From positions 77,489 through 141,488 of the forward strand of contig JAVCBU010000011.1 in assembly GCA_037917685.1 (NCBI GenBank): a DNA stretch of 64,000 nt. Reading direction: 5' to 3'. Made by a program: the position numbers and the translations under genes. Position 1 is the stretch's first letter, and every line of letters starts with the position of its first letter. Shown piece after piece: positions 1 through 64,000 of the stretch. The notes under the pieces were generated by a model. It was given only the letters and a program-made list of their open reading frames with translations, was not told the DNA's origin and did no database searches. The stretch is from Thermoproteota archaeon (GTDB lineage Archaea > Korarchaeota > Korarchaeia > Korarchaeales > JAOZGB01).

Positions 1-19
1 TGCTACAGTAGAGATTTGA

Positions 20-1603
20 TTAGTCTATACACATAAATCTCAGAAGGAAAGCTGAAAAGATGGCTGAAAAAGCCGATGCTCCTATAAACAGTAGTATTGG
101 GGTCAAACTGGCTATATCTAGGGCTCTAAGCAAGATGTAGGGTAGAATTGTTAGGCTTCCAACGGTTAGCCCAGCCATGCTAGCAGCAAGGGTAGCAATA
201 ACGTCTTTGAATGGATTATAGGATATGATCAGCTTGCCCCTGGTAAGCCTTAATATTACACACATCTCAACGGTTGAGACCGCAAAACACGTGAGAATCC
301 CAATGAGTGGCACAAAGTTGTCAGCCCATAAACCATGGGTGTAGGATAGGTAGAGGGGGATGAACACCGCTATTGGGACTGCAGAGGCTGTTGAAAAGAG
401 GGCTTTAGAGAGGACTATTTTTCTCCAGCTTATTGGAAGCATTAATAATGGTCGAGGGTTCACTAGGTCTAGACTTAGCAGATAGAGGCCATTTGCAGCT
501 GCTGAGAAGATCAGCAGCCCTGTGACAGCAGCGATTTTCAAAGGGGATGGTTTCCCTGAGAGGGTAGGGAGCATTATGATAAACATGTATATTGGGACTG
601 CAAATATGTATGCATGACTTGGACTTCGGGAGGCCACTCGGAAATCCTTCTTTATAACCCCGAGAGTTGCACCCGTCACGTTAATAGACAGCTGAAGCGG
701 CTCCACACGGCCCCCTATAAGCCCTCGCATACCAGGTTTTGAAATTATATTTACAGCTTTAACCCCGGCAAGCAACCCTAGCAGGAGATGCAATACGGAT
801 AGTAGAAGTATAGAAATGCTAACCTCGAATTCCCCGGCGTAATGTAAAGCGATTAGCATAAACTGGTAGGGGAAAATTAGACCTATAAGCTCATGTGCTG
901 CTGTAGCATGCGATGATACATAGCTCATTATCCAGGCAACCAGGTTTCCTATCCAGCCTAGAGACATTACAGCAAGCCCCCATAAGACAACTGTGAGAAA
1001 CCTTAATAATGACCTGGAGAGAGACCTTTCAACGCCGAAAATAAACCTGTAAAAGAGTGATGAAAGATAGATGGAAGCAGCCATTGAAAATATGAGTGTG
1101 AGAAGAGAAGCTGTAAGAACAGGGAGGGCGGCTTTTACACCCCACTTAAGCCCTGAGGCAAGAGTAGGAATCCCCACCAGTACAATAGAAGGAGCGTCGA
1201 TGAACCTGATGAAGATCAAGGCTGAAACGATTTTAAGCTCCTTTGCCGACAACGGCAGGACAGTTAGGGTCTTAAAAGCCTTACCTGAAAGAAAACTGGC
1301 TACAGTGGGCAGGTTGTAGAGAATAATAATGAACATTGAGAGAAGAAGAGAGGTTCCAAGGGTAACAGATTCTTCAAAGGGGTTATCATTCGCTACTCCG
1401 AAGGTTAAACCGGTAATGAATATTATCACCACTGAGAGTATAAGCTTGTTTAAAGCGTTCTGCCACCTTATCGACCTCCTCAGTTTTCTGATCCTCTCCT
1501 CTGTGTATGCACCGGCATGCCTGTATAACAAGAGGGCCTGAAAGTTAACCTCTTGGTAGGCTGTTCTAGATATGCTGAAAAGTCTTCTAATATTCATATT
1601 CAT
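20..1603 (-). CDS. Multi-pass membrane protein, probable ABC exporter permease
   Basis: 527 aa with many hydrophobic segments; start overlaps the stop of the upstream ABC ATPase (ATGA). Confidence 0.75.
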   Translation of the reverse strand: MNMNIRRLFSISRTAYQEVNFQALLLYRHAGAYTEERIRKLRRSIRWQNALNKLILSVVIIFITGLTFGVANDNPFEESVTLGTSLLLSMFIIILYNLPTVASFLSGKAFKTLTVLPLSAKELKIVSALIFIRFIDAPSIVLVGIPTLASGLKWGVKAALPVLTASLLTLIFSMAASIYLSSLFYRFIFGVERSLSRSLLRFLTVVLWGLAVMSLGWIGNLVAWIMSYVSSHATAAHELIGLIFPYQFMLIALHYAGEFEVSISILLLSVLHLLLGLLAGVKAVNIISKPGMRGLIGGRVEPLQLSINVTGATLGVIKKDFRVASRSPSHAYIFAVPIYMFIIMLPTLSGKPSPLKIAAVTGLLIFSAAANGLYLLSLDLVNPRPLLMLPISWRKIVLSKALFSTASAVPIAVFIPLYLSYTHGLWADNFVPLIGILTCFAVSTVEMCVILRLTRGKLIISYNPFKDVIATLAASMAGLTVGSLTILPYILLRALDIASLTPILLFIGASAFSAIFSAFLLRFMCID

Positions 1604-2370
1604 AGGGACTCCTCCAGCCCAGCTATTATCCTTGAAACCTCTTCCTCCTCACCGGTTACTTTCAGAAATATCTCCTCAAGGTCGGAAGCCTTAACCATGC
1701 TTGTAAGCTCTTCCACACTCCCTTCAGCGACAAGCCTGCCTCTATGTATTATTCCAACCTTTGTGCATATCTTCTCCGCAACCTCCATGATATGCGTTGA
1801 AAATAGAACTGACCCACCATTCCTTACATGTTCTCTAATTATCCCCTTCAATATGGCTACTGTCCTCGCATCAAGACCAATAAATGGCTCGTCTAGCACT
1901 AACAGGCGAGGGCTGTGGATCAACGGTGAAATTATACTAACTTTCTGCCTGGTTCCCATCGACAATGATATGATGGGACTATCAAAGTATTTTTGAAGAT
2001 CAAAAGCTTCAACCAGAAGTTTAACCCTCTGCCGGGTGAGATTCCTGTCTAAACCTCTAACGGAGGCTATAAACTCGAAGAACTCCCTAGGGGTGAGTGA
2101 CTCATATAAGGCCTGCTCCTCTGGTACATAGCCAATGATGCTCTTAACTTTTTGGCCGTCACTGGCAGGGTCAAGGCCGTAAACCTGGACGAGGCCGTCG
2201 TCTCTATCCAAAATCCCGGAGACGATGTTGAGAGTTGTCGTCTTTCCAGCCCCATTCGGCCCCAGTAACCCGTAAACTGTAGCTTCTTCAACCATAAATG
2301 TTAAGCCATCTAAAGCTCTGACATTACCGTAGCTTTTGTAGAGCTTTTCAACAATCAACGGCTTAAGCAC
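1600..2370 (-). CDS. ABC transporter ATP-binding protein
   Basis: Walker A GPNGAGKT, signature LSMGTRQK, Walker B LLVLDEP, H-loop STH. Confidence 0.95.
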   Translation of the reverse strand: MLKPLIVEKLYKSYGNVRALDGLTFMVEEATVYGLLGPNGAGKTTTLNIVSGILDRDDGLVQVYGLDPASDGQKVKSIIGYVPEEQALYESLTPREFFEFIASVRGLDRNLTRQRVKLLVEAFDLQKYFDSPIISLSMGTRQKVSIISPLIHSPRLLVLDEPFIGLDARTVAILKGIIREHVRNGGSVLFSTHIMEVAEKICTKVGIIHRGRLVAEGSVEELTSMVKASDLEEIFLKVTGEEEEVSRIIAGLEESL

Positions 2371-2423
2371 AATTATATGCTCACATTAATAATTAATAAT
2401 AGGGTATGATTTTAGCATAATGC

Positions 2424-3224
2424 ATGATGCCAAGAGCTAAGCTTTTACATCTACTTAACGACGCATACGAAACTTTTCTAGGCGAGAATCAGTTGTTGAA
2501 GGTAGAGTCTGACAGGGTTGCTTTTGTTGGCGATACCCATGGAGACTTCGAATCAACCAGATCTGTGGTTTCAAAGGAGCTTGGAAAGTCAGTTATGGTT
2601 TTCCTGGGAGACTACGTAGACCGGGGGCCCCAACAGTTGGAGAACATAGTTTATCTCCTCGAGCTTAAGCTTGAAAACCCGGACAAGATCATTCTCCTCA
2701 GGGGGAACCATGAGACCCCTCTTGCCAACAGGTTCTATGGCTTTGAATCGATTGTTGTGAGAATGTATGACTTAAAGATTTACAAGAGGTTTACCGAGGT
2801 ATTTTCCGTGATGCCTTATGCTGCGCTTGCAGGTAGTGTTCTAGCATTGCATGGGGGAATTGCTAGAAGGCTTGGAAGCCTTGACGATATCAGGAATTTA
2901 AGGAAGGGGATAGTGGAGCCATACAGGGAGAGCAGTTTAGCGCTTGAAATTCTCTGGAACGACCCCTCCGAGGATGTTGAGTGGTTTGGGCCGAGTATAA
3001 GGGGTGAGGGGATCTATGTTTTCGGGCCTAAAGCATATGAATCTTTTTCAAGGTCCAACAATATAGATTTTATGATAAGAGCGCACCAGGTTTTTGCTAA
3101 GGGATACAACTGGTACTTTAACAGGAGAGTACTCAGCATTTTCTCAGCAAGGCATTACGGATTTAAGATAGATGCTAAATACGCCATCCTTGAGGGGGGC
3201 ATGTTGAGAGTGGAGAGGGTCTAG
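2424..3224 (+). CDS. PPP-family Ser/Thr protein phosphatase (PP1-arch-like)
   Basis: GDTHG, GDYVDRG, RGNHE, HGG, ILWNDP, IRAHQ and SIFSA motifs. Confidence 0.92.
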   Translation: MMPRAKLLHLLNDAYETFLGENQLLKVESDRVAFVGDTHGDFESTRSVVSKELGKSVMVFLGDYVDRGPQQLENIVYLLELKLENPDKIILLRGNHETPLANRFYGFESIVVRMYDLKIYKRFTEVFSVMPYAALAGSVLALHGGIARRLGSLDDIRNLRKGIVEPYRESSLALEILWNDPSEDVEWFGPSIRGEGIYVFGPKAYESFSRSNNIDFMIRAHQVFAKGYNWYFNRRVLSIFSARHYGFKIDAKYAILEGGMLRVERV

Positions 3225-3307
3225 GACCGTTTAGTTTAGCGGTGCCAAGAGTCGCCAAAGTCATTTGAAACTCAACAATTTTAAGTGTTCTTTGGGAAGA
3301 GCATGCA

Positions 3308-4216
3308 ATGGCTAAGGTTGAGCATGTAGACGTGTGGCCAGGGATCTCTGTTAAAGAGTTGGTGGAACAGTTTTCCAGGGGAGGCTTTCAGGCGTACAGG
3401 CTTTGGAAGGCTTGCCAGATTTTCAGGGAAATGGTGGAGGACAAGGAATGTACAAGGTTTCTCGGTCTTGCAGGGGCGCTGATCCCTGGTGGGATGCGTA
3501 GGGTTATTGTCAAAATGATTAGGAAACACATGGTTGATGTTATTGTGTCGACGGGTGGGATACTAACCCACGACCTGATAGAAGCAGCAGGAGTACAGCA
3601 CGTACACGCGCCGGAGAGATACAACGATGTAGAGCTAAGGAGTAAAATGCTTAACAGAATCTACAATGTTCTACTCCCTAACGAGGGATACGTTAAGCTT
3701 GAAAAGATGCTTGCAACAATCCTGGAAAAGCTTCCTCAGAAAACCATGAGCAGCAGGGAGTTCCTTGAACACCTTGGCCATCGCTTGGAGGATAGGGAGT
3801 CTATCTTAAGGGCTGCCTATGAGGAGAATGTAAAGATATTCTGTCCTGCTATAGCGGATTCCGTTCTCGGCTTCCATGTATGGATGAACACCCAGTTTTT
3901 AAAGCTCAGGGTGAACCCAATATTGGATCAGAGGGAAATGACAGGGATCGCCTATGAATCAAAGAAGTGCGGGGCGCTATTCGTCGGTGGTGGGACCCCT
4001 AAGCATTACATAGCACTTGCAATGCAGTTTTCACCCAGAAGCCTCGAATACGCGATTCAAATAACGATGGATAGGCCTGAACATGGCGGAGTATCTGGAG
4101 CTACCCTCTCGGAGGCTAAGTCATGGGGGAAAGTTGCGGAGAAAGCCAAAACAGCAGAGGTGATATGTGACGCCACCATAGCATTACCGATCATGGTAGC
4201 CTCAACCCTATCGTAA
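3308..4216 (+). CDS. dys: Deoxyhypusine synthase
   Basis: STGGILTHD, NRIYNV, CPAIADS, GGGTPKH and GGVSGATLSEAKSWGK (catalytic Lys). Confidence 0.92.
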   Translation: MAKVEHVDVWPGISVKELVEQFSRGGFQAYRLWKACQIFREMVEDKECTRFLGLAGALIPGGMRRVIVKMIRKHMVDVIVSTGGILTHDLIEAAGVQHVHAPERYNDVELRSKMLNRIYNVLLPNEGYVKLEKMLATILEKLPQKTMSSREFLEHLGHRLEDRESILRAAYEENVKIFCPAIADSVLGFHVWMNTQFLKLRVNPILDQREMTGIAYESKKCGALFVGGGTPKHYIALAMQFSPRSLEYAIQITMDRPEHGGVSGATLSEAKSWGKVAEKAKTAEVICDATIALPIMVASTLS

Positions 4217-4335
4217 ATCGGTATATGAGCATGGATACGTCGCCTCAGCTGTAACTATTCTTTTCGTATTTCTATCTACCGGTCACTATGAACTTTCAAC
4301 ATCAAAAATTTAACTTTGGATGGTGTAAAAGTGGT

Positions 4336-5001
4336 ATGGTTGAGAAAATAAATGTAAACATCACTGTCGAAGAAGTGAATAAAAAGCTTCTAGAACAAAA
4401 CGATAGGGTTGCCGGGGCTATAAGGAGGATGCTGGAAGAGAAGGGCATCAGAGCCATCGAGTTCCTCGGGGGACCGGGATCCGGAAAGACAAGCCTCATA
4501 GAGAGACTCTCATTGTTAATAGGCCCGGATAAAGTCGCCTATATAGGGGGAGATGTCGCAACGAGTTTTGATACTGAGAGGGTTAGTAAAATAGGCGTAC
4601 GTGCGGTCCAGATAAATACCGGTGGAATATGCCATCTTGAAGCTTTACATGTCGAAAAAGCCCTTAAAATTTTGAACCTTGAAGGAGTAAGGTATCTATT
4701 CATAGAGAATGTAGGCAACTTGATATGCCCCTTTGAGTTTAACATCGGCTCACATGTTAGGGTTCTGGTGGTCTCAGCTGGTGAAGGTGAGGATAAATTC
4801 TTAAAACACCCAATGTCTGTAGCCCTTTCAAACGTGATAGTTGTAAACAAGGCTGACCTGGCACCCCACGTTGGCGTTGACGTTGAGAAAATGGTCAGAG
4901 ACGCACTGAAAATAAACGGGCGGGCCAAGGTTGTAGTTACAAGCGCGAAAACCGGGGAGGGAATTAAAGAACTTGCAGAAGCTTTAATGTTAGAAGCATA
5001 A
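4336..5001 (+). CDS. hypB: Hydrogenase nickel incorporation GTPase HypB
   Basis: GGPGSGKT, NTGGICHL, ENVGNLICP, GEDK and NKAD; start moved from the track's 4288 to the ATG at 4336. Confidence 0.93.
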   Translation: MVEKINVNITVEEVNKKLLEQNDRVAGAIRRMLEEKGIRAIEFLGGPGSGKTSLIERLSLLIGPDKVAYIGGDVATSFDTERVSKIGVRAVQINTGGICHLEALHVEKALKILNLEGVRYLFIENVGNLICPFEFNIGSHVRVLVVSAGEGEDKFLKHPMSVALSNVIVVNKADLAPHVGVDVEKMVRDALKINGRAKVVVTSAKTGEGIKELAEALMLEA

Positions 5002-5206
5002 AGGGTATAGAACTATCATTACCATGTAGGAAGGACAAGTATGGTAGGATGGGCAAGTGAGTTTAAAACTTTGAACCCGCACTAAACCAATAGATAATGA
5101 CGTGTAAGCCTGAAATTGGTTAATTCAGGGGCCGCAGTCTTCTCTGAAGCCTTTATCTTGTAGGACAATATTTTAAGAAAGGCCAGAGTTAGAGTCTCAG
5201 GTTAAA

Positions 5207-6046
5207 ATGGCCGACGTTAAGACACGAACTAGTAAGCCTTTAGATCCTGAGGTGGAAGCTATAAAGGAGAAGCTTAAAGGTGTTAAGAGAAAGATAATCG
5301 TTTTAAGCGGGAAAGGAGGGGTTGGAAAATCTACTGTAACAGCTAACCTTGCAGCTGCCTTTGCTAAAAGGAAGCCTAACAGTGTGGGTGTTTTTGACTA
5401 CGACTTCCATGGACCAGCGATCCCCAGGATGCTGGGGGTAAGAGACATGCAGCTTAAAGTCTTCCCTCTAGGCATATTCCCCGTTACTGGCGTATTAGGG
5501 ATCAAGGTGATCAGTATGGCTCTACTTCTGCCAGATGATAAGACCCCCGTTATATGGCGTGGCCCTTTGAAGCACAAGGCCTTGAGAGAGTTTATGGCTA
5601 ATGTTATGTGGGGAAACCTTGACTGGCTGTTCTTCGATCTCCCACCAGGAACCGGAGACGAAGCGTTGAACATCGCCCAGAACGTTCCTGGAATAGACGG
5701 AGCCATAGTTGTCACAATACCTTCTGAGGTTTCAAGAGTCGCTGTTGAAAAGTCGGCGGAGTTCTGCAAGAAGCTTGACATCAAGCTGCTAGGTGTTATT
5801 GAGAACATGAGCTACCTTGTCTGCCCCAAGTGCGGGTTTAGGATTGAAGTGTTCGGACGGGGTGCGGGTGAGAAGATAGTCGCTGAGGAGAACATACCAC
5901 TCCTGGGCAGGATACCCCTGGATCCACAGCTGGCGAGAGCCATGGACATAGGGGAACCCATAGTTATGAGCCGGCCGGGGTCTGAAGTTTCAAGGGCTTT
6001 TAATGAAATCGCGGACAGAATAGAAAAAGAAATAGCAGTAAAATAA
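5207..6046 (+). CDS. Mrp/NBP35 (ApbC) Fe-S cluster carrier ATPase
   Basis: SGKGGVGKST, PVIWRGP, DLPPGTGD and ENMSYLVCPKC. Confidence 0.93.
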   Translation: MADVKTRTSKPLDPEVEAIKEKLKGVKRKIIVLSGKGGVGKSTVTANLAAAFAKRKPNSVGVFDYDFHGPAIPRMLGVRDMQLKVFPLGIFPVTGVLGIKVISMALLLPDDKTPVIWRGPLKHKALREFMANVMWGNLDWLFFDLPPGTGDEALNIAQNVPGIDGAIVVTIPSEVSRVAVEKSAEFCKKLDIKLLGVIENMSYLVCPKCGFRIEVFGRGAGEKIVAEENIPLLGRIPLDPQLARAMDIGEPIVMSRPGSEVSRAFNEIADRIEKEIAVK

Positions 6047-6104
6047 AATGTTATTTCAGCTTTATTCATTAACTATTTAAATATTAAAGCAATAGTTTTG
6101 AATA

Positions 6105-6776
6105 ATGGATGAATTTAGGTATCTATTTTTCCAAAAACTTGTTAATAGCTATCCTGGAGGGATTGACTTTCTCCGGGGGACAAGCGATGGCAGGATTATT
6201 TTAAGACCGAAAAGGGGGAGAATAAGCTTTATATATGTCAGAGCCGCCGGTTTTTTAAAGGATGGAAGGGGTACAGACGGCTTTTCCCTATCCTGCCTGG
6301 TTCAGATTGGCAAGAGGAAAAGATGGGAACTGTTTGAGCTTATGCTCTCAGCCTGTAAGCTCACACATTCTGAGCAAAAATGGAAATTTGAAGAACACGA
6401 GGCTATAGGCAAGCTACTCGCTGAAGCTCTTATTAGAGGTCTGAAACCTAGAGCCTTGCATGCAGTCTTAAACATGGACTTAAACCTCATAGGGGAGATA
6501 TCAAGTTATTTTACAGCCTATAAACACTCCCTGGAGCTTCTTCCAGTCCCAGATGAGATAGCTTTCAAGCTTCCCATTGATGTAACCCCAATAGGGCTGA
6601 GCTTCGACGCTGAGAAGATATGCCGAAGCTTCGGTGAGGGGATGGTCTACTGGTCCATTCTTTTTACAAGAGTATTCCCAATGGGAAGGCCTGGAGTTAA
6701 GGAGTTTAACCGTTTCATAGATCTTGAGCTTCCCTCAACCCTTAAGGTTATTAACAGAATCGCCAGGCACCTATAA
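6105..6776 (+). CDS. Hypothetical protein
   Basis: 223-aa ATG ORF with an AT-rich promoter-like region upstream; no motif recognised. Confidence 0.6.
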   Translation: MDEFRYLFFQKLVNSYPGGIDFLRGTSDGRIILRPKRGRISFIYVRAAGFLKDGRGTDGFSLSCLVQIGKRKRWELFELMLSACKLTHSEQKWKFEEHEAIGKLLAEALIRGLKPRALHAVLNMDLNLIGEISSYFTAYKHSLELLPVPDEIAFKLPIDVTPIGLSFDAEKICRSFGEGMVYWSILFTRVFPMGRPGVKEFNRFIDLELPSTLKVINRIARHL

Positions 6777-6815
6777 ATTTAAATTTTATCTACACATGAG
6801 TGAAATAGGATTCTC

Positions 6816-7043
6816 ATGGTTGAAGCTTATGTTCTAATATCTACCGAACCCGCTAGAACAGCCCAGATCAAATCTGAAATATTAAGGATTGAAGGGGTTA
6901 AGAGGGCGGACATTGTAACCGGGCCTGCAGATATCGTAGTCCTACTCGAAGCCAACAACATGAGCGAACTAAGAGATATGGTTAGTGAAAGAATTAGAGG
7001 AATAGAGGGAATACTTAAAACTGAAACGATGGTTGTACTTTAA
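6816..7043 (+). CDS. Lrp/AsnC ligand-binding (RAM) domain protein
   Basis: 75 aa with AYVLI...VTGPADIV...IRGIEGILKTET pattern and no HTH. Confidence 0.85.
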   Translation: MVEAYVLISTEPARTAQIKSEILRIEGVKRADIVTGPADIVVLLEANNMSELRDMVSERIRGIEGILKTETMVVL

Positions 7044-7046
7044 GGT

Positions 7047-7691
7047 TTGAGGCGTACAACAGCTAGAACGTACATAGACAGGCTTGTAGCGTCTGAAAAC
7101 GTAGACGCAGTAAATACAAGTAAAAAGTTGAAAGTAGAATACGAAAGATTCAAGTCAACTCTTAAAGTCGAGGACTTCGACAGGTTCTTAGACCTTATAC
7201 TCCAAAACTCAAATGTTATAATGAAGGCTCTCGGAGGCCTCCCCCAGCTGATAGGACAATTTAGAGCTTTCAGTCTTGAGGAGTATGTTTTAGAACTGCT
7301 TGTAAGGAGAGTTGGTGTAGAAAGGAAGTTCATCTTCTGGAATGATGACGTTGCCATATGGAAGGAAGGGGGCGAGACTTGTAAGATGAAGTTTGACATT
7401 GTAATTGGGCGTAAAATCAAGAACGAAATCCACCCAGTCTTAACAGTTGAGGCTAAAGTTGATGTTGATGCACCAAGGCTTAAAGCATCTATTTTCGAGG
7501 CTTTAATGGTTAAAAGACTGCATAAGGATTGCAAATGCCTCCTAGTATATGTTAGTTGGAACGCAGATAAGATATGGCATAGGATTGCAATGACAGGATT
7601 TGACGGGATATACCAGTTCTACAGCTCTCAGGATGATGTTGAAAGATTCGTTAGGGACATCAAGTCTTATTCGACTGGAATTATGCTGTAA
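7047..7691 (+). CDS. Putative PD-(D/E)xK nuclease (restriction-endonuclease-like)
   Basis: Helical Glu (SLEE), then FD-IVI, then TVEAK; resembles type II REase catalytic cores. Confidence 0.55.
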   Translation: MRRTTARTYIDRLVASENVDAVNTSKKLKVEYERFKSTLKVEDFDRFLDLILQNSNVIMKALGGLPQLIGQFRAFSLEEYVLELLVRRVGVERKFIFWNDDVAIWKEGGETCKMKFDIVIGRKIKNEIHPVLTVEAKVDVDAPRLKASIFEALMVKRLHKDCKCLLVYVSWNADKIWHRIAMTGFDGIYQFYSSQDDVERFVRDIKSYSTGIML

Positions 7692-9046
7692 TTCCCGTTT
7701 TCCAAGGGTTTGACATAATATAGTTTGGTGTAGGGCATTTCACCATAGATGACAGTAGAAGCGTTTATCTTCGTGATCTTCCAGTAACTGCTCAGCTCCG
7801 CTGTCACACCCCTTAACGGTTTAATTGAGATGTATTGTGACACTGGAAATGCAAGCTGCCTCTCAGATATTACAAGTTCAGCGAGTCTAACAATGAACTC
7901 CCTCATCTCATTTACTCCAAGCCTCCTCGAAATCAAACCAATGCATGGAAATATAACTACAAAGTTATCCTTGGAGTTTTGCTTTACACCCTCATAGGCT
8001 TGTAGGAAGTCATGCCACGCCTCATCCAGCGAGGAGGTGGTTAGCCTCCTATAGTAGGGCTTGTCTCCTCCAACCGGAGTTATCAGGGCAACTCTCTCAT
8101 TTAGGCCTTCCACATCCTGTAACATTTTATCTATGATCTCTGTGATAGGTCCTCTTTCGTACAGTAACACGAGGCCGTATCCTGATGATACGATCTCTTT
8201 GAACATCCTTGAAAACAGGGATATGAACTCAAGCCTTATAGTCTCATCTAGAGCTATGAGATTTATGCTGCCCCTATCCCAACCCCCACCTAGCACCTCA
8301 TCGAACCCTTCTATTCTGGAGGGGACTTTGACGCTGACTTTTAGGTCGTCGGCTGAGGAGGTTGAAACCTCCTTAATACTTAAGGGTTTTAGAACCTGGA
8401 AAATCCCTCCTGTCAGGGTAAACAGGTATTTATGATAAGCAATGTTTACCCCCCTGAGCTTTGAAATCTCCATTATTCTCACTAGCCTTCCGTACAGTTC
8501 GCTCCTTTGAAGTTTTATTACTCCGTCTACAGTGTAGTCAAGGGTTGTGGTCTCTTCTGTCTCGCTTACAAATATCAGGGGTATATTTTTCTCTCCAGCC
8601 AGCCTTACCACTCTATCCTCGACGTTCATCCTTTCGTCAGGTGACAGCTGGGTTGCAACAGCTTCCCAGCTGTCAACTATTATGAGTGGGTTTTTTATCC
8701 GTGAGGCCACGTCAAAGGCATGCTCCAGCCCCCTGGCGGCTGAGGGAAGGTCAAAAAATGATATTGTTAAGGCGATATTTTCAGGTGACTCGACCCCATA
8801 GCGTCTTACATCTCTTAATGTAACGGTTTCTATTCTCTCTGCCAGATAGGGATATTGTTTGAAGAGCTTGTCAACCCCCACCCTTGTTGAAATATAGATA
8901 GGATTAAATTCGTCCTTAAAGTATTCTACTATTCCCATGGAGAAGATAGTCTTTCCAGCCCCGGGCTGGCCCTTGACAAGAAGGGTGTTCCAGCCTTTCC
9001 TAAGAAACTGATCTAGCTCAGGTGGAATAGATGGCTTAATCATCAT
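7667..9046 (-). CDS. KaiC/RAD55/GvpD-like P-loop ATPase with a degenerate second RecA-like domain
   Basis: LLVKGQPGAGKT, IIVDSW, DYTVDGVI and ISKLRG; second domain begins SRIEGFDEVLGGG but lacks Walker A. Confidence 0.75.
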   Translation of the reverse strand: MMIKPSIPPELDQFLRKGWNTLLVKGQPGAGKTIFSMGIVEYFKDEFNPIYISTRVGVDKLFKQYPYLAERIETVTLRDVRRYGVESPENIALTISFFDLPSAARGLEHAFDVASRIKNPLIIVDSWEAVATQLSPDERMNVEDRVVRLAGEKNIPLIFVSETEETTTLDYTVDGVIKLQRSELYGRLVRIMEISKLRGVNIAYHKYLFTLTGGIFQVLKPLSIKEVSTSSADDLKVSVKVPSRIEGFDEVLGGGWDRGSINLIALDETIRLEFISLFSRMFKEIVSSGYGLVLLYERGPITEIIDKMLQDVEGLNERVALITPVGGDKPYYRRLTTSSLDEAWHDFLQAYEGVKQNSKDNFVVIFPCIGLISRRLGVNEMREFIVRLAELVISERQLAFPVSQYISIKPLRGVTAELSSYWKITKINASTVIYGEMPYTKLYYVKPLENGNYSIIPVE

Positions 9047-9075
9047 GTAGTAGTGTATAAACCACGTTAAAAAAT

Positions 9076-9888
9076 TTACCCATTATCGAGGCCTATGAAA
9101 ATTCCTGTGAGGATGTCTACACCTGAGGTTCCACCAGCAGCGATAAGCTTCTCAACCCATGGAGTTGGATCTTCGCTCGACATTAGCCTTACAACTTCTT
9201 GACAGTAGTATCCACATGTAGCGCAATTGATCAGGCTTCGGCTAAGCAGCGTTGTATTATATGCATATTTTAACATGTTTTCCAAGATTATTTTCCCAAG
9301 CATTGAGCCTTTACTGTGTAAGGCAGCGGCAACCCCCATCATCATGTCATCGCAGCTTGGTGTCGACCCTTCTCCGAGACCTACCAGCGTGCTGATAGCC
9401 TGGCCCGGGTCTCCTGTTTTAAGTGAGACTACTAGATTGTCTATTCTCCTGAGGATAAAGCGTCTGTAAGGGTTTATGTTTACCTTGGCGCCTACTTTGT
9501 ATTTTACATACCATGAGAGTCCACGGTCCGTACTTTGAAGCCTTTCAAGGATAAGTCTTTTAAGCCTTTTAAGCCTTACACCGTTAGTCTTAGGCATTTT
9601 AGATCTGTCTGGAGATACTTGGACTTCCACCTCCAGGGGTGGAGCTTTAAGCAGAGAGTTTCCAACAAGGAGATAACTGGACTTAACCTTCCTCATATCA
9701 TAACTCGCTGGAATATCGCATATTATTGTTATAGGGAGGTGTAGGGTTCCCATGGCTCCTACTCCAACCAGGCGGTCTCCGCTTAGCACGTTTATGGTTC
9801 TCCTGAATTTTGAGTGAATCTTGTATACTCCTGGCTTTAGGCCTGTGCACTGTCCTCTCCATACTGCCTTATAACGGTATATTTCCAT
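9076..9888 (-). CDS. DUF2877 (YlbF/AllH-like) protein
   Basis: LVGLGEGSTPSCDD, TTLLS and GGTSGVD motifs typical of DUF2877. Confidence 0.75.
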   Translation of the reverse strand: MEIYRYKAVWRGQCTGLKPGVYKIHSKFRRTINVLSGDRLVGVGAMGTLHLPITIICDIPASYDMRKVKSSYLLVGNSLLKAPPLEVEVQVSPDRSKMPKTNGVRLKRLKRLILERLQSTDRGLSWYVKYKVGAKVNINPYRRFILRRIDNLVVSLKTGDPGQAISTLVGLGEGSTPSCDDMMMGVAAALHSKGSMLGKIILENMLKYAYNTTLLSRSLINCATCGYYCQEVVRLMSSEDPTPWVEKLIAAGGTSGVDILTGIFIGLDNG

Positions 9889-11406
9889 GCTTCCTGTATG
9901 GTTTTTTCTCAGGCTTCTTATTTAAAAGACTCTTGAATGCTGCTACGACTAGTCTCCTCGTCTCCCCTGGTGTTATGATATCGTCCATGTATCCTCTTGA
10001 AGCAGCAACATAAGGGCTTGCAGCTTCGGCTCGGTACTTCTCTACAAATCCTTCAAAGCCTTATCCTTGTCTTCAACCTTCTCCAGAATTTTCCTGTAAA
10101 TAATTCTTGCAGCTCCCTCTGGACCCATGACTGCGATCTCAGCTGTGGGCCATGCATATACTATGTCAGCTCCTAGGTGTTTGCTCCCCATCGCGATATA
10201 CGCGCCGCCGTAGGCTTTTCTTAAGATCACAGTTACAAGGGGGACTGAAGCTTCAGAGTAGGCATGTATTATTTTAGCACCATGCCTAATTATTCCGCCA
10301 TATTCCTGCTCGAGGCCTGGGAGAAACCAAGGGGTGTCGACGAGAGTTAATATGGGAATGTTGAAGTTGTCGCACAGCCTTACAAATCTTGAAATCTTAT
10401 CTGAAGAGTTTATGTCGAGGCAGCCAGCCTTATGTAATGGCTGGTTAGCAACAACGCCTATGGTCGCTCCTTCTATCCTTGCAAAGCCTATGACAGAGTT
10501 TAAGGCATACCCGTGCTGAAGCTCAAGGAATGATCCAGCGTCAACGATGCCCTCGACCACCTTTTTAACATCGTAGGGCTTCCTGGGATCATCTGGAACT
10601 ACATCTTCGACTGTGGCGGCTGGTCCTCTAGGCTGTGTGCTTGGAGGCCTTTCCATATTGTTCTGAGGTAGATAGGACAGAAGCCTCCTTATGAGTTTAA
10701 GGCAGGCATGGTCGCTTTTAGCCGTCAAATGCACGTTTCCACCTAGACTCATCTGGACTGATGCACCGCCAAGCTCTACATGCGAGACTTTCTCGCCTGT
10801 TACGGCTTCTATCACAGCAGGCCCCGTGATATACATGTAGGATGTGTTTTCCACCATCAGGATTAGATCTGCGAGCGCAGGACTCTACACTGCACCCCCA
10901 GCACACGGCCCAATGATGGCTATTATTTGGGGTATGACCCCTGAGGCCTTCACGTTAAGCTTGAATATTTCTCCGTAGCCCTTGAGACTGTCAACTCCTT
11001 CCTGGATTCTAGCTCCTCCAGAGTCGTTTAGACCTATCAATGGAGCGCCTGCCTTCAGGGCTAAACTTATAATCCTACATATCTTAGCGGCATGCGCCTC
11101 TCCTAGACTGCCTCCCATGACTGTGAAGTCCTGGGTATAGACGTATACAAGTCTACCGTCTATTGTCCCATATCCTGTTACGACACCATCCGCAGGGGTA
11201 TGCACACCAGACAAGGCTTTATGCCTGCTTTCAATAAATAATCCGATCTCAACGAAGCTTCCCGGATCTAAGAGAGCCTGTATCCTCTCCCTCGCTGTGA
11301 GCTTTCCCTTAGCGTGTTGCTTCCTTATTCTCTCAGCCCCTCCACCCTCCATAGCCTCCATTCTCCTACGTTTAAGTCTTTCTATAGGGCCTACCATATT
11401 ATACAC
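9869..11406 (-). pseudogene. mmdA: Methylmalonyl-CoA decarboxylase alpha / acyl-CoA carboxyltransferase, disrupted
   Basis: [26 protein letters not shown] and AEIAVMGPEGA; in-frame TAG at 10885-10887 replaces Tyr of GGAVYSPAL; 1-nt frameshift near 10042-10047, after which EKYRAEAASPY...KHGNIPL* continues to 9869. Confidence 0.88.
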
Positions 11407-12169
11407 CTTCTAGGTCTGAAATGCTAACATCCGCCGAGTTTAAAGCCACTGTTCTATCACCTACATCCAATAATAGTTCCCCATTATCCGATATACCGAC
11501 GGCAAGACCTGAAACCTCCCTGCCGCCTGGCAGGTAGGCCTTAACCCTTCTCCCTAGGGTTACAGACTTATTTTTCCAGTCATCAAGGAGTCTGTCAGAT
11601 TCTCCCTTTCTAACCATGTGGTAGGCCCTATCTATCCTACTAACAAGCTCACATATAAGGAATGGAACATCCACCTTCCCTGAAAGTAGGAGTAGGGATG
11701 TTCCACCCCTGGGTGGCTTGTTCAAAACATTTATTCCCACCCCGGCAACAACATGTTCTATCTCCTTCCCACCGTGTGCTTCACATAGTATTCCGCCAAG
11801 CTTTTTACCTTCCACGAGAAGATCGTTGGGCCATTTAAGCCCAATGTTGACCTCAACTGCGTCCTCGATGCCTCTTGCAACTGCGATCCCTAGGGTTAGT
11901 GGTAGAATGCCTAGAACCTTTTTCGGAGGTCTAAGTATTATTGAAAAGTATAGTCCTCCGGGATCCGACACCCACTTTCTACCTTTCCTTCCTCTACCAT
12001 GGGTCTGCCTGCCCGCAGCCACTATTACCCCCTCTTCCCAGCCTTGTGACGCCAGCCTGTGAGCTTCGTCCATAGTAGACTTAACCACTTCTAAGTATAT
12101 TGTCTTTCTGCCTATCACAGTTTTCCTTGCAAGTCTCAAGCCTTTGTACCAGTCATCGAACGTTATCAT
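11399..12169 (-). CDS. birA: Biotin-protein ligase
   Basis: [23 protein letters not shown] and KLGGIL; start set at the ATG at 12169 overlapping the beta-subunit stop. Confidence 0.92.
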
Positions 12170-13246
12170 GCGCTCACCAGCGCTGATATAAGGCTTAATA
12201 GGAGGCCTGTAGCGACAACAGAGCCCACCTGGCCACCTGTGTTTGTGGCCACAGCTACAGGAAGAAGCCAGTTGTCGTGGTTTTCCTCCCTCCCCAGCCC
12301 ATGAGCCGTCCTGGCAGCCATCGGGAAAGCCGAAACTCCGCATGCGCCGACAAGCGGGTTGAAACGTCCACCGCTAAGGTAGTAGACAACCTTGCCAATA
12401 ATTATGCCTGAGCCTATGGCTGACATGAAGGCTATAAGACCGTATGCGAATACTAGCAAGGTGTCAAGCTTCAAGAAGCTTTCAGCTTTGAGTGTATAGC
12501 CTATCCCGAGACCTAGAAGCATAGTTATTATGTTTACAAGCTCGTTCTGTGCTGACTGTGACAATCTATCGGTTACACCTGTTTCCCTTAGGAGATTGCC
12601 AAACATTAGAGAGCCCATTAATGGAAGGCCTTCAGGAGCTACAAGACCCGTTAGCAGGGTTACAACTATGGGGAAGGAGACCTTAAGCCTCCATGGTACT
12701 TCAAACTCTTTAAAAGTCATCCTTACAAGCCTTTCTCTCCTACTTGTTAGAAGCTTTGAAAGGGGCCTCTGTATTATTGGCACCATTGACATGTAAGAGT
12801 ATGCGCAGACTGTGACGGGGCCCAGTAGTTCCGGGGCAAGCCTGCTTGTCAGATATATTGCTGACGGCCCGTCCATAGCCCCAATAATACCTATGCTTGC
12901 GGCCTGCCCCAGGCTGAAGCCTGAGGCCAGGGCGAGGAGTATAGATATGAAAATACCCATCTGCCTCGCTGCTGCAAATACGAGTAGGCTTGGATTAGCG
13001 ATTAATGGCTTAAAATCTATCATAGCTCAACTCCGATAAAGATTAAACAAGGGAAGAGGTCGTTTTCAATGCCAGCCCTATAGAATCTATTCCTCCGTGC
13101 GCTCCGGCCGCAGAGCCTGGAATATTGGCTAAGATAGCCCCAAACCCAATAGGTACAAGTAGGAGGGGCTCGTATTTCTTCCAGATACCTAGGATTACTA
13201 ATGCGAGGCCAAACAATATCATTGCGAGGCTACTCAACCACTGCAA
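12166..13246 (-). pseudogene. mmdB: Na+-translocating decarboxylase beta subunit (OadB/MmdB), frameshifted
   Basis: YEPLLLVPIGFG, IGIIGAMDGP, AYSYMS and GVSAFPMAAR; the linker FYRAGIENDLFPCLIFIGV lies in another frame between shifts near 13087 and 13028. Confidence 0.85.
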
Positions 13247-13610
13247 GAGTCTCCCCCTCTCTAACTTTAGCGCCTTCCCCTACAATCATTTTTAGAACGC
13301 CATCCCTTGGACTGTATATCTCATTTTCCATCTTCATAGCTTCAAGTATAAGTAAAACATCCCCCTTAGCAACCTTCTCGCCCATTCTTTTCAGAACCTT
13401 TACTACGGTCCCGGACATTGGAGTCTTTATCTCACCCGGCTCTTCGACGGTGACAGGGGATATATGCCTCCTAGAAGCCGGTTTTACAGATACAGGCTTC
13501 GAAACCTCTGCTGGTTCGGCTATCGGCCTTTCTCTCTCCTCTACGGTTATTTCTTCCACCTCGACAATGAAGGTTTTACCATTTACCTTAACCTTAAATC
13601 TCCTCAGCAT
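13230..13610 (-). CDS. mmdC: Biotin carboxyl carrier (decarboxylase gamma subunit)
   Basis: Biotinylation motif EAMKM; N-terminal FKVKVNGKTFIVEVEE. Confidence 0.92.
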   Translation of the reverse strand: MLRRFKVKVNGKTFIVEVEEITVEERERPIAEPAEVSKPVSVKPASRRHISPVTVEEPGEIKTPMSGTVVKVLKRMGEKVAKGDVLLILEAMKMENEIYSPRDGVLKMIVGEGAKVREGETLAVVE

Positions 13611-13900
13611 TATCTATCACCCATCTCAATCGTCACCCACGCTGGAAGTCCTGTTCCAGCTTTAATTTTTATCTTTTCAGGCTTTATCTCTTCATACATA
13701 GTCGAAATCGCCGCTATCACCGCCGCGACTTCCTCCAGGCTTTGCCTGTCTTCCTCTACCGGAATTCCGGGTTTTTCCCGGGTAATCGTTTTACCTAGAA
13801 GTTTTAGCAGTAAGGATAATGTAGCCATGACTGCAAATGTCCCTGTTACTCCATACAACAGTATTTTAAGACCGAGGTATATCTGGATCACGCTATCCAC
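13610..13900 (-). CDS. OadG/MmdD-family decarboxylase small subunit
   Basis: N-terminal TM helix, VAAVIAAIS and C-terminal W...GDR; operon context. Confidence 0.75.
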   Translation of the reverse strand: MDSVIQIYLGLKILLYGVTGTFAVMATLSLLLKLLGKTITREKPGIPVEEDRQSLEEVAAVIAAISTMYEEIKPEKIKIKAGTGLPAWVTIEMGDR

Positions 13901-13929
13901 CAGGTTAGCTGTTAGTTTTAAACTATTCT

Positions 13930-14880
13930 CTAGCTGGGCTGAGGTTCAAGCCCTACATCTACAATCCTTTTAACACCGTTCCTATATATCTCAAGCCTTA
14001 GAGTCTCACCAGCCTTCCTAAGTTTAACCATTGACTGCAGATCTTCAGCAGAGTTCAGAGGCTCTCCATCAACCCGTGTTATTATATCACCCTCCCTTAA
14101 CCCTGCCTTTGAAGCTGGGCTCCCGGGGAAAACTCTCGAAACCAGCACACCCCTACTCACATGTAGGCCGTAGTAGCGGCTCATCTCCGGTTTAACCGTG
14201 ATCCCGGCAAGCCCTAGCCATGAAGTTATATGCTTCCCATATTTTACAATATCACCTGCGCACCTGACAGCGTCTTCAGATGGGATTGCAAAGCCAATGC
14301 CATGCGCAAACGGTATCAAGGCTGTATTAACGCCGACAACCTTTCCGTCAAGATTTATCAGGGGGCCTCCGCTGTTCCCGGGGTTTATGGCTGCATCCGT
14401 CTGTATTAGCCCCCTCATTATGCCATACTCCGTCTTGATTGACCTTCCGAGAGCGCTGACTACGCCTAGGGTTACGGTTGGCCCCCCTGTTAGCCCGTAA
14501 GGGTTGCCGACCGCCAGTACTATCATCCCAACCTTTAATCTACTGGTGTCGTCGAAGTCAGCAGGATGAAGCCTTTCCCTTTCAACCTTGATAACCGCAA
14601 TATCATGTATTTTACAGCTTCCTACGAGCCTACCCTTAGATACAGATCCATCTGTGAATGTGACAGTTATATCTCTAGCCCCATATACTACATGAGTGTT
14701 TGTAAGAATGTAACCATCATCACTAAGCACTATACCCGACCCGACGCCTTTCACAGGTATAGGAGCAAATAGAAGGCCATAGTAGAGCCTAACAGTACTA
14801 ACACTTACCACTGAGGGTTTTATTTTTGCAACAGCAGATACGATAGCATCCTGGTCCAACACGGGATGATATAGCCACAC
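13930..14880 (-). CDS. HtrA/DegP-type serine protease with PDZ domain
   Basis: TNTHV, HDIAV and QTDAAINPGNSGGPL triad motifs; C-terminal PDZ; no signal peptide. Confidence 0.93.
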   Translation of the reverse strand: MWLYHPVLDQDAIVSAVAKIKPSVVSVSTVRLYYGLLFAPIPVKGVGSGIVLSDDGYILTNTHVVYGARDITVTFTDGSVSKGRLVGSCKIHDIAVIKVERERLHPADFDDTSRLKVGMIVLAVGNPYGLTGGPTVTLGVVSALGRSIKTEYGIMRGLIQTDAAINPGNSGGPLINLDGKVVGVNTALIPFAHGIGFAIPSEDAVRCAGDIVKYGKHITSWLGLAGITVKPEMSRYYGLHVSRGVLVSRVFPGSPASKAGLREGDIITRVDGEPLNSAEDLQSMVKLRKAGETLRLEIYRNGVKRIVDVGLEPQPS

Positions 14881-14893
14881 TTACCATATAAAG

Positions 14894-15481
14894 CTAGGAG
14901 TGTGTAAGCCTGTCTATATCTTTCAGATCTTCAGGACTGTCGATGTCAAGTAGACATGCAGGCTCTGTCTCGACAATCAGCACTTCACTCCTATGCCGTG
15001 AGACAACAGACTTCAACCCGAACGTCTCTTCTCTTATCTCTAATATTTCAGGTATGAGTATGCTACCAAATAGTATTGGATGGCCAGGCCTGCCTTTATA
15101 TCCGGCAACCACTATTGGCTTCCCAGTTGCATTATATGATTTTACAACCTTATCTATTGTATCTACTGTGATGAACGGAACGTCAGCCGGGTGGATAATC
15201 ACAGCATCTGATTCCAGGGCTCTTTCAACCCCTATCCGTACTGAGATGCTCATCCCCTCTTCGTATCTCTCGTTAAGTACGGCTTCAACATTCATTCCCT
15301 TGATCACGGCTAGAATTTCTTGAGCCTGCCATCCAACAACGACTATAACCCTGTCAACCTTTGAATCGTTAAATATTGATAAGACCCTTTCTATAATTGT
15401 CTTTCCACCTATCTTTACCAACAGTTTGTTGCCTGGAAACCTCGTCGACTTTCCGGCGGCAAGTATCACAGCAGATATCAT
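14894..15481 (-). CDS. Molybdenum cofactor cytidylyltransferase (MocA-like)
   Basis: LAAGKSTRF..NKLL, ADVP, GHP and DIDSPED; divergent from the Mo-hydroxylase cluster. Confidence 0.85.
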   Translation of the reverse strand: MISAVILAAGKSTRFPGNKLLVKIGGKTIIERVLSIFNDSKVDRVIVVVGWQAQEILAVIKGMNVEAVLNERYEEGMSISVRIGVERALESDAVIIHPADVPFITVDTIDKVVKSYNATGKPIVVAGYKGRPGHPILFGSILIPEILEIREETFGLKSVVSRHRSEVLIVETEPACLLDIDSPEDLKDIDRLTHS

Positions 15482-15543
15482 GGACGCAGCCCCTAATACT
15501 GGAACCCGATATATTTATATTAGCCTTTTGGATTCTACTCACA

Positions 15544-17919
15544 ATGAGCTTTAAGTATATCGGTAAACCAATGTCAAGGATAGACGGCTGGGAAAAGGCT
15601 GGAGGGACAGCCATATACGCATTTGACATTGAGCTCCCGGGGATGCTGTATGCAAAGCTTGTTAGAAGCCCCTACCCACATGCGAGGATAGTGGAGGTCG
15701 ACGGCGGGGATGCTGAAAGGCAGCCGGGGGTTGTAAGAGTAGTCTTTGGAAGGGATGTTCCCTACAAGCTTGGAATATATGTGGGTGACAGGGATGTACT
15801 TGCAAGAGAGAAAGCCTTGTGGTCAGGCCATCCTGTGGCCGCTGTAGTCGCAGAGTCGCTTGAAGCTGCTGAAAAAGCTGCTGAGCTTGTAAAGGTTAAA
15901 TATGAACCCTTGGACCCCGTGCTTGACCCCCTGGAAGCCTTGAAGCCTGGCGCTCCAATAGTTCATGAAAGGCTGGGGGAGTATAGGAGACTTCCAGTCT
16001 TCAAACCCATACCTGGGACCAATATTGCTAATATCTTCAGGCTTGTCAGAGGAAACATTGAAAGGGGGCTCGAACAAGCTGACCTGGTTGTTGAAAACGA
16101 GTTTTCAATGCCAATGGTAAGCCACGTATACATGGAACCCATGACGGTGGTTGCACACTATAGGCGTGATGGCCAGGTCGAGGTGTGGACAAGCGCACAA
16201 TCACCCTTCACAGTAAGATACCTTACAAGCGTTTCCCTAGGGATACCTCTCCAGAATATTAGGGTTCACGTCCCCTACGTAGGCGGGGGCTTCGGCGGCA
16301 AGGCGGGGCTTAACTTCGAGCCTCTCGTCATACTTTTGTCCAAGCTTTCAGGTTACAGACCCGTAAAGCTCTCCCTCTCAAGGGAGGAGAACTTCACATC
16401 TGCAGCTGTCAGGGTTGGCCTACATGCAAGGATAAAAACAGGAGTCTCGGGTGACGGCGTGATAACAGCTGAGGAAATAAGGTATGTCTTCGACGCAGGC
16501 GCATATGCTGACTACGCGGTAAACGTGGGTAGAGCAGCGGGCTACGCCGGGGTAGGCCCCTATGAGATCCCGAACGTCAAGGTTGAATCCTACACCGTCT
16601 ACACCAATAAGACCTATGCTACTGCGTTTAGGGGGTTCGGCCACATGGAACTCCACTGGTGTGTGGAGAGACAGATGGACATTGTCGCCAGGAAGCTTGG
16701 GATGGATCCTGTGGAGTTTAGGCTTAAGAACCTTCACAAGCCTGGCAAGTCGATAACGGCGACAGGGGTTAGAGTTAGAGAGGATGCTGGGAGGCCTGAC
16801 AAATGCCTCAAAGCCGTCGCTGAAGCCTTAGGCTGGGGGAGGACCCTTGGGAGGCAGGTTAGCCCATGGAAGTATAGGGGTGTAGGGCTTGCGATGTTTA
16901 TGAAGGGGCCCGCCCAGCCTCCCAGCAGCGCTGCCTCGGCCATTATAAGATTTAACGAGGACGGTTCAGCCACCTTGCATGTTGGGACAACAGAGATAGG
17001 CCAGGGTACTCTCACGGCTTTGGCCCAGCTTGCCGCTGAGGAGCTTGGAATACCGTTTGAGATGGTTAAGGTTTCAACCGTGAAGGATACCTTGTTTACA
17101 TCCTATACCTGGCAGACGGTTGGAAGCAGAAGCTTGTTCATGGATGGAAATGCTGTGATAATGGCCGCCAGGGATGCTAGGAGACAGATCTTGGAGAGAG
17201 CGGCAAAGGTTTTTAGGGCTGAACCCTCAGATCTTGAAATTGTTGAGGGTGTGGTTAGAGTTAGGGGGAAGCCTTGGATGAGCGTGGCTGTTAAGGACCT
17301 AGCCATGGGCTACACCTATCCTGACGGGACATCTATAGGCGGCCCCGTAATTGGAAGGGGCTGGTATATTGCAAGGCATATGACAAATCTTGACCCTGAG
17401 ACCGGGCAGGGAAGCCCGACCATTTTTGAAACGTATGGATGCCAGGGCGTTGAGGTTGAGGTTGACATCCTTACAGGGGAGGTTAGGGTTCTCCGGGTTG
17501 TCTCAGCCTTCGATATCGGAAAGGCTGTGAATCCTCTGCTTGTAGAGGGCCAGATAGTTGGGGGTAGTGTCATGGCTATGAGTATAGCCTTAATGGAGGA
17601 GTTAAAATATGGCGAGGGGAGGATGCTAAACCCAAACCTCACAGACTACAAGGTTGCTAGGGCGGGGGACATACCCTGGGAGTTCAAATCAATAATTGTC
17701 GAGACTCCCCAGCTTGACGGTCCCTGCGGGGCCAGGGGTATAGGGGAGCTTACGATGATAGGTGTTCCAGCCGCAATAGGCAATGCAATTTACAATGCTA
17801 TAGGAGTTGAGATCAGAAGTATGCCCCTGTCCGGCGAGCATCTATGGAGGGAGATTCAAAGGCAGAAACCTAGTCTTCTACGTGAGGCTTTAGATAAGCT
17901 GGGGGTGAGCGGTGAATGA
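15544..17919 (+). CDS. Xanthine dehydrogenase-family Mo-binding large subunit
   Basis: RSPYPHA, VGGGFGGK, AFRGFG, EIGQG, GQIVGG and ARGIGE; start set at the ATG at 15544. Confidence 0.93.
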   Translation: MSFKYIGKPMSRIDGWEKAGGTAIYAFDIELPGMLYAKLVRSPYPHARIVEVDGGDAERQPGVVRVVFGRDVPYKLGIYVGDRDVLAREKALWSGHPVAAVVAESLEAAEKAAELVKVKYEPLDPVLDPLEALKPGAPIVHERLGEYRRLPVFKPIPGTNIANIFRLVRGNIERGLEQADLVVENEFSMPMVSHVYMEPMTVVAHYRRDGQVEVWTSAQSPFTVRYLTSVSLGIPLQNIRVHVPYVGGGFGGKAGLNFEPLVILLSKLSGYRPVKLSLSREENFTSAAVRVGLHARIKTGVSGDGVITAEEIRYVFDAGAYADYAVNVGRAAGYAGVGPYEIPNVKVESYTVYTNKTYATAFRGFGHMELHWCVERQMDIVARKLGMDPVEFRLKNLHKPGKSITATGVRVREDAGRPDKCLKAVAEALGWGRTLGRQVSPWKYRGVGLAMFMKGPAQPPSSAASAIIRFNEDGSATLHVGTTEIGQGTLTALAQLAAEELGIPFEMVKVSTVKDTLFTSYTWQTVGSRSLFMDGNAVIMAARDARRQILERAAKVFRAEPSDLEIVEGVVRVRGKPWMSVAVKDLAMGYTYPDGTSIGGPVIGRGWYIARHMTNLDPETGQGSPTIFETYGCQGVEVEVDILTGEVRVLRVVSAFDIGKAVNPLLVEGQIVGGSVMAMSIALMEELKYGEGRMLNPNLTDYKVARAGDIPWEFKSIIVETPQLDGPCGARGIGELTMIGVPAAIGNAIYNAIGVEIRSMPLSGEHLWREIQRQKPSLLREALDKLGVSGE

Positions 17920-18746
17920 TTAGCCTTCCATCCCTGTCATATCATAGGCCTAGAACCATCGAGGAGGCTGTAAGCCTCCTCAAGATGTACCGTGGGGAGG
18001 CGAGGGTTCTGGCTGGTGGAACAGACCTAATAGTTGACCTCCGTGCTAGGGCTAAGACGCCGAAACATGTGGTGGATATAAAGGGGATTCCAGAGCTGAA
18101 TAGGATAACTCACTTTGACGATGCTGTTGAGGTGGGGTCTGCCGTAACCCTGGCTGAGATACTTAGAGACGAGCGGATGATTATGTACCAGCCATTGTAC
18201 ACTGCTGTCGGGATGATTGCAGACAGGATAATAAGGTTTAGAGCCACCCTCGCCGGTAACATATGTAACGCATCGCCCGCGGCGGATTCGGCTCCAGCTC
18301 TCCTGGTAATGGGGGCTGAGGTTAAAGTTGTAGGCCCAGCTGGGAGGAGAATTATTCCAATCTCAGAGTTCTTCACAGGTGTTAAGAGGACAGACCTTGA
18401 ACCGGATGAGCTTGTGGAATCGATAAGGATACCGAAACCTCCCAGCAATGCCAGGTCTGGCTTCGTGAAGTTTGGAAGAAACATTGAGGACCTTGCAATA
18501 GTCAATGCTGCAGCCATGCTTACAGGCAGGAGGCTAAAAGTCTCCTACGGCTCGGTAGCTCCAACCCCTGTGATGGTTCAGGTTGAGGCTGAAAGCTACG
18601 GAGAAGCTGTTTTTAAAGTTTTGAGTGAAGCCTCGAAGGCCGTTAAGCCTATATCGGATGTCAGAGCATCCGCTGAGTACAGGCATCACCTGGTAAATGT
18701 TGCAACAGCCAAGCTACTGATGAAGATTTATGGTGGGGAAGCATGA
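17916..18746 (+). CDS. Mo-hydroxylase FAD-binding medium subunit
   Basis: LAGGTDL, ATLAGNICNASPAAD and SDVRASAEYR. Confidence 0.93.
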   Translation: MISLPSLSYHRPRTIEEAVSLLKMYRGEARVLAGGTDLIVDLRARAKTPKHVVDIKGIPELNRITHFDDAVEVGSAVTLAEILRDERMIMYQPLYTAVGMIADRIIRFRATLAGNICNASPAADSAPALLVMGAEVKVVGPAGRRIIPISEFFTGVKRTDLEPDELVESIRIPKPPSNARSGFVKFGRNIEDLAIVNAAAMLTGRRLKVSYGSVAPTPVMVQVEAESYGEAVFKVLSEASKAVKPISDVRASAEYRHHLVNVATAKLLMKIYGGEA

Positions 18747-19213
18747 AGGAGATTACGATTAAGGTTAACGGCGAGAAGGTCAGGCTCACCGTTGAGGACA
18801 ATGAGACATTACTGCAGGTGTTAAGGGATAGGCTTAGGATAAAAAGTGTAAAGGCGGCGTGCTGGCGTGGAGAATGCGGCTTGTGCAATGTTCTCCTAGA
18901 AGGAAAGCCTGTTAAGTCCTGCCTCGTGCTCGCCTGCGAGGTGGATGGTTGCAGCATTGTAACAGTTGATGGCCTTTACGACGATCTCTCCGAGAAGTTA
19001 AAAAAGGCATTCGTTGAGGAGGGAGCAATACAATGCGGCTTCTGTACTCCAGCATTCATACTAGCGGCCTACAGCCTCCTAAGAGAGAACCCGAATCCTT
19101 CCAGGGAGGAGGTTGCTGAGGCATTAAATGGCTTGATATGCAGATGCACAGGCTATTACCACATAGTTAAGGCAGTGCTGAAGGCTGCAGGGAGCAGTCA
19201 TACGGAGGGCTAG
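18743..19213 (+). CDS. Mo-hydroxylase 2x[2Fe-2S] small subunit
   Basis: CWRGECGLC...C and QCGFCTP...CRCTGY. Confidence 0.95.
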   Translation: MKEITIKVNGEKVRLTVEDNETLLQVLRDRLRIKSVKAACWRGECGLCNVLLEGKPVKSCLVLACEVDGCSIVTVDGLYDDLSEKLKKAFVEEGAIQCGFCTPAFILAAYSLLRENPNPSREEVAEALNGLICRCTGYYHIVKAVLKAAGSSHTEG

Positions 19214-19216
19214 TAC

Positions 19217-20020
19217 ATGCTGAGAGTGCTTGAGGAAGCTTTGAAATTAATGAGGGAAAGAATAGCATTCGCAGTCTGCACGGTGATCGAAAAGAAGGGA
19301 TCCGGACCTGCAAACCCCGGGGATAAAATGATAGTAACACATGAAGGCGGGAGAATCGGCACCCTAGGGGGGTGGAGCTTCGAAAAACTATTCATAGAAG
19401 AAGTCTTAGAGTCCATAAGAAATGGAAATCCAAGGATTGTCGAAGTGGACATAACAGGTAGGGATGGGGGCGGGCTTGAATGTGGGGGCAAGGTTAAAAT
19501 ATTCGTCGATGTTTGGAACCCTGACCCCCAACTTGTAGTCTTCGGAGCAGGACACATAGGTAGAGTCCTTGCGAAAATAGCTGAAATTGTAGGTTACAGG
19601 GTCACGGTGGTTGAAACTGAAAAGCAAGCCGTTACGGAGGAGATGGAAAACCTGGTCCTTGTAGAAGACTATGCTAGCTATGCGAGAACAGTAAGGCCTG
19701 ACAGTAAGACCTACATCGTTATTACCGTGGGAGAGGTAGATCCATGCGCCAAAATACTGAGAGAGCTTCTACCAAAGGGTTTTCCCTACATAGGACTCCT
19801 AGGAAGCAGGAGGAAGATCCAAAGGGTTAAAGAGGAGCTTAGAAAATCAGGCCTAGAAGCTGAAATGATAGATAAAGTTAGGGCACCAGTAGGAATAAAT
19901 ATTGGCGCTAGAAACCCAGGGGAGATAGCGATAAGCATCATAGCTGAGATCATAAAAATCTCAAGAGAAAGGCCGACCCGAAAAGTTCATCAGCCAAAAC
20001 TCAGCCCACATCGGATTTAA
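19217..20020 (+). CDS. xdhC: XdhC/CoxI-family cofactor insertion chaperone
   Basis: GTLGG, CGG, VFGAGH, YIGLLGS and APVG motifs. Confidence 0.9.
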   Translation: MLRVLEEALKLMRERIAFAVCTVIEKKGSGPANPGDKMIVTHEGGRIGTLGGWSFEKLFIEEVLESIRNGNPRIVEVDITGRDGGGLECGGKVKIFVDVWNPDPQLVVFGAGHIGRVLAKIAEIVGYRVTVVETEKQAVTEEMENLVLVEDYASYARTVRPDSKTYIVITVGEVDPCAKILRELLPKGFPYIGLLGSRRKIQRVKEELRKSGLEAEMIDKVRAPVGINIGARNPGEIAISIIAEIIKISRERPTRKVHQPKLSPHRI

Positions 20021-20054
20021 GAAATGTTTATGAAGCATTTAAACCATTAACCTA

Positions 20055-20574
20055 TTGGGAGACATGCTATTCCTACATGGTTCCGATGTTATTGACAGAG
20101 TAGTAAATGTCATCAGTAAGCATCAGGGAGCCTGTCTTCTCATAGTTTACGGAAGCGTCGCTAAAGGAACATATAATCCTAAGAGTGACATCGACCTCGC
20201 CCTTATCTTCAAAGGAAACCTTAAAAAGGTAAAAGAAGAGATTTTGGAGGTGTCAGCAACATACAATGTTCCTATAAGCCTGAAAATCCTAACTCCTGGT
20301 ACTCCTCGGAGAAGAGCCTAAAACCCATAGTGGGGCCAAAAGAATATTAGGACTTCTACTCGTGAGGGAAGGGCTGACAGATAAGAAATACTCCAGAATA
20401 TTCTCCGAGCTTATGAACGCCAGGGAAGAAAGCGACTACATGCCAATTACAGACTATGACGAAGAGGAAACAGTAAACCTCATAGAAAAGGCAAAGGGAT
20501 TTCTGAAGGAGATGGAAAGAATAAGAAACATTATAAGACAAAGAGAACAAAAACTGAGAAAAAAGGTGAAATAA
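20055..20574 (+). pseudogene. MNT (nucleotidyltransferase)-HEPN pair collapsed by an internal deletion
   Basis: MNT N-terminus YGSVAKG...SDIDL; from about 20293 another frame reads LLVLLGEEPKTHSG...REESDY (HEPN C-terminal half with no start). Confidence 0.7.
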
Positions 20575-20787
20575 GTTATCAGTCAAGACTAAGACGGCTA
20601 TAACCGGAAGGCAGACTCCACCGGGAAGGAAATACAGGCTTCAGTATGCTTATCTCTCAGCCTAGACGAGAACCAGCCTTGCTAGCCTTGGCGGCAGGGT
20701 TCTGACATTGCTCATCTTATTTGAATTCGAAAATGTAGTGTTATTAATATGAGGAGCTTGAATAGAGCTTAATATCTCATATAATAA

Positions 20788-21309
20788 TTACGTGGATATC
20801 GCCTTTGATATTGCATAGGCTATCAGCCCATATATGGCTCCGCTGGCGGCTGCTAGGAAGATTAGAACCGTGAAGACTCTCGGCGGGTAGACTGATCCCC
20901 ATAGGAGAATGTCTAGTATTATTGAGGGGATTGACGGGAGGGCCCCGGATACTGCCGCCTCCGCCCTGCCGAACCTTTTATAGCGTGTAGCTATATATGG
21001 GATTTCTGAAAATAGACCCTGAAACCCTGCGTATATTAGCCCTGAGAAGCCGCCTATCTGGGGCATTATGGATTCTACGAAGCCGGCCAGTAATTCTCCA
21101 AGGAACGCTGCCAGGGGCTTTTTGATGATGCTTGCAGCCAGGGGTGCAGCCATGTACCAAATACCGTAGGTTAGAAGTACCGCAACCAGCTTGCCTCCTA
21201 CCGCCTTAATTGCGTAGTATGGCGTCCATGCATATGTAAATACAGCTCCGAATATGGCTGCTATCACGGCTAGGATTGCGAGGTCTACAGTTGTATATCT
21301 TAACTCCAC
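20788..21309 (-). CDS. ECF transporter S component (YkoE-like, possibly thiamine/HMP)
   Basis: Hydrophobic 173 aa with YGIWYMA, AAFLGELLAG and QGLFSE; follows the ECF A and T genes. Confidence 0.75.
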   Translation of the reverse strand: MELRYTTVDLAILAVIAAIFGAVFTYAWTPYYAIKAVGGKLVAVLLTYGIWYMAAPLAASIIKKPLAAFLGELLAGFVESIMPQIGGFSGLIYAGFQGLFSEIPYIATRYKRFGRAEAAVSGALPSIPSIILDILLWGSVYPPRVFTVLIFLAAASGAIYGLIAYAISKAIST

Positions 21310-21355
21310 GGTATCACCATGAATTTTAGGCTGACTTTTACTTTAAATCATACGT

Positions 21356-22084
21356 TTATATTCTCCCTATAATGTATGCTATTGAAAGCTGGAATACGAG
21401 CAACATTAGAAGGTACATGTCTAGAGGGAAGGGTTTAAGTATCTTCCTTACGGGTTTCCTATACCTGAACCCTCTTAGCTCGGTGGCGATGCCCATCCAT
21501 TTACCCCTTTGTATTCCCAGGCTGAATAGGGGGGTCAGTAAAGACCTCCAGTCTGAAGGCGTGACAGGTGTCTCCCTTAGGCCTCTACTTCTCCTAATCA
21601 GTCTAATCTCATGTATATCCTTCTCAAATATCGAAAGAAGCCTTAGTGAGAGAGCTACCATAAAGGATGCCTCTTTAGGCATCCAAAGTTCGGCCTCTAG
21701 AGATTTTAGGAGGAGCCTAGGGTTTGTAAGGCTTGAGAATATAAGGCTTGCAGAGAGCATTATGCCCAGCCGGAGGCTTACATCAGCGAAGCCGTAGAGG
21801 GCTCCGGACCTAATCTTTAATGGTCCGACGCTGGCTAACGGGGTTCCCCTGGCAAATATAAGGGCATTTATTAAAACTCCTAAAAGGCTTACGAAGAAAG
21901 GTACTAGAAATAGCTTGAACTTTTCGTATCCGACAACTATGCCTATCGGGAGGTTTACTGCTAAAATTAGGATGAGAGACCTTATATCTCTGAATACGAA
22001 GGCTGAAATTGTTAGGGACAGGCTGTATAGGAAAAGTATCGACGGGCTCAGTATTTCTGTCCTACGCATATTTCTCACTCTCAT
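21356..22084 (-). CDS. ECF transporter T component
   Basis: TM protein with the two Arg motifs SRG and ELRGF. Confidence 0.85.
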   Translation of the reverse strand: MRVRNMRRTEILSPSILFLYSLSLTISAFVFRDIRSLILILAVNLPIGIVVGYEKFKLFLVPFFVSLLGVLINALIFARGTPLASVGPLKIRSGALYGFADVSLRLGIMLSASLIFSSLTNPRLLLKSLEAELWMPKEASFMVALSLRLLSIFEKDIHEIRLIRRSRGLRETPVTPSDWRSLLTPLFSLGIQRGKWMGIATELRGFRYRKPVRKILKPFPLDMYLLMLLVFQLSIAYIIGRI

Positions 22085-23495
22085 CTATAGGTTTCGCTAG
22101 ATATTCTGCAGCTTCCTTTTCCTCTACTTTAAAGGCCGCCCCTCTCTTCAGCAAATATATTTCATCAGCTACCTTTAACACTCTCTCGTCATGGGTTAGA
22201 AGCAAGGCAGTTCCACCTCTCCCTTTAAATCTATTAAGCCATGAGAAAAGATCCCTAACAAGGAACGGGTCTAAACCAGATGTGGCCTCGTCTAAGACTA
22301 CAATTTTAGAATTGTAAACTGACGCTAGAAGATAGGAGAGCATCCTCTTCTGCCCGTAGCTGAGTGTGTAGGGGGAGGAGTCCATAAGCGTGTTGAACTC
22401 CGGATAAGAGGTTTGCACCATCTCACGCCAGTTAACCCCGCTGTGTTTAGATGCAAGTTTAAACTCGTCCTTTACACTGCTTGTTACAAACATGTAAGTA
22501 GGCTCCTGGGGAAGGTAGATCACCAGCTTAAGGAGCTCTTTAGACTTAAGAAGCCATGGTTCACGCCCGTACACCAGGACTTTACCCATTACTGGCTTGT
22601 ACAGGCCAGCCACGATTTTACCAAGTGTTGTCTTTCCGGATCCGTTAGCCCCCACAATCGCATATATACACCCAGCTTTAAGCTTCATGGATAAGCCTTT
22701 GATTACAAAGGGGTAGGTTTCCTTGTATCTGAACCATACGTCTTCAATTATACAGGAATATCTCTCGTCACACTTCCCCCTCATACGTGGAGACTTTAAT
22801 ATTTTAGTGTACCGTTCTAGGTGTCTACGTCCAAATTTCAGAGTTCCGTCTTCTACCACTGCGATTTTATCAGCAAGATTCATAAACTTCTCAGGCTTAT
22901 GCTCTGTGATAATAATGGCTACACCCTTTCTTTTCATCTGCGAGACTTGAGAAATTATCTCTGAGACAGCCCATGGGTCGAGATTCGCCGTCGGCTCGTC
23001 GATAATTAGAAGCTTGGGCTGATGCACTGTAGAAGATGCCAGGCAAAGCCTTTTCTTCTCACCTCCCGAGAGCTCTTCGACATCCCTCTCAGCCGCCCCG
23101 TGTAGCCCGTATCTTTCAAGGATTTTATAACCCTCCTCCAGGGAGTTCTCAAACCCCATATTTTCGAGGGTGAATGTTACCTCGTCGATGGGGGTCTGCA
23201 TAGCTATTTGGAGCTCGTGAGATTGAAGTACAACCCCAACTATTCTTGGAATAGCCGTAAAACCTTCGGGTTTAAGAGGGTCTACACCAAATACTTTTAC
23301 ATCGCCTTCCACGTATCCGTTAAGAAGATGGACTAGAACGCCTGTCAAAGCTAGTATCAAGGTTGATTTTCCCGAGCCAGTTTTACCAGCGATAAGCAAG
23401 ACTTCGCCCTTTCCAATGTTAAGCTCAACGTTCTTTAGTATAGGCTTATTTGCCGTATAACCCGCTGACCTTATACTTGCTGTTACTGTTTTCAA
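22062..23495 (-). CDS. ECF transporter fused double ATPase
   Basis: Two ABC domains: GKTGSGKS/LSGGE/IDEP and GANGSGKT/LSYGQ/LDEA. Confidence 0.92.
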   Translation of the reverse strand: MKTVTASIRSAGYTANKPILKNVELNIGKGEVLLIAGKTGSGKSTLILALTGVLVHLLNGYVEGDVKVFGVDPLKPEGFTAIPRIVGVVLQSHELQIAMQTPIDEVTFTLENMGFENSLEEGYKILERYGLHGAAERDVEELSGGEKKRLCLASSTVHQPKLLIIDEPTANLDPWAVSEIISQVSQMKRKGVAIIITEHKPEKFMNLADKIAVVEDGTLKFGRRHLERYTKILKSPRMRGKCDERYSCIIEDVWFRYKETYPFVIKGLSMKLKAGCIYAIVGANGSGKTTLGKIVAGLYKPVMGKVLVYGREPWLLKSKELLKLVIYLPQEPTYMFVTSSVKDEFKLASKHSGVNWREMVQTSYPEFNTLMDSSPYTLSYGQKRMLSYLLASVYNSKIVVLDEATSGLDPFLVRDLFSWLNRFKGRGGTALLLTHDERVLKVADEIYLLKRGAAFKVEEKEAAEYLAKPIDESEKYA

Positions 23496-23508
23496 CTATG
23501 CTGACACC

Positions 23509-24810
23509 CTACCCGTAAGTATAGGTTGGAAGGAAGCCCCACGCCTCCCTGCCAGTCTCCTTGAATCCAAGAAACTTCTTAATTCGCCTAGCCTGATGGC
23601 CTACGGCTAAAGGCGGGCAGCCCGGCACGTATAGAGCTTTCTCTCTAAGCTGCCAGAAAACCCTATGCTTAGTTGAGAAAAGGGCACAGTCTCCCCATAC
23701 AATGGGCAAACCTAGGTCTAGAAGGCTTTCAGGATCATCGGGAACAGCAGGATCGAGCCCCATTATGAAAACGAGTTTCCCAGCTTTCTCTGGAACTTTT
23801 TCGAGGATTCCTTCACCCCTCAAAGCGTAGAGGGTAAATTTGGCCCAGGCCTTGCATGCACGGCATGTACCCCCCTCTAACACTATAATATTTGGAAATA
23901 TTCCCTCTATAATCTCGCAGGAAGCTCTCTTAAGCCTCTTTCTGACATTGCTGATGGGTTCACCCAACACCTCTATCTTCTCAAGGTTTGCTTCACCCAA
24001 GCCCTGGCTGTACGCGATACCTATAGGTCCAATCTCCCTAATTGGATGGTCAAACCCCATCACTGCTGCCCCAACAGCATCCGTAGCTACGGGGTCATCT
24101 CCTGCGAGGAGGACACCCATATCCACGGGATCGCCGTAGATTGGGCCGTCTCCCTCCATAGCTTTAAGCCCGTCTACAATGCACAGTTTAACCTTGTCTC
24201 GGACAGCCTTCAATATATCTACAAGCTTCTGCCAAAGGTCGCTTCTATGGTGTTTCAATCTGTCAGTAAGCGGGTCAACAAGAGCGTGTAAATCTTTAAT
24301 ACAAAGTGTTACTCCTCCTCCCTCCATACTGCATTTCATCACTGGTATAGGGATTATAACGTCTGCCCTTAAAGCTTCATCCGCAATTTTCGCCTCTCTA
24401 AGAAGTATTCCTCCTGGAATCTTTACCTTGGTATAGTGTCTTCCACTCTCATCCTCAAATGGGGAAACCTCGCAGCCAACCTCCCCCGCAACACGGTATG
24501 CACCCACAAGTAATAGTACATCCTTGCTTGTCATCTCCTCACGCCAAAGCAATGTCATAGCAGCCGTCCCCTCTCCTATAACAGGTTTACCTCCCGCACC
24601 CTTCACAAGCTTTGCAACAGCCTTTACAACCCTTATGTCGGTTGTTGTAGGCGGAGGGGCGGGCCTCACAAAGTTAGGTTTCAGCAGTACGCGATCCCCG
24701 GCTTTAACATAGTTTTCTATCCCGCCTACCAGGTCTACAGCATGCTTCAGAGCTCTGAATATTTCATCTTCGCTACGGCCATTCGCCTTTACAATTGAGA
24801 CCCTGGTCAT
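23509..24810 (-). CDS. DUF362 domain protein with a C-terminal Cys-containing extension
   Basis: VLLKPN, DGLKAMEGDGP and DPVATD; C-terminal CRAC, GDC and PGCPP. Confidence 0.85.
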   Translation of the reverse strand: MTRVSIVKANGRSEDEIFRALKHAVDLVGGIENYVKAGDRVLLKPNFVRPAPPPTTTDIRVVKAVAKLVKGAGGKPVIGEGTAAMTLLWREEMTSKDVLLLVGAYRVAGEVGCEVSPFEDESGRHYTKVKIPGGILLREAKIADEALRADVIIPIPVMKCSMEGGGVTLCIKDLHALVDPLTDRLKHHRSDLWQKLVDILKAVRDKVKLCIVDGLKAMEGDGPIYGDPVDMGVLLAGDDPVATDAVGAAVMGFDHPIREIGPIGIAYSQGLGEANLEKIEVLGEPISNVRKRLKRASCEIIEGIFPNIIVLEGGTCRACKAWAKFTLYALRGEGILEKVPEKAGKLVFIMGLDPAVPDDPESLLDLGLPIVWGDCALFSTKHRVFWQLREKALYVPGCPPLAVGHQARRIKKFLGFKETGREAWGFLPTYTYG

Positions 24811-24822
24811 TAGTTTCCCCCT

Positions 24823-24996
24823 TTAGGTTATGATAGGCTCCTTGTAGCCCTCAATAAAGTATTTAATGGCTTCTTCGAACAGTTGAGAAACACTGTTTAT
24901 ACCTATCTCCCTTAGCTTTGGATTGTTCTCCTCGTAGAACTTTAAAGCTATGCTGTAAATCTCCTCTGGTACCTCTATCTTAACTTTTCCGGTCAA
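24823..24996 (-). CDS. Small ribbon-helix-helix-like protein (57 aa, absent from the ORF track)
   Basis: Translated by hand from TTG: MTGKVKIEVPEEIYSIALKFYEENNPKLREIGINSVSQLFEEAIKYFIEGYKEPIIT*; GGTG RBS-like sequence upstream. Confidence 0.65.
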   Translation of the reverse strand: MTGKVKIEVPEEIYSIALKFYEENNPKLREIGINSVSQLFEEAIKYFIEGYKEPIIT

Positions 24997-25060
24997 GTGT
25001 TCACACCACTGTGAATTACGGATGCCAATTCTTAAAAGAATGAGGTTCCATGATAGGTTG

Positions 25061-25207
25061 ATGGGAGAGATATACGTAGATTCAGAGTTGTGGAAAGAAT
25101 ATAAGAAGATTGTAGAGGAACTTGGCCATAAACCTGAGAATCTCCTCCCCTTTGTCCTAGAAAAATACCTTAGACATCTGAGAAGGAAGGTTAGTATTGA
25201 TCATTAA
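25061..25207 (+). CDS. Small ribbon-helix-helix-like protein
   Basis: MGEIYVDSELWKEYKKIVEELGHKPENLLPFVLEKYL fits the strand-helix-G-helix pattern; AGGTTG upstream. Confidence 0.55.
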   Translation: MGEIYVDSELWKEYKKIVEELGHKPENLLPFVLEKYLRHLRRKVSIDH

Positions 25208-25254
25208 CTCCTTATAAGTTGCTACATCTTTAACTCCTTATAAGTTGCTACATC
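25204..25254 (+). repeat. Perfect 25-bp direct repeat, two copies, 26-bp period
   Basis: TTAACTCCTTATAAGTTGCTACATC at 25204-25228 and 25230-25254; contains the palindrome CTTATAAG. Confidence 0.95.
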
Positions 25255-25409
25255 AAGAATGGTTTAACATTCCCTTATCGTCGGGTAGGGTATAGGAAGG
25301 TTTGAATATTCGGTTTCAGCAGATCAAACATTTCTAGGAAGGGTAGATCTAAATTTCACACCTATGCTGATGAACCTATATTTTTAAGTGTTCTTATCCG
25401 ACGATTGCT

Positions 25410-27212
25410 GTGTTCGGTAACACTGGTAGAATATTACGTATAGACCTCTCATCTGGTATATGTAGAGTCATCGAGCCTAAGCTTGAAGAATATGTGAGAT
25501 TCATAGGTGGGAGAGGCTTATCGATAAAACTGCTCTATGAAATGGCTGAGCCAGGTGTCGATCCGCTGTCACCAGGAAACCCTCTAATATTTATGGCTGG
25601 ACCCCTTACCGGCTCATCTATACCCTACACTTCAAGGATAGCTGTTGTTACGAAGTCTCCACAGACAGGCTTCTACAATAGGTCTATGGCGGGTGGAAGG
25701 TTTCCGGCATGGCTGAAACAGGCCGGCTATGATGGTGTAGTATTAAGTGGAGCCTCGGACAGCTGGATTTACATATTTATTTCCGGAGAAGGCTGTGAGA
25801 TAAAGGATGCTGGCAGGCTTAGAGGCTTGAGTACTAGTGAAACGATAAAGGCTTTGAAAGAAACCCATGGCAATAGGGTATCAGTTGCGTGTATAGGCCA
25901 GGCAGGCGAAAACCTCGTAAACTATGCAAATATCCGGTTTGACATGCACAATTTCGCAGGTAGGGCAGGCGCCGGCTGTGTGATGGGCTCTAAGAAGGTT
26001 AAAGCCATAGTGGTAGAGAAGGGTGAAGGTAGATACAAGCCTAGAGATGTAGAGATGGTTAAAGATATTGCCTTGGAGCTTAACAGGAGAATCAGAGAAG
26101 CCGGTATGGAGAGTTTCAGGAGATATGGCACAGCACAGACTTTACTATTGACGAACGAGCTCGGGGTACTGCCTACTAGGAACTTTCAGACAGGGGTATA
26201 TGAGCACGCTGAGAATCTATCTCACCTGGCACTTTACAAGTATTACAGTTTTTCAATAGGCTGCTACGCCTGCCCTGTAGGATGTAAGAAGGCTTACATG
26301 TTCGAGAATACTGTCTATGGGCCTGAATATGAAAGCCTAGCAATGTTGGGGCCTAACCTTGGGATGAAGGATGTGTCTCAGGTTGCAATACTTAATAATC
26401 TCTGCAATGAGTATGGTATGGATACCATATCAACAGGTGGAACCCTCGCCTTCGTCATGGAGTACTGCCAGAAAAACCCGGAGAAGGCTCCTGTCAAGCT
26501 ACTATTTGGCGACTTTGAATCTGCTAAGAAGGCGATTGAGGATATAGCTTACAGGCGAAACTTCGGAAATATGATGGCCCAGGGTGCTGCTTATCTCTCC
26601 ACAATACTTCCAAAGTCGGAAGGCTACGCTGCCCACGTTAAGGGACTTGAAATGCCTGCGTACGACCCTAGGGGGCTTCAAGGCTTCGGCCTTGCCTATG
26701 CAATTTCCCCCCGTGGAGCCTGCCATAACACCTACTCCATGTATAGGGCGGAGGTCTCGCCTGGCAGGGAAACCGACAGGTTTAGTACAGAGGGGAAGAC
26801 CAAGGTCATTAGAAGATGGGCTATTAACTATGCAATCTATGAGATGCTTGTATTCTGTAGTTTTGGCCGGGGCCTCGTAGACAGAGAATTTCTCACCTCA
26901 GCTCTCAGACATGCAACAGACATTGACTACACTGTGGATAATGTTGTAGAGGCCGCGTTGAGGGTGATAACCCTTGAAAGATTATATAACATTAGAGAGG
27001 GGTTAAAACCATGGATGGATACGCTTCCATCGAGGTTTCTGGAGGAGCCCATGCCGGAGGGTCCAGCAAGAGGTATGACGGTTAAGCTCTGGGATATGCT
27101 GGGAGAGGCATATGCAGAGTTTGGCTGGGATGAGAACGGTATTCCAAGTGATGAAACCTTGAGGATGCTTGGCCTGGCGGAGTATAAGCCTAGATATCAC
27201 TCTCTATCATGA
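25410..27212 (+). CDS. aor: Aldehyde:ferredoxin oxidoreductase family (tungsten-pterin) enzyme
   Basis: IGGRG, KSPQTG, AGRAGAGCVMGSK, CYACPVGC, GPEYE, GMDTIS, YDPR and RGACH. Confidence 0.93.
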   Translation: MFGNTGRILRIDLSSGICRVIEPKLEEYVRFIGGRGLSIKLLYEMAEPGVDPLSPGNPLIFMAGPLTGSSIPYTSRIAVVTKSPQTGFYNRSMAGGRFPAWLKQAGYDGVVLSGASDSWIYIFISGEGCEIKDAGRLRGLSTSETIKALKETHGNRVSVACIGQAGENLVNYANIRFDMHNFAGRAGAGCVMGSKKVKAIVVEKGEGRYKPRDVEMVKDIALELNRRIREAGMESFRRYGTAQTLLLTNELGVLPTRNFQTGVYEHAENLSHLALYKYYSFSIGCYACPVGCKKAYMFENTVYGPEYESLAMLGPNLGMKDVSQVAILNNLCNEYGMDTISTGGTLAFVMEYCQKNPEKAPVKLLFGDFESAKKAIEDIAYRRNFGNMMAQGAAYLSTILPKSEGYAAHVKGLEMPAYDPRGLQGFGLAYAISPRGACHNTYSMYRAEVSPGRETDRFSTEGKTKVIRRWAINYAIYEMLVFCSFGRGLVDREFLTSALRHATDIDYTVDNVVEAALRVITLERLYNIREGLKPWMDTLPSRFLEEPMPEGPARGMTVKLWDMLGEAYAEFGWDENGIPSDETLRMLGLAEYKPRYHSLS

Positions 27213-27830
27213 AGTAAGCCTATCTAAAGCCTTCTCGAGGGCTTTACCATGCCTCCATCGATAGTATAAATGATATAATATCTTAGATGCAAGCTTTATA
27301 GTTGAAGCCTTGTTCTGAGCCCACTTGTCAATGTTCTGCCTCCAGCATTCACCTATGATTTCCCATTGAACCTCAGCAAGGGCTTTTGTATCAGCGTTTC
27401 TACTGTTTTCAAGGTTTCAAGGTTTCCATCGCATCTTCAACTCTCTCCCCGGGCATGCCTACTATGATGGTTGCAAGGGGGAAGATACCTGAACTGTTTA
27501 GGGTTTGTATAGCTTCCTTGACAACTACAGGCCATTCTTCAGGCCTGTAGGGTTTGGGTTTCCCAGCCATGCACCTCTTCATCAGGCGTGGACTGCCGGT
27601 TTCAATTCCAACCTCGAAAGTTGCGTACGCCCTTCCATTTCTCCTCCACATAGAGTAGTCTACTAGGATGTCACCCATCATTTCTGTGAGCTTGTCGTCC
27701 CATGCCGCCAGGGCAAGGGCTGCATGCGCAACCTGGATGTACTCTAAACCTTCAAGTCTAGATATGCTTGAAAATAGCTCGACCAATGCTTTCCTTAGCA
27801 CCCCTAGAGGGATTGGAAATCCCGCGGCGG
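27207..27830 (-). pseudogene. Remnant of a radical SAM protein (C-terminal parts only)
   Basis: EVGIETGSPRL and TIIVGMPGE motifs but no CxxxCxxC; frame broken near an 8-bp duplication at 27407-27422; tail EVQWEIIGECWRQN...LTS* in another frame. Confidence 0.7.
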
Positions 27831-28733
27831 CTATTTCTTCCCTGCTAATTTCTCCTTTAAGGCCATGATTGTTAAGATCATGGACAGTGTCCCACCTATA
27901 ACCCCTATAATCTTATGGTATTTTGAGATAAGACTCTCCTCCTTTACTATTTCAATCGCGTATTGAACGTCAGGCTTAAATGTTCTCGGTTCGCTCCATT
28001 CGCCATTTTTCCAAAACTGATATTCGATTATAGCTGTACAGTTATACCATCCCTCCGTAGCGGTCTTTGACACTGTGAACTCTGCCGGGCCTAAGGTAAA
28101 TTCTGATCCAGGTAAGACCACTCTCCCATCATCTACGAATTCGTAAGTGTTCTTTGGGAGCCAGCCAGCTCCAACACCATAGGATACTATTTTCACTCGG
28201 GTGTTCATGTTGTTTTTAACATTCATGATATAATGCACCAGCCCCCCAGCCGGAAAAGTAGTAGTCTTGTCTAGAATTTCCCATGTGACAGTGAAGGGTT
28301 CGGTCACGGTTAGGTAATATATTTCCGTATCCCAGGTGTCTTTGACTATTTCTCCATTACTGTACCACGCATAGTCAACCTCCAGGTAATAGCTGTTCTC
28401 GCCGGGAACCGCTGTGTCGGGTACTTCAAAACGGATTTCACCAAGACTTCTTTCCTCTCCAACATCTACATGAACAGGGCTGTTGGAATAGTCAATCTGG
28501 AAGAAGTATCCTTCACTTTCCCATTGGAAGTGCACCCCGATCCATATCACATAAAATGGAATCTCTCCGTCGTTACTTATACTTATGGTGATCTCACCCT
28601 GGTCTCCCTGCGCATAGGATGAGTAGTCGAAAACCCAGTAAAGCGTGAATTCGGGCTCTATTTGGAAGGAGATTTGTATGGACAATGGAAGTATAACAAG
28701 CAGTGGGAGAAGGGGTCTCATAGTTATGATCAA
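27831..28733 (-). CDS. Secreted, C-terminally anchored protein with probable Ig-like beta domains
   Basis: N-terminal signal-like segment, two similar beta-rich units and a C-terminal TM helix followed by basic residues. Confidence 0.7.
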   Translation of the reverse strand: MIITMRPLLPLLVILPLSIQISFQIEPEFTLYWVFDYSSYAQGDQGEITISISNDGEIPFYVIWIGVHFQWESEGYFFQIDYSNSPVHVDVGEERSLGEIRFEVPDTAVPGENSYYLEVDYAWYSNGEIVKDTWDTEIYYLTVTEPFTVTWEILDKTTTFPAGGLVHYIMNVKNNMNTRVKIVSYGVGAGWLPKNTYEFVDDGRVVLPGSEFTLGPAEFTVSKTATEGWYNCTAIIEYQFWKNGEWSEPRTFKPDVQYAIEIVKEESLISKYHKIIGVIGGTLSMILTIMALKEKLAGKK

Positions 28734-28824
28734 CTCGGCATTAAATTATAACTTTAACTTGCTAAGGAGTCCTAGTTCTAGTAGGTTTTAAATTGTTTCA
28801 ATAGGTCTGACCTTCAGATGTAAA

Positions 28825-30723
28825 TTGCACCCTGTTCTATCACCTGAAGGGGTTAGAATCGCCCTTCTAGGGAACGAGGCCATTGTTAGAGGAGCTTTGG
28901 AGGCAGGTTTATCGGTGGCTGCAGCCTATCCCGGCACACCCTCCACCGAGATAGGGGAAACCCTGTCTAAAATCGCTGAAGAATCGGGAGTGTATTTTGA
29001 ATGGTCGGCTAACGAGAAGGTGGCTACAGAGGTAGCTGCAGCGGCTGCATGGTCGGGGCTGAGGAGTATGACTATGATGAAGCATGTGGGCTTCAACGTA
29101 GCTAGTGACGCCATATTCACGCTGGCATACGCCGGGGTGAAGGCTGGAATGGTTATAGTCTCCGCTGATGATCCCTCGGCCCATTCAAGCCAGAACGAAC
29201 AGGATAATAGATACTACGCTTTATCCACCTATCTCCCAATGCTCGAGCCATCAAACTCGCAAGAAGCTAAGGACATGACTAAGGATGCATTCGAACTCTC
29301 AGAAAGGTATAAAGTGCCATTCATCATTAGGACAACTACGAGGCTTAGCCATAGTCGCTGGCCGGTTCTAACAGGCCCACTTGAAAAAGGCAGGGGACTC
29401 GGGTATTTCACGCCTGAAAACTGGGATGACTACCTACAGGTTGGAGCTATAGCGAGAAAACACCATAGGAGACTACTAGAAACAGTTTCAAGGATAGAGA
29501 GGGAGCTTTCAGCTGACCAAAGATTTAACAGGGTTGAGGGGGACGGTAAACTTGGAATCCTAACATCAGGCGTCAGCTATAACTATGTCTACGAGGCTCT
29601 CAGGGTTCTCAATGTTGAAGCAAGGATATTGAAGATGGGCTTAACCTACCCGGTGAGCTTCAAGATCCTCGGCGAGTTCCTCGAAGGGCTTGACCAGGTG
29701 ATAGTGGTTGAAGAGCTGGAGCCGTATCTTGAAATGAACCTGATGGCAGCATCAAAGGAGTATAACCCTGAGGTTAGGATTTACGGCAAGTTGTCAGGAC
29801 ACTTCCCAAGGGTTGCCGAGTACACCCCGCTAATAGTGGTCGAAGGAATAGCCAACATTCTAGGAGCATCTATTCCAAAAGACATAGGGCTTAACCCGAT
29901 GTATGGGAGTGTTGAAGCCATGGTTCCACCAAGGCCGCCGGTTCTCTGTCCCGGCTGCCCCCATAGGGCTACAGGGTACGTGCTTAGGAAGGTAACCAGA
30001 AAGCGTAAAGACACGATCTTCGTTGGGGATATAGGCTGCTACGCCCTACTCTTCCAGAAGCCCTTTCAAGTCGAGCATATAACACATGCCATGGGGTCAT
30101 CTATAGGTTTTGCAAATGGCTTCAGCCAGTCTACCAGGCAGCCTATAGTTGCACTCATAGGAGACTCAACCTTCTTCCACGCAGGTATCCCAGCCCTGGT
30201 TAACGCTGTCCACAATAAGCATAGATTTCTCACCTTAATCCTTGACAACAGGATCACAGCTATGACTGGACACCAGTCACACCCGGGGGTTCCCTACGAT
30301 GCAATGGGCAGGAAAGCACCAGCCTTAGATGTGGAGGCCCTCGTAAAATCTCTTGGAGTGGAATATGTCAAAACAGTTGACCCTTACGACTTTAAAAAGC
30401 TTGAGGATGCCATTAAAGGGGGATTAGAACATGATGGTGCATCCGTTGTTATAGCTAGACGTGAATGCGCCCTCCTAACAGTTGGTAGGCTCAGAAAGGT
30501 GGGTAAGAAGATAATTCCCTACAGGGTAAACCCTGAAAAGTGCACTCACTGCAGAGTTTGTATCTCAACGTACTCCTGCCCAGCATTCAAGGATACAGGG
30601 GAAAAAGTTGAGATAGACCCGGCGGTATGTTTCGGATGCGGATCATGTGTCCCCGTATGTCCATTCAATGCTATAGAACCTTCGGAGGGAGCAAAGCCAT
30701 GGTTTAAAGGTGATGATAAATGA
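28825..30723 (+). CDS. iorA: Indolepyruvate:ferredoxin oxidoreductase alpha subunit
   Basis: LGNEAI, YPGTPSTE, KHVGFNVA, HSSQNEQDNR, CPGCPHR, GDSTFFH and a C-terminal ferredoxin domain. Confidence 0.96.
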   Translation: MHPVLSPEGVRIALLGNEAIVRGALEAGLSVAAAYPGTPSTEIGETLSKIAEESGVYFEWSANEKVATEVAAAAAWSGLRSMTMMKHVGFNVASDAIFTLAYAGVKAGMVIVSADDPSAHSSQNEQDNRYYALSTYLPMLEPSNSQEAKDMTKDAFELSERYKVPFIIRTTTRLSHSRWPVLTGPLEKGRGLGYFTPENWDDYLQVGAIARKHHRRLLETVSRIERELSADQRFNRVEGDGKLGILTSGVSYNYVYEALRVLNVEARILKMGLTYPVSFKILGEFLEGLDQVIVVEELEPYLEMNLMAASKEYNPEVRIYGKLSGHFPRVAEYTPLIVVEGIANILGASIPKDIGLNPMYGSVEAMVPPRPPVLCPGCPHRATGYVLRKVTRKRKDTIFVGDIGCYALLFQKPFQVEHITHAMGSSIGFANGFSQSTRQPIVALIGDSTFFHAGIPALVNAVHNKHRFLTLILDNRITAMTGHQSHPGVPYDAMGRKAPALDVEALVKSLGVEYVKTVDPYDFKKLEDAIKGGLEHDGASVVIARRECALLTVGRLRKVGKKIIPYRVNPEKCTHCRVCISTYSCPAFKDTGEKVEIDPAVCFGCGSCVPVCPFNAIEPSEGAKPWFKGDDK

Positions 30724-31319
30724 AGGATACAAATATCATTGTAGCCGGCGTAGGGGGGCAGGGGATTCTTTTCACAACGAATGTAATAGTAAATGCTGCC
30801 CTCTATAAAGGGTTGGAATTCGCCCAAAGCGAGGTTCACGGCCTAGCCCAGAGATATGGGTCTATCCATACAGAGATCAGAATAGGCTCAGGGGTTAAGA
30901 GCTCACTTATCTTGGAGGGGACATTGGACCTTTTGATAGCTATGGAACCATTAGAATCTATGAGGTATGCAAGGTACATATCCAGGAGAACTACAATAGT
31001 TTCGAACAGCCATATAATTCCATCGCAGGCAGCATACCATGAAAACCTGGAAATACCAACAATAGATGAGATAAGACAAGCATTAGACAAGCTTAAACCT
31101 GGGAGAAGGGTTTTCTTGGATGCTACCAGCCTTGCGATGAAGAAACTAGGGGATCCATTCTTCACCAACACCGTAATGCTAGGCGCAGCTGCCGCGTTTA
31201 AAGTGATGCCTTTAACACCAGAAGACCTCGAGAAAGCCCTGGAAAAGGTGAGCCCGGAAAGGTATAGGGAACAGAATCTAAAAGCTTTCAGGATAGGCAT
31301 GGAGGCAGTAACAGATTAA
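30720..31319 (+). CDS. iorB: Indolepyruvate:ferredoxin oxidoreductase beta subunit
   Basis: GVGGQG, EVHGLAQR and NTVMLGA; ATGA overlap with iorA. Confidence 0.94.
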   Translation: MKDTNIIVAGVGGQGILFTTNVIVNAALYKGLEFAQSEVHGLAQRYGSIHTEIRIGSGVKSSLILEGTLDLLIAMEPLESMRYARYISRRTTIVSNSHIIPSQAAYHENLEIPTIDEIRQALDKLKPGRRVFLDATSLAMKKLGDPFFTNTVMLGAAAAFKVMPLTPEDLEKALEKVSPERYREQNLKAFRIGMEAVTD

Positions 31320-31436
31320 TGTTCTTTTCAGAAGGCTAAACCCATAGCTACTCTAAGTGTAAACTTCAGATTCGTAGAATGGGTGCAAAATGTTATTATA
31401 GGGCTTAGCCTAATCCATATTTAGAAGTATTCCGAG

Positions 31437-31838
31437 TTGAGGAGTTTGAAATGTAAACCCGGATGCGTAAAATGCTGCCTTAACACAGAAATGGTTCTTA
31501 CAGAGTCTGATGTTGAGAGACTCACTAAAAAGGGCTATGCCAGGGAGTACTATGCTGAATATAGGAATGGCTATCTAAGGCTTAAAAATGTCAATGGTAG
31601 ATGTGTATTTCTCCGTGAAAACGGCACCTGTAGAATCTATAAGGTTAGGCCTATAGGCTGCAGGCTTTATCCAGTCATCTACGACCTCGACGAGGATATT
31701 GTAAGAGTAGACGAAGAATGTCCTGCTAGAGACACCATCTCGGTTGAAGAGTTCAGCAGAGCTGCAAGGATACTCCTGAGAGCTGCATCTGAAGTAGTAA
31801 GATCAAAGAACATGATTGAAGCTGAACAAAAAATCTAG
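31437..31838 (+). CDS. YkgJ-family (CxxCxxCC-type) cysteine cluster protein
   Basis: CKPGCVKCC, CVFL and CRIYKVRPIGCRLYP. Confidence 0.88.
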   Translation: MRSLKCKPGCVKCCLNTEMVLTESDVERLTKKGYAREYYAEYRNGYLRLKNVNGRCVFLRENGTCRIYKVRPIGCRLYPVIYDLDEDIVRVDEECPARDTISVEEFSRAARILLRAASEVVRSKNMIEAEQKI

Positions 31839-32236
31839 TCGAAGCAGAGAGCTACCTCTGATATCTGTAGGGATCTCCCCGCCTTTATTGTGTAATTAGT
31901 AGACCCGCATGAGGGACAAGTAAATAATTGAAGTTGAAGTAGAAGATCTGGAAATAAGTGTGCAGAATTTAAATTGTTGCTTCTAGGCTTAGAGCTCCAC
32001 TCAAAGCTGCAGTCATTACATTTTAGTAGAGGATCCTCCCACTCTATCTTTACATCCATCCCCTCAGCCCTGGTACCTTTGGAGAAGACTTCTAACGCAA
32101 ACTTCAGAGAATCCTCATCTACCATCCTAAGTTTGCCTATCTTCAATTTTATCCATTTTATCCTAGCATTCGGCCTTCTAGACATCATCCCATTTAGGGA
32201 TCGAAGAATGGACAATGCTATACTGGACTCATGCAC
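31835..32236 (-). CDS. hypA: Hydrogenase nickel metallochaperone HypA
   Basis: N-terminal MHE; CNDC and CPSC zinc sites. Confidence 0.9.
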   Translation of the reverse strand: MHESSIALSILRSLNGMMSRRPNARIKWIKLKIGKLRMVDEDSLKFALEVFSKGTRAEGMDVKIEWEDPLLKCNDCSFEWSSKPRSNNLNSAHLFPDLLLQLQLFTCPSCGSTNYTIKAGRSLQISEVALCFD

Positions 32237-32249
32237 GATGCTGCACCAC

Positions 32250-33620
32250 TTAATGCTTTAGAAGTCTCTCTTCGTATTTTCTTAAGTATTCCATTGCTTC
32301 CCCTACGTCCATGAATAGATCATCCACCGCATTGACATCGTCCACCTCAACCTTATCCCGACTGTTTATCTTAGCTTTTTGAGCTGAAAGACTCAGTAGC
32401 TGCACTGAGTATCTAAGGCTTGTCTTCGTCCCAATCTCCGTTAGCCTCTCAAGGGCTTCATCTGAGAGTTCAACCTTCTCCTCGGCAGCTCTAATCTTAA
32501 GAATCTCCCTTATCTCTTCAGGCTTATACTCATGGGTTGCGATAATGACGGATCTGTCTATCAGGTCTAGTGGGAAGCCGAGTGGGCTTTTAACATCTGT
32601 GCCTCTGATCGTGGTTACTCCTCTGTTAGTTGCTAGTATTATTATTGGGACAAGCTCACTTTCCCTTGCCCTGCCAAGGAAGCTGAAGGCTTCGAGGTCT
32701 AGGAGATGTGAGTCGTCTATGAATAACACTCCTGGGTGGATATACGCTTTGCCCTCGTCAACCCATTGTTTAACCTGCTCGTCCACAGCCTGCCTAATCT
32801 CCGGATCAATCTCACGTTCTTCAGCACTGCCGAAGAGCAGGGAGAATACGCCGCCTCTCCGTCTTGCATTCATCTGATCGAGATCATGAAGTGTAAGCAT
32901 ATAGACAAATTCTTTCTCCTTTAGGACCTTTCCCTCCGGCCTAGGTACCTTTCTCCTGGTGTCAACGTCATAGGTCTTGCCAATCTGGCTTTCAAGGCAT
33001 ATACCAACGTCTGAAACCATTCCCGTCTCTGCATCTATCTGAATAACATGGCCTACTGTTATACCCTGCGATACTATCTGCTGTGCAATCTGTGCGCCAG
33101 CCTCTATGGTTTTTTCCTCGTCTTTCGTCTTCAAGGTGATCCTTACGCTCTCTGGGATTTTCTGGTATGGATTGTAGGGGTGTGGAGCCGTCCTTATATC
33201 AATATTCGTGATTTCACCTTCATAGACCTTCCTGTACTCGTGTATCTCCACGCCAATAGCCTTCCTTATAGCTTCCATTAGTATCTCTGTTTTCTTCCGC
33301 TCGCTACTATATATCTCACTACCACTCATCTGGATGAATGGAACGTTAGGCCCAAGCTCCCTGGAAATCGCGACAGCTATAGCTGTCTTACCAGTTCCAG
33401 GGGGACCTGCAATTATAATGGTTCTACCACTGAGCTTCCCCTCTTTAACCATCTGCACTATGAGGCCAGCTGCCTCCCTAGCCCTGGTCTGCCCAACCAT
33501 CCCGTCAGCGATGGGTTTGGCCTTAAGATTCTTATCAAGCCCAAGACCCTTAATGTGTGTATGCGCGCCTACTCTCTCCCATCTCTTAACAGCTGGGATC
33601 TCCTTGATAGACGACATCAC
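32250..33620 (-). CDS. TIP49/RuvBL AAA+ ATPase
   Basis: AHTHIKGLG, GPPGTGKT, GSEIYSSE, PGVLFIDD, ATNRG and TSLRY. Confidence 0.95.
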   Translation of the reverse strand: MMSSIKEIPAVKRWERVGAHTHIKGLGLDKNLKAKPIADGMVGQTRAREAAGLIVQMVKEGKLSGRTIIIAGPPGTGKTAIAVAISRELGPNVPFIQMSGSEIYSSERKKTEILMEAIRKAIGVEIHEYRKVYEGEITNIDIRTAPHPYNPYQKIPESVRITLKTKDEEKTIEAGAQIAQQIVSQGITVGHVIQIDAETGMVSDVGICLESQIGKTYDVDTRRKVPRPEGKVLKEKEFVYMLTLHDLDQMNARRRGGVFSLLFGSAEEREIDPEIRQAVDEQVKQWVDEGKAYIHPGVLFIDDSHLLDLEAFSFLGRARESELVPIIILATNRGVTTIRGTDVKSPLGFPLDLIDRSVIIATHEYKPEEIREILKIRAAEEKVELSDEALERLTEIGTKTSLRYSVQLLSLSAQKAKINSRDKVEVDDVNAVDDLFMDVGEAMEYLRKYEERLLKH

Positions 33621-34088
33621 TCATCACCCCAATGCTTAATTAAGATGTAGCCATTAATATTATGCAAGCCCAAACGTATAAAGCTGACGCCTACATGCAC
33701 TTAACGCCTACCTATATAACACCAAGGCCAAACTGAGCACGTGTGTGCGAAACTGAGCGCCATGAGTATTCCGCACTTATAACAGTTCTCTACGGCATCC
33801 TCGAAGACTGCGAACCTCTGCTTTCATCGGTCTGCGAGGGTGGATCCTATATATGGGCATTCGAAAAGATATCTGTAGTATTCCAAAAGGCGAAGTAATC
33901 CTAAACCTATTTTGTTTATTGGGATAACTGTGATTGTCATAGCAGTATTCCTACTTGTTACATTCTGCGGTGAGATCCCTTGTTAAAGGCAGCAATGTTC
34001 AAAATATGTAGATCTAACAGGAAAATAGCTTTCCCCCACCTATTTCCGAACATCAACTTTTAAAAGAGTTTTCCTATCGCATAGTGGT

Positions 34089-34484
34089 ATGGATAGCTGT
34101 ACATTCTGCAGGATAATCAGGGGTTTAAGTCCGGCCGCCTTTGTCTACAAGGATGAATTTGCAGTAGCGTTCATGGATAGGTTTCCGCTATCGAAAGGAC
34201 ATGTTCTAGTAGTCCCCAAAAAACACTATGAACAGATATATGATATGGGTATAGAGGATGCTGTAAGACTTTTCAAAGTGGCATATCGGGTTGCAGGTAT
34301 GATTCAGAAGGTGCTAGAGCCAGATGGCATGAGGATTCTTCAAAACAATGGGGGTGCCGCTGGCCAAGTTATCCCTCATGTCCACTTTCACCTGATTCCA
34401 GCTTACTACCACGCTCCGCTAATGCGGAAGAGTGCATCTATGGAGGAGTTAGAAGAGATAGCGAGCCTCATTAGGGGAGGCTAA
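34089..34484 (+). CDS. HIT family hydrolase
   Basis: CTFC, GHVLVVPKKH and HVHFHLIP histidine triad. Confidence 0.95.
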   Translation: MDSCTFCRIIRGLSPAAFVYKDEFAVAFMDRFPLSKGHVLVVPKKHYEQIYDMGIEDAVRLFKVAYRVAGMIQKVLEPDGMRILQNNGGAAGQVIPHVHFHLIPAYYHAPLMRKSASMEELEEIASLIRGG

Positions 34485-34541
34485 AGTTAAATATACGAAT
34501 TATACATTAAAGTTAAAGGTTCTCCTATAGTTGCCTGGATT

Positions 34542-35966
34542 GTGAAGGGGCTAGGATTAGGATTTTATGATTTAGCGCCTCTCCTGATAATTACAGTACA
34601 CTTCCTAATGATTCCATTTCTGTGGGATGTGCTCCCAAGCGGGATGCCTGACACACCCTACCATTTGCTAATGGGGAAAATGTTCTCGGACCATGGGAGG
34701 GTGTGCCTATGGGACTACTACGAGTACGCCCCTGAAGGTAGGCCAAACCTTTACCCTCCACTCCTACACGTGATAATATGGCTTGCCCATGACGCCACTG
34801 GCGTAGACTACTGGACAATAGGGAAGGCTATATCCGCACTTCAGTATCCCCTCTCCCTACTGGCTATATGGCTATTTGCAAGGACTTTGTATGGAAAAGC
34901 TGTAGGAGCATACTCCACTGTTTTCGCCTCAACCGTTATGAGGTTTTGGTGGCAACAAGCTTCAGTAGCCCCTTCCTCAACCATCGCGATGCTGCTACCC
35001 CTTTACATGATTGCAGTGTTTCGAAGGAGTCAAGTAGGGATTTTTACACTCCTTACTTCCTTCCTGTACCTTCACCTGGGCTTTCCGCTTGTCATAATAC
35101 TTTGTACAGTGATATATGCCGTGATAATAAGAGATCGGGGGATTTTGAAGCCTATCATCGCGTCATTTGTAGTCTATTTGCCATGGCTTTTCCATCTATG
35201 GACATATCGAAGCTGGATTGGCGAAGGCGTAAGTGGAATGCGCGGTCTCAGAGTAGCCTGGGAAACAAATCTACTCTACTTATCATTCACAATCTTAGGC
35301 GTGGTTATAGCGATAATAAAGCTCAGAGAGAAAAGATATAATTTGACACTTGTTTTCTCAGCTGGAATGTTGGCTGTACTATTCGCCTACGGCTTCAGAT
35401 ATTTTTATCATTCCCCTCCCGTGAACTCGGTTCTGGCAGGGATAGGGGCTTTATGGATTGGTACAGCAATCTCAAAGAAGCTGAATATCAGGAGAGATTT
35501 GGTTTATGGTCTACTACTGGTCGGCTTGGCTTGCTTAACTTTCACGAAGCTACCGTACCTCCATCTTAGACCAGGTATCGGAGTTCACATGGGTGACTCC
35601 ATAACGTGCAAGCTCTTAGACCACGTATCAGGAGATAGCAGTTTCCCCTACGGCTGGAAATGGAACGATGATCCATACTTGCCCCTCATTATCAAGTGGA
35701 TAGAGGAAAATACAATGCCAAACACTATAATACACACTAGAAGTGGTATTTTAGGGGACTACCTAGCCCTACTCTCAGATAGAAGAACCAGCACAGGAAT
35801 GTTTGCGGAAGTGAAACCTGATTACTGGCAGCGAAAAATAAAACCGGATGGGGGAATTTTCATCTTTACAGAAGAGGAATACAATAGAATTCCACAGCAA
35901 GTTAAACGAAATGTAAGGATAGAGGTGGAATTCGGGCCCTACCTGATTGGAATCCCTAGAGTGTAG
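34542..35966 (+). CDS. Polytopic membrane protein, probable GT-C fold glycosyltransferase-like
   Basis: DTPYH after the first TM, GRPNLYPPLLH, many TMs and a soluble tail beginning KWIEENT. Confidence 0.6.
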   Translation: MKGLGLGFYDLAPLLIITVHFLMIPFLWDVLPSGMPDTPYHLLMGKMFSDHGRVCLWDYYEYAPEGRPNLYPPLLHVIIWLAHDATGVDYWTIGKAISALQYPLSLLAIWLFARTLYGKAVGAYSTVFASTVMRFWWQQASVAPSSTIAMLLPLYMIAVFRRSQVGIFTLLTSFLYLHLGFPLVIILCTVIYAVIIRDRGILKPIIASFVVYLPWLFHLWTYRSWIGEGVSGMRGLRVAWETNLLYLSFTILGVVIAIIKLREKRYNLTLVFSAGMLAVLFAYGFRYFYHSPPVNSVLAGIGALWIGTAISKKLNIRRDLVYGLLLVGLACLTFTKLPYLHLRPGIGVHMGDSITCKLLDHVSGDSSFPYGWKWNDDPYLPLIIKWIEENTMPNTIIHTRSGILGDYLALLSDRRTSTGMFAEVKPDYWQRKIKPDGGIFIFTEEEYNRIPQQVKRNVRIEVEFGPYLIGIPRV

Positions 35967-36169
35967 TTGAATGCGGGATGGTTTGTCCAATGCTTCTTCA
36001 CATCTGCAGTGTGTTCTAGCCTATTATTTTTCTTTAGATACTCCGTCAGCTTTTGAAAAATAGTCTTTCAGGTTCTTAATATTCTTGCGAGAAGATGTGG
36101 AGGATCGTGGCGGCTAAGCCATAGAATGCGAGATGAGCCTTCTCATCGTTCAATGTAATGTTTTGGAAC

Positions 36170-36571
36170 CTATAGTTCGATTAGTTTTACTTTCTTGCCG
36201 CCAATCTCCTTTATCCTTGAGTCCGTCGTCACAACGGTAGCTTTAAGCTTCTCCCCTGCAGCTAGCAGGTAACAGTCTGCAAGCGACAGGAAAGCGTAAT
36301 GTTTAAGTTTAAGCCTTGCTGCTTCAACTGTCAAGTCCTCGTCTACACCCACGATTCTGATTGGACTTCCTCTTATAAGCTTGTGCTTGACAATAGCAGA
36401 GTCCCACCCGAAAACCCTTGCATAGTTATACAGGAATTCAGCCATATTCATCTCTAACATATAAACTATTGAATGCTTCTGGTAGGCTGTGTTAACATAC
36501 GGTTTGGCATCCTCACGCCCAGCAAAGTATACCGCTAGGACTCCAGCGTCAAGAATGTACCTCTCCTTCAA
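36170..36571 (-). CDS. vapC: VapC PIN-domain toxin
   Basis: ILDAG, AEF, LSLADC and VVTTD; start set at the TTG at 36571 after GGAGG. Confidence 0.88.
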   Translation of the reverse strand: MKERYILDAGVLAVYFAGREDAKPYVNTAYQKHSIVYMLEMNMAEFLYNYARVFGWDSAIVKHKLIRGSPIRIVGVDEDLTVEAARLKLKHYAFLSLADCYLLAAGEKLKATVVTTDSRIKEIGGKKVKLIEL

Positions 36572-36797
36572 CTTCCATCCTCCTAGACTCTGAGATAAGC
36601 TTAGCAACCTTTAATGCCTTCTCACCATCAATGCCGTAAGCCTCTCTCAGAGATGAGGGGACGATTATGTATATCTTTTTGCCTTCAACAATCAGATCGA
36701 GATAGGAACCCTCAACTATACCAAGCCTTCTCCTGATCTCTGCAGGGATGACCACTAAACCCTTACTGTGGACCTTAACCTTATATCTAGCCTCCAC
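36549..36797 (-). CDS. vapB: AbrB/MazE-type antitoxin
   Basis: VKVHSKGLVVIPAEIRRRLGIVEG; overlaps the toxin gene. Confidence 0.88.
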   Translation of the reverse strand: MEARYKVKVHSKGLVVIPAEIRRRLGIVEGSYLDLIVEGKKIYIIVPSSLREAYGIDGEKALKVAKLISESRRMEVEGEVHS

Positions 36798-36806
36798 ACT
36801 ATTGAT

Positions 36807-36834
36807 GTTAAACCTTTATATATAAAAGATTAAC
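36807..36834. promoter_or_regulatory. vapBC promoter with an imperfect 28-bp palindrome centred on the TATA box
   Basis: GTTAAACCTTTATA|TATAAAAGATTAAC, 12 of 14 positions paired. Confidence 0.55.
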
Positions 36835-36862
36835 GTTAAACAAAAATATTTTGATGGAAATG

Positions 36863-39560
<2,698 letters not shown>

Positions 39561-39568
39561 GAGCATCA

Positions 39569-39586
39569 CCAATATCTAAATATTGG
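39569..39586. promoter_or_regulatory. Candidate heat-shock repressor operator upstream of hsp20
   Basis: Perfect inverted repeat CCAATAT-CTAA-ATATTGG just downstream of a minus-strand TTTATATA box. Confidence 0.65.
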
Positions 39587-40123
39587 TTAGATATATATAA
39601 ATTTATCCTGCCTCCTCAGAGCCTTAAGAATGGTCTGCCTTAACCATAGGAGGAAGGTAGTAGCTCCCTCCAACTCTACAAGAGCCCTGTCAATATCCTC
39701 CATAGCATCTGCGACAAGTCTAACAGCGTCTCCGAAAGGCAACCTCTCCAGCTGACCAACGAGCCGCTCTCCTTCTCTAACCAGTCTTAAGGTATCGTCA
39801 GATATTCTAGGCTTCCTCCCTGAGAGCTCGGTCCCAATCAACCTGAAAGCATGGTCACCAACACATATAGAGATGAGGAAAGAGTTTCTAAGCCTATAAT
39901 ACTTTCTAGGCTTACGACTCCCCACAGAGGATACCTCATAACTCTCGACAATACCATGCTCTTCAAGCTCCCTTAAATGTTTAAGTATTGCAGGCTGCGA
40001 AGCTACATCTCCAAGTTCCTTTGAAAGCTGGAAGAGATACCGAGGCTCCTCTGACAATAACTCTATTATCCTACGCCTAAGCCTATTTGACAGTATGAAC
40101 AGAATGTTATCTATAGTCTCCAT
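39587..40123 (-). CDS. ArsR/wHTH heat-shock regulator (Phr/HSR1-like)
   Basis: LSNRLRRRIIELL, SQPAILKHLRELEEHG and PRKYY; directly upstream of hsp20-cdc48. Confidence 0.82.
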   Translation of the reverse strand: METIDNILFILSNRLRRRIIELLSEEPRYLFQLSKELGDVASQPAILKHLRELEEHGIVESYEVSSVGSRKPRKYYRLRNSFLISICVGDHAFRLIGTELSGRKPRISDDTLRLVREGERLVGQLERLPFGDAVRLVADAMEDIDRALVELEGATTFLLWLRQTILKALRRQDKFIYI

Positions 40124-40143
40124 CCCCTATACTTATAAAGCGA

Positions 40144-40156
40144 CAATATCTAAATA
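40144..40156. promoter_or_regulatory. Second, partial copy of the heat-shock operator upstream of the regulator gene
   Basis: CAATATCTAAATA is identical to 39570-39582. Confidence 0.55.
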
Positions 40157-40317
40157 AATATTACTATTGAATGATCGTGTATACAACAATACAAACCAAT
40201 ATGCAGATAAGATGTTCAGCTCCGAGTCAAAAGGCAAACTTTCAGAGAGGATCTGAGAGGTTCGTAGCGCGCGCGATAACATAATCCTTTGTTAACAAAG
40301 CCCTAGTCCTACCTGTA

Positions 40318-41037
40318 TCATTCCCGGCTTTCCACCATGTGTAGGGCTTTTAGCGCTACATAGACAGGGAGGGGGGTGAGCCTCTTGAAGTTTAGGATGA
40401 ACCGGAGCGGTGACGTAGGCCCCACTATATCCGTGACAACCTTTACAACCCCGTATCTAATTCTAAATCTCTCACACACCTGAGCGAAAGCTGCAGACTC
40501 CATGTCAACTCCAACTACGCGTCTAAGCACGTTCATTCTTATGTCCCTCAGCGCGGATCTTTTCGCTGTGAACTTGTCCATTGTAAGCAGCGTTCCCTTC
40601 ACATAGTTGACTTCCAAGTTTTCTGCAGCCCGGATCAATGCGTCAAAAACGTCTTTTGAAGGTTTAAATCCCCTAAGAGATCTCGGCAGCTTATCATAGC
40701 TTGCAAAGTGTATTGAGCCGAGATCTGTTTCAAGGCATTGGTCGTAAAATGCTATAATGTCGGGTACAAGCAACATCCCAACCCTTAGTTTGGGCGTAGC
40801 TGAGCCCAGGGTTCCTACAAGTAGGGCTTTTCCAACGTTCAACTTTAAGGCTAGGATCGCTGTGAGAATAGACATGTTAACTTTTCCTATACCTGAGAAT
40901 GAAAGCAATAACTCATTACCGTTGTAAGAGGCTGATATTATCTTAAAACCGTGGATTTTCCGCTCACTCTTTATCTTCACATGGTTGTAGGCCGGCTTTA
41001 ATTCCCCTGGGAGAGCCGACACAATCGCGGTCTTCAC
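40318..41037 (-). CDS. MTA/SAH nucleosidase family protein
   Basis: SGIGKVN, VDMESAA and VTD motifs. Confidence 0.85.
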   Translation of the reverse strand: MKTAIVSALPGELKPAYNHVKIKSERKIHGFKIISASYNGNELLLSFSGIGKVNMSILTAILALKLNVGKALLVGTLGSATPKLRVGMLLVPDIIAFYDQCLETDLGSIHFASYDKLPRSLRGFKPSKDVFDALIRAAENLEVNYVKGTLLTMDKFTAKRSALRDIRMNVLRRVVGVDMESAAFAQVCERFRIRYGVVKVVTDIVGPTSPLRFILNFKRLTPLPVYVALKALHMVESRE

Positions 41038-41252
41038 AGAAGATTAACCATATCGTAATATAATTAAGAATATGTAGCTATCTACTAAAGTCCATCAATA
41101 AACTTGTAAACATATTTCGTAGTCATGTAGGTTCTCTAGGTCATATTGCCGCTATGGGAATACATCGTTGCCCTACGCTTCATAAGAGCTAAGGTAGCTT
41201 TAGCTTTTGAATCGGGATATTGGTTGCAGTTTCATTTTGATGTTTGCGGATG

Positions 41253-44200
41253 TTATGTAGGTGCCCATGTGTCTTCCGGCTGGTTGGAGAGTAGGCTGTA
41301 GTTTCTGGCTTCTTCTAGGCTTTCAGATACTGCAAATAGGAGGGTGTAGGTCCTGCGGGTTTTAGGCTTTAGGTGAAGGTACGCTGTCGCCAGGAGATTT
41401 CCGCCATACTCCTGCGACTCGTCGCCCATTATTACTTTAGCTGCACCCTCACGTGAGACGAGTGTTATGTACGGCCAACCTGAGGTGTTGTAGGCTATTA
41501 TATAGTTTCTTTCCGCCTGTGCCCATGCCATGTATCTGCCCTCCCTTCTCACTATTTCCCTCTCCCCCGGGAGTATGAACCTGTACTCTCCACCTGGCCT
41601 TTTCAACCTGAGGAAGAATCCTATGACTGGCGTGACATGCCTGTAAGCGTTAGTAGTGTTTTCCGCCGAGAACTTTATAAGGAGGAACCTTGCCATCTGC
41701 ATGGTTAGATATTCAACCCTGAGTTTTAAACCCCATATTCTATCATGCTCTTCTCTTTCAGGTGTGCACTCTGCAGCTATCCCAGCCCACTTTTCACCCT
41801 CTATCTTCTTTACAGTCCACTTCTCCCTTTGTAGGCTCCATCTCCACCTAGTCTGCTCGGTTCCGAACATGCATATTCCTCCAAGCCAGTTTCCGAACCA
41901 GCTGTACGGCCTGGGCTTTGGAAATGAAGAGTTTAGCAGTTCATCTCCCCCGGCCTTGAGGGAGAATAGTGGTGCTCCAAGCTCTTTACCCACGAGGTAC
42001 TCGAGATAGCCATTTCCAACCCTAAAAACCCTCGCCTCCTTGTACTTCTCCTCTGATATCTCAACCTTGCTCCCTCCACCTACATGGATGAGTGGGATGG
42101 ATTTCACCTGCAGGATTCCTTCAAGTTCGAGTTCAGCTGTGAGCCTGTAGGCTCCGGACCTGCAGTGAGGTTTTACCTCGAGGCTTCGGCGTAGAGGATT
42201 CTCAATATTTAGATTTTCAACCTTTACCAACGTTGGCTCTATGCTCCAGCCCTCAGGTGGTTTTAGCCTCACTGTCCCGCTTTGCCTCCTTAGTCTGAGG
42301 TTTTCCAGTGTTAGGTTAATCTTACCCTGGCCCCCTATTATTAGGGGGCTTAGTTTGAGCCTTACTGGCTCGTCGTAGCTTGGCGGCGTGTCTTCGTACT
42401 CTGCTGGTTTGCCTTTGAACATTCTCCTCCAGATTCTGCTTATATTAACCCATGATCCGGGTCCCACATAGTAGTATAGGGGTTCAGTCCAGTACTCAGA
42501 ATTAGGCTTAACCCTGACAGGGTATACGAAGGCTGCTCTTCCGCCGCCTATGTCAACCTCCTCCGGGCTTCTCCACAGGACAGCTGAAACCAAGCCCTTC
42601 TCCTTATCTTCCACCGCAATCCATCCCTCTCTATACTCACCCGGCTTCTTAGGTAGGTCTCCCTCCCAAAAGGGGAAGTCTCCCTCCGTAAATAACGTCC
42701 TTACCAGGCCCTTCTCCGATGGTATGGTGTAATATTTGCCAAAGCAGTTCAGCCAGCATCTGACTTTAACTTTAAACTCCGCCTCCCTCGTACTAGTGTT
42801 TTTAAAGCCGTATCTCAGCCTCACGAGGTGGGATCCCCTCGGTATAAGTATTTCCTTAACCATTCTAATGCCTGCTTGCTTCTTAGAGTCCGACTCCAAC
42901 CTTATTGTGAGTCCCTCCTTTGACTCCTGGACTTCAACCTTGAACTTTTTCCTTTCGAACTCCGATGGCCAGTATGGCGGTCCTAAGCCCTCAGCAATGC
43001 CTAGAACGCTATATGTAAGGGTTTTGCCGTCGAGTATCCTGACGTTTGAGCCTCTAATTGTCGGGACTTCGACTATTATGCTCTCATTCCCAGCTACGAG
43101 CTGGTTTCTAATTCCCTCGTAGCCGTAAAGGACTGTTGAGTGACTGTGAACCCTGACGTTATAGGTTATGGGCTTACATCTTACTTTTAGACCTCTTGCT
43201 TCAACATGTGGGATTAGCTTTAACATGTACAGCCCTGGGCCTTCCGGTTTAACCTTGACCCTGAAGCCTGAATGCTCTATAGGGGTCATAGAGATCTCAG
43301 CGCTGGTCCTGTCTAAGGCTATACCCGTCGGATGCGAAATATCTACTCTAACCCTGCAACTGTCTCTAATCTCGGACTTCAAGTCCACGTTTAGATACCC
43401 CTCACCACCCGACCACAGCGTGAAGGGGTGGGGGCTTATAGAGACAGCAACAGGCTGTTTTATCCTGATTCCGATGCAGAGGGGAACCCTTAACCCTGAA
43501 ATGTTCAGGGTAGACTTTACCCGCCATGCTTTCTCCTGTTCATCCCTATATTTCGCCTCCACCACAGGTTTAATTACGGCTTTAAAGGTGGCTTCCTCTC
43601 CAGGATTGACTGTAGCACTTTTAGGTGAGATAGGCCCTATCTCCGCATCTTCAGCCTCCACAGCCTCGATTGTAACCTTAAGCGGCTTATCATTCTTGTT
43701 CCTAATGATCCAAGTAACGTGTTGGGGGAAACCTGCAGGAGCATCCTGTTCTTCAATCATCATCCCAGCTTTAACCCTAGGAGTCTCCACTCCAGCTATG
43801 TCTCTGGCTTCCCTGTCCACAATTACAATGAGCTCCTCACTATCAGCCCTAAACCTATAGGGGAACGCTTTTATCCCTTCGTAGCGGTAGTCGTCGTCTT
43901 TAAGGTCTAACTTTCTAACCAGCCTTCCGTACCATGATGGATGGCTTAAGCCATGCACCCTTACAAACCTTCGGGTTAAGGGGTGGGTTAAGATGGCTGG
44001 AATGTAGTTCTGCATGTAAACGCTTGTTTTTGGAACCCAGTAGAAGCCTGTCTTTTTATATAGGGGGACGGCATTAATGTTTCCGCTCCAGGTGTGTAGG
44101 TCAACCCTCTTATATCCAAGTTTAATGCTCTCTCCAATAGCCCGTAGGAGTAGGCTCCTACCTATCCCCCTCCCCCTATAGTCAGGGTGAACATTGAGAA

Positions 44201-44447
44201 ATTCTATATAGGAGGCCTCATCATCTTCGTAGTGCTCAACAACGGTGCATATGCCAACAGCTCTATTATCTAAAAAAGCCACTAGTGGGGCGAAGGACCT
44301 TACTGATCTTATCCAGTCTAAAACTCTGTCCTCTGTGTAGGGTACCCCGCCTGTGAGGCCGCCAGGCCATCCCTCCTCACTTTCATTAAGCATTCTTGCG
44401 ACATTCGGAGCATCCACAGGCTTAAATTTCCTAATTACAAGCGACAT
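41253..44447 (-). CDS. Large GNAT N-acetyltransferase with a long beta-rich C-terminal region
   Basis: N-terminal LNVHPDYRGRGIG and NINAVPLYKKTGF; about 900 further residues unassigned. Confidence 0.8.
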   Translation of the reverse strand: MSLVIRKFKPVDAPNVARMLNESEEGWPGGLTGGVPYTEDRVLDWIRSVRSFAPLVAFLDNRAVGICTVVEHYEDDEASYIEFLNVHPDYRGRGIGRSLLLRAIGESIKLGYKRVDLHTWSGNINAVPLYKKTGFYWVPKTSVYMQNYIPAILTHPLTRRFVRVHGLSHPSWYGRLVRKLDLKDDDYRYEGIKAFPYRFRADSEELIVIVDREARDIAGVETPRVKAGMMIEEQDAPAGFPQHVTWIIRNKNDKPLKVTIEAVEAEDAEIGPISPKSATVNPGEEATFKAVIKPVVEAKYRDEQEKAWRVKSTLNISGLRVPLCIGIRIKQPVAVSISPHPFTLWSGGEGYLNVDLKSEIRDSCRVRVDISHPTGIALDRTSAEISMTPIEHSGFRVKVKPEGPGLYMLKLIPHVEARGLKVRCKPITYNVRVHSHSTVLYGYEGIRNQLVAGNESIIVEVPTIRGSNVRILDGKTLTYSVLGIAEGLGPPYWPSEFERKKFKVEVQESKEGLTIRLESDSKKQAGIRMVKEILIPRGSHLVRLRYGFKNTSTREAEFKVKVRCWLNCFGKYYTIPSEKGLVRTLFTEGDFPFWEGDLPKKPGEYREGWIAVEDKEKGLVSAVLWRSPEEVDIGGGRAAFVYPVRVKPNSEYWTEPLYYYVGPGSWVNISRIWRRMFKGKPAEYEDTPPSYDEPVRLKLSPLIIGGQGKINLTLENLRLRRQSGTVRLKPPEGWSIEPTLVKVENLNIENPLRRSLEVKPHCRSGAYRLTAELELEGILQVKSIPLIHVGGGSKVEISEEKYKEARVFRVGNGYLEYLVGKELGAPLFSLKAGGDELLNSSFPKPRPYSWFGNWLGGICMFGTEQTRWRWSLQREKWTVKKIEGEKWAGIAAECTPEREEHDRIWGLKLRVEYLTMQMARFLLIKFSAENTTNAYRHVTPVIGFFLRLKRPGGEYRFILPGEREIVRREGRYMAWAQAERNYIIAYNTSGWPYITLVSREGAAKVIMGDESQEYGGNLLATAYLHLKPKTRRTYTLLFAVSESLEEARNYSLLSNQPEDTWAPT

Positions 44448-44634
44448 ACAAATACTGAAAACCTAATAGAAATATTTAAGCCTACCATGAACACGGCCTT
44501 CCAGCAAAAGACTTCAGAAACAGTCACCAGAAAATACGAGTTTTAAATTGTAATTGGTCAGAGTATAGCAGTATAACCAAGAAACTGAAATGTAGAGAGA
44601 ACTTAATATTTCGGTATTTCGCCATAATACATGA

Positions 44635-44860
44635 ATGTCCCTAATAGAAGAGTTAACACGGGAGATGGAGTAAAATCCGGAGAAAGCCAGAAAACTCATA
44701 GAGAAAATTCTAAGCGCAGAGCCTGAGCTTTCGATAGCAGTACAGATAAGTACAGTACTCAGAGGGAGTCCTTTCAGCGCCTAGAAGCGTGGCTAGAGAG
44801 CTTAAGAAAACCGCTGCCGAATACAACATTGAGTTGGTGATTGGTGGACCATCTAGGTGA
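44635..44860 (+). pseudogene. Possible decayed gene remnant
   Basis: MSLIEELTREME*NPEKARKLIEKIL... followed in another frame by VARELKKTAAEYNIELVIG; protein-like but broken. Confidence 0.3.
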
Positions 44861-44912
44861 TTTAAAACTCTTGAGCGGTTTAGCATTCTTATGCTTTGCC
44901 ATACGGCTTGAT

Positions 44913-47900
44913 TTAGGGAATTTCTGTCTGCCGTGAAGTATTTTCTAACTTTTTAAGGATGAGATATGCCTTCATTAGGTTTTCCGCCTGTTGCTGGAGA
45001 TACGATCTGAGCTTCTGTCTTAGATATTTAGTGTATGTTCTCCACTTCTCTACTCCCTTCTCTTCTAGGATAGTCTTCGACTTTTCGAACTCTATCTGGA
45101 GCGACTGGAGATCTGTCTCCTGCCTCAGCCCCAACGCTTGTATTACCGCTTGGTATGTTGGTTTTTCTATTCCGAGTTTTTTGGATGCTAACTTCTTAAC
45201 CTCGATGAGATCTATTGCCCTAAAGGTTAAGGAGAGGGTTTTGAGGCCAAGTTTTTCCAGCGATTCTTCTATGCTGTCCCCATCGTAGACCACCATTTTA
45301 AAGTCTTGGTTTATTAGCCTGTGTAGGGCTAGGGAGGCATCCTCCCAGCCTTCTTGGAGGTAGTACTCCCGGGAGGCCTCGGAGTAAACATGTTTCTCTC
45401 CATCGTATATCTCTATAGCGCCTATCACATAGTTCTCCGATAGGGGTATTGATACTACGCCTAATACTGCCATCCTGAGCGCCCGGGAAATCCTTGGTAT
45501 TAATATTTCCATCCCCTTCACTTTTACCTTGATCCTCATGGTTTGGAGCATATAATCTATTATCCTAGAGGCATATGCAGCGGCAAGGTCCCATCTAAGC
45601 CCTCTTGATAGAAGCGTTGAATGTGCTTCCTCGTCCAATGCTTGGAGTATTATTTCGGATATGTCGTCGGGTTTGAAACTTTCGATGTTCCTCTTCAAAG
45701 AGATCCAGTCAATCTTCTCCAATAGGCCTGCTGATTCCTCTTCGTGTATGCTTACAAGCTTTAGGTTTCCGACGCTTCCCACAGAGTAGGCAAACGTGTC
45801 CAGGGGGATTCCGTACTTGAATCTTAAAACAAGGATTATGTATGCCAGGCCTATTCTAAGCCATCCAAGGTCTTCTGAGGGGTCAACCTCTACAGTTAAG
45901 CCGTAAGTGTAGTCCCTGTATACGCCGCCGGTGGGTCCAACTACTGGTATCACCCTCTGCACCTTGAGGAAGTAGGTTTTACTATTGGAGACCACCAGCT
46001 TAAGCTTCTCCGAGACAATCCTCCAGTTCACCCTGTTAGGCCTTTTAGTCTTAAGTCCAAAACCTTCCCTTGGAGGGTCAACGATGCATATTCCCTCAGA
46101 GTGTAGCCTGCCCTGGTAATAGTCTCTGAAGAGGTTTGCCTGTTCCCCCCACCTATCCTTGATCCTGTAGTACTCCTCAAGGGCCTGTGCGAGGAAGTCT
46201 ATCCTGTTGAGGGTATCATACCTTAGAGGTTGCTCCCACACTCCTGTCACAACCCTACCCTTCCTAATAAGATCTGTTACAATGGCGTCAGCAGTGTAGT
46301 CTATCATGCCTGGCTGAAACCTCTCCACAAGGTCGCAGTACCCTATGTCTTGGAGGTATCTTCCACCGTTCTCCGACTTAACCCTTTTAATACCGTAGGG
46401 CAGGGCGTACTCGTAGAAGTTCATCTTCATGAAGGCTCTCCTACCCTTAGCTGTTAAGCCTTCTCTCCCCGCAAGCCCAAGCTTTGAGAGGAGGCTGAAC
46501 TCTTCCCTGGTTACAAGCCCCTTAAGTTTCGGATGTGAAAGTTTGAAAAGCCCTTCAAAGAGGGTTGAATACTTGTTTTCCGGGTTTACAATGGTCTTCT
46601 CAAGGGGTAGGGAAACCCATTTTCGAAGGAGGTCCACCCCCCGTGTCAGCAGCTCCCTGTCCCACCTGGAGACAGGCACTATCACAGTCTCCGTATTTTC
46701 TATGTCTCTCCTTCTACCTTTACGCCCCTCCCTCTGCCTGTACTCCCTCACATCTTCCGGGAGGCCTAGGTGAACTATTCTCACAACTGTCCCTATGTCG
46801 ATCCCCTGGCTTAGGGTTCTAGGTGATACGAGGACCTTCATCCCGCCTTCCCTAGCCGCCTTCTCAACGAGGGATCTTTTCTCCCTGTCTACCAGGTGGT
46901 GATGGGTGGCTGCAAGCTCCTCTGCCTCAGGCCTTAGGATCCTGAGCCTCCTGTAAACCTCCTCTGCAGACCTGATGCTCCTTGTGAACACGATCGTCAC
47001 GCCCTCGTCTCTTATATAGTTAGCCACGATCTCGGCTGGGTCAACCATGAGTGAGGGGGCAGGTACACCTGACACCCTGGCAGCCTCCAACACCTTGTAG
47101 ACGTTTTTCTTGAAGAGTTCAAAGTCGTCAAGGCAGGATCGAACGTCCCCGCCGAACCCTTTAAACATGTCTCTGTGGCTTCTCAACAGCTCCCAGACCC
47201 TTCTAAGATTCTTCCCTAGAACTACATAGCACCTATTGGCAACCCTGAAAGGCTTCCCCCTAACAATCCTTGTTTCAAGGCCTGTTATCTCTGTTAGAGC
47301 CTTCGACATCTCCCCAGGGTTTCCAAGGGTAGCTGTTAAAACAGACACCTGGAACTGCGAAGGGAGAAGCAGCCTCATCAGCCTTATCATAGAGATGAGC
47401 AGGGCCACCTCCCTCGGCCCGTAGAAGTCAAACTCGTCGATAACAAGTAGTTTAAGGCTTGAAGCGAAGCCGTAAAGGTAGGACCCACTTCTCCCCCACT
47501 TCTTCAAGTCATTTATCAGGAATGCCGGGTTTGTAATCAGAAGGTCGGCTGTTGACAGGTAGCTTCTAAGCTGCTTGCTTCCAAGCCTGGACACGAGAAG
47601 GTCTCTTCTCCCGGCATCGAGAGCCTCACATTCCAGTCCTAAAGCCTCAGAGTATGCTTTAAGCCTCCTAACCTGGTCATTGGATAGGGCGAGCGTGGGG
47701 TAGACAACCATGGTCCTAGCCCTTTGGGAAGCGGAGTAGGAGAACCACGCCTCAGTCTTCCCGCTTCCGGTGCCAGATATAAGTATAAGATTTGAACCGC
47801 TCCTCAGGGCATCGTAGGCCTCAAGCTGATGCCTATAAAGCTTCTGCCCAGCAATTCGCCCAAACTCTCCGACAGCCGACTCCAGGCCTGGAAGGATTTC

Positions 47901-48005
47901 GCCGAATGAAACATCGACAGTCTCAGGGTTTGAAGCATCCTCGCTGAAAGAGTAGTAGTCATAGCCAAGGGCTTCGAGAAGCTCCGATGAGGAAACCCTA
48001 ACCAA
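44913..48005 (-). CDS. SF2 DEAD/DEAH-type helicase (Hrq1/YprA-like core) with a long C-terminal extension
   Basis: Q-motif LYRHQ, SGTGSGKT, YPTLAL, ITNP, DEFD, TAT, SQGIDIG and QREGRKGR. Confidence 0.88.
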   Translation of the reverse strand: MVRVSSSELLEALGYDYYSFSEDASNPETVDVSFGEILPGLESAVGEFGRIAGQKLYRHQLEAYDALRSGSNLILISGTGSGKTEAWFSYSASQRARTMVVYPTLALSNDQVRRLKAYSEALGLECEALDAGRRDLLVSRLGSKQLRSYLSTADLLITNPAFLINDLKKWGRSGSYLYGFASSLKLLVIDEFDFYGPREVALLISMIRLMRLLLPSQFQVSVLTATLGNPGEMSKALTEITGLETRIVRGKPFRVANRCYVVLGKNLRRVWELLRSHRDMFKGFGGDVRSCLDDFELFKKNVYKVLEAARVSGVPAPSLMVDPAEIVANYIRDEGVTIVFTRSIRSAEEVYRRLRILRPEAEELAATHHHLVDREKRSLVEKAAREGGMKVLVSPRTLSQGIDIGTVVRIVHLGLPEDVREYRQREGRKGRRRDIENTETVIVPVSRWDRELLTRGVDLLRKWVSLPLEKTIVNPENKYSTLFEGLFKLSHPKLKGLVTREEFSLLSKLGLAGREGLTAKGRRAFMKMNFYEYALPYGIKRVKSENGGRYLQDIGYCDLVERFQPGMIDYTADAIVTDLIRKGRVVTGVWEQPLRYDTLNRIDFLAQALEEYYRIKDRWGEQANLFRDYYQGRLHSEGICIVDPPREGFGLKTKRPNRVNWRIVSEKLKLVVSNSKTYFLKVQRVIPVVGPTGGVYRDYTYGLTVEVDPSEDLGWLRIGLAYIILVLRFKYGIPLDTFAYSVGSVGNLKLVSIHEEESAGLLEKIDWISLKRNIESFKPDDISEIILQALDEEAHSTLLSRGLRWDLAAAYASRIIDYMLQTMRIKVKVKGMEILIPRISRALRMAVLGVVSIPLSENYVIGAIEIYDGEKHVYSEASREYYLQEGWEDASLALHRLINQDFKMVVYDGDSIEESLEKLGLKTLSLTFRAIDLIEVKKLASKKLGIEKPTYQAVIQALGLRQETDLQSLQIEFEKSKTILEEKGVEKWRTYTKYLRQKLRSYLQQQAENLMKAYLILKKLENTSRQTEIP

Positions 48006-48153
48006 CGCTTCTCACTATAACAAGGTGCTAACTCATTAAAATAATAGAGAGCGTGAATCTTAGGGGACAGTCAGCTGGGACCGCAGCCTAGCAGCTCTAG
48101 CAACTTTAGCCCCATCCAAGGATTCGGCCCCACTTTCATGAGCCGGCTGGAAT

Positions 48154-49569
48154 CTACGGCCTTTTAATCTTCCATATGGGCCCATCGGGGGTATCTTCTA
48201 TTATCACCCCTACCTCGGCGAGCCTGCTCCTGATCATGTCACTTGCCTCGTATTGTTTCATCTTTCTCAGCTCCTCTCTCACCTCAACTATGGCATCTAG
48301 CAGCTTCTCAACGAGCCCTCCACCATACTCCTCCCTACGCTGGAGTATTCCGAAGACCCAGCCCATTCTTCGAACGGTGTCGAGCACCTTTTCCTTAGCT
48401 TCCCCACTGATGCTTCTGCGGCTCGCCGCATACCTACCCATTTCCCTCAGCAGCATGTGAAGCTTTGAAAGCGCAAGTGGAGTGTTAAAGTCGTCATCCA
48501 TCGCCTCCTCAAACTCTGAAAGGAGTTTTTCAGCCTTCAATTCTAATTCCTCCCCTCCCTCCCCCTCCTCCAGCCTCCTGAACGAGTCTATCGTGTTGTA
48601 CATACCTTCAAGCGTATCCCTAGCCTTTGCAAGATCCTCCTCCCTATAGTGTATAGGCTTCCGGTAATGGGTCTGGACTACGTAGAGCCTTATGGCTTCA
48701 GCGCCGTACTTCGAGAGTGCCTCCCTAACGGTTATAAAGTTCTTTAGAGACTTGGACATCTTCTCACCACCTATCATTAGCACTCCCGAGTGCAGCCAGT
48801 ACTTGACGAATGGTTTTCTGCCCGTGTACGCCTCTGCCTGCGCGATTTCATTGGTATGATGCGGGAATATCAGCTCCGTAGCCCCGCCGTGAAGGTCGTA
48901 CTGGGGTCCGAAAATAGTGATGGTCATAGCTGTGTCTTCAATGTGCCAGCCGGGCCTGCCAGGCCCCCATGGACTATCCCAGTATGGCTCTCCCGGCTTG
49001 GCGGACTTCCAAAGGGCAAAGTCTAGGGGGCTCTTCTTCCTAGGGTCCGGCTCTATTCTATGCTTCTTCAGATCCTCAAGCCTCATCCCGGAAAGCCTAG
49101 TGTAGTCTGGAAACTTTGGCACGTGGTAGTAGACATCTCCATCAACCTGGTAGGCATACCCCTTCTCGATCAAGCCCTTAACCTGCTCTATCATCTCGGG
49201 GATGTAGTCCGACGACTTCGGGAAGAGGTTAACATTCTGTTTAACCCCTAGGGCCTCCATGTCCTCATAGAATCTCTCCAAGTACAGGCTTGAAAGCTCG
49301 TCCCAGCTCATTCCCCGCTCCCTAGCCCTCCTTATAATCTTGTCATCGATGTCCGTAACATTCTGAACATAGAACACCGAGTACCCTCGGTAGCGGAGCC
49401 ACCTAACAATCACGTCGAAGTTTATATAGGTCTTGGCATGGCCCAGGTGTGCATCATCATAAACAGTCTGGCCGCAGACGAACATGTTTACACGTCGTCC
49501 CCTGAGAGGGGTGAACTCCTCCTTACGCCTGGTAAGCGTATTATAAACCCGCAACACAATAGAAACCAC
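48154..49569 (-). CDS. cysS: Cysteinyl-tRNA synthetase
   Basis: CGQTVY, HLGH, DFALWK, GRPGWHIE, FPHH and KMSKS. Confidence 0.96.
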   Translation of the reverse strand: MVSIVLRVYNTLTRRKEEFTPLRGRRVNMFVCGQTVYDDAHLGHAKTYINFDVIVRWLRYRGYSVFYVQNVTDIDDKIIRRARERGMSWDELSSLYLERFYEDMEALGVKQNVNLFPKSSDYIPEMIEQVKGLIEKGYAYQVDGDVYYHVPKFPDYTRLSGMRLEDLKKHRIEPDPRKKSPLDFALWKSAKPGEPYWDSPWGPGRPGWHIEDTAMTITIFGPQYDLHGGATELIFPHHTNEIAQAEAYTGRKPFVKYWLHSGVLMIGGEKMSKSLKNFITVREALSKYGAEAIRLYVVQTHYRKPIHYREEDLAKARDTLEGMYNTIDSFRRLEEGEGGEELELKAEKLLSEFEEAMDDDFNTPLALSKLHMLLREMGRYAASRRSISGEAKEKVLDTVRRMGWVFGILQRREEYGGGLVEKLLDAIVEVREELRKMKQYEASDMIRSRLAEVGVIIEDTPDGPIWKIKRP

Positions 49570-49708
49570 CCTCCAGCCATAAAGTGCAGGGCTACTTATT
49601 AAACTTTACATAATTCCTAGCTAAGGGTGACATTTCAACATGCTATGCCAACATCTCACAGCCTGTGAAGAATGTTAGCTGTCCACCTCCACAACCTGGG
49701 TAGGCTTT

Positions 49709-51323
49709 CTAACAATCGTTTGTTCTGGGATTGTTAATCCCCACTTTCCATGCGAGGAGGAGTATGAGGATCAGACCCATAGCGGACATAGCTATAACGA
49801 CATCCCTAGCACTCCGCAACCTGCCTCCAGAGGCTTGGCTGGGCTGGGTTATGGTGGGAGTCCCAGCAACCTCCGAGCTAACTCCGTATATCGGCCTGCC
49901 ACCATACACATCTTCCAAGTACTTTACAAACACGTCGACATAGGAGATGTTTAGGAAGACAGCCTCCTCAACTTTAAGGATGAGTTTTAGACGGTAGAGT
50001 AGATAGTCACATGTTGCAACTTTAACAAAAAGCAACACTAAAACAGCAATAAAAACGTTTTAGACGGTAGAGTAGATAGTCACATGTTGCAACCATGTAG
50101 GATTTGCCGTCAATTATTAAGCTTCCGTTCGTAAGCATGCCACCCTTCACACCGGAGAAGCAGTATCGGGAAAGCAGTCTCTTAAGGGCCTCACCCCTCA
50201 GCTTAACTAGTACCACAGTGTTAGGGAAGGGGAAGACTCTGAGAACATCCTCCATGTCTATCTCCCCCTCGCCTATGGCTGCCCTTGTCCCCCCCATATT
50301 GTAGAACCCTAGGTCCGCACCCGTATACCATCTCATGGCGTCAGCCATTAGAAGGCAGAGGTCGTGCTTTCCCAGGGTTTTACCCGCATATCCGACTCGC
50401 CGTGAAAGGTAGCCTGACAGGTTCGCCTCGAACACTTCAATTATTCCCCTAATTCTCTCATCAGCCGCTATGGGAGGGCTTTCAGCTTCTAGGAGGCTGC
50501 TTTCATCCATGTCAACCTTCACCCCACGGCCCACGTATAGGACGAGCTTGCCGAGCTGCTTCCCATGCCCCCCGGTTTGGACGATAGCCGTCCCCCTGAT
50601 GAGAACTGGTTTCACGAGGGAAATCTCACTATGCCCTCCAACAATGACATCTATACCCCTTACACGGCTTGCAAGCTCCCTGTCAGCGTTCAGGCCAAGA
50701 TGAGATAGAACAACCAAAAGGTTGACTCTGCTCCTTAACAGGCATACATACCTTTCGACCTCGGTGAATGGATCTTTAAGCGTAAGTTCACCGGTAAGCG
50801 CTGGAAGCGTTATCGGGGCATCTGTCGTGACACCGATAACCCCAACCCTCAAGCTACCAACATTAATTATGGTGTAGGGCTCCACAATAAGGCTCATGTT
50901 GTCTGAGTAGTAGGCATTGCAACAGACAAACTTGAAATTGGAAATCCCTACAAGCCTAGACGTAACATTTAACCCCTTGTCAAACTCGTGGTTTCCAAGA
51001 GTGCACGCGTCGTACCCCACGAGGTTCATAGCCTCAACCATGGGAACACCGTCGTACAGGTCGCAAAGCGGCTCACCCATCGTAAAATCCCCAGCATCAA
51101 AAAGCAGCGTGTTATTCTCGGATGCTCTAATCTCAGAGACTAGACTTGAAAGCAGCATAAGCCCACCATACATGGACCCATCCCTATAGTAGGGCTTAAC
51201 CGCCCCGTGAAGGTCGTTTGTATATAGAATCACAATCCTAACCCCGCCACCCATACAGGGGGGTGGAGACGCACACCATAAGAATAGGACAACCACTAAG
51301 AGTCTAGTTCTAAATGTAGACAT
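49709..51323 (-). pseudogene. Secreted, membrane-anchored 5'-nucleotidase/metallophosphatase disrupted by a 73-bp insertion
   Basis: TNDLHG, DAGD, GNHEFD, LSHLG, GGHS, NMGGTR and FPFPN; removing one repeat plus the spacer (73 bp) joins the two ORFs in frame through to a C-terminal TM anchor. Confidence 0.88.
49984..50093. CRISPR. Single repeat-spacer-repeat unit (37/36/37 bp) inside a gene; candidate ectopic spacer integration
   Basis: GTTTTAGACGGTAGAGTAGATAGTCACATGTTGCAAC is exact at 49984-50020 and 50057-50093; the 36-bp insert has 9/36 G+C. The duplication is certain; the CRISPR origin is inferred. Confidence 0.55.
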
Positions 51324-51496
51324 CTCCCGAAGCCCAGATGAACATGGCCATCGAACACTTAAACAGTTTACCATTATCCCCTAAACACCGCGCACAGTAT
51401 GGTAGAGCACTGACTGCCACCCCATACCTCCCCCCACAAGGTGTAAAGCTATGGCAATTATAATTATTATCCGCAAATATGATTTAAGACTGGCAG

Positions 51497-52564
51497 ATGG
51501 AGAGGCTAGTTGTAAACCCGAATCCAACAGTCAGCCTACTATGCTATTCAGTCCTAAGAGTAGAGCCTTACACCTTCTGCAGCTACAGCTGCCCATACTG
51601 CTATAGGAATTGGGCGGCTGAGAAAAGGATGCCAAGGCTGAACATTAAAGACGTCACATCATTCAGGAGGCTAGCCGAGAAGCTTGAGAGAGAAGAGTAC
51701 AAGCTGCCAGTAAGGCTTTCAACCCTCTGCGAGCCCTTCCAGCCAGCCGAGGAAAGGTACAGGCTATCCTTGAGAGTGCTTAAATATGCTCTGCGCTACA
51801 GGATGCCGCTCATAGTATCAACAAAATCCACACTCCCAGCAAGGAAGCCCTGGATCCAGCTGATCTCAGAGCTAGCCTCCCAACAGCTCATAATAGTACA
51901 GTACACAGTTCTAACCCTAGGCCAGGAGTGGACCAGCCTAGAGCCCGGGGCTCCAAGCCCAATGGAGAGGATCAACACTGCAGGGAAGCTTGCGGACGCC
52001 GGGGTGCCCATAGTATTAAGGATACAGCCTGTAATCCCCGGCATAAACGACACCGCCGAAAAACTTGAAGAGCTGATGATAGAAGCCTCAAAGGTAGGAT
52101 TTAAACAGGCAATAATAGAGACAATAAGAACAACCCCGAACTCTGAGTACGCAATGAAATGGTACAGGCCATACCACAGCTCAAAACACCTGGTATCACC
52201 CCCAACATCGTACAAGTATAAGGTAACGGTTAGGGCATTTGAAGCTTCTAGGAAGGCAAACATGAAGCTTTCAGGCTGCAAGGAAGGCTTCCTAGACATG
52301 TACGATGCCGAAAACTGCTGTGGACTCGCCCACATCAAGCAGCACAGCCTAAGAATAACAATAAGAGATATCTACAGGAGGACATCCAAGGGAGAAACCA
52401 TAGAAGAAGCAATAAACAACCTGCTGGAAAACCCGAGATACGTAGAGTCAAATCTAAAAGCCTACCCAAAACCAGTAAGGAAGAAACTGAGGAAACACCA
52501 CAGCATGCTTATAAAATACATACAGACAGGCCTAGCAGCCAAGATAGTCCCAGCACTACAATAA
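51497..52564 (+). CDS. Radical SAM protein (SPL-like family)
   Basis: CSYSCPYC, EPFQPAE, STKS, LEPGAPSP and RIQPVIPG. Confidence 0.88.
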   Translation: MERLVVNPNPTVSLLCYSVLRVEPYTFCSYSCPYCYRNWAAEKRMPRLNIKDVTSFRRLAEKLEREEYKLPVRLSTLCEPFQPAEERYRLSLRVLKYALRYRMPLIVSTKSTLPARKPWIQLISELASQQLIIVQYTVLTLGQEWTSLEPGAPSPMERINTAGKLADAGVPIVLRIQPVIPGINDTAEKLEELMIEASKVGFKQAIIETIRTTPNSEYAMKWYRPYHSSKHLVSPPTSYKYKVTVRAFEASRKANMKLSGCKEGFLDMYDAENCCGLAHIKQHSLRITIRDIYRRTSKGETIEEAINNLLENPRYVESNLKAYPKPVRKKLRKHHSMLIKYIQTGLAAKIVPALQ

Positions 52565-52647
52565 ACCACACGAATTCCAGACCTACAACACAATATTAAA
52601 ACTCTCAAAAGGGGAAGGCCTACAATAGAAGCCTTAGAGCCGGGAGG

Positions 52648-52673
52648 AGAGTTTTGTTTAAGAGTTTTGTTTA
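52648..52673 (+). repeat. 13-bp perfect tandem duplication
   Basis: AGAGTTTTGTTTA occurs twice upstream of the DtxR-family gene. Confidence 0.85.
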
Positions 52674-52683
52674 AAGTTTATTA

Positions 52684-52699
52684 ATTAGGTCATCCTAAT
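52684..52699. promoter_or_regulatory. DtxR/IdeR-type operator upstream of the regulator
   Basis: ATTAGG-TCAT-CCTAAT palindrome matches the TTAGG-N4-CCTAA core of DtxR boxes. Confidence 0.7.
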
Positions 52700-52708
52700 A
52701 ATTCTAGG

Positions 52709-53176
52709 ATGACCTCACTCATGATTGGGATCACCAGGAGGGTGGAAGACTATCTTAGAAGTATCTATGAGATTGTGGAGCGGAAGGGGTTTGCCCGCAT
52801 CAAAGATATCGCAAGCGACTTGGATGTTAAGCCTTCTAGCGTTGTCGACATGGTGAGGAGGCTTCATAAAATGAATCTTGTCCTTTATGAGAAGTACGGC
52901 GGTATCAGACTGACCAAGAAGGGGATGGAGATAGCTAGGGCTGTTAAAAAAAGGCATGAAACATTCAGGAGGTTCCTTGAGATAATCTTGGTTCCAAGGG
53001 ACATCGCGCTTAGGGACGCCCATGTGCTCGAGCACATGCTCCATCCCAAGACAGTGCTACAGTTTTCTAAGTTTGTCGAGTTTATAACAGGGGTGGAGAG
53101 ACCACAATCCATTAGACGCTGGATGGAGGAGTTTAAGAGGTACTGTGATAGGATGGATGAAGAATGTTCCGAATGA
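52709..53176 (+). CDS. DtxR/MntR family metal-dependent repressor
   Basis: EDYL, YEKYGGIRLT, RHE and AHVLEH. Confidence 0.93.
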   Translation: MTSLMIGITRRVEDYLRSIYEIVERKGFARIKDIASDLDVKPSSVVDMVRRLHKMNLVLYEKYGGIRLTKKGMEIARAVKKRHETFRRFLEIILVPRDIALRDAHVLEHMLHPKTVLQFSKFVEFITGVERPQSIRRWMEEFKRYCDRMDEECSE

Positions 53177-53270
53177 TTTTAGGCTAAGAAATGTTCTCTC
53201 TAACATTTTTAGACTTTTTAAAGGTTTCCTAGGCTTTTTAGGGTATTCTTTATATGTTTCAAGGGGTTTA

Positions 53271-53284
53271 CTAGGATAGCCTAG
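53271..53284. promoter_or_regulatory. DtxR-type operator upstream of feoA
   Basis: CTAGG-ATAG-CCTAG palindrome downstream of a TTTATAT box near 53250. Confidence 0.65.
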
Positions 53285-53343
53285 ATGTGGCATGTCCCAC
53301 AGCTTACACCAGCCTGGTATGGTGATCGAGGGGGTGGAAATCA

Positions 53344-53580
53344 TTGCAGAAGAGGCTAAGTGAGCTAAGCCCTGGCGAGAAGGGAAGGATAGTAAGAGTT
53401 CTTGGAGACAGAAACCTGAGGAGGAGACTGCTAGACATGGGGCTTGTTAGAGGCGCAGAGGTCGTGATGGTTAGGAAGTCGCCGCTTGGCGATCCAATAG
53501 AGTTCCAGGTGAAAGGTTACAACCTTAGCCTTAGAAAGAGGGAATGCGAGAATGTTTATGTCACGGTGAACCCGAAATGA
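53344..53580 (+). CDS. feoA: Ferrous iron transport protein A
   Basis: RRRLLDMGL, SPLGDP and LSLR. Confidence 0.93.
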   Translation: MQKRLSELSPGEKGRIVRVLGDRNLRRRLLDMGLVRGAEVVMVRKSPLGDPIEFQVKGYNLSLRKRECENVYVTVNPK

Positions 53581-53816
53581 AGGTTCCGCTAGCCTTCGTT
53601 CCGGAGGGTGAAGAGGCGGTTGTAGTTGAGGTCCTCGGCGGCAAAGGGCTGGCAAGAAGGCTTTATGAGCTGGGATTAATGCCTGGGACGAAGGTTAAGG
53701 TTCTCACGTCGTGTTCCCCGGGCCCTCTGCTGATAGATATCAGAGGGTCAAGAATAGCATTAGGGAGGGGGGTTACGATGAAAATCATGGTGAACCCAGG
53801 TGAGAAGTATGATTAG
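53577..53816 (+). CDS. feoA: Second FeoA protein
   Basis: RRLYELGL, GP and RIALGRG; ATGA overlap with the first feoA. Confidence 0.88.
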   Translation: MKVPLAFVPEGEEAVVVEVLGGKGLARRLYELGLMPGTKVKVLTSCSPGPLLIDIRGSRIALGRGVTMKIMVNPGEKYD

Positions 53817-54522
53817 AGTAGCTCTCATAGGTAACCCAAACGTTGGGAAGAGCTTAATCTTCAACAATCTGACTGGTGGGAAAGCCCACGTAGGAAACTG
53901 GCCAGGGAAAACGGTTGAGAAGAAGGTTGGAAAATGCATTCACAGAGGGGTTGAGATTGAGATAGTCGACCTCCCCGGAACTTACAGCCTAACTGCAAAC
54001 TCGATAGATGAGCTGATCGCAAGGGATTACATAATTAAGGAGAAACCCGACGTTGTGGTCGACATAGTTGATGCCTCAAACCTCGAGAGAAACCTCTACC
54101 TAACCCTCCAGCTGCTGGAGCTTGAAGCAAACGTCGTAATAGCGCTTAATAAGTTTGATATATCCCGGGATATGGGTTTGGAGATTGACTGTGCCAAGCT
54201 CTCGGATCTTCTAGGTGTCCCAGTGGTCCCGACTGTTGCGACAACCATGGAGGGGATGGAAAAACTGAAAGATGTCATTGTGAGAGCAGCCATGGGGAAG
54301 AAAAAGGCGAGGCCAGTTAAGCTTAGCTACGGCAGTAAGATAGATGAGCTCATAGGTAGAATCGAGGAAATAGTGGTAAGGGATGAGAACCTTGCTAAGA
54401 TCTATCCTCCCAGATGGGTGGCGATTAAAGTGCTTGAGGCTGACGAGGAGATCTTAAAAATCGTTGAGAAGAGTCCCTACAAGCGTGATATAGTAAATCT
54501 TCTCCTTAAGGTGAGAAAATGA
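53809..54522 (+). CDS. feoB: FeoB N-terminal GTPase/GDI part (split FeoB)
   Basis: GNPNVGKS, GNWPGKTVE, DLPG and NKFD. Confidence 0.9.
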   Translation: MIRVALIGNPNVGKSLIFNNLTGGKAHVGNWPGKTVEKKVGKCIHRGVEIEIVDLPGTYSLTANSIDELIARDYIIKEKPDVVVDIVDASNLERNLYLTLQLLELEANVVIALNKFDISRDMGLEIDCAKLSDLLGVPVVPTVATTMEGMEKLKDVIVRAAMGKKKARPVKLSYGSKIDELIGRIEEIVVRDENLAKIYPPRWVAIKVLEADEEILKIVEKSPYKRDIVNLLLKVRK

Positions 54523-55826
54523 GTGATAAGATAAGGGAGATCCTTGGGGAGGAAGCTGAGGTCCTGCTTGCAGAGAAAAGGTATGAGCTGATAGGCAGGA
54601 TCTTACCTCAGGTCTTAAGGGGGGAGAAGCCTCTAACAGTATCAGACCTTCTTGATAAAGCCTTCCTAAACAAGTATCTTGGGATACCAGTTTTCCTAGC
54701 CCTATGGTGGGCTCTTTTCCGCTTCACATTTGACGTCTCAGCTCCCCTCTCTGACCTTATAGACATACTTTTCGGAAAGCTGGAGGAGGCTGTCAGCGTG
54801 TACATTACCAATGAACAGCTGGCATCCCTACTGGCTGACGGCATAATTGGCGGGCTTGGCAGCGTATTAGTCTTCCTGCCGCCAATATTCTTCCTATTCT
54901 TCGGCCTCTCCATACTCGAAGACAGCGGGTACCTTGCAAGGGCAGCATTCGTCGTCGACAGAGCAATGTATAAGCTTGGGCTTCATGGAAAGTCCTTCAT
55001 ACCCATGCTGATAGGTTTTGGGTGTAATATTCCCGGCATCATGGCGACTAGGACAATAGATAGGGAGGAGGATAGGATATTAACAATTCTAGTTAATCCA
55101 CTAATGTCCTGCAGCGCCAGACTTCCGGTTTACGTCTTCATCGGAGGGGCGGTACTCGGCGGATACGCAGCTGCAGGCGTCTACTCTATGTACATACTCG
55201 GGATAGTCCTGGCAGTCCTCATGGCCCTTATTTTCAGAAGAGTAATCCCATATTTCAAGGGTAAGCCCTCCCCCTTCATCCTTGAGCTCCCCCTATACTC
55301 CATGCCAACCTTGAAAAGTACAGCGCTCCACATGTGGGAGAGGGGGGTTCTATTTCTCAAGAAGGCTGGAACAATAATCCTACTGGCTACAGTTGCGATT
55401 TGGTTCCTTTCGGTTTTTCCATGGACAGCGGTACACGTGGGGGAGGAGCCCAACATTGAAGCCTCCTATATAGGCCGGCTGGGACACGCAATAGAACCCG
55501 TCTTTCGCCCTCTAGGCTTCGACTGGAGGGGGGCAGTTGCCCTGCTCTCCGGCTTCGTCGCCAAGGAGGTTGTTGTGGACACGTTTGGAGTGCTGGGCAT
55601 CGGTGGACCCGGGGATCTCCAGCGGATCTTCACCCCGGTGACTGGTCTAGCCTTCATGGCCTTCACACTAGTCTATGTACCATGCCTTGCCACAGTAGGG
55701 GTAATCTACAGGGAAACCAACTCTTGGAAGTGGACCATTTTCTCAGTGATCTATCAGCTGATTCTCGCCTATCTCATCTCCCTCATGATAGTAGAAATAG
55801 GAGGAGTGGTAGGAGGAATAGGATAG
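54519..55826 (+). CDS. feoB: FeoB C-terminal membrane part (split FeoB)
   Basis: EDSGYLAR, GFGCNIP, MSCSARLP, PFILELP, AKEVVV and YVPC; own ATG with an AGGTGA RBS. Confidence 0.9.
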   Translation: MSDKIREILGEEAEVLLAEKRYELIGRILPQVLRGEKPLTVSDLLDKAFLNKYLGIPVFLALWWALFRFTFDVSAPLSDLIDILFGKLEEAVSVYITNEQLASLLADGIIGGLGSVLVFLPPIFFLFFGLSILEDSGYLARAAFVVDRAMYKLGLHGKSFIPMLIGFGCNIPGIMATRTIDREEDRILTILVNPLMSCSARLPVYVFIGGAVLGGYAAAGVYSMYILGIVLAVLMALIFRRVIPYFKGKPSPFILELPLYSMPTLKSTALHMWERGVLFLKKAGTIILLATVAIWFLSVFPWTAVHVGEEPNIEASYIGRLGHAIEPVFRPLGFDWRGAVALLSGFVAKEVVVDTFGVLGIGGPGDLQRIFTPVTGLAFMAFTLVYVPCLATVGVIYRETNSWKWTIFSVIYQLILAYLISLMIVEIGGVVGGIG

Positions 55827-55827
55827 G

Positions 55828-56351
55828 ATGGTGGTGAGGATGGAAAGTCGGCGTAGCATAAGTATAGCAGCATGGTATGCCGCTATACTTGGAATTATCT
55901 ATCTAATAATTGGCATGGTAGAGTTTACAGCCGGATTGTATGATCTGTTCTCACCGGGGGCTGTCGAGGGCCTACTCATCTTCCCAGCAGATGTTTTTGG
56001 GGGGTTCTCCGCCTTTGTCACGGGTGCTGCCTACACTATTGGTGGAGTATCGCTACTTGGCAGAAAGCAGGAGGCTATAGGCTTCCTCCTGGCTGCCTTC
56101 CTCCTATCCATGGTTTTTGGAGGTCTCTACCTACTCATAGTAGGCGCAGACGGTTTTGAAACGCTAATATCCCTCTGTGAGGGGGGAAATGGACATGGGA
56201 GTGGCTGGCCCCAGCCGGGACGGGAACCGGAATTTTAAGACCTGAAATATTGCTGGCTGCGGCTACGTCACCCCTTGGATATATTACACTTAAAGCAGCA
56301 AGGAAGAAGCTTGACAACAAGACTTTTAAACGGTCTCCGAAAGGCTTTTAA
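55828..56351 (+). CDS. Membrane protein downstream of feoB, probably frameshifted at a G6 run
   Basis: TM-rich ORF; adding one base at G6 (56181-56186) extends it with KWTWEW...LRPEILLAAATSPLGYITL to a stop at 56349-56351. Confidence 0.55.
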
Positions 56352-56393
56352 GTCTGGTTTCATGAGCGGCCCTATATGAGGGTTGCTTGGGCT

Positions 56394-57437
56394 TTATATT
56401 AGGCGAACTGAGGAGGCCTTGAATGATAGGTAGACGGTGCTTCCCTTGTTGAGGTTCATCTCGACAAGGGACCTTTTGCTTATTAGAACTGTAAACTCGA
56501 GCTTAGACTTCACCTTCAAACGGACAAGGGGGCCTCTATCTGATATGTTAGATACAACTCCCTTGAAGGTGTTTCTCGCGCTGGACTTTGGCCGTTCATG
56601 GTATAGTGTGATGTCTTCTGGCCTTATGCAAGCCTTTACCCGCCCCGTCTTCTGGTCTGTAGACGTTATCTCTACGCCTCCAACATTAACCAGTGTGATT
56701 CCCCCTGACTCTGAAGCATGGCCCTCGTATATGTTTTCGAAGCCTGTAAACCTAGCTATGAACTCTGTCTTCGGATTTCTAAATATTTCCCGTGGTGTTC
56801 CAGTCTGAACTACTGATCCTTGGTTCATAACGCCTATTCTGTCCGCCAGCGCTACAGCCTCTGTCTGGTCGTGGGTTACGTGGATCGTGGTTATCCTAAG
56901 CTTTTCATGTATACTTCTGAGCTCGTCCCATAGGCTTCTCCTTATTTCTTCGTCTAGCGCGCTTAAAGGCTCATCTAGGAGCAGCAGTCTAGGCCGGAGA
57001 ACTAGGGCTCTCGCAAGTGCTACCCTCTGTTTTTCGCCTCCACTTAAAGTTTTAGGATATCTATCCAGGATCCTATCTATTTTAAGCATGTCTGCCATGT
57101 CTTTTAGCCTTTCTTCAGCCTCCTCCCTTGTAATCTTCCTCAATTTAAGGCCGAAGAGAATGTTTTCCCTAGCGGTCATGTGGGGGAAGAGTGCGTAGTC
57201 CTGGAATACAATTCCAATCTTCCTCTGCTCAGGCGGTACCAGGGTTATGTTCCGGCCGTCAAGCCATATTTCCCCCTCGTCAGGCCTGTGTAGCCCAGCT
57301 ATAGTCTCAAGTAGAAGCGTCTTACCTGCCCCGGTGGGGCCTAGGATGACAAAGTACTCGCCATCATACACCTTTAGAGTTACCCTTCTAAGTTTGAATT
57401 CTCCCCAGCTCTTTGATACCTCTTTCAACTCAAGCAA
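56394..57437 (-). CDS. wtpC: Tungstate/molybdate ABC transporter ATPase
   Basis: GPTGAGKT, FQDYALFPHM and LSGGE; C-terminal SSARN TOBE domain. Confidence 0.9.
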   Translation of the reverse strand: MLELKEVSKSWGEFKLRRVTLKVYDGEYFVILGPTGAGKTLLLETIAGLHRPDEGEIWLDGRNITLVPPEQRKIGIVFQDYALFPHMTARENILFGLKLRKITREEAEERLKDMADMLKIDRILDRYPKTLSGGEKQRVALARALVLRPRLLLLDEPLSALDEEIRRSLWDELRSIHEKLRITTIHVTHDQTEAVALADRIGVMNQGSVVQTGTPREIFRNPKTEFIARFTGFENIYEGHASESGGITLVNVGGVEITSTDQKTGRVKACIRPEDITLYHERPKSSARNTFKGVVSNISDRGPLVRLKVKSKLEFTVLISKRSLVEMNLNKGSTVYLSFKASSVRLI

Positions 57438-57446
57438 GGCTTACAC

Positions 57447-58280
57447 CTATCCATATTCTATTTTCCCAAGCCTTCTTAGGGATATGAAGATACCGAGGGT
57501 TATTAGGACTAGAAGGAGCACAATAGGCCTCGCTGCATCCAGGCCTTTTGTCAGGAATGTCTCATAGACCAGGACTGGGGCTGTGTACGGTGTGTATGCT
57601 ATAACTGCCACAGCGCCGAACTCGCTAACGGCACGGGCCCACGTAAGAACTGCACCTGTGAATATGGCATGCAGAGATAAGGGTAAGTATATTTTGAAGA
57701 AAACGGTGAACATGCCTGCACCCAGAGTTCTAGCAGCTTTCTCAAGGTTTGGGTCAACCCTGAGGAATGCCTCCCTAGCAGACTTCACAAGGTATGGAAA
57801 TGACAGGAACAGCTGTGCTGCGACGATGCCTAGAAAAGTATCTAGGAAAGATATCCCGTAGGACTGCAGGATCCTACCTAATGGCTGCCTATTCCCAAGC
57901 ACTGAGACAACCATTATCCCAGCAGCAGTATGGGGAAGCAAGGTTGGAATATCGATGAGTGCATCTATAACGTCTCTCCCCGGGAAGCTGTATTTCGAGA
58001 TAAGGAAGGCAAGGGGAACCCCGAAGGTTAAAGATAAGACTGTCGTCAAGGAAGCCGTGTACACCGACATGAATATAGCGCTTAAAACATTTTTGTCAAC
58101 CACAACGTTAAAGAGCGCCCCCACCTCGGTAGTTAGGAAGACCGCAGACAGCGGGAGCACTACGAATAGTAGCGCTACTATAGAGAAGAAGCCTATAAAC
58201 ACATAAAATCCCATATTCTTTTTTAAACCATCAGTAATCCTATCCAGACCTAGAACACGAGTTACATTACCTACCTGCAT
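57447..58280 (-). CDS. wtpB: Tungstate/molybdate ABC transporter permease
   Basis: DIPTLLPHTAAG, AARTLGA and WARAVSEFGA. Confidence 0.88.
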   Translation of the reverse strand: MQVGNVTRVLGLDRITDGLKKNMGFYVFIGFFSIVALLFVVLPLSAVFLTTEVGALFNVVVDKNVLSAIFMSVYTASLTTVLSLTFGVPLAFLISKYSFPGRDVIDALIDIPTLLPHTAAGIMVVSVLGNRQPLGRILQSYGISFLDTFLGIVAAQLFLSFPYLVKSAREAFLRVDPNLEKAARTLGAGMFTVFFKIYLPLSLHAIFTGAVLTWARAVSEFGAVAVIAYTPYTAPVLVYETFLTKGLDAARPIVLLLVLITLGIFISLRRLGKIEYG

Positions 58281-58336
58281 GTCGTCAACCTCACAAACCA
58301 GGAGATGAGTAGACCTAACCGCATAAGTGTTCACTT

Positions 58337-59290
58337 CTAAGGGTTTATCTCTGTCCCTGTTACATAGGCTTTTAGCTCGTCAGGAATCTTACCCATGTCG
58401 GTTGTCAGTGCCGGAACTATCGGTGGCTGATCCAGTTCCTCGAGTATTCGCTGTCCCTCCTGTCCTAGAAGTATTTTAAGCCATTCCACCGCGGACTTCT
58501 TGTTTTCAGCATCGTTCAGAATCGTTATCCCGTAGGCTATGGGTTCCCCCCTAATAGTCTTCCCGTCTTTCAGTGTGATCTGGGCATGCGCGTAGAAGTC
58601 GGCGTATTCCAGGCTTCCAAGGTCTACCTGCGGGGGAAGGTCAACATATCTAAGGCCATGTTGCACCGCCACAGACCTGTACTCAAATGCGTAGTCTAAC
58701 TCTCCGGCTTCGAGTAAGGCTATTAGGTCTACGCTTTTATGTCTCACTATCATGTTGGAGGAGTTCCATAGGTCAACTATCTCAGGCCTCCCATAATGCT
58801 CGGCTGCCAGTTGGAGGACGAAGTAGGCACGGTAGCCGCACGGGTCTACATCTGGGTCTGCATGTCCTGTCTTGACGTCCGTCCTTGCTATTATCTCAAA
58901 CCAGTTTTCAGAGTTTATCTCATCTGCGTACTTGCTATGCTCCGTGTAGGCAAGGACCATCTCGTTCCCTGCGAATATTATAACCCAGTCCGCCTTACCT
59001 ACAGGTATAAGTTCATCCGCTATCAAGGACCAGTCGGCGGATCCGAAAATGTCTGGGTGCTTCTGCCCTCCAAGGATCAGTTTTACACACTCGCGGCTTC
59101 CGTGAGCCTCTCTTATAACTTCGACATTTGGATACTTTAACTGGAAACTCTGGCTGACCTTTTCAAAAGGTATTACAAGGCTACCCGCGTTAAGAATGTA
59201 CAGCCTCCCCTGCGATGGTTTAAAACTGTAGTAGAAGCCGCCTATGGCGCAGATGGCCAGTAGTACTATGATGAAGTGGTAGCCTTTCAA
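58337..59290 (-). CDS. wtpA: Tungstate/molybdate-binding protein
   Basis: AGSL, GS, SAD, DPDVDPCGYR, DYAFEYRSVA and PIAYGITI. Confidence 0.9.
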   Translation of the reverse strand: MKGYHFIIVLLAICAIGGFYYSFKPSQGRLYILNAGSLVIPFEKVSQSFQLKYPNVEVIREAHGSRECVKLILGGQKHPDIFGSADWSLIADELIPVGKADWVIIFAGNEMVLAYTEHSKYADEINSENWFEIIARTDVKTGHADPDVDPCGYRAYFVLQLAAEHYGRPEIVDLWNSSNMIVRHKSVDLIALLEAGELDYAFEYRSVAVQHGLRYVDLPPQVDLGSLEYADFYAHAQITLKDGKTIRGEPIAYGITILNDAENKKSAVEWLKILLGQEGQRILEELDQPPIVPALTTDMGKIPDELKAYVTGTEINP

Positions 59291-59298
59291 CCAACCAC

Positions 59299-59320
59299 CA
59301 TTATCTCAATTCAGATAACG
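59299..59320. promoter_or_regulatory. ModE-box-like palindrome between the TATA box and the wtpA start
   Basis: Minus strand reads CGTTATCT-GAATTG-AGATAATG. Confidence 0.5.
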
Positions 59321-59487
59321 AATTATTAAAAATATTATTTCACAATCTGCAAAACCTGAACCCCGCGGATCGCCCACCCCAGGCTAAAGGGCTGAAACAT
59401 GTTAAGCCCTGTTAACAACAAGTAAACCCGAAGGTTGACCAGTAGGCCATAACAGAGCCTAGAGGATAGCCCGCTAAAACGAAGGAC

Positions 59488-59730
59488 TTAGCCATGGCTG
59501 GACAAGCCAGTAATAATGTTTTGTATACTATCTGTCAGGATTACGTAGTCTCCAACACTCCTCACGTTTAAAACCGGAATCTCAAACTTCTTCTTCGATA
59601 TTTTCCCTGAGACAACTATTATATGAGTAATACGCCAGTCCTCTTCCACCTGGAAGTCCGTGACCACGCCAACCTCGCGTCCCTCGGAGTCTACTACAAT
59701 TTTACCTTTAATCTCGCTGAGAATCATCAA
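59488..59730 (-). CDS. PRC-barrel domain protein
   Basis: LSEIKGKIVVDSEGREVGVVTD...IP...VGDYVIL. Confidence 0.85.
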   Translation of the reverse strand: MMILSEIKGKIVVDSEGREVGVVTDFQVEEDWRITHIIVVSGKISKKKFEIPVLNVRSVGDYVILTDSIQNIITGLSSHG

Positions 59731-59774
59731 TAAGAGTATAGCTCTGGGAATTTTTAATCGTATCTTGCTTGATG

Positions 59775-61556
59775 TTACCGCCCAAGCAGCTGACTATACA
59801 GTCTTGTATATTCACCCTGCTTAGCGATTAGCACGCTATGCTTCCCCCTCTCTACTACTTTGCCCTGTTTAAGGACAATTATCTCATCCGCTATTCTAAC
59901 AGTGGTCGGCCTGTGTGCTATTACTATACACGTCCTTTCCCTGGCCAGCCTTGAGATTGCTTCCTGCAGCTTGTGCTCTGTAAATGGGTCGACACTGCTC
60001 ATCGCCTCGTCGATAATTATTATCTTAGGATTTCTAATCAAGGTTCTGAGAAAGCTTATAATCTGCCTCTGCCCTACAGACAGGTTCTCGCCTCCAGGTT
60101 TAACTTCTGTTTCCAAGCCGTCTGGAAGGCCTTCTATTATTTCTTTAAGGTCAAGTGCCTCAATAGCCTTTTCCACGTCTTCCCTGGTAGCTTTAGGGTT
60201 CCCTATTACAATGTTGTCCAGGATGGTTCCCCCGAAGAGGACAGGCTCCTGAGGTATCAGGGATACCTGGCTTCTAAGTGATTTGAGGGTGTACTTTCTA
60301 ACATCGACACCGTCTATTAAAACTCTGCCTCTCTGGGGATCGTATAGCCTCAATATTAGGTTTGCAATGGTGGTCTTCCCGGCGCCTGTGTGTCCTACAA
60401 GGGCTGTTATCGATTTCGGCTTTATTTCAAGGTTTAAGCCTTCAAATAGCTTGACTCCATCATAGCTGAAGTGGATGTTCTCTAGGGCTATCTCTCCCCT
60501 CAGTATTTCCCTGTCCTCAGCCCCGGGGGAATCCACCACCATAGGCTTCTCCCTGAGGAAGAGATACACCCGTTCAGCCGACGCTAGGGCTGACTGGAGT
60601 ATGTTGTAGAAGGTTGCAACCATTACTATCGGCTGGTAGAAGAGCTCCGTATAATTGTAGAATGCAATCAGGGAGCCTACGGTAAGCTCCCTCCTTGCAA
60701 CGAGAAGCCCACCGTAGAATATGATTATCGCGGTGGCAACAGCCCTAATCGTCGACAGGGAAGGGTTTATAAGCGCGGTTACCATGGCTGCCTTGAGATT
60801 CGCCCTTACGCTCTCCCTGGAAATCTTGCTGAACCTTTTATAATCAATCTTCCTTCTCTCCGTGAAAGCCTGCGAAACCCTTGCACCGTAGACAGACTGT
60901 TCCACACTACTAGTTAGAAGGCTAACTTTCTCTCTTGTTGTCCTGTAAACCTCCCTCGTTTTCCTCGCGAATATATATGTAACACCTATCAAGAAAGGCA
61001 GTACACTTAAGGCTGCCAATGTTAACCCCACATGCATCTTAGACATGATATATACAGAGCCGACTATGGTGAGCATGTTAATCATCAAATCTATATTCTC
61101 CGAGGTAACCACGTTTCCAACGGCTGAAACATCGTTTGTGATAAGGGATATTATCCTGCCAGCCTGCTGTTTCGATATGTAGGCCAAGTCCATTTCGCAG
61201 AGATGTTCGTAGGCCTTAGACCTCATCGTATAGAGAAGCTCCGAGTTTAGACGTCCAGACAGGTAGGTTCTAAACATTCTGGTAAGCCATGACAGCAGGG
61301 TTAACCCTACATATATTAGTGTGAAGTGTAGCATTTTATCTCTACTTCCAGCCACTATCCCCTCATCCACTATCATCTTCCCAATGTATGGCGTCAGCGT
61401 CATGGCCCCAATATAGACCGCTGAAAGAAAGATAAGAACCACCACTTCAAGCCTGTACGGGCTTAACAGGCCGAACATCCATTTCAGAAGGGTTACAGTT
61501 TGGGGTTTGCGCTTCCCACCCTCCAAGGAACTAATTCTCCTAAAATACCATTCCAT
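59775..61556 (-). CDS. ABC exporter, fused permease-ATPase (subunit retaining the catalytic Glu and His)
   Basis: TMD plus GHTGAGKT, LSVGQRQ, IIDEA and AHR. Confidence 0.92.
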   Translation of the reverse strand: MEWYFRRISSLEGGKRKPQTVTLLKWMFGLLSPYRLEVVVLIFLSAVYIGAMTLTPYIGKMIVDEGIVAGSRDKMLHFTLIYVGLTLLSWLTRMFRTYLSGRLNSELLYTMRSKAYEHLCEMDLAYISKQQAGRIISLITNDVSAVGNVVTSENIDLMINMLTIVGSVYIMSKMHVGLTLAALSVLPFLIGVTYIFARKTREVYRTTREKVSLLTSSVEQSVYGARVSQAFTERRKIDYKRFSKISRESVRANLKAAMVTALINPSLSTIRAVATAIIIFYGGLLVARRELTVGSLIAFYNYTELFYQPIVMVATFYNILQSALASAERVYLFLREKPMVVDSPGAEDREILRGEIALENIHFSYDGVKLFEGLNLEIKPKSITALVGHTGAGKTTIANLILRLYDPQRGRVLIDGVDVRKYTLKSLRSQVSLIPQEPVLFGGTILDNIVIGNPKATREDVEKAIEALDLKEIIEGLPDGLETEVKPGGENLSVGQRQIISFLRTLIRNPKIIIIDEAMSSVDPFTEHKLQEAISRLARERTCIVIAHRPTTVRIADEIIVLKQGKVVERGKHSVLIAKQGEYTRLYSQLLGR

Positions 61557-61562
61557 TCTAGC

Positions 61563-63305
61563 TCAGCCCTCCTGCCATTCATACTGGGACTTGTAAAGCC
61601 TTGCATATAGGCCTCCCCTTCTTAGAAGCTCGTCATGCGTTCCCTCTTCTACAACCCTGCCGTTTTCAAGCACCACTATCCGGTCGGCTAGCCTCAGCGT
61701 TGAAAGTCTCTGGGTTATAATGATCACAGTCTTATCCTCTACAAGCTTTTCTAACGCCTGGTATATCTCAGCCTCCGTTCTTAAATCCACGCTCGAAGTT
61801 GAATCGTCGAGAATGAGGATTTTCGGGTTTACAAGGAGAGCCCTAGCTATCGCCAGCCTCTGCCTCTGACCACCTGACAGTGTAACACCTCTCTCACCCA
61901 CCATTGTGTCGTATCCCTCGGGGAGAGACACGATGAACTTGTGAAGATTTGCAGCTTTAGCAACCCCCTCTATATCATCCATGTCTGCGTCGGGCTTCCC
62001 GTAGGCTATATTCTCTCTAATGGTCGCGGGGAATACAAATATGTCTTGGTGGACGATACCTATGTTCCTTCTAAGAGAATCTATCTTCACCTTCCGAATG
62101 TCTACACCATCTAATAATATCCTCCCCTCCCATGGGTCATAGAATCGTGGTATCAGCTTCACAAGGCTACTCTTCCCCGACCCCGTCTCTCCGACAACAG
62201 CAACCTTCTCGCCAGCCCTAATCTTAAGGTTTAAACCCCTCAGAACAGGCTTGCCGGGCTGGTAGCCGAATGTAACATTCTCAAAGACTATCTCACCCTT
62301 AACCCCGCCGAGAGGCCTAGCATCAGGGGACTCTTTAACCTCGGGCTCCCTATCCAAAACTTCGAATACCTTGCCAGCTGAAATTCTACACCTCTGCATC
62401 CTATCCATGATGAATCCAAGCATCACCAAAGGCCAAAGCATCATGTTTATGTATGATGTAAGGGCGGCGATGTCGCCGATGGTCAACTCCCCGGATAAAA
62501 CCCTAAGGCCACCATACCAGTAGGAAGCAGCAACCCCCAATCCCAGCAGCAGCGACAGCGAAGGCCACGTTAACGCTGAAAAACCTGCAACCTTCACACC
62601 CAACCCCAGAATTTTCCTGTTCAGGCCGTCGAAAATTCCATTGAAAACATGCTTAAGACCAAGAGCTTTCACGACCTTAAATCCAGAGACAGTCTCCTGT
62701 ATCCTCGTGTTTAAACTACTATAGGCATCCCACCTTTCAAGGTACAGTGGCCTTACAACTCTAAGGTAAATCCACGTAGCTACAGATACAGCAAGGGCGA
62801 AGATGGCTATTATTGGAGATAGAGACCATGCAATGCTGTGCACCATGAGCGCTGCGAACAAGATGGTTGTAACAGCTCCAACCATGTTGGTCAGTCCAAC
62901 GCTAAGGAGTCGGTCAATGTTATCCATATCTTGTAAAAGCCGGTTAATAATCTGCCCGACCTCCACCTGGTCGTAAAAGCTATAAGACAGGCTCTGAAGA
63001 TGCCTGTACAAGTCAAGCCTAAGCCTGTGGATGACGTTCTGGCCGAATGTTCTCGCCATGTATACAGACAAAAACCTTAGAAAACCTGATGCCATCGTTA
63101 AAGCCACTATTAAAGCAGCAAAGAAGAGCAGGTTTGAAGGAACCCCCTGGAAAACCTGGTTTATAACATTCCTGGTAATATAGGGAACATATATGGATGC
63201 AACCGAAGAACAGGCTATAAGCCCTAGAGCCAAAGCTAGATAACCTTTGAAAGCTAACGCATATCTGAAAATTCGAAGTAATGGTTCATCTCTCAAATTC
63301 CACAT
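61563..63305 (-). CDS. ABC exporter, fused permease-ATPase (degenerate-site subunit of a heterodimer)
   Basis: TMD plus GETGSGKS and LSGGQ; Walker B ILDDS and Gln in place of the switch His (ITQR). Confidence 0.92.
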   Translation of the reverse strand: MWNLRDEPLLRIFRYALAFKGYLALALGLIACSSVASIYVPYITRNVINQVFQGVPSNLLFFAALIVALTMASGFLRFLSVYMARTFGQNVIHRLRLDLYRHLQSLSYSFYDQVEVGQIINRLLQDMDNIDRLLSVGLTNMVGAVTTILFAALMVHSIAWSLSPIIAIFALAVSVATWIYLRVVRPLYLERWDAYSSLNTRIQETVSGFKVVKALGLKHVFNGIFDGLNRKILGLGVKVAGFSALTWPSLSLLLGLGVAASYWYGGLRVLSGELTIGDIAALTSYINMMLWPLVMLGFIMDRMQRCRISAGKVFEVLDREPEVKESPDARPLGGVKGEIVFENVTFGYQPGKPVLRGLNLKIRAGEKVAVVGETGSGKSSLVKLIPRFYDPWEGRILLDGVDIRKVKIDSLRRNIGIVHQDIFVFPATIRENIAYGKPDADMDDIEGVAKAANLHKFIVSLPEGYDTMVGERGVTLSGGQRQRLAIARALLVNPKILILDDSTSSVDLRTEAEIYQALEKLVEDKTVIIITQRLSTLRLADRIVVLENGRVVEEGTHDELLRRGGLYARLYKSQYEWQEG

Positions 63306-63339
63306 CTAACGGCTCCCTGCTTCCTAATAATTCTTAAGT

Positions 63340-63870
63340 CTTTTTCCAAAAATAAAAATTGTGGATCTTTCAGCAAGAAGGATTGAAGAATGCAATTAAA
63401 GTGCTTTATTTATTTTTCAAAAAAGATCAAGCAAATAAGTCAAACTTTTATCAAAGATATGTATTAAATGGTTTAGATGAAGATTTAGAAAAGGACTTAG
63501 ACATAAAATTGAAAAGAAAAATTATTGAAAAGAAAAATTTCAGAAGGATATGGAAAACACATCACTATTTACCTTTACTTCTATCTACCCGTGAGAAAAT
63601 TGACTATATAAAACATATAATAAAAACCAAAAGCGAAGTAAAATCCATAGAAGATTTAGAGCGTTTTCTTGAAGAAAATGGAAAGTTAGATGTTGATTGG
63701 TGGTTGTTTAGCAAGATAGATGAATATTTAGATGAAGTTTTCATACCATATTATGATCCTGAAACAAACTTCGCAAATTTAAACCAGACTTCATATTTTG
63801 GTTTTCTAATGGGAAAGAATATTTTATCGTATTTGTGGATCCCAAAGGAATTAAACATACAGAGTTTGAG
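63340..63870 (+). pseudogene. C-terminal remnant of a type III restriction (Res) subunit
   Basis: AT-rich; WWLFSKIDE..IPY, then after a frameshift near 63770 RKFKPDFIFW...FVDPKG (PD...DxK nuclease motif); no helicase part. Confidence 0.65.
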
Positions 63871-63903
63871 CTATACCCAGCCATGCTATACCCAGCCATG
63901 CTA
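63870..63903 (+). repeat. 15-bp perfect tandem duplication
   Basis: GCTATACCCAGCCAT twice plus GCTA, at the edge of the AT-rich remnant. Confidence 0.9.
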
Positions 63904-64000
63904 ACGATTACGGGAATATGGCCATAGCTTTAAGTGTTGTCTGGGATTATCCGGTTAAGAAAGACGATGAGCTAAAAGTCTATCCCAGCAAGGTTGATTA

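Follow-up and report, generated by a model that had tools for sequence, protein, structure and literature searches.

A 5'-nucleotidase gene divided by a duplicated repeat

The stretch of DNA analysed here, referred to as the window, comprises 64,000 nucleotides of the genome of an uncultured sediment archaeon. On its minus strand, a gene of the metallophosphatase/5'-nucleotidase family is divided by a repeat-insert-repeat structure at positions 49984-50093. Two exact copies of a 37-nt direct repeat (GTTTTAGACGG...GTTGCAAC), located at 49984-50020 and 50057-50093 with their starts 73 nt apart, enclose a 36-nt insert (50021-50056) that is unrelated to the repeat and has a G+C content of 25%. Because the bases adjoining the two copies differ on both sides, the duplication measures exactly 37 nt. 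The repeat has no other place in the 1.81-Mb genome, and the insert is present once.

The upstream part of the gene persists as a truncated open reading frame (ORF) of 450 amino acids (50022..51374, minus strand), composed of 439 native residues and an aberrant tail of 11. It encodes a hydrophobic N-terminal segment followed by a Metallophos domain (PF00149, 31 bits; cut-off 21.5) and a 5_nucleotid_C domain (PF02872, 67.9 bits; cut-off 23.6). Its native sequence terminates in ...SYMVATCDYLLYRLK, after which 11 out-of-frame residues lead to a TAA stop. In the direction of the gene, the first copy of the repeat (50057..50093, minus strand) is in frame with this upstream part and encodes ...VATCDYLLYRLK. 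The insert, which is of spacer length and assigned to neither strand, then supplies the 11 aberrant codons and the stop. The second copy (49984..50020, minus strand) lies in the frame of the stranded 3' remainder, an ORF of 109 amino acids (49709..50038, minus strand) whose frame is offset by +1 from that of the upstream part. This remainder starts again with ...VATCDYLLYRLK and comprises what is left of the C-terminal region, together with a linker and a C-terminal anchor, which is hydrophobic, with a Kyte-Doolittle maximum of 2.34 at residues 79-97 of the ORF.

Comparison with homologues identifies the divided state as derived. Among 8,000 candidates scored, 1,913 were homologous to the interrupted gene at E values up to 0.001. 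The closest of them, P0002, is an intact protein of 516 amino acids that holds the motif encoded by the repeat a single time and whose sequence then runs on, colinear with the downstream ORF. The truncated ORF is 75% identical to P0002 over residues 14-439, the 3' remainder aligns to its residues 417-508 (E 1e-21), and both copies of the repeat align to its residues 417-429. With its single motif, P0002 would represent, at the protein level, the ancestral empty state of the site. When 73 nt are deleted in silico, a single frame of 530 amino acids results, which aligns to P0002 residues 1-516. Among 40 relatives, a search for an orthologue of the nucleotidase returned none, apart from one weak match with stops (E 9.2e-4), and among the loci around CysRS on genome contigs, identity never exceeded 64%.

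A sequence-only reading of the window had described an exact 37-bp repeat around an unrelated 36-bp insert, and had held that deletion of 73 bp restores one ORF with its membrane anchor; both statements are borne out, the former at exactly the positions given above. It had also linked a VATxDYL motif in the repeat to 5'-nucleotidase C-domains. In P0002, the sole comparison, the corresponding place reads VATCNYLLYRVR; the Pfam 5_nucleotid_C match stops at residue 403, before the motif.

The +1 frameshift and the stop, which follows 11 codons of the insert, deprive the enzyme of its final 91 residues and with them of the C-terminal membrane anchor. Thermoproteota are known to splice bulge-helix-bulge introns from protein-coding genes, for instance from cbf5, and the allele would not be null if the tRNA-splicing endonuclease removed 73 nt from the mRNA. 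A quasi-palindrome present in both copies (GUUG-CAA-CAUG-UGAC) could pair as a helix, a 3-nt bulge, a 4-bp helix, a second 3-nt bulge and a helix, placing the cuts 73 nt apart. A brute-force scan indeed revealed a single register in which 4/4/4 pairs combine with two 3-nt bulges at a spacing of 73, and excision anywhere in the repeat register would restore the frame. However, the motif alone has a folding energy of +2.1 kcal/mol, and the best fold that contains it reaches -21.7 kcal/mol against a minimum free energy of -30.5 kcal/mol, so that it is disfavoured by about 9 kcal/mol. Pair probabilities in the central helix amount to 0.7-0.8%, and half of the eight outer pairs are of the G-U type. 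Moreover, 5.7% of random genomic 37-mers yield such a motif when duplicated, and the locus was found in none of the three RNA runs listed. In view of the unfavourable energy and of this chance rate, we judge splicing of this kind very unlikely.

Public contigs bear on whether the arrangement exists in real molecules. A 96-nt contig spans the insert and extends 30 nt into the repeat at either end, thus covering both insert junctions, at a depth of 279 in run X1 and 191 in run X2. Flank depths are 217-388, and a contig made up of the repeat only reaches 600 and 426, about twice the depth. The contigs were built with k=31, which is shorter than the repeat, and the order of the pieces, like any empty allele, is beyond their reach; since the repeat is unique coding sequence of the gene, the insert must nevertheless lie between two repeat copies. 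Repeat depth minus twice the insert depth equals 42 and 43, with ratios to the flanks that are inconsistent between the runs, as read from k=31 contigs shorter than the repeat. Runs X1 and X2, possibly from the source sample, could be a single data set deposited under two entries, and they do not count as independent support for this reason. In run X3 nothing of the locus was covered. The repeat-insert-repeat unit dominates the contigs of the population.

An assembly or binning artefact, in which repeat, insert and repeat would be contiguous in no real molecule, could be suspected in a draft of 22 contigs with 95% completeness and 3.2% contamination, for which read-level data consist of k=31 contigs only, possibly from the source sample. 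Yet an insert-spanning contig close to flank depth and a repeat of about twice that depth argue against it, as does the occurrence of a second event, described below, inside a contig of 429 kb. We consider an artefact extremely unlikely.

The resident CRISPR-Cas system

Contig C9 of the same genome encodes Cas1, Cas2, Cas4, Csa1 (type I-A model) and Cas3' as open frames, which lie between CRISPR arrays and adjoin a type III effector module. The single Cas1 matches its Pfam and TIGR00287 models with E values of 2.8e-82 and 3.4e-83, respectively; this protein and the one Cas2 exceed curated cut-offs, and internal stops are absent. The genuine CRISPR repeat is 37 nt long, with the ends GTTTCAA...TTGAAAG. 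The four complete spacers measure 36, 37, 37 and 37 nt, and another, cut by the contig end, at least 36 nt; the G+C content of the real spacers is 53-59%. At both the nucleotidase site and the second site described below, the duplication thus equals the length of the genuine repeat, and the 36-nt insert of the former has the length of a spacer.

The spacer nearest to the leader (C9:32063-32099) is identical to contig C8 over 37 of 37 positions, which we count as recent activity of the CRISPR system and in favour of the preferred reading given below. Contig C8 has an atypical composition and hardly any recognisable genes: all nine of its ORFs lack a PHROG match, one Pfam match (Rce1-like) was obtained, and no relative was found among viral contigs. 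Three links, and no other, connect contig C9 to the genome: it was binned with it, the tetranucleotide correlation is 0.886, and contig C14 carries a 20-nt half-repeat; a MAFFT alignment of the flank of this half-repeat with the C9 leaders was poor, with three shared 10-11-mers recognised by eye only. The real repeat was found neither in 40 relatives, with up to 3 mismatches allowed, nor elsewhere in exact scans of genome contigs and metagenome contigs, and the distribution of spacer lengths could therefore not be widened beyond the genome's own arrays. At the Rfam gathering threshold, no CRISPR family was detected in C9:1-16100.

The nucleotidase target resembles the genuine repeat at its borders. 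In one orientation, each of its 7-nt ends shares 5 of 7 positions with the real repeat, a level of both-ends likeness that occurs at 1,219 of 1,812,454 genomic sites (6.7e-4); in the opposite orientation, one end reaches 6 of 7. Over the entire length, 16 of 37 positions are identical on the plus strand and 13 of 37 on the minus strand. The ectopic unit is like the C9 arrays in its 37-nt repeat, its period (73-74 in the arrays) and its similar 7-nt termini, and unlike them in its low repeat identity (16/37), in having one spacer only and no conserved leader, and in its position within a gene on another contig, far from the cas genes. As regards function as an array, repeats recognised by the resident Cas6 and effector have the conserved 3' handle ATTGAAAG, which is absent from the ectopic repeat; the latter ends in GTTGCAAC on the plus strand and in TCTAAAAC on the minus strand. 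Inspection of the flanks by eye showed nothing leader-like, and no Rfam match was obtained in 49000-51500 at E up to 1.

A second scar and the origin of the inserts

All exact direct repeats of the genome with a spacing of up to 250 nt were collected, giving 79 pairs. A period of 72-74 is found at four kinds of locus: the true CRISPR arrays, the nucleotidase site, a site on contig C6, and a 30-nt pair at C9:953 inside the CRISPR locus. Given this distribution, the structure in the nucleotidase gene is not a product of chance. The C6 site (C6:167536-167644) is a second, independent scar of the same geometry, in which an exact 37-nt duplication surrounds an unrelated insert of 35 nt, 1 nt below the shortest of the four real spacers measured; it sits within the 429-kb contig mentioned above. 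In G001, a genome of the same genus, the corresponding sequence contains a single copy (36/37 identical) and lacks the insert, with one T different at the right boundary, and thus shows the site empty at the DNA level. The C6 target resembles the real repeat at one end only (5/7), and as likeness at one end occurs at 5.9% of all sites, it is not significant here. At the Rfam gathering threshold, one tRNA was detected in the C6 stretch.

Two older scars are perhaps present at C14:274413 and C9:879-1064. The C14 candidate has no match in G001, a genome that is about 66% complete. The triple repeat at C9:879-1064 was considered as a neo-array, but its copies differ from one another mostly within their final 8 nt, a poor fit to a simple 37-nt duplication.

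Several collections were searched for the source of the inserts. In the genome itself, nothing else lies within 9 substitutions of the nucleotidase insert, whose best exact match is 14 nt long, and neither insert has a source there by searches that included blastn-short. Exact scans of viral contigs returned no source for either insert, and an exact scan of metagenome contigs no match for the nucleotidase insert. BLAST of the latter against phages and plasmids gave chance-level matches only (best E 0.4 and 0.03). Its likeness to the CRISPR leaders equals that of shuffled sequences (score 14, shuffled mean 14.0). The absence of a self match is what suggests a foreign origin for this insert.

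A direct duplication flanking an insert is also the layout of a transposition product, and the unit could in principle be a very small MITE-like mobile element with an unusually long target-site duplication. Against this, each insert is single-copy and devoid of a terminal inverted repeat (3 of 12 terminal positions match in each), and the similarity of one insert to the other does not exceed that of shuffled sequences (score 6, shuffled mean 6.1). We know of no element that combines a 37-bp duplication with a 36-bp body, and find a mobile element scarcely credible.

Duplications with filler DNA exist in principle, and might arise independently of CRISPR by slippage with template switching or by end joining of a staggered break that captures a stray fragment. 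No protospacer links the insert to CRISPR adaptation, and its G+C content of 25% is unlike that of real spacers; both points are compatible with filler DNA, and the lack of a source together with the contrast between 25% and 53-59% G+C counts against spacer acquisition. Filler DNA, however, does not predict a duplication of exactly one repeat length around an insert of spacer length, nor a recurrence of the geometry within a single genome (37/36 and 37/35), nor a target with both ends repeat-like, as at 6.7e-4 of sites. Template switching in particular would call for a genomic donor, which the searches described above did not reveal. Filler DNA has a slim chance of being the correct explanation.

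The reading that we prefer, with a probability of roughly 0.85, is natural off-target ('ectopic') full-site integration of a spacer by the genome's own Cas1-Cas2. A complex carrying a 36-nt prespacer would have attacked the 5'-nucleotidase gene on both strands, at points separated by 37 bp, the distance that it measures on the real 37-bp repeat, at a stretch with repeat-like ends, and gap filling would then have duplicated the 37 bp on either side of the new 'spacer'. Catalysis at this sequence by the Cas1-Cas2 of contig C9 is inferred from the scar. The identity of the two copies, and the otherwise intact state of both gene halves, mark the event as recent. Natural ectopic spacer acquisition had been proposed in the sequence-only reading and is supported by the present analysis, in which all of its proposed tests that could be run gave favourable results: contigs cover both junctions at depths of 191-279, the intact homologue has one copy of the motif, cas1 and cas2 are present as open frames, repeat and spacer lengths (37 and 36-37 nt) agree with the duplication and the insert, a second event of the same geometry exists, and the insert has neither the terminal inverted repeats nor the further genomic copies of an IS or MITE.

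A more far-reaching proposition would be that off-target integration is frequent enough in this lineage to act as a natural mutagen, of which the two clean scars, and perhaps the two older candidates on C14 and C9, would be the visible traces, that the resulting units are raw material of new arrays, at least one of them transcribed and spacer-accepting, and that the nucleotidase knock-out has risen to a majority of the population because the loss is advantageous. We regard it as unlikely.

Significance and comparison with known systems

One wild genome thus contains two scars whose duplications agree exactly with the ruler length of the resident system; the first has a DNA-level empty site in the same genus, and the other inactivates a gene. 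These scars provide a concrete basis in nature for self-mutagenesis as a fitness cost of CRISPR adaptation, and make two natural off-target sequences available for defining the recognition rules of a type I-A-like integrase. They also suggest a signature for genome-wide searches, namely a repeat-length duplication around a spacer-length insert. A full-text search of the literature returned no account of a gene inactivated in nature by a stray spacer; it covered a limited collection of main texts without supplements, whose lists of natural sites could bear on novelty.

In transposon and casposon target-site duplication, a staggered attack on two strands is followed by gap repair that duplicates the target. 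The unit described here is unlike these elements in that its 36-nt insert has neither terminal inverted repeats nor coding capacity, and in that the duplication is longer than the insert.

Off-target integration by Cas1-Cas2 has been demonstrated with overexpressed or purified proteins. In Escherichia coli, off-target integration by the type I-E system is reported to yield 'neo-CRISPR' loci (Nivala, Shipman & Church 2018, Nat Microbiol 3:310); for two other species, the evidence of that study is termed only 'circumstantial' in a citing preprint. As described in citing papers, the E. coli loci share with the nucleotidase site a spacer-sized insert, a repeat-length duplication of a repeat-like non-CRISPR sequence, and a minimal repeat-spacer-repeat structure. 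Whereas they arose under overexpression of Cas1-Cas2, the present case is natural and archaeal, involves a Cas1/Cas2/Cas4/Csa1 module with a 37-bp ruler, and interrupts a protein-coding gene. The two other species are reportedly Yersinia pestis and Sulfolobus islandicus.

In vitro, Cas1-Cas2 of Pyrococcus furiosus was found to integrate at repeat-like non-CRISPR sites of plasmids, one repeat length apart (Grainy et al. 2019, PMC6698737). Paired attacks on opposite strands at a distance of one repeat length, and targets with scattered repeat bases, mainly at the borders, are common to both cases. The P. furiosus proteins prefer G or C at the borders; here, a 5' G is present on both strands of the nucleotidase target and on one strand of the C6 target. 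The spacing of 30 bp, the plasmids and the purified proteins of that system contrast with the 37 bp, the chromosomal location and the inference from a scar in the present one. The process itself is known from the laboratory, and the divided nucleotidase gene is best read as a natural case of this known kind of event.

A nucleotidase gene interrupted by a duplication and an insert

Two identical 37-nt copies of one sequence (GTTTTAGACGG...GTTGCAAC), at 49984-50020 and 50057-50093, enclose an unrelated, A+T-rich insert of 36 nt (50021-50056); the coordinates and the identity of the copies agree with the sequence-only reading. The bases bordering the copies differ on either side, which fixes the length of the duplication at exactly 37 nt and that of the insert at exactly 36 nt. 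The window corresponds to C7:77489-141488 of a draft genome (1.81 Mb, 22 contigs); across all of its contigs, the repeat occurs at just these two sites and the insert once. Elsewhere in the window, a tandem repeat of period 26 lies at 25200-25255 (2.2 copies, 93% matches).

The structure sits within a gene on the minus strand. An ORF of 450 aa (50022..51374, minus strand) with Metallophos and 5_nucleotid_C domains ends in ...SYMVATCDYLLYRLK, encoded by the copy that is read first, followed by 11 aberrant residues from the insert and a TAA codon. A second minus-strand ORF of 109 aa (49709..50038) contains VATCDYLLYRLK again, encoded by the other copy, and a strongly hydrophobic C-terminal segment (Kyte-Doolittle maximum 2.34, residues 79-97). 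In a homologue search (1,913 proteins at E ≤0.001 among 8,000 candidates scored), the best non-self match and closest homologue was P0002, an intact protein of 516 aa. It is 75% identical to the 450-aa ORF across residues 14-439, carries the motif once (RVATCNYLLYRVR, residues 417-429) and, past the motif, is colinear with the 109-aa ORF (E 1e-21) through to a C-terminal anchor of its own. Deletion of 73 nt in silico yields a single 530-aa frame that is 67.6% identical to P0002 1-516, bearing out the proposal that one anchored ORF is thereby restored. The single motif of P0002 and this restored frame show that duplication plus insert is the derived state of the gene. As had also been proposed, the product loses its anchor, along with the rest of its last 91 residues. 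Identical copies and otherwise intact halves indicate a recent insertion. A search of 40 relatives found no orthologue of the gene; the host is an uncultured archaeon whose CysRS shares at most 64% identity with any named MAG, the closest matches being labelled Thermoproteota, Bathyarchaeia or Aenigmatarchaeota.

The consequence for the gene, rather than the origin of the structure, would differ if the 73 nt were removed from the mRNA by bulge-helix-bulge splicing, which would restore the message. On the minus strand, each copy starts with a 15-nt quasi-palindrome (GUUGCAACAUGUGAC; 50079-50093 and 50006-50020) that can pair with its twin, and the duplicated GUUG-CAA-CAUG-UGAC can formally self-pair as a bulge-helix-bulge with cuts 73 nt apart. 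However, this fold is ~9 kcal/mol worse than the MFE, its central helix has a probability below 1%, and duplicating genomic 37-mers would by chance create the motif in 5.7% of cases, so that splicing is very improbable. A search of public runs returned no RNA runs holding the stretch.

Two public sediment-metagenome runs contain 0.95 and 0.94 of the words sampled from the stretch; possibly they come from the source sample, and they may be a single data set that was deposited under two entries. A 96-nt contig assembled at k=31 (49991-50086) comprises the entire insert together with 30 nt of the repeat copy at either end, at depths of 279 and 191 compared with 331/388 and 217-284/270 in the flanks; a 37-nt repeat-only contig has depths of 600 and 426, values too noisy for allele-fraction arithmetic. 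Both junctions are therefore real, and an assembly artefact, which these spanning contigs contradict, is barely credible. As the 37-nt repeat exceeds k=31, the contigs do not separate filled from empty alleles. At 50095, C replaces A in about half of the contig depth, so the runs contain two or more haplotypes; read on the gene strand, the variant turns the Met immediately preceding the motif into Arg, the residue of P0002 at that position. Public contigs break off at 50103 and 49727 in CTGTCTCTTATACACATCT or its complement, which we take to be library adapter; these ends are technical in origin and belong to the runs rather than to the genome.

The resident CRISPR-Cas system

The cas1, cas2 and arrays that the sequence-only reading invoked are found on contig C9 (32 kb) of the same genome. 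Of its three arrays, at C9:20-129, 1164-1348 and 32026-32136, the two outer ones are truncated by the contig ends; a lone repeat lies at C9:4606. The repeat is 37 nt long (GTTTCAAAAGCAAAACCGGCTTAAACGGGATTGAAAG); the four complete spacers measure 36, 37, 37 and 37 nt, and one more, clipped at a contig end, at least 36 nt. This repeat was not found in 40 relatives, nor by exact scans of two public collections, so the sample of spacer lengths stays at four. Between the arrays are genes for Cas3', Cas2, Csa1 (type I-A model, E 2.5e-54), Cas1 (E 3.4e-83) and Cas4, together with a type III effector module comprising Cas10, Csx10 and Csx7-like RAMPs; every one of these genes is an open frame. The tetranucleotide correlation of C9 with the large contigs (0.886) is like that of other contigs its size. 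Contig C14 (289 kb) carries one half of the repeat as an exact 20-nt match (C14:273363-273382). A+T-rich sequence follows this half-repeat, which is probably left over from a former array; its flank aligned poorly to the C9 leaders in MAFFT, and the three 10-11-mers that they share were noticed only by eye.

The leader-proximal spacer of the 3' array (C9:32063-32099) is identical to C8:6257-6293 (37/37; 5' flank ...GCCTCA). Contig C8 (9.3 kb) is atypical in composition (tetranucleotide r 0.33), and its ORFs of at least 100 aa lie mainly on one strand. Nine of its ORFs gave one Pfam match and no PHROG match, and one ORF queried in viral contigs had no relative there; C8 probably represents a virus or plasmid that was binned together with this genome. 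The spacer match and these features suggest that the adaptation module has recently been active against a co-occurring mobile element. Contigs C5 and C8, with tetranucleotide correlations to the large contigs of 0.48 and 0.33 and a G+C of 0.52 against ~0.45 elsewhere, may be foreign to this organism.

In the nucleotidase gene, the duplication has the length of the CRISPR repeat, and the length of the insert is within the range of the spacers; its G+C is 25%, against 53-59% in the spacers of C9. In plus orientation both 7-nt ends of the target match the CRISPR repeat at 5/7 positions, and in minus orientation one end matches at 6/7 (GTTGCAA vs GTTTCAA); overall, 16/37 positions are identical. 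Only 1,219 of 1,812,454 genomic sites match at 5/7 or better at both ends in one orientation, and 3.2% of sites attain 16/37, but these statistics were picked after the data had been seen and the likeness of the target therefore counts as supporting evidence only.

A second scar and other repeat pairs

The whole genome was scanned for exact direct repeats spaced ≤250 nt apart (79 pairs) and, allowing mismatches, at offsets of 45-130 (23 rows). Exact pairs with a period of 72-74 were confined to the true arrays, the nucleotidase site, a 30-nt pair within the CRISPR locus (C9:953) and one pair on contig C6. In the latter, exact 37-nt copies (GGAGGGGGTGAC...TTTGAATT; C6:167536-167572 and 167608-167644) flank an insert of 35 nt of unrelated sequence; the neighbouring genes are TFIIB-like on one side and LSm on the other. 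In G001, a genome of the same genus, the two flanks of this scar can each be aligned as far as the outer edge of a copy, with an overlap of exactly 37 nt; pairwise alignment finds one copy (36/37 identical) and no insert, the T-run at the right border being one T shorter. G001 holds a DNA-level empty site.

A tiny mobile element, as the origin of the nucleotidase scar, is scarcely conceivable: both inserts are single-copy and lack terminal inverted repeats, and their mutual likeness does not exceed that of shuffled controls. Somewhat less remote, though still improbable, is a CRISPR-independent duplication with filler DNA; such a process would not match the repeat and spacer lengths twice, and the genome holds no template donor. 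Sources of the two inserts were found neither in the genome itself nor in viral contigs; that of the nucleotidase insert was likewise absent from metagenome contigs and from phage and plasmid records, and CRISPR leaders were not found to be a source. The C6 target resembles the CRISPR repeat (5/7) at one end only, a likeness equalled by 5.9% of sites and not significant alone. Such a target does fit a mechanism that recognises one border and measures out the position of the other.

An imperfect direct repeat of period 74 at C14:274413-274524 (33-nt core at 94% identity, 34/38 when extended), ~1 kb from the CRISPR half-repeat, may mark an earlier event of this type; a search for its empty site gave none, G001 having no match. 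Between two canonical arrays, C9:879-1064 holds three copies of a ~38-nt unit (GTGCTTGTGTGTTTCC...) with period 74 and intervening stretches of 36 nt. Copies two and three agree over 30 nt and differ in their last 8 nt, a poor fit to a simple 37-nt duplication.

Probable off-target integration and known events

The feature in the nucleotidase gene is real, and off-target full-site integration by the resident Cas1-Cas2 best explains it (probability about 0.85). This interpretation, already put forward from the sequence alone, is supported by the matching repeat and spacer lengths and reinforced by the C6 scar with its verified empty site.

One study describes how P. furiosus Cas1-Cas2, in vitro, integrate outside CRISPR at sites separated by one repeat length (30 bp), with G or C favoured at the borders and bases in common with the repeat (PMC6698737). 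As reported in papers that cite it, off-target integration into the genome of E. coli overproducing Cas1-Cas2 generated new repeat-spacer units (Nivala et al., 2018), and a citing preprint credits that work with 'circumstantial evidence' for two other species. Within a limited collection of full texts, we found no report of a natural gene inactivated by such integration. The repeat of the structure differs from the resident one, so the structure does not qualify as a functional CRISPR array; as the sequence-only reading proposed, it might seed a new one. It does show the testable features of a Cas1-Cas2 integration product, and it works like the P. furiosus in vitro and E. coli off-target events; the scar is a natural instance of an already known type of event.
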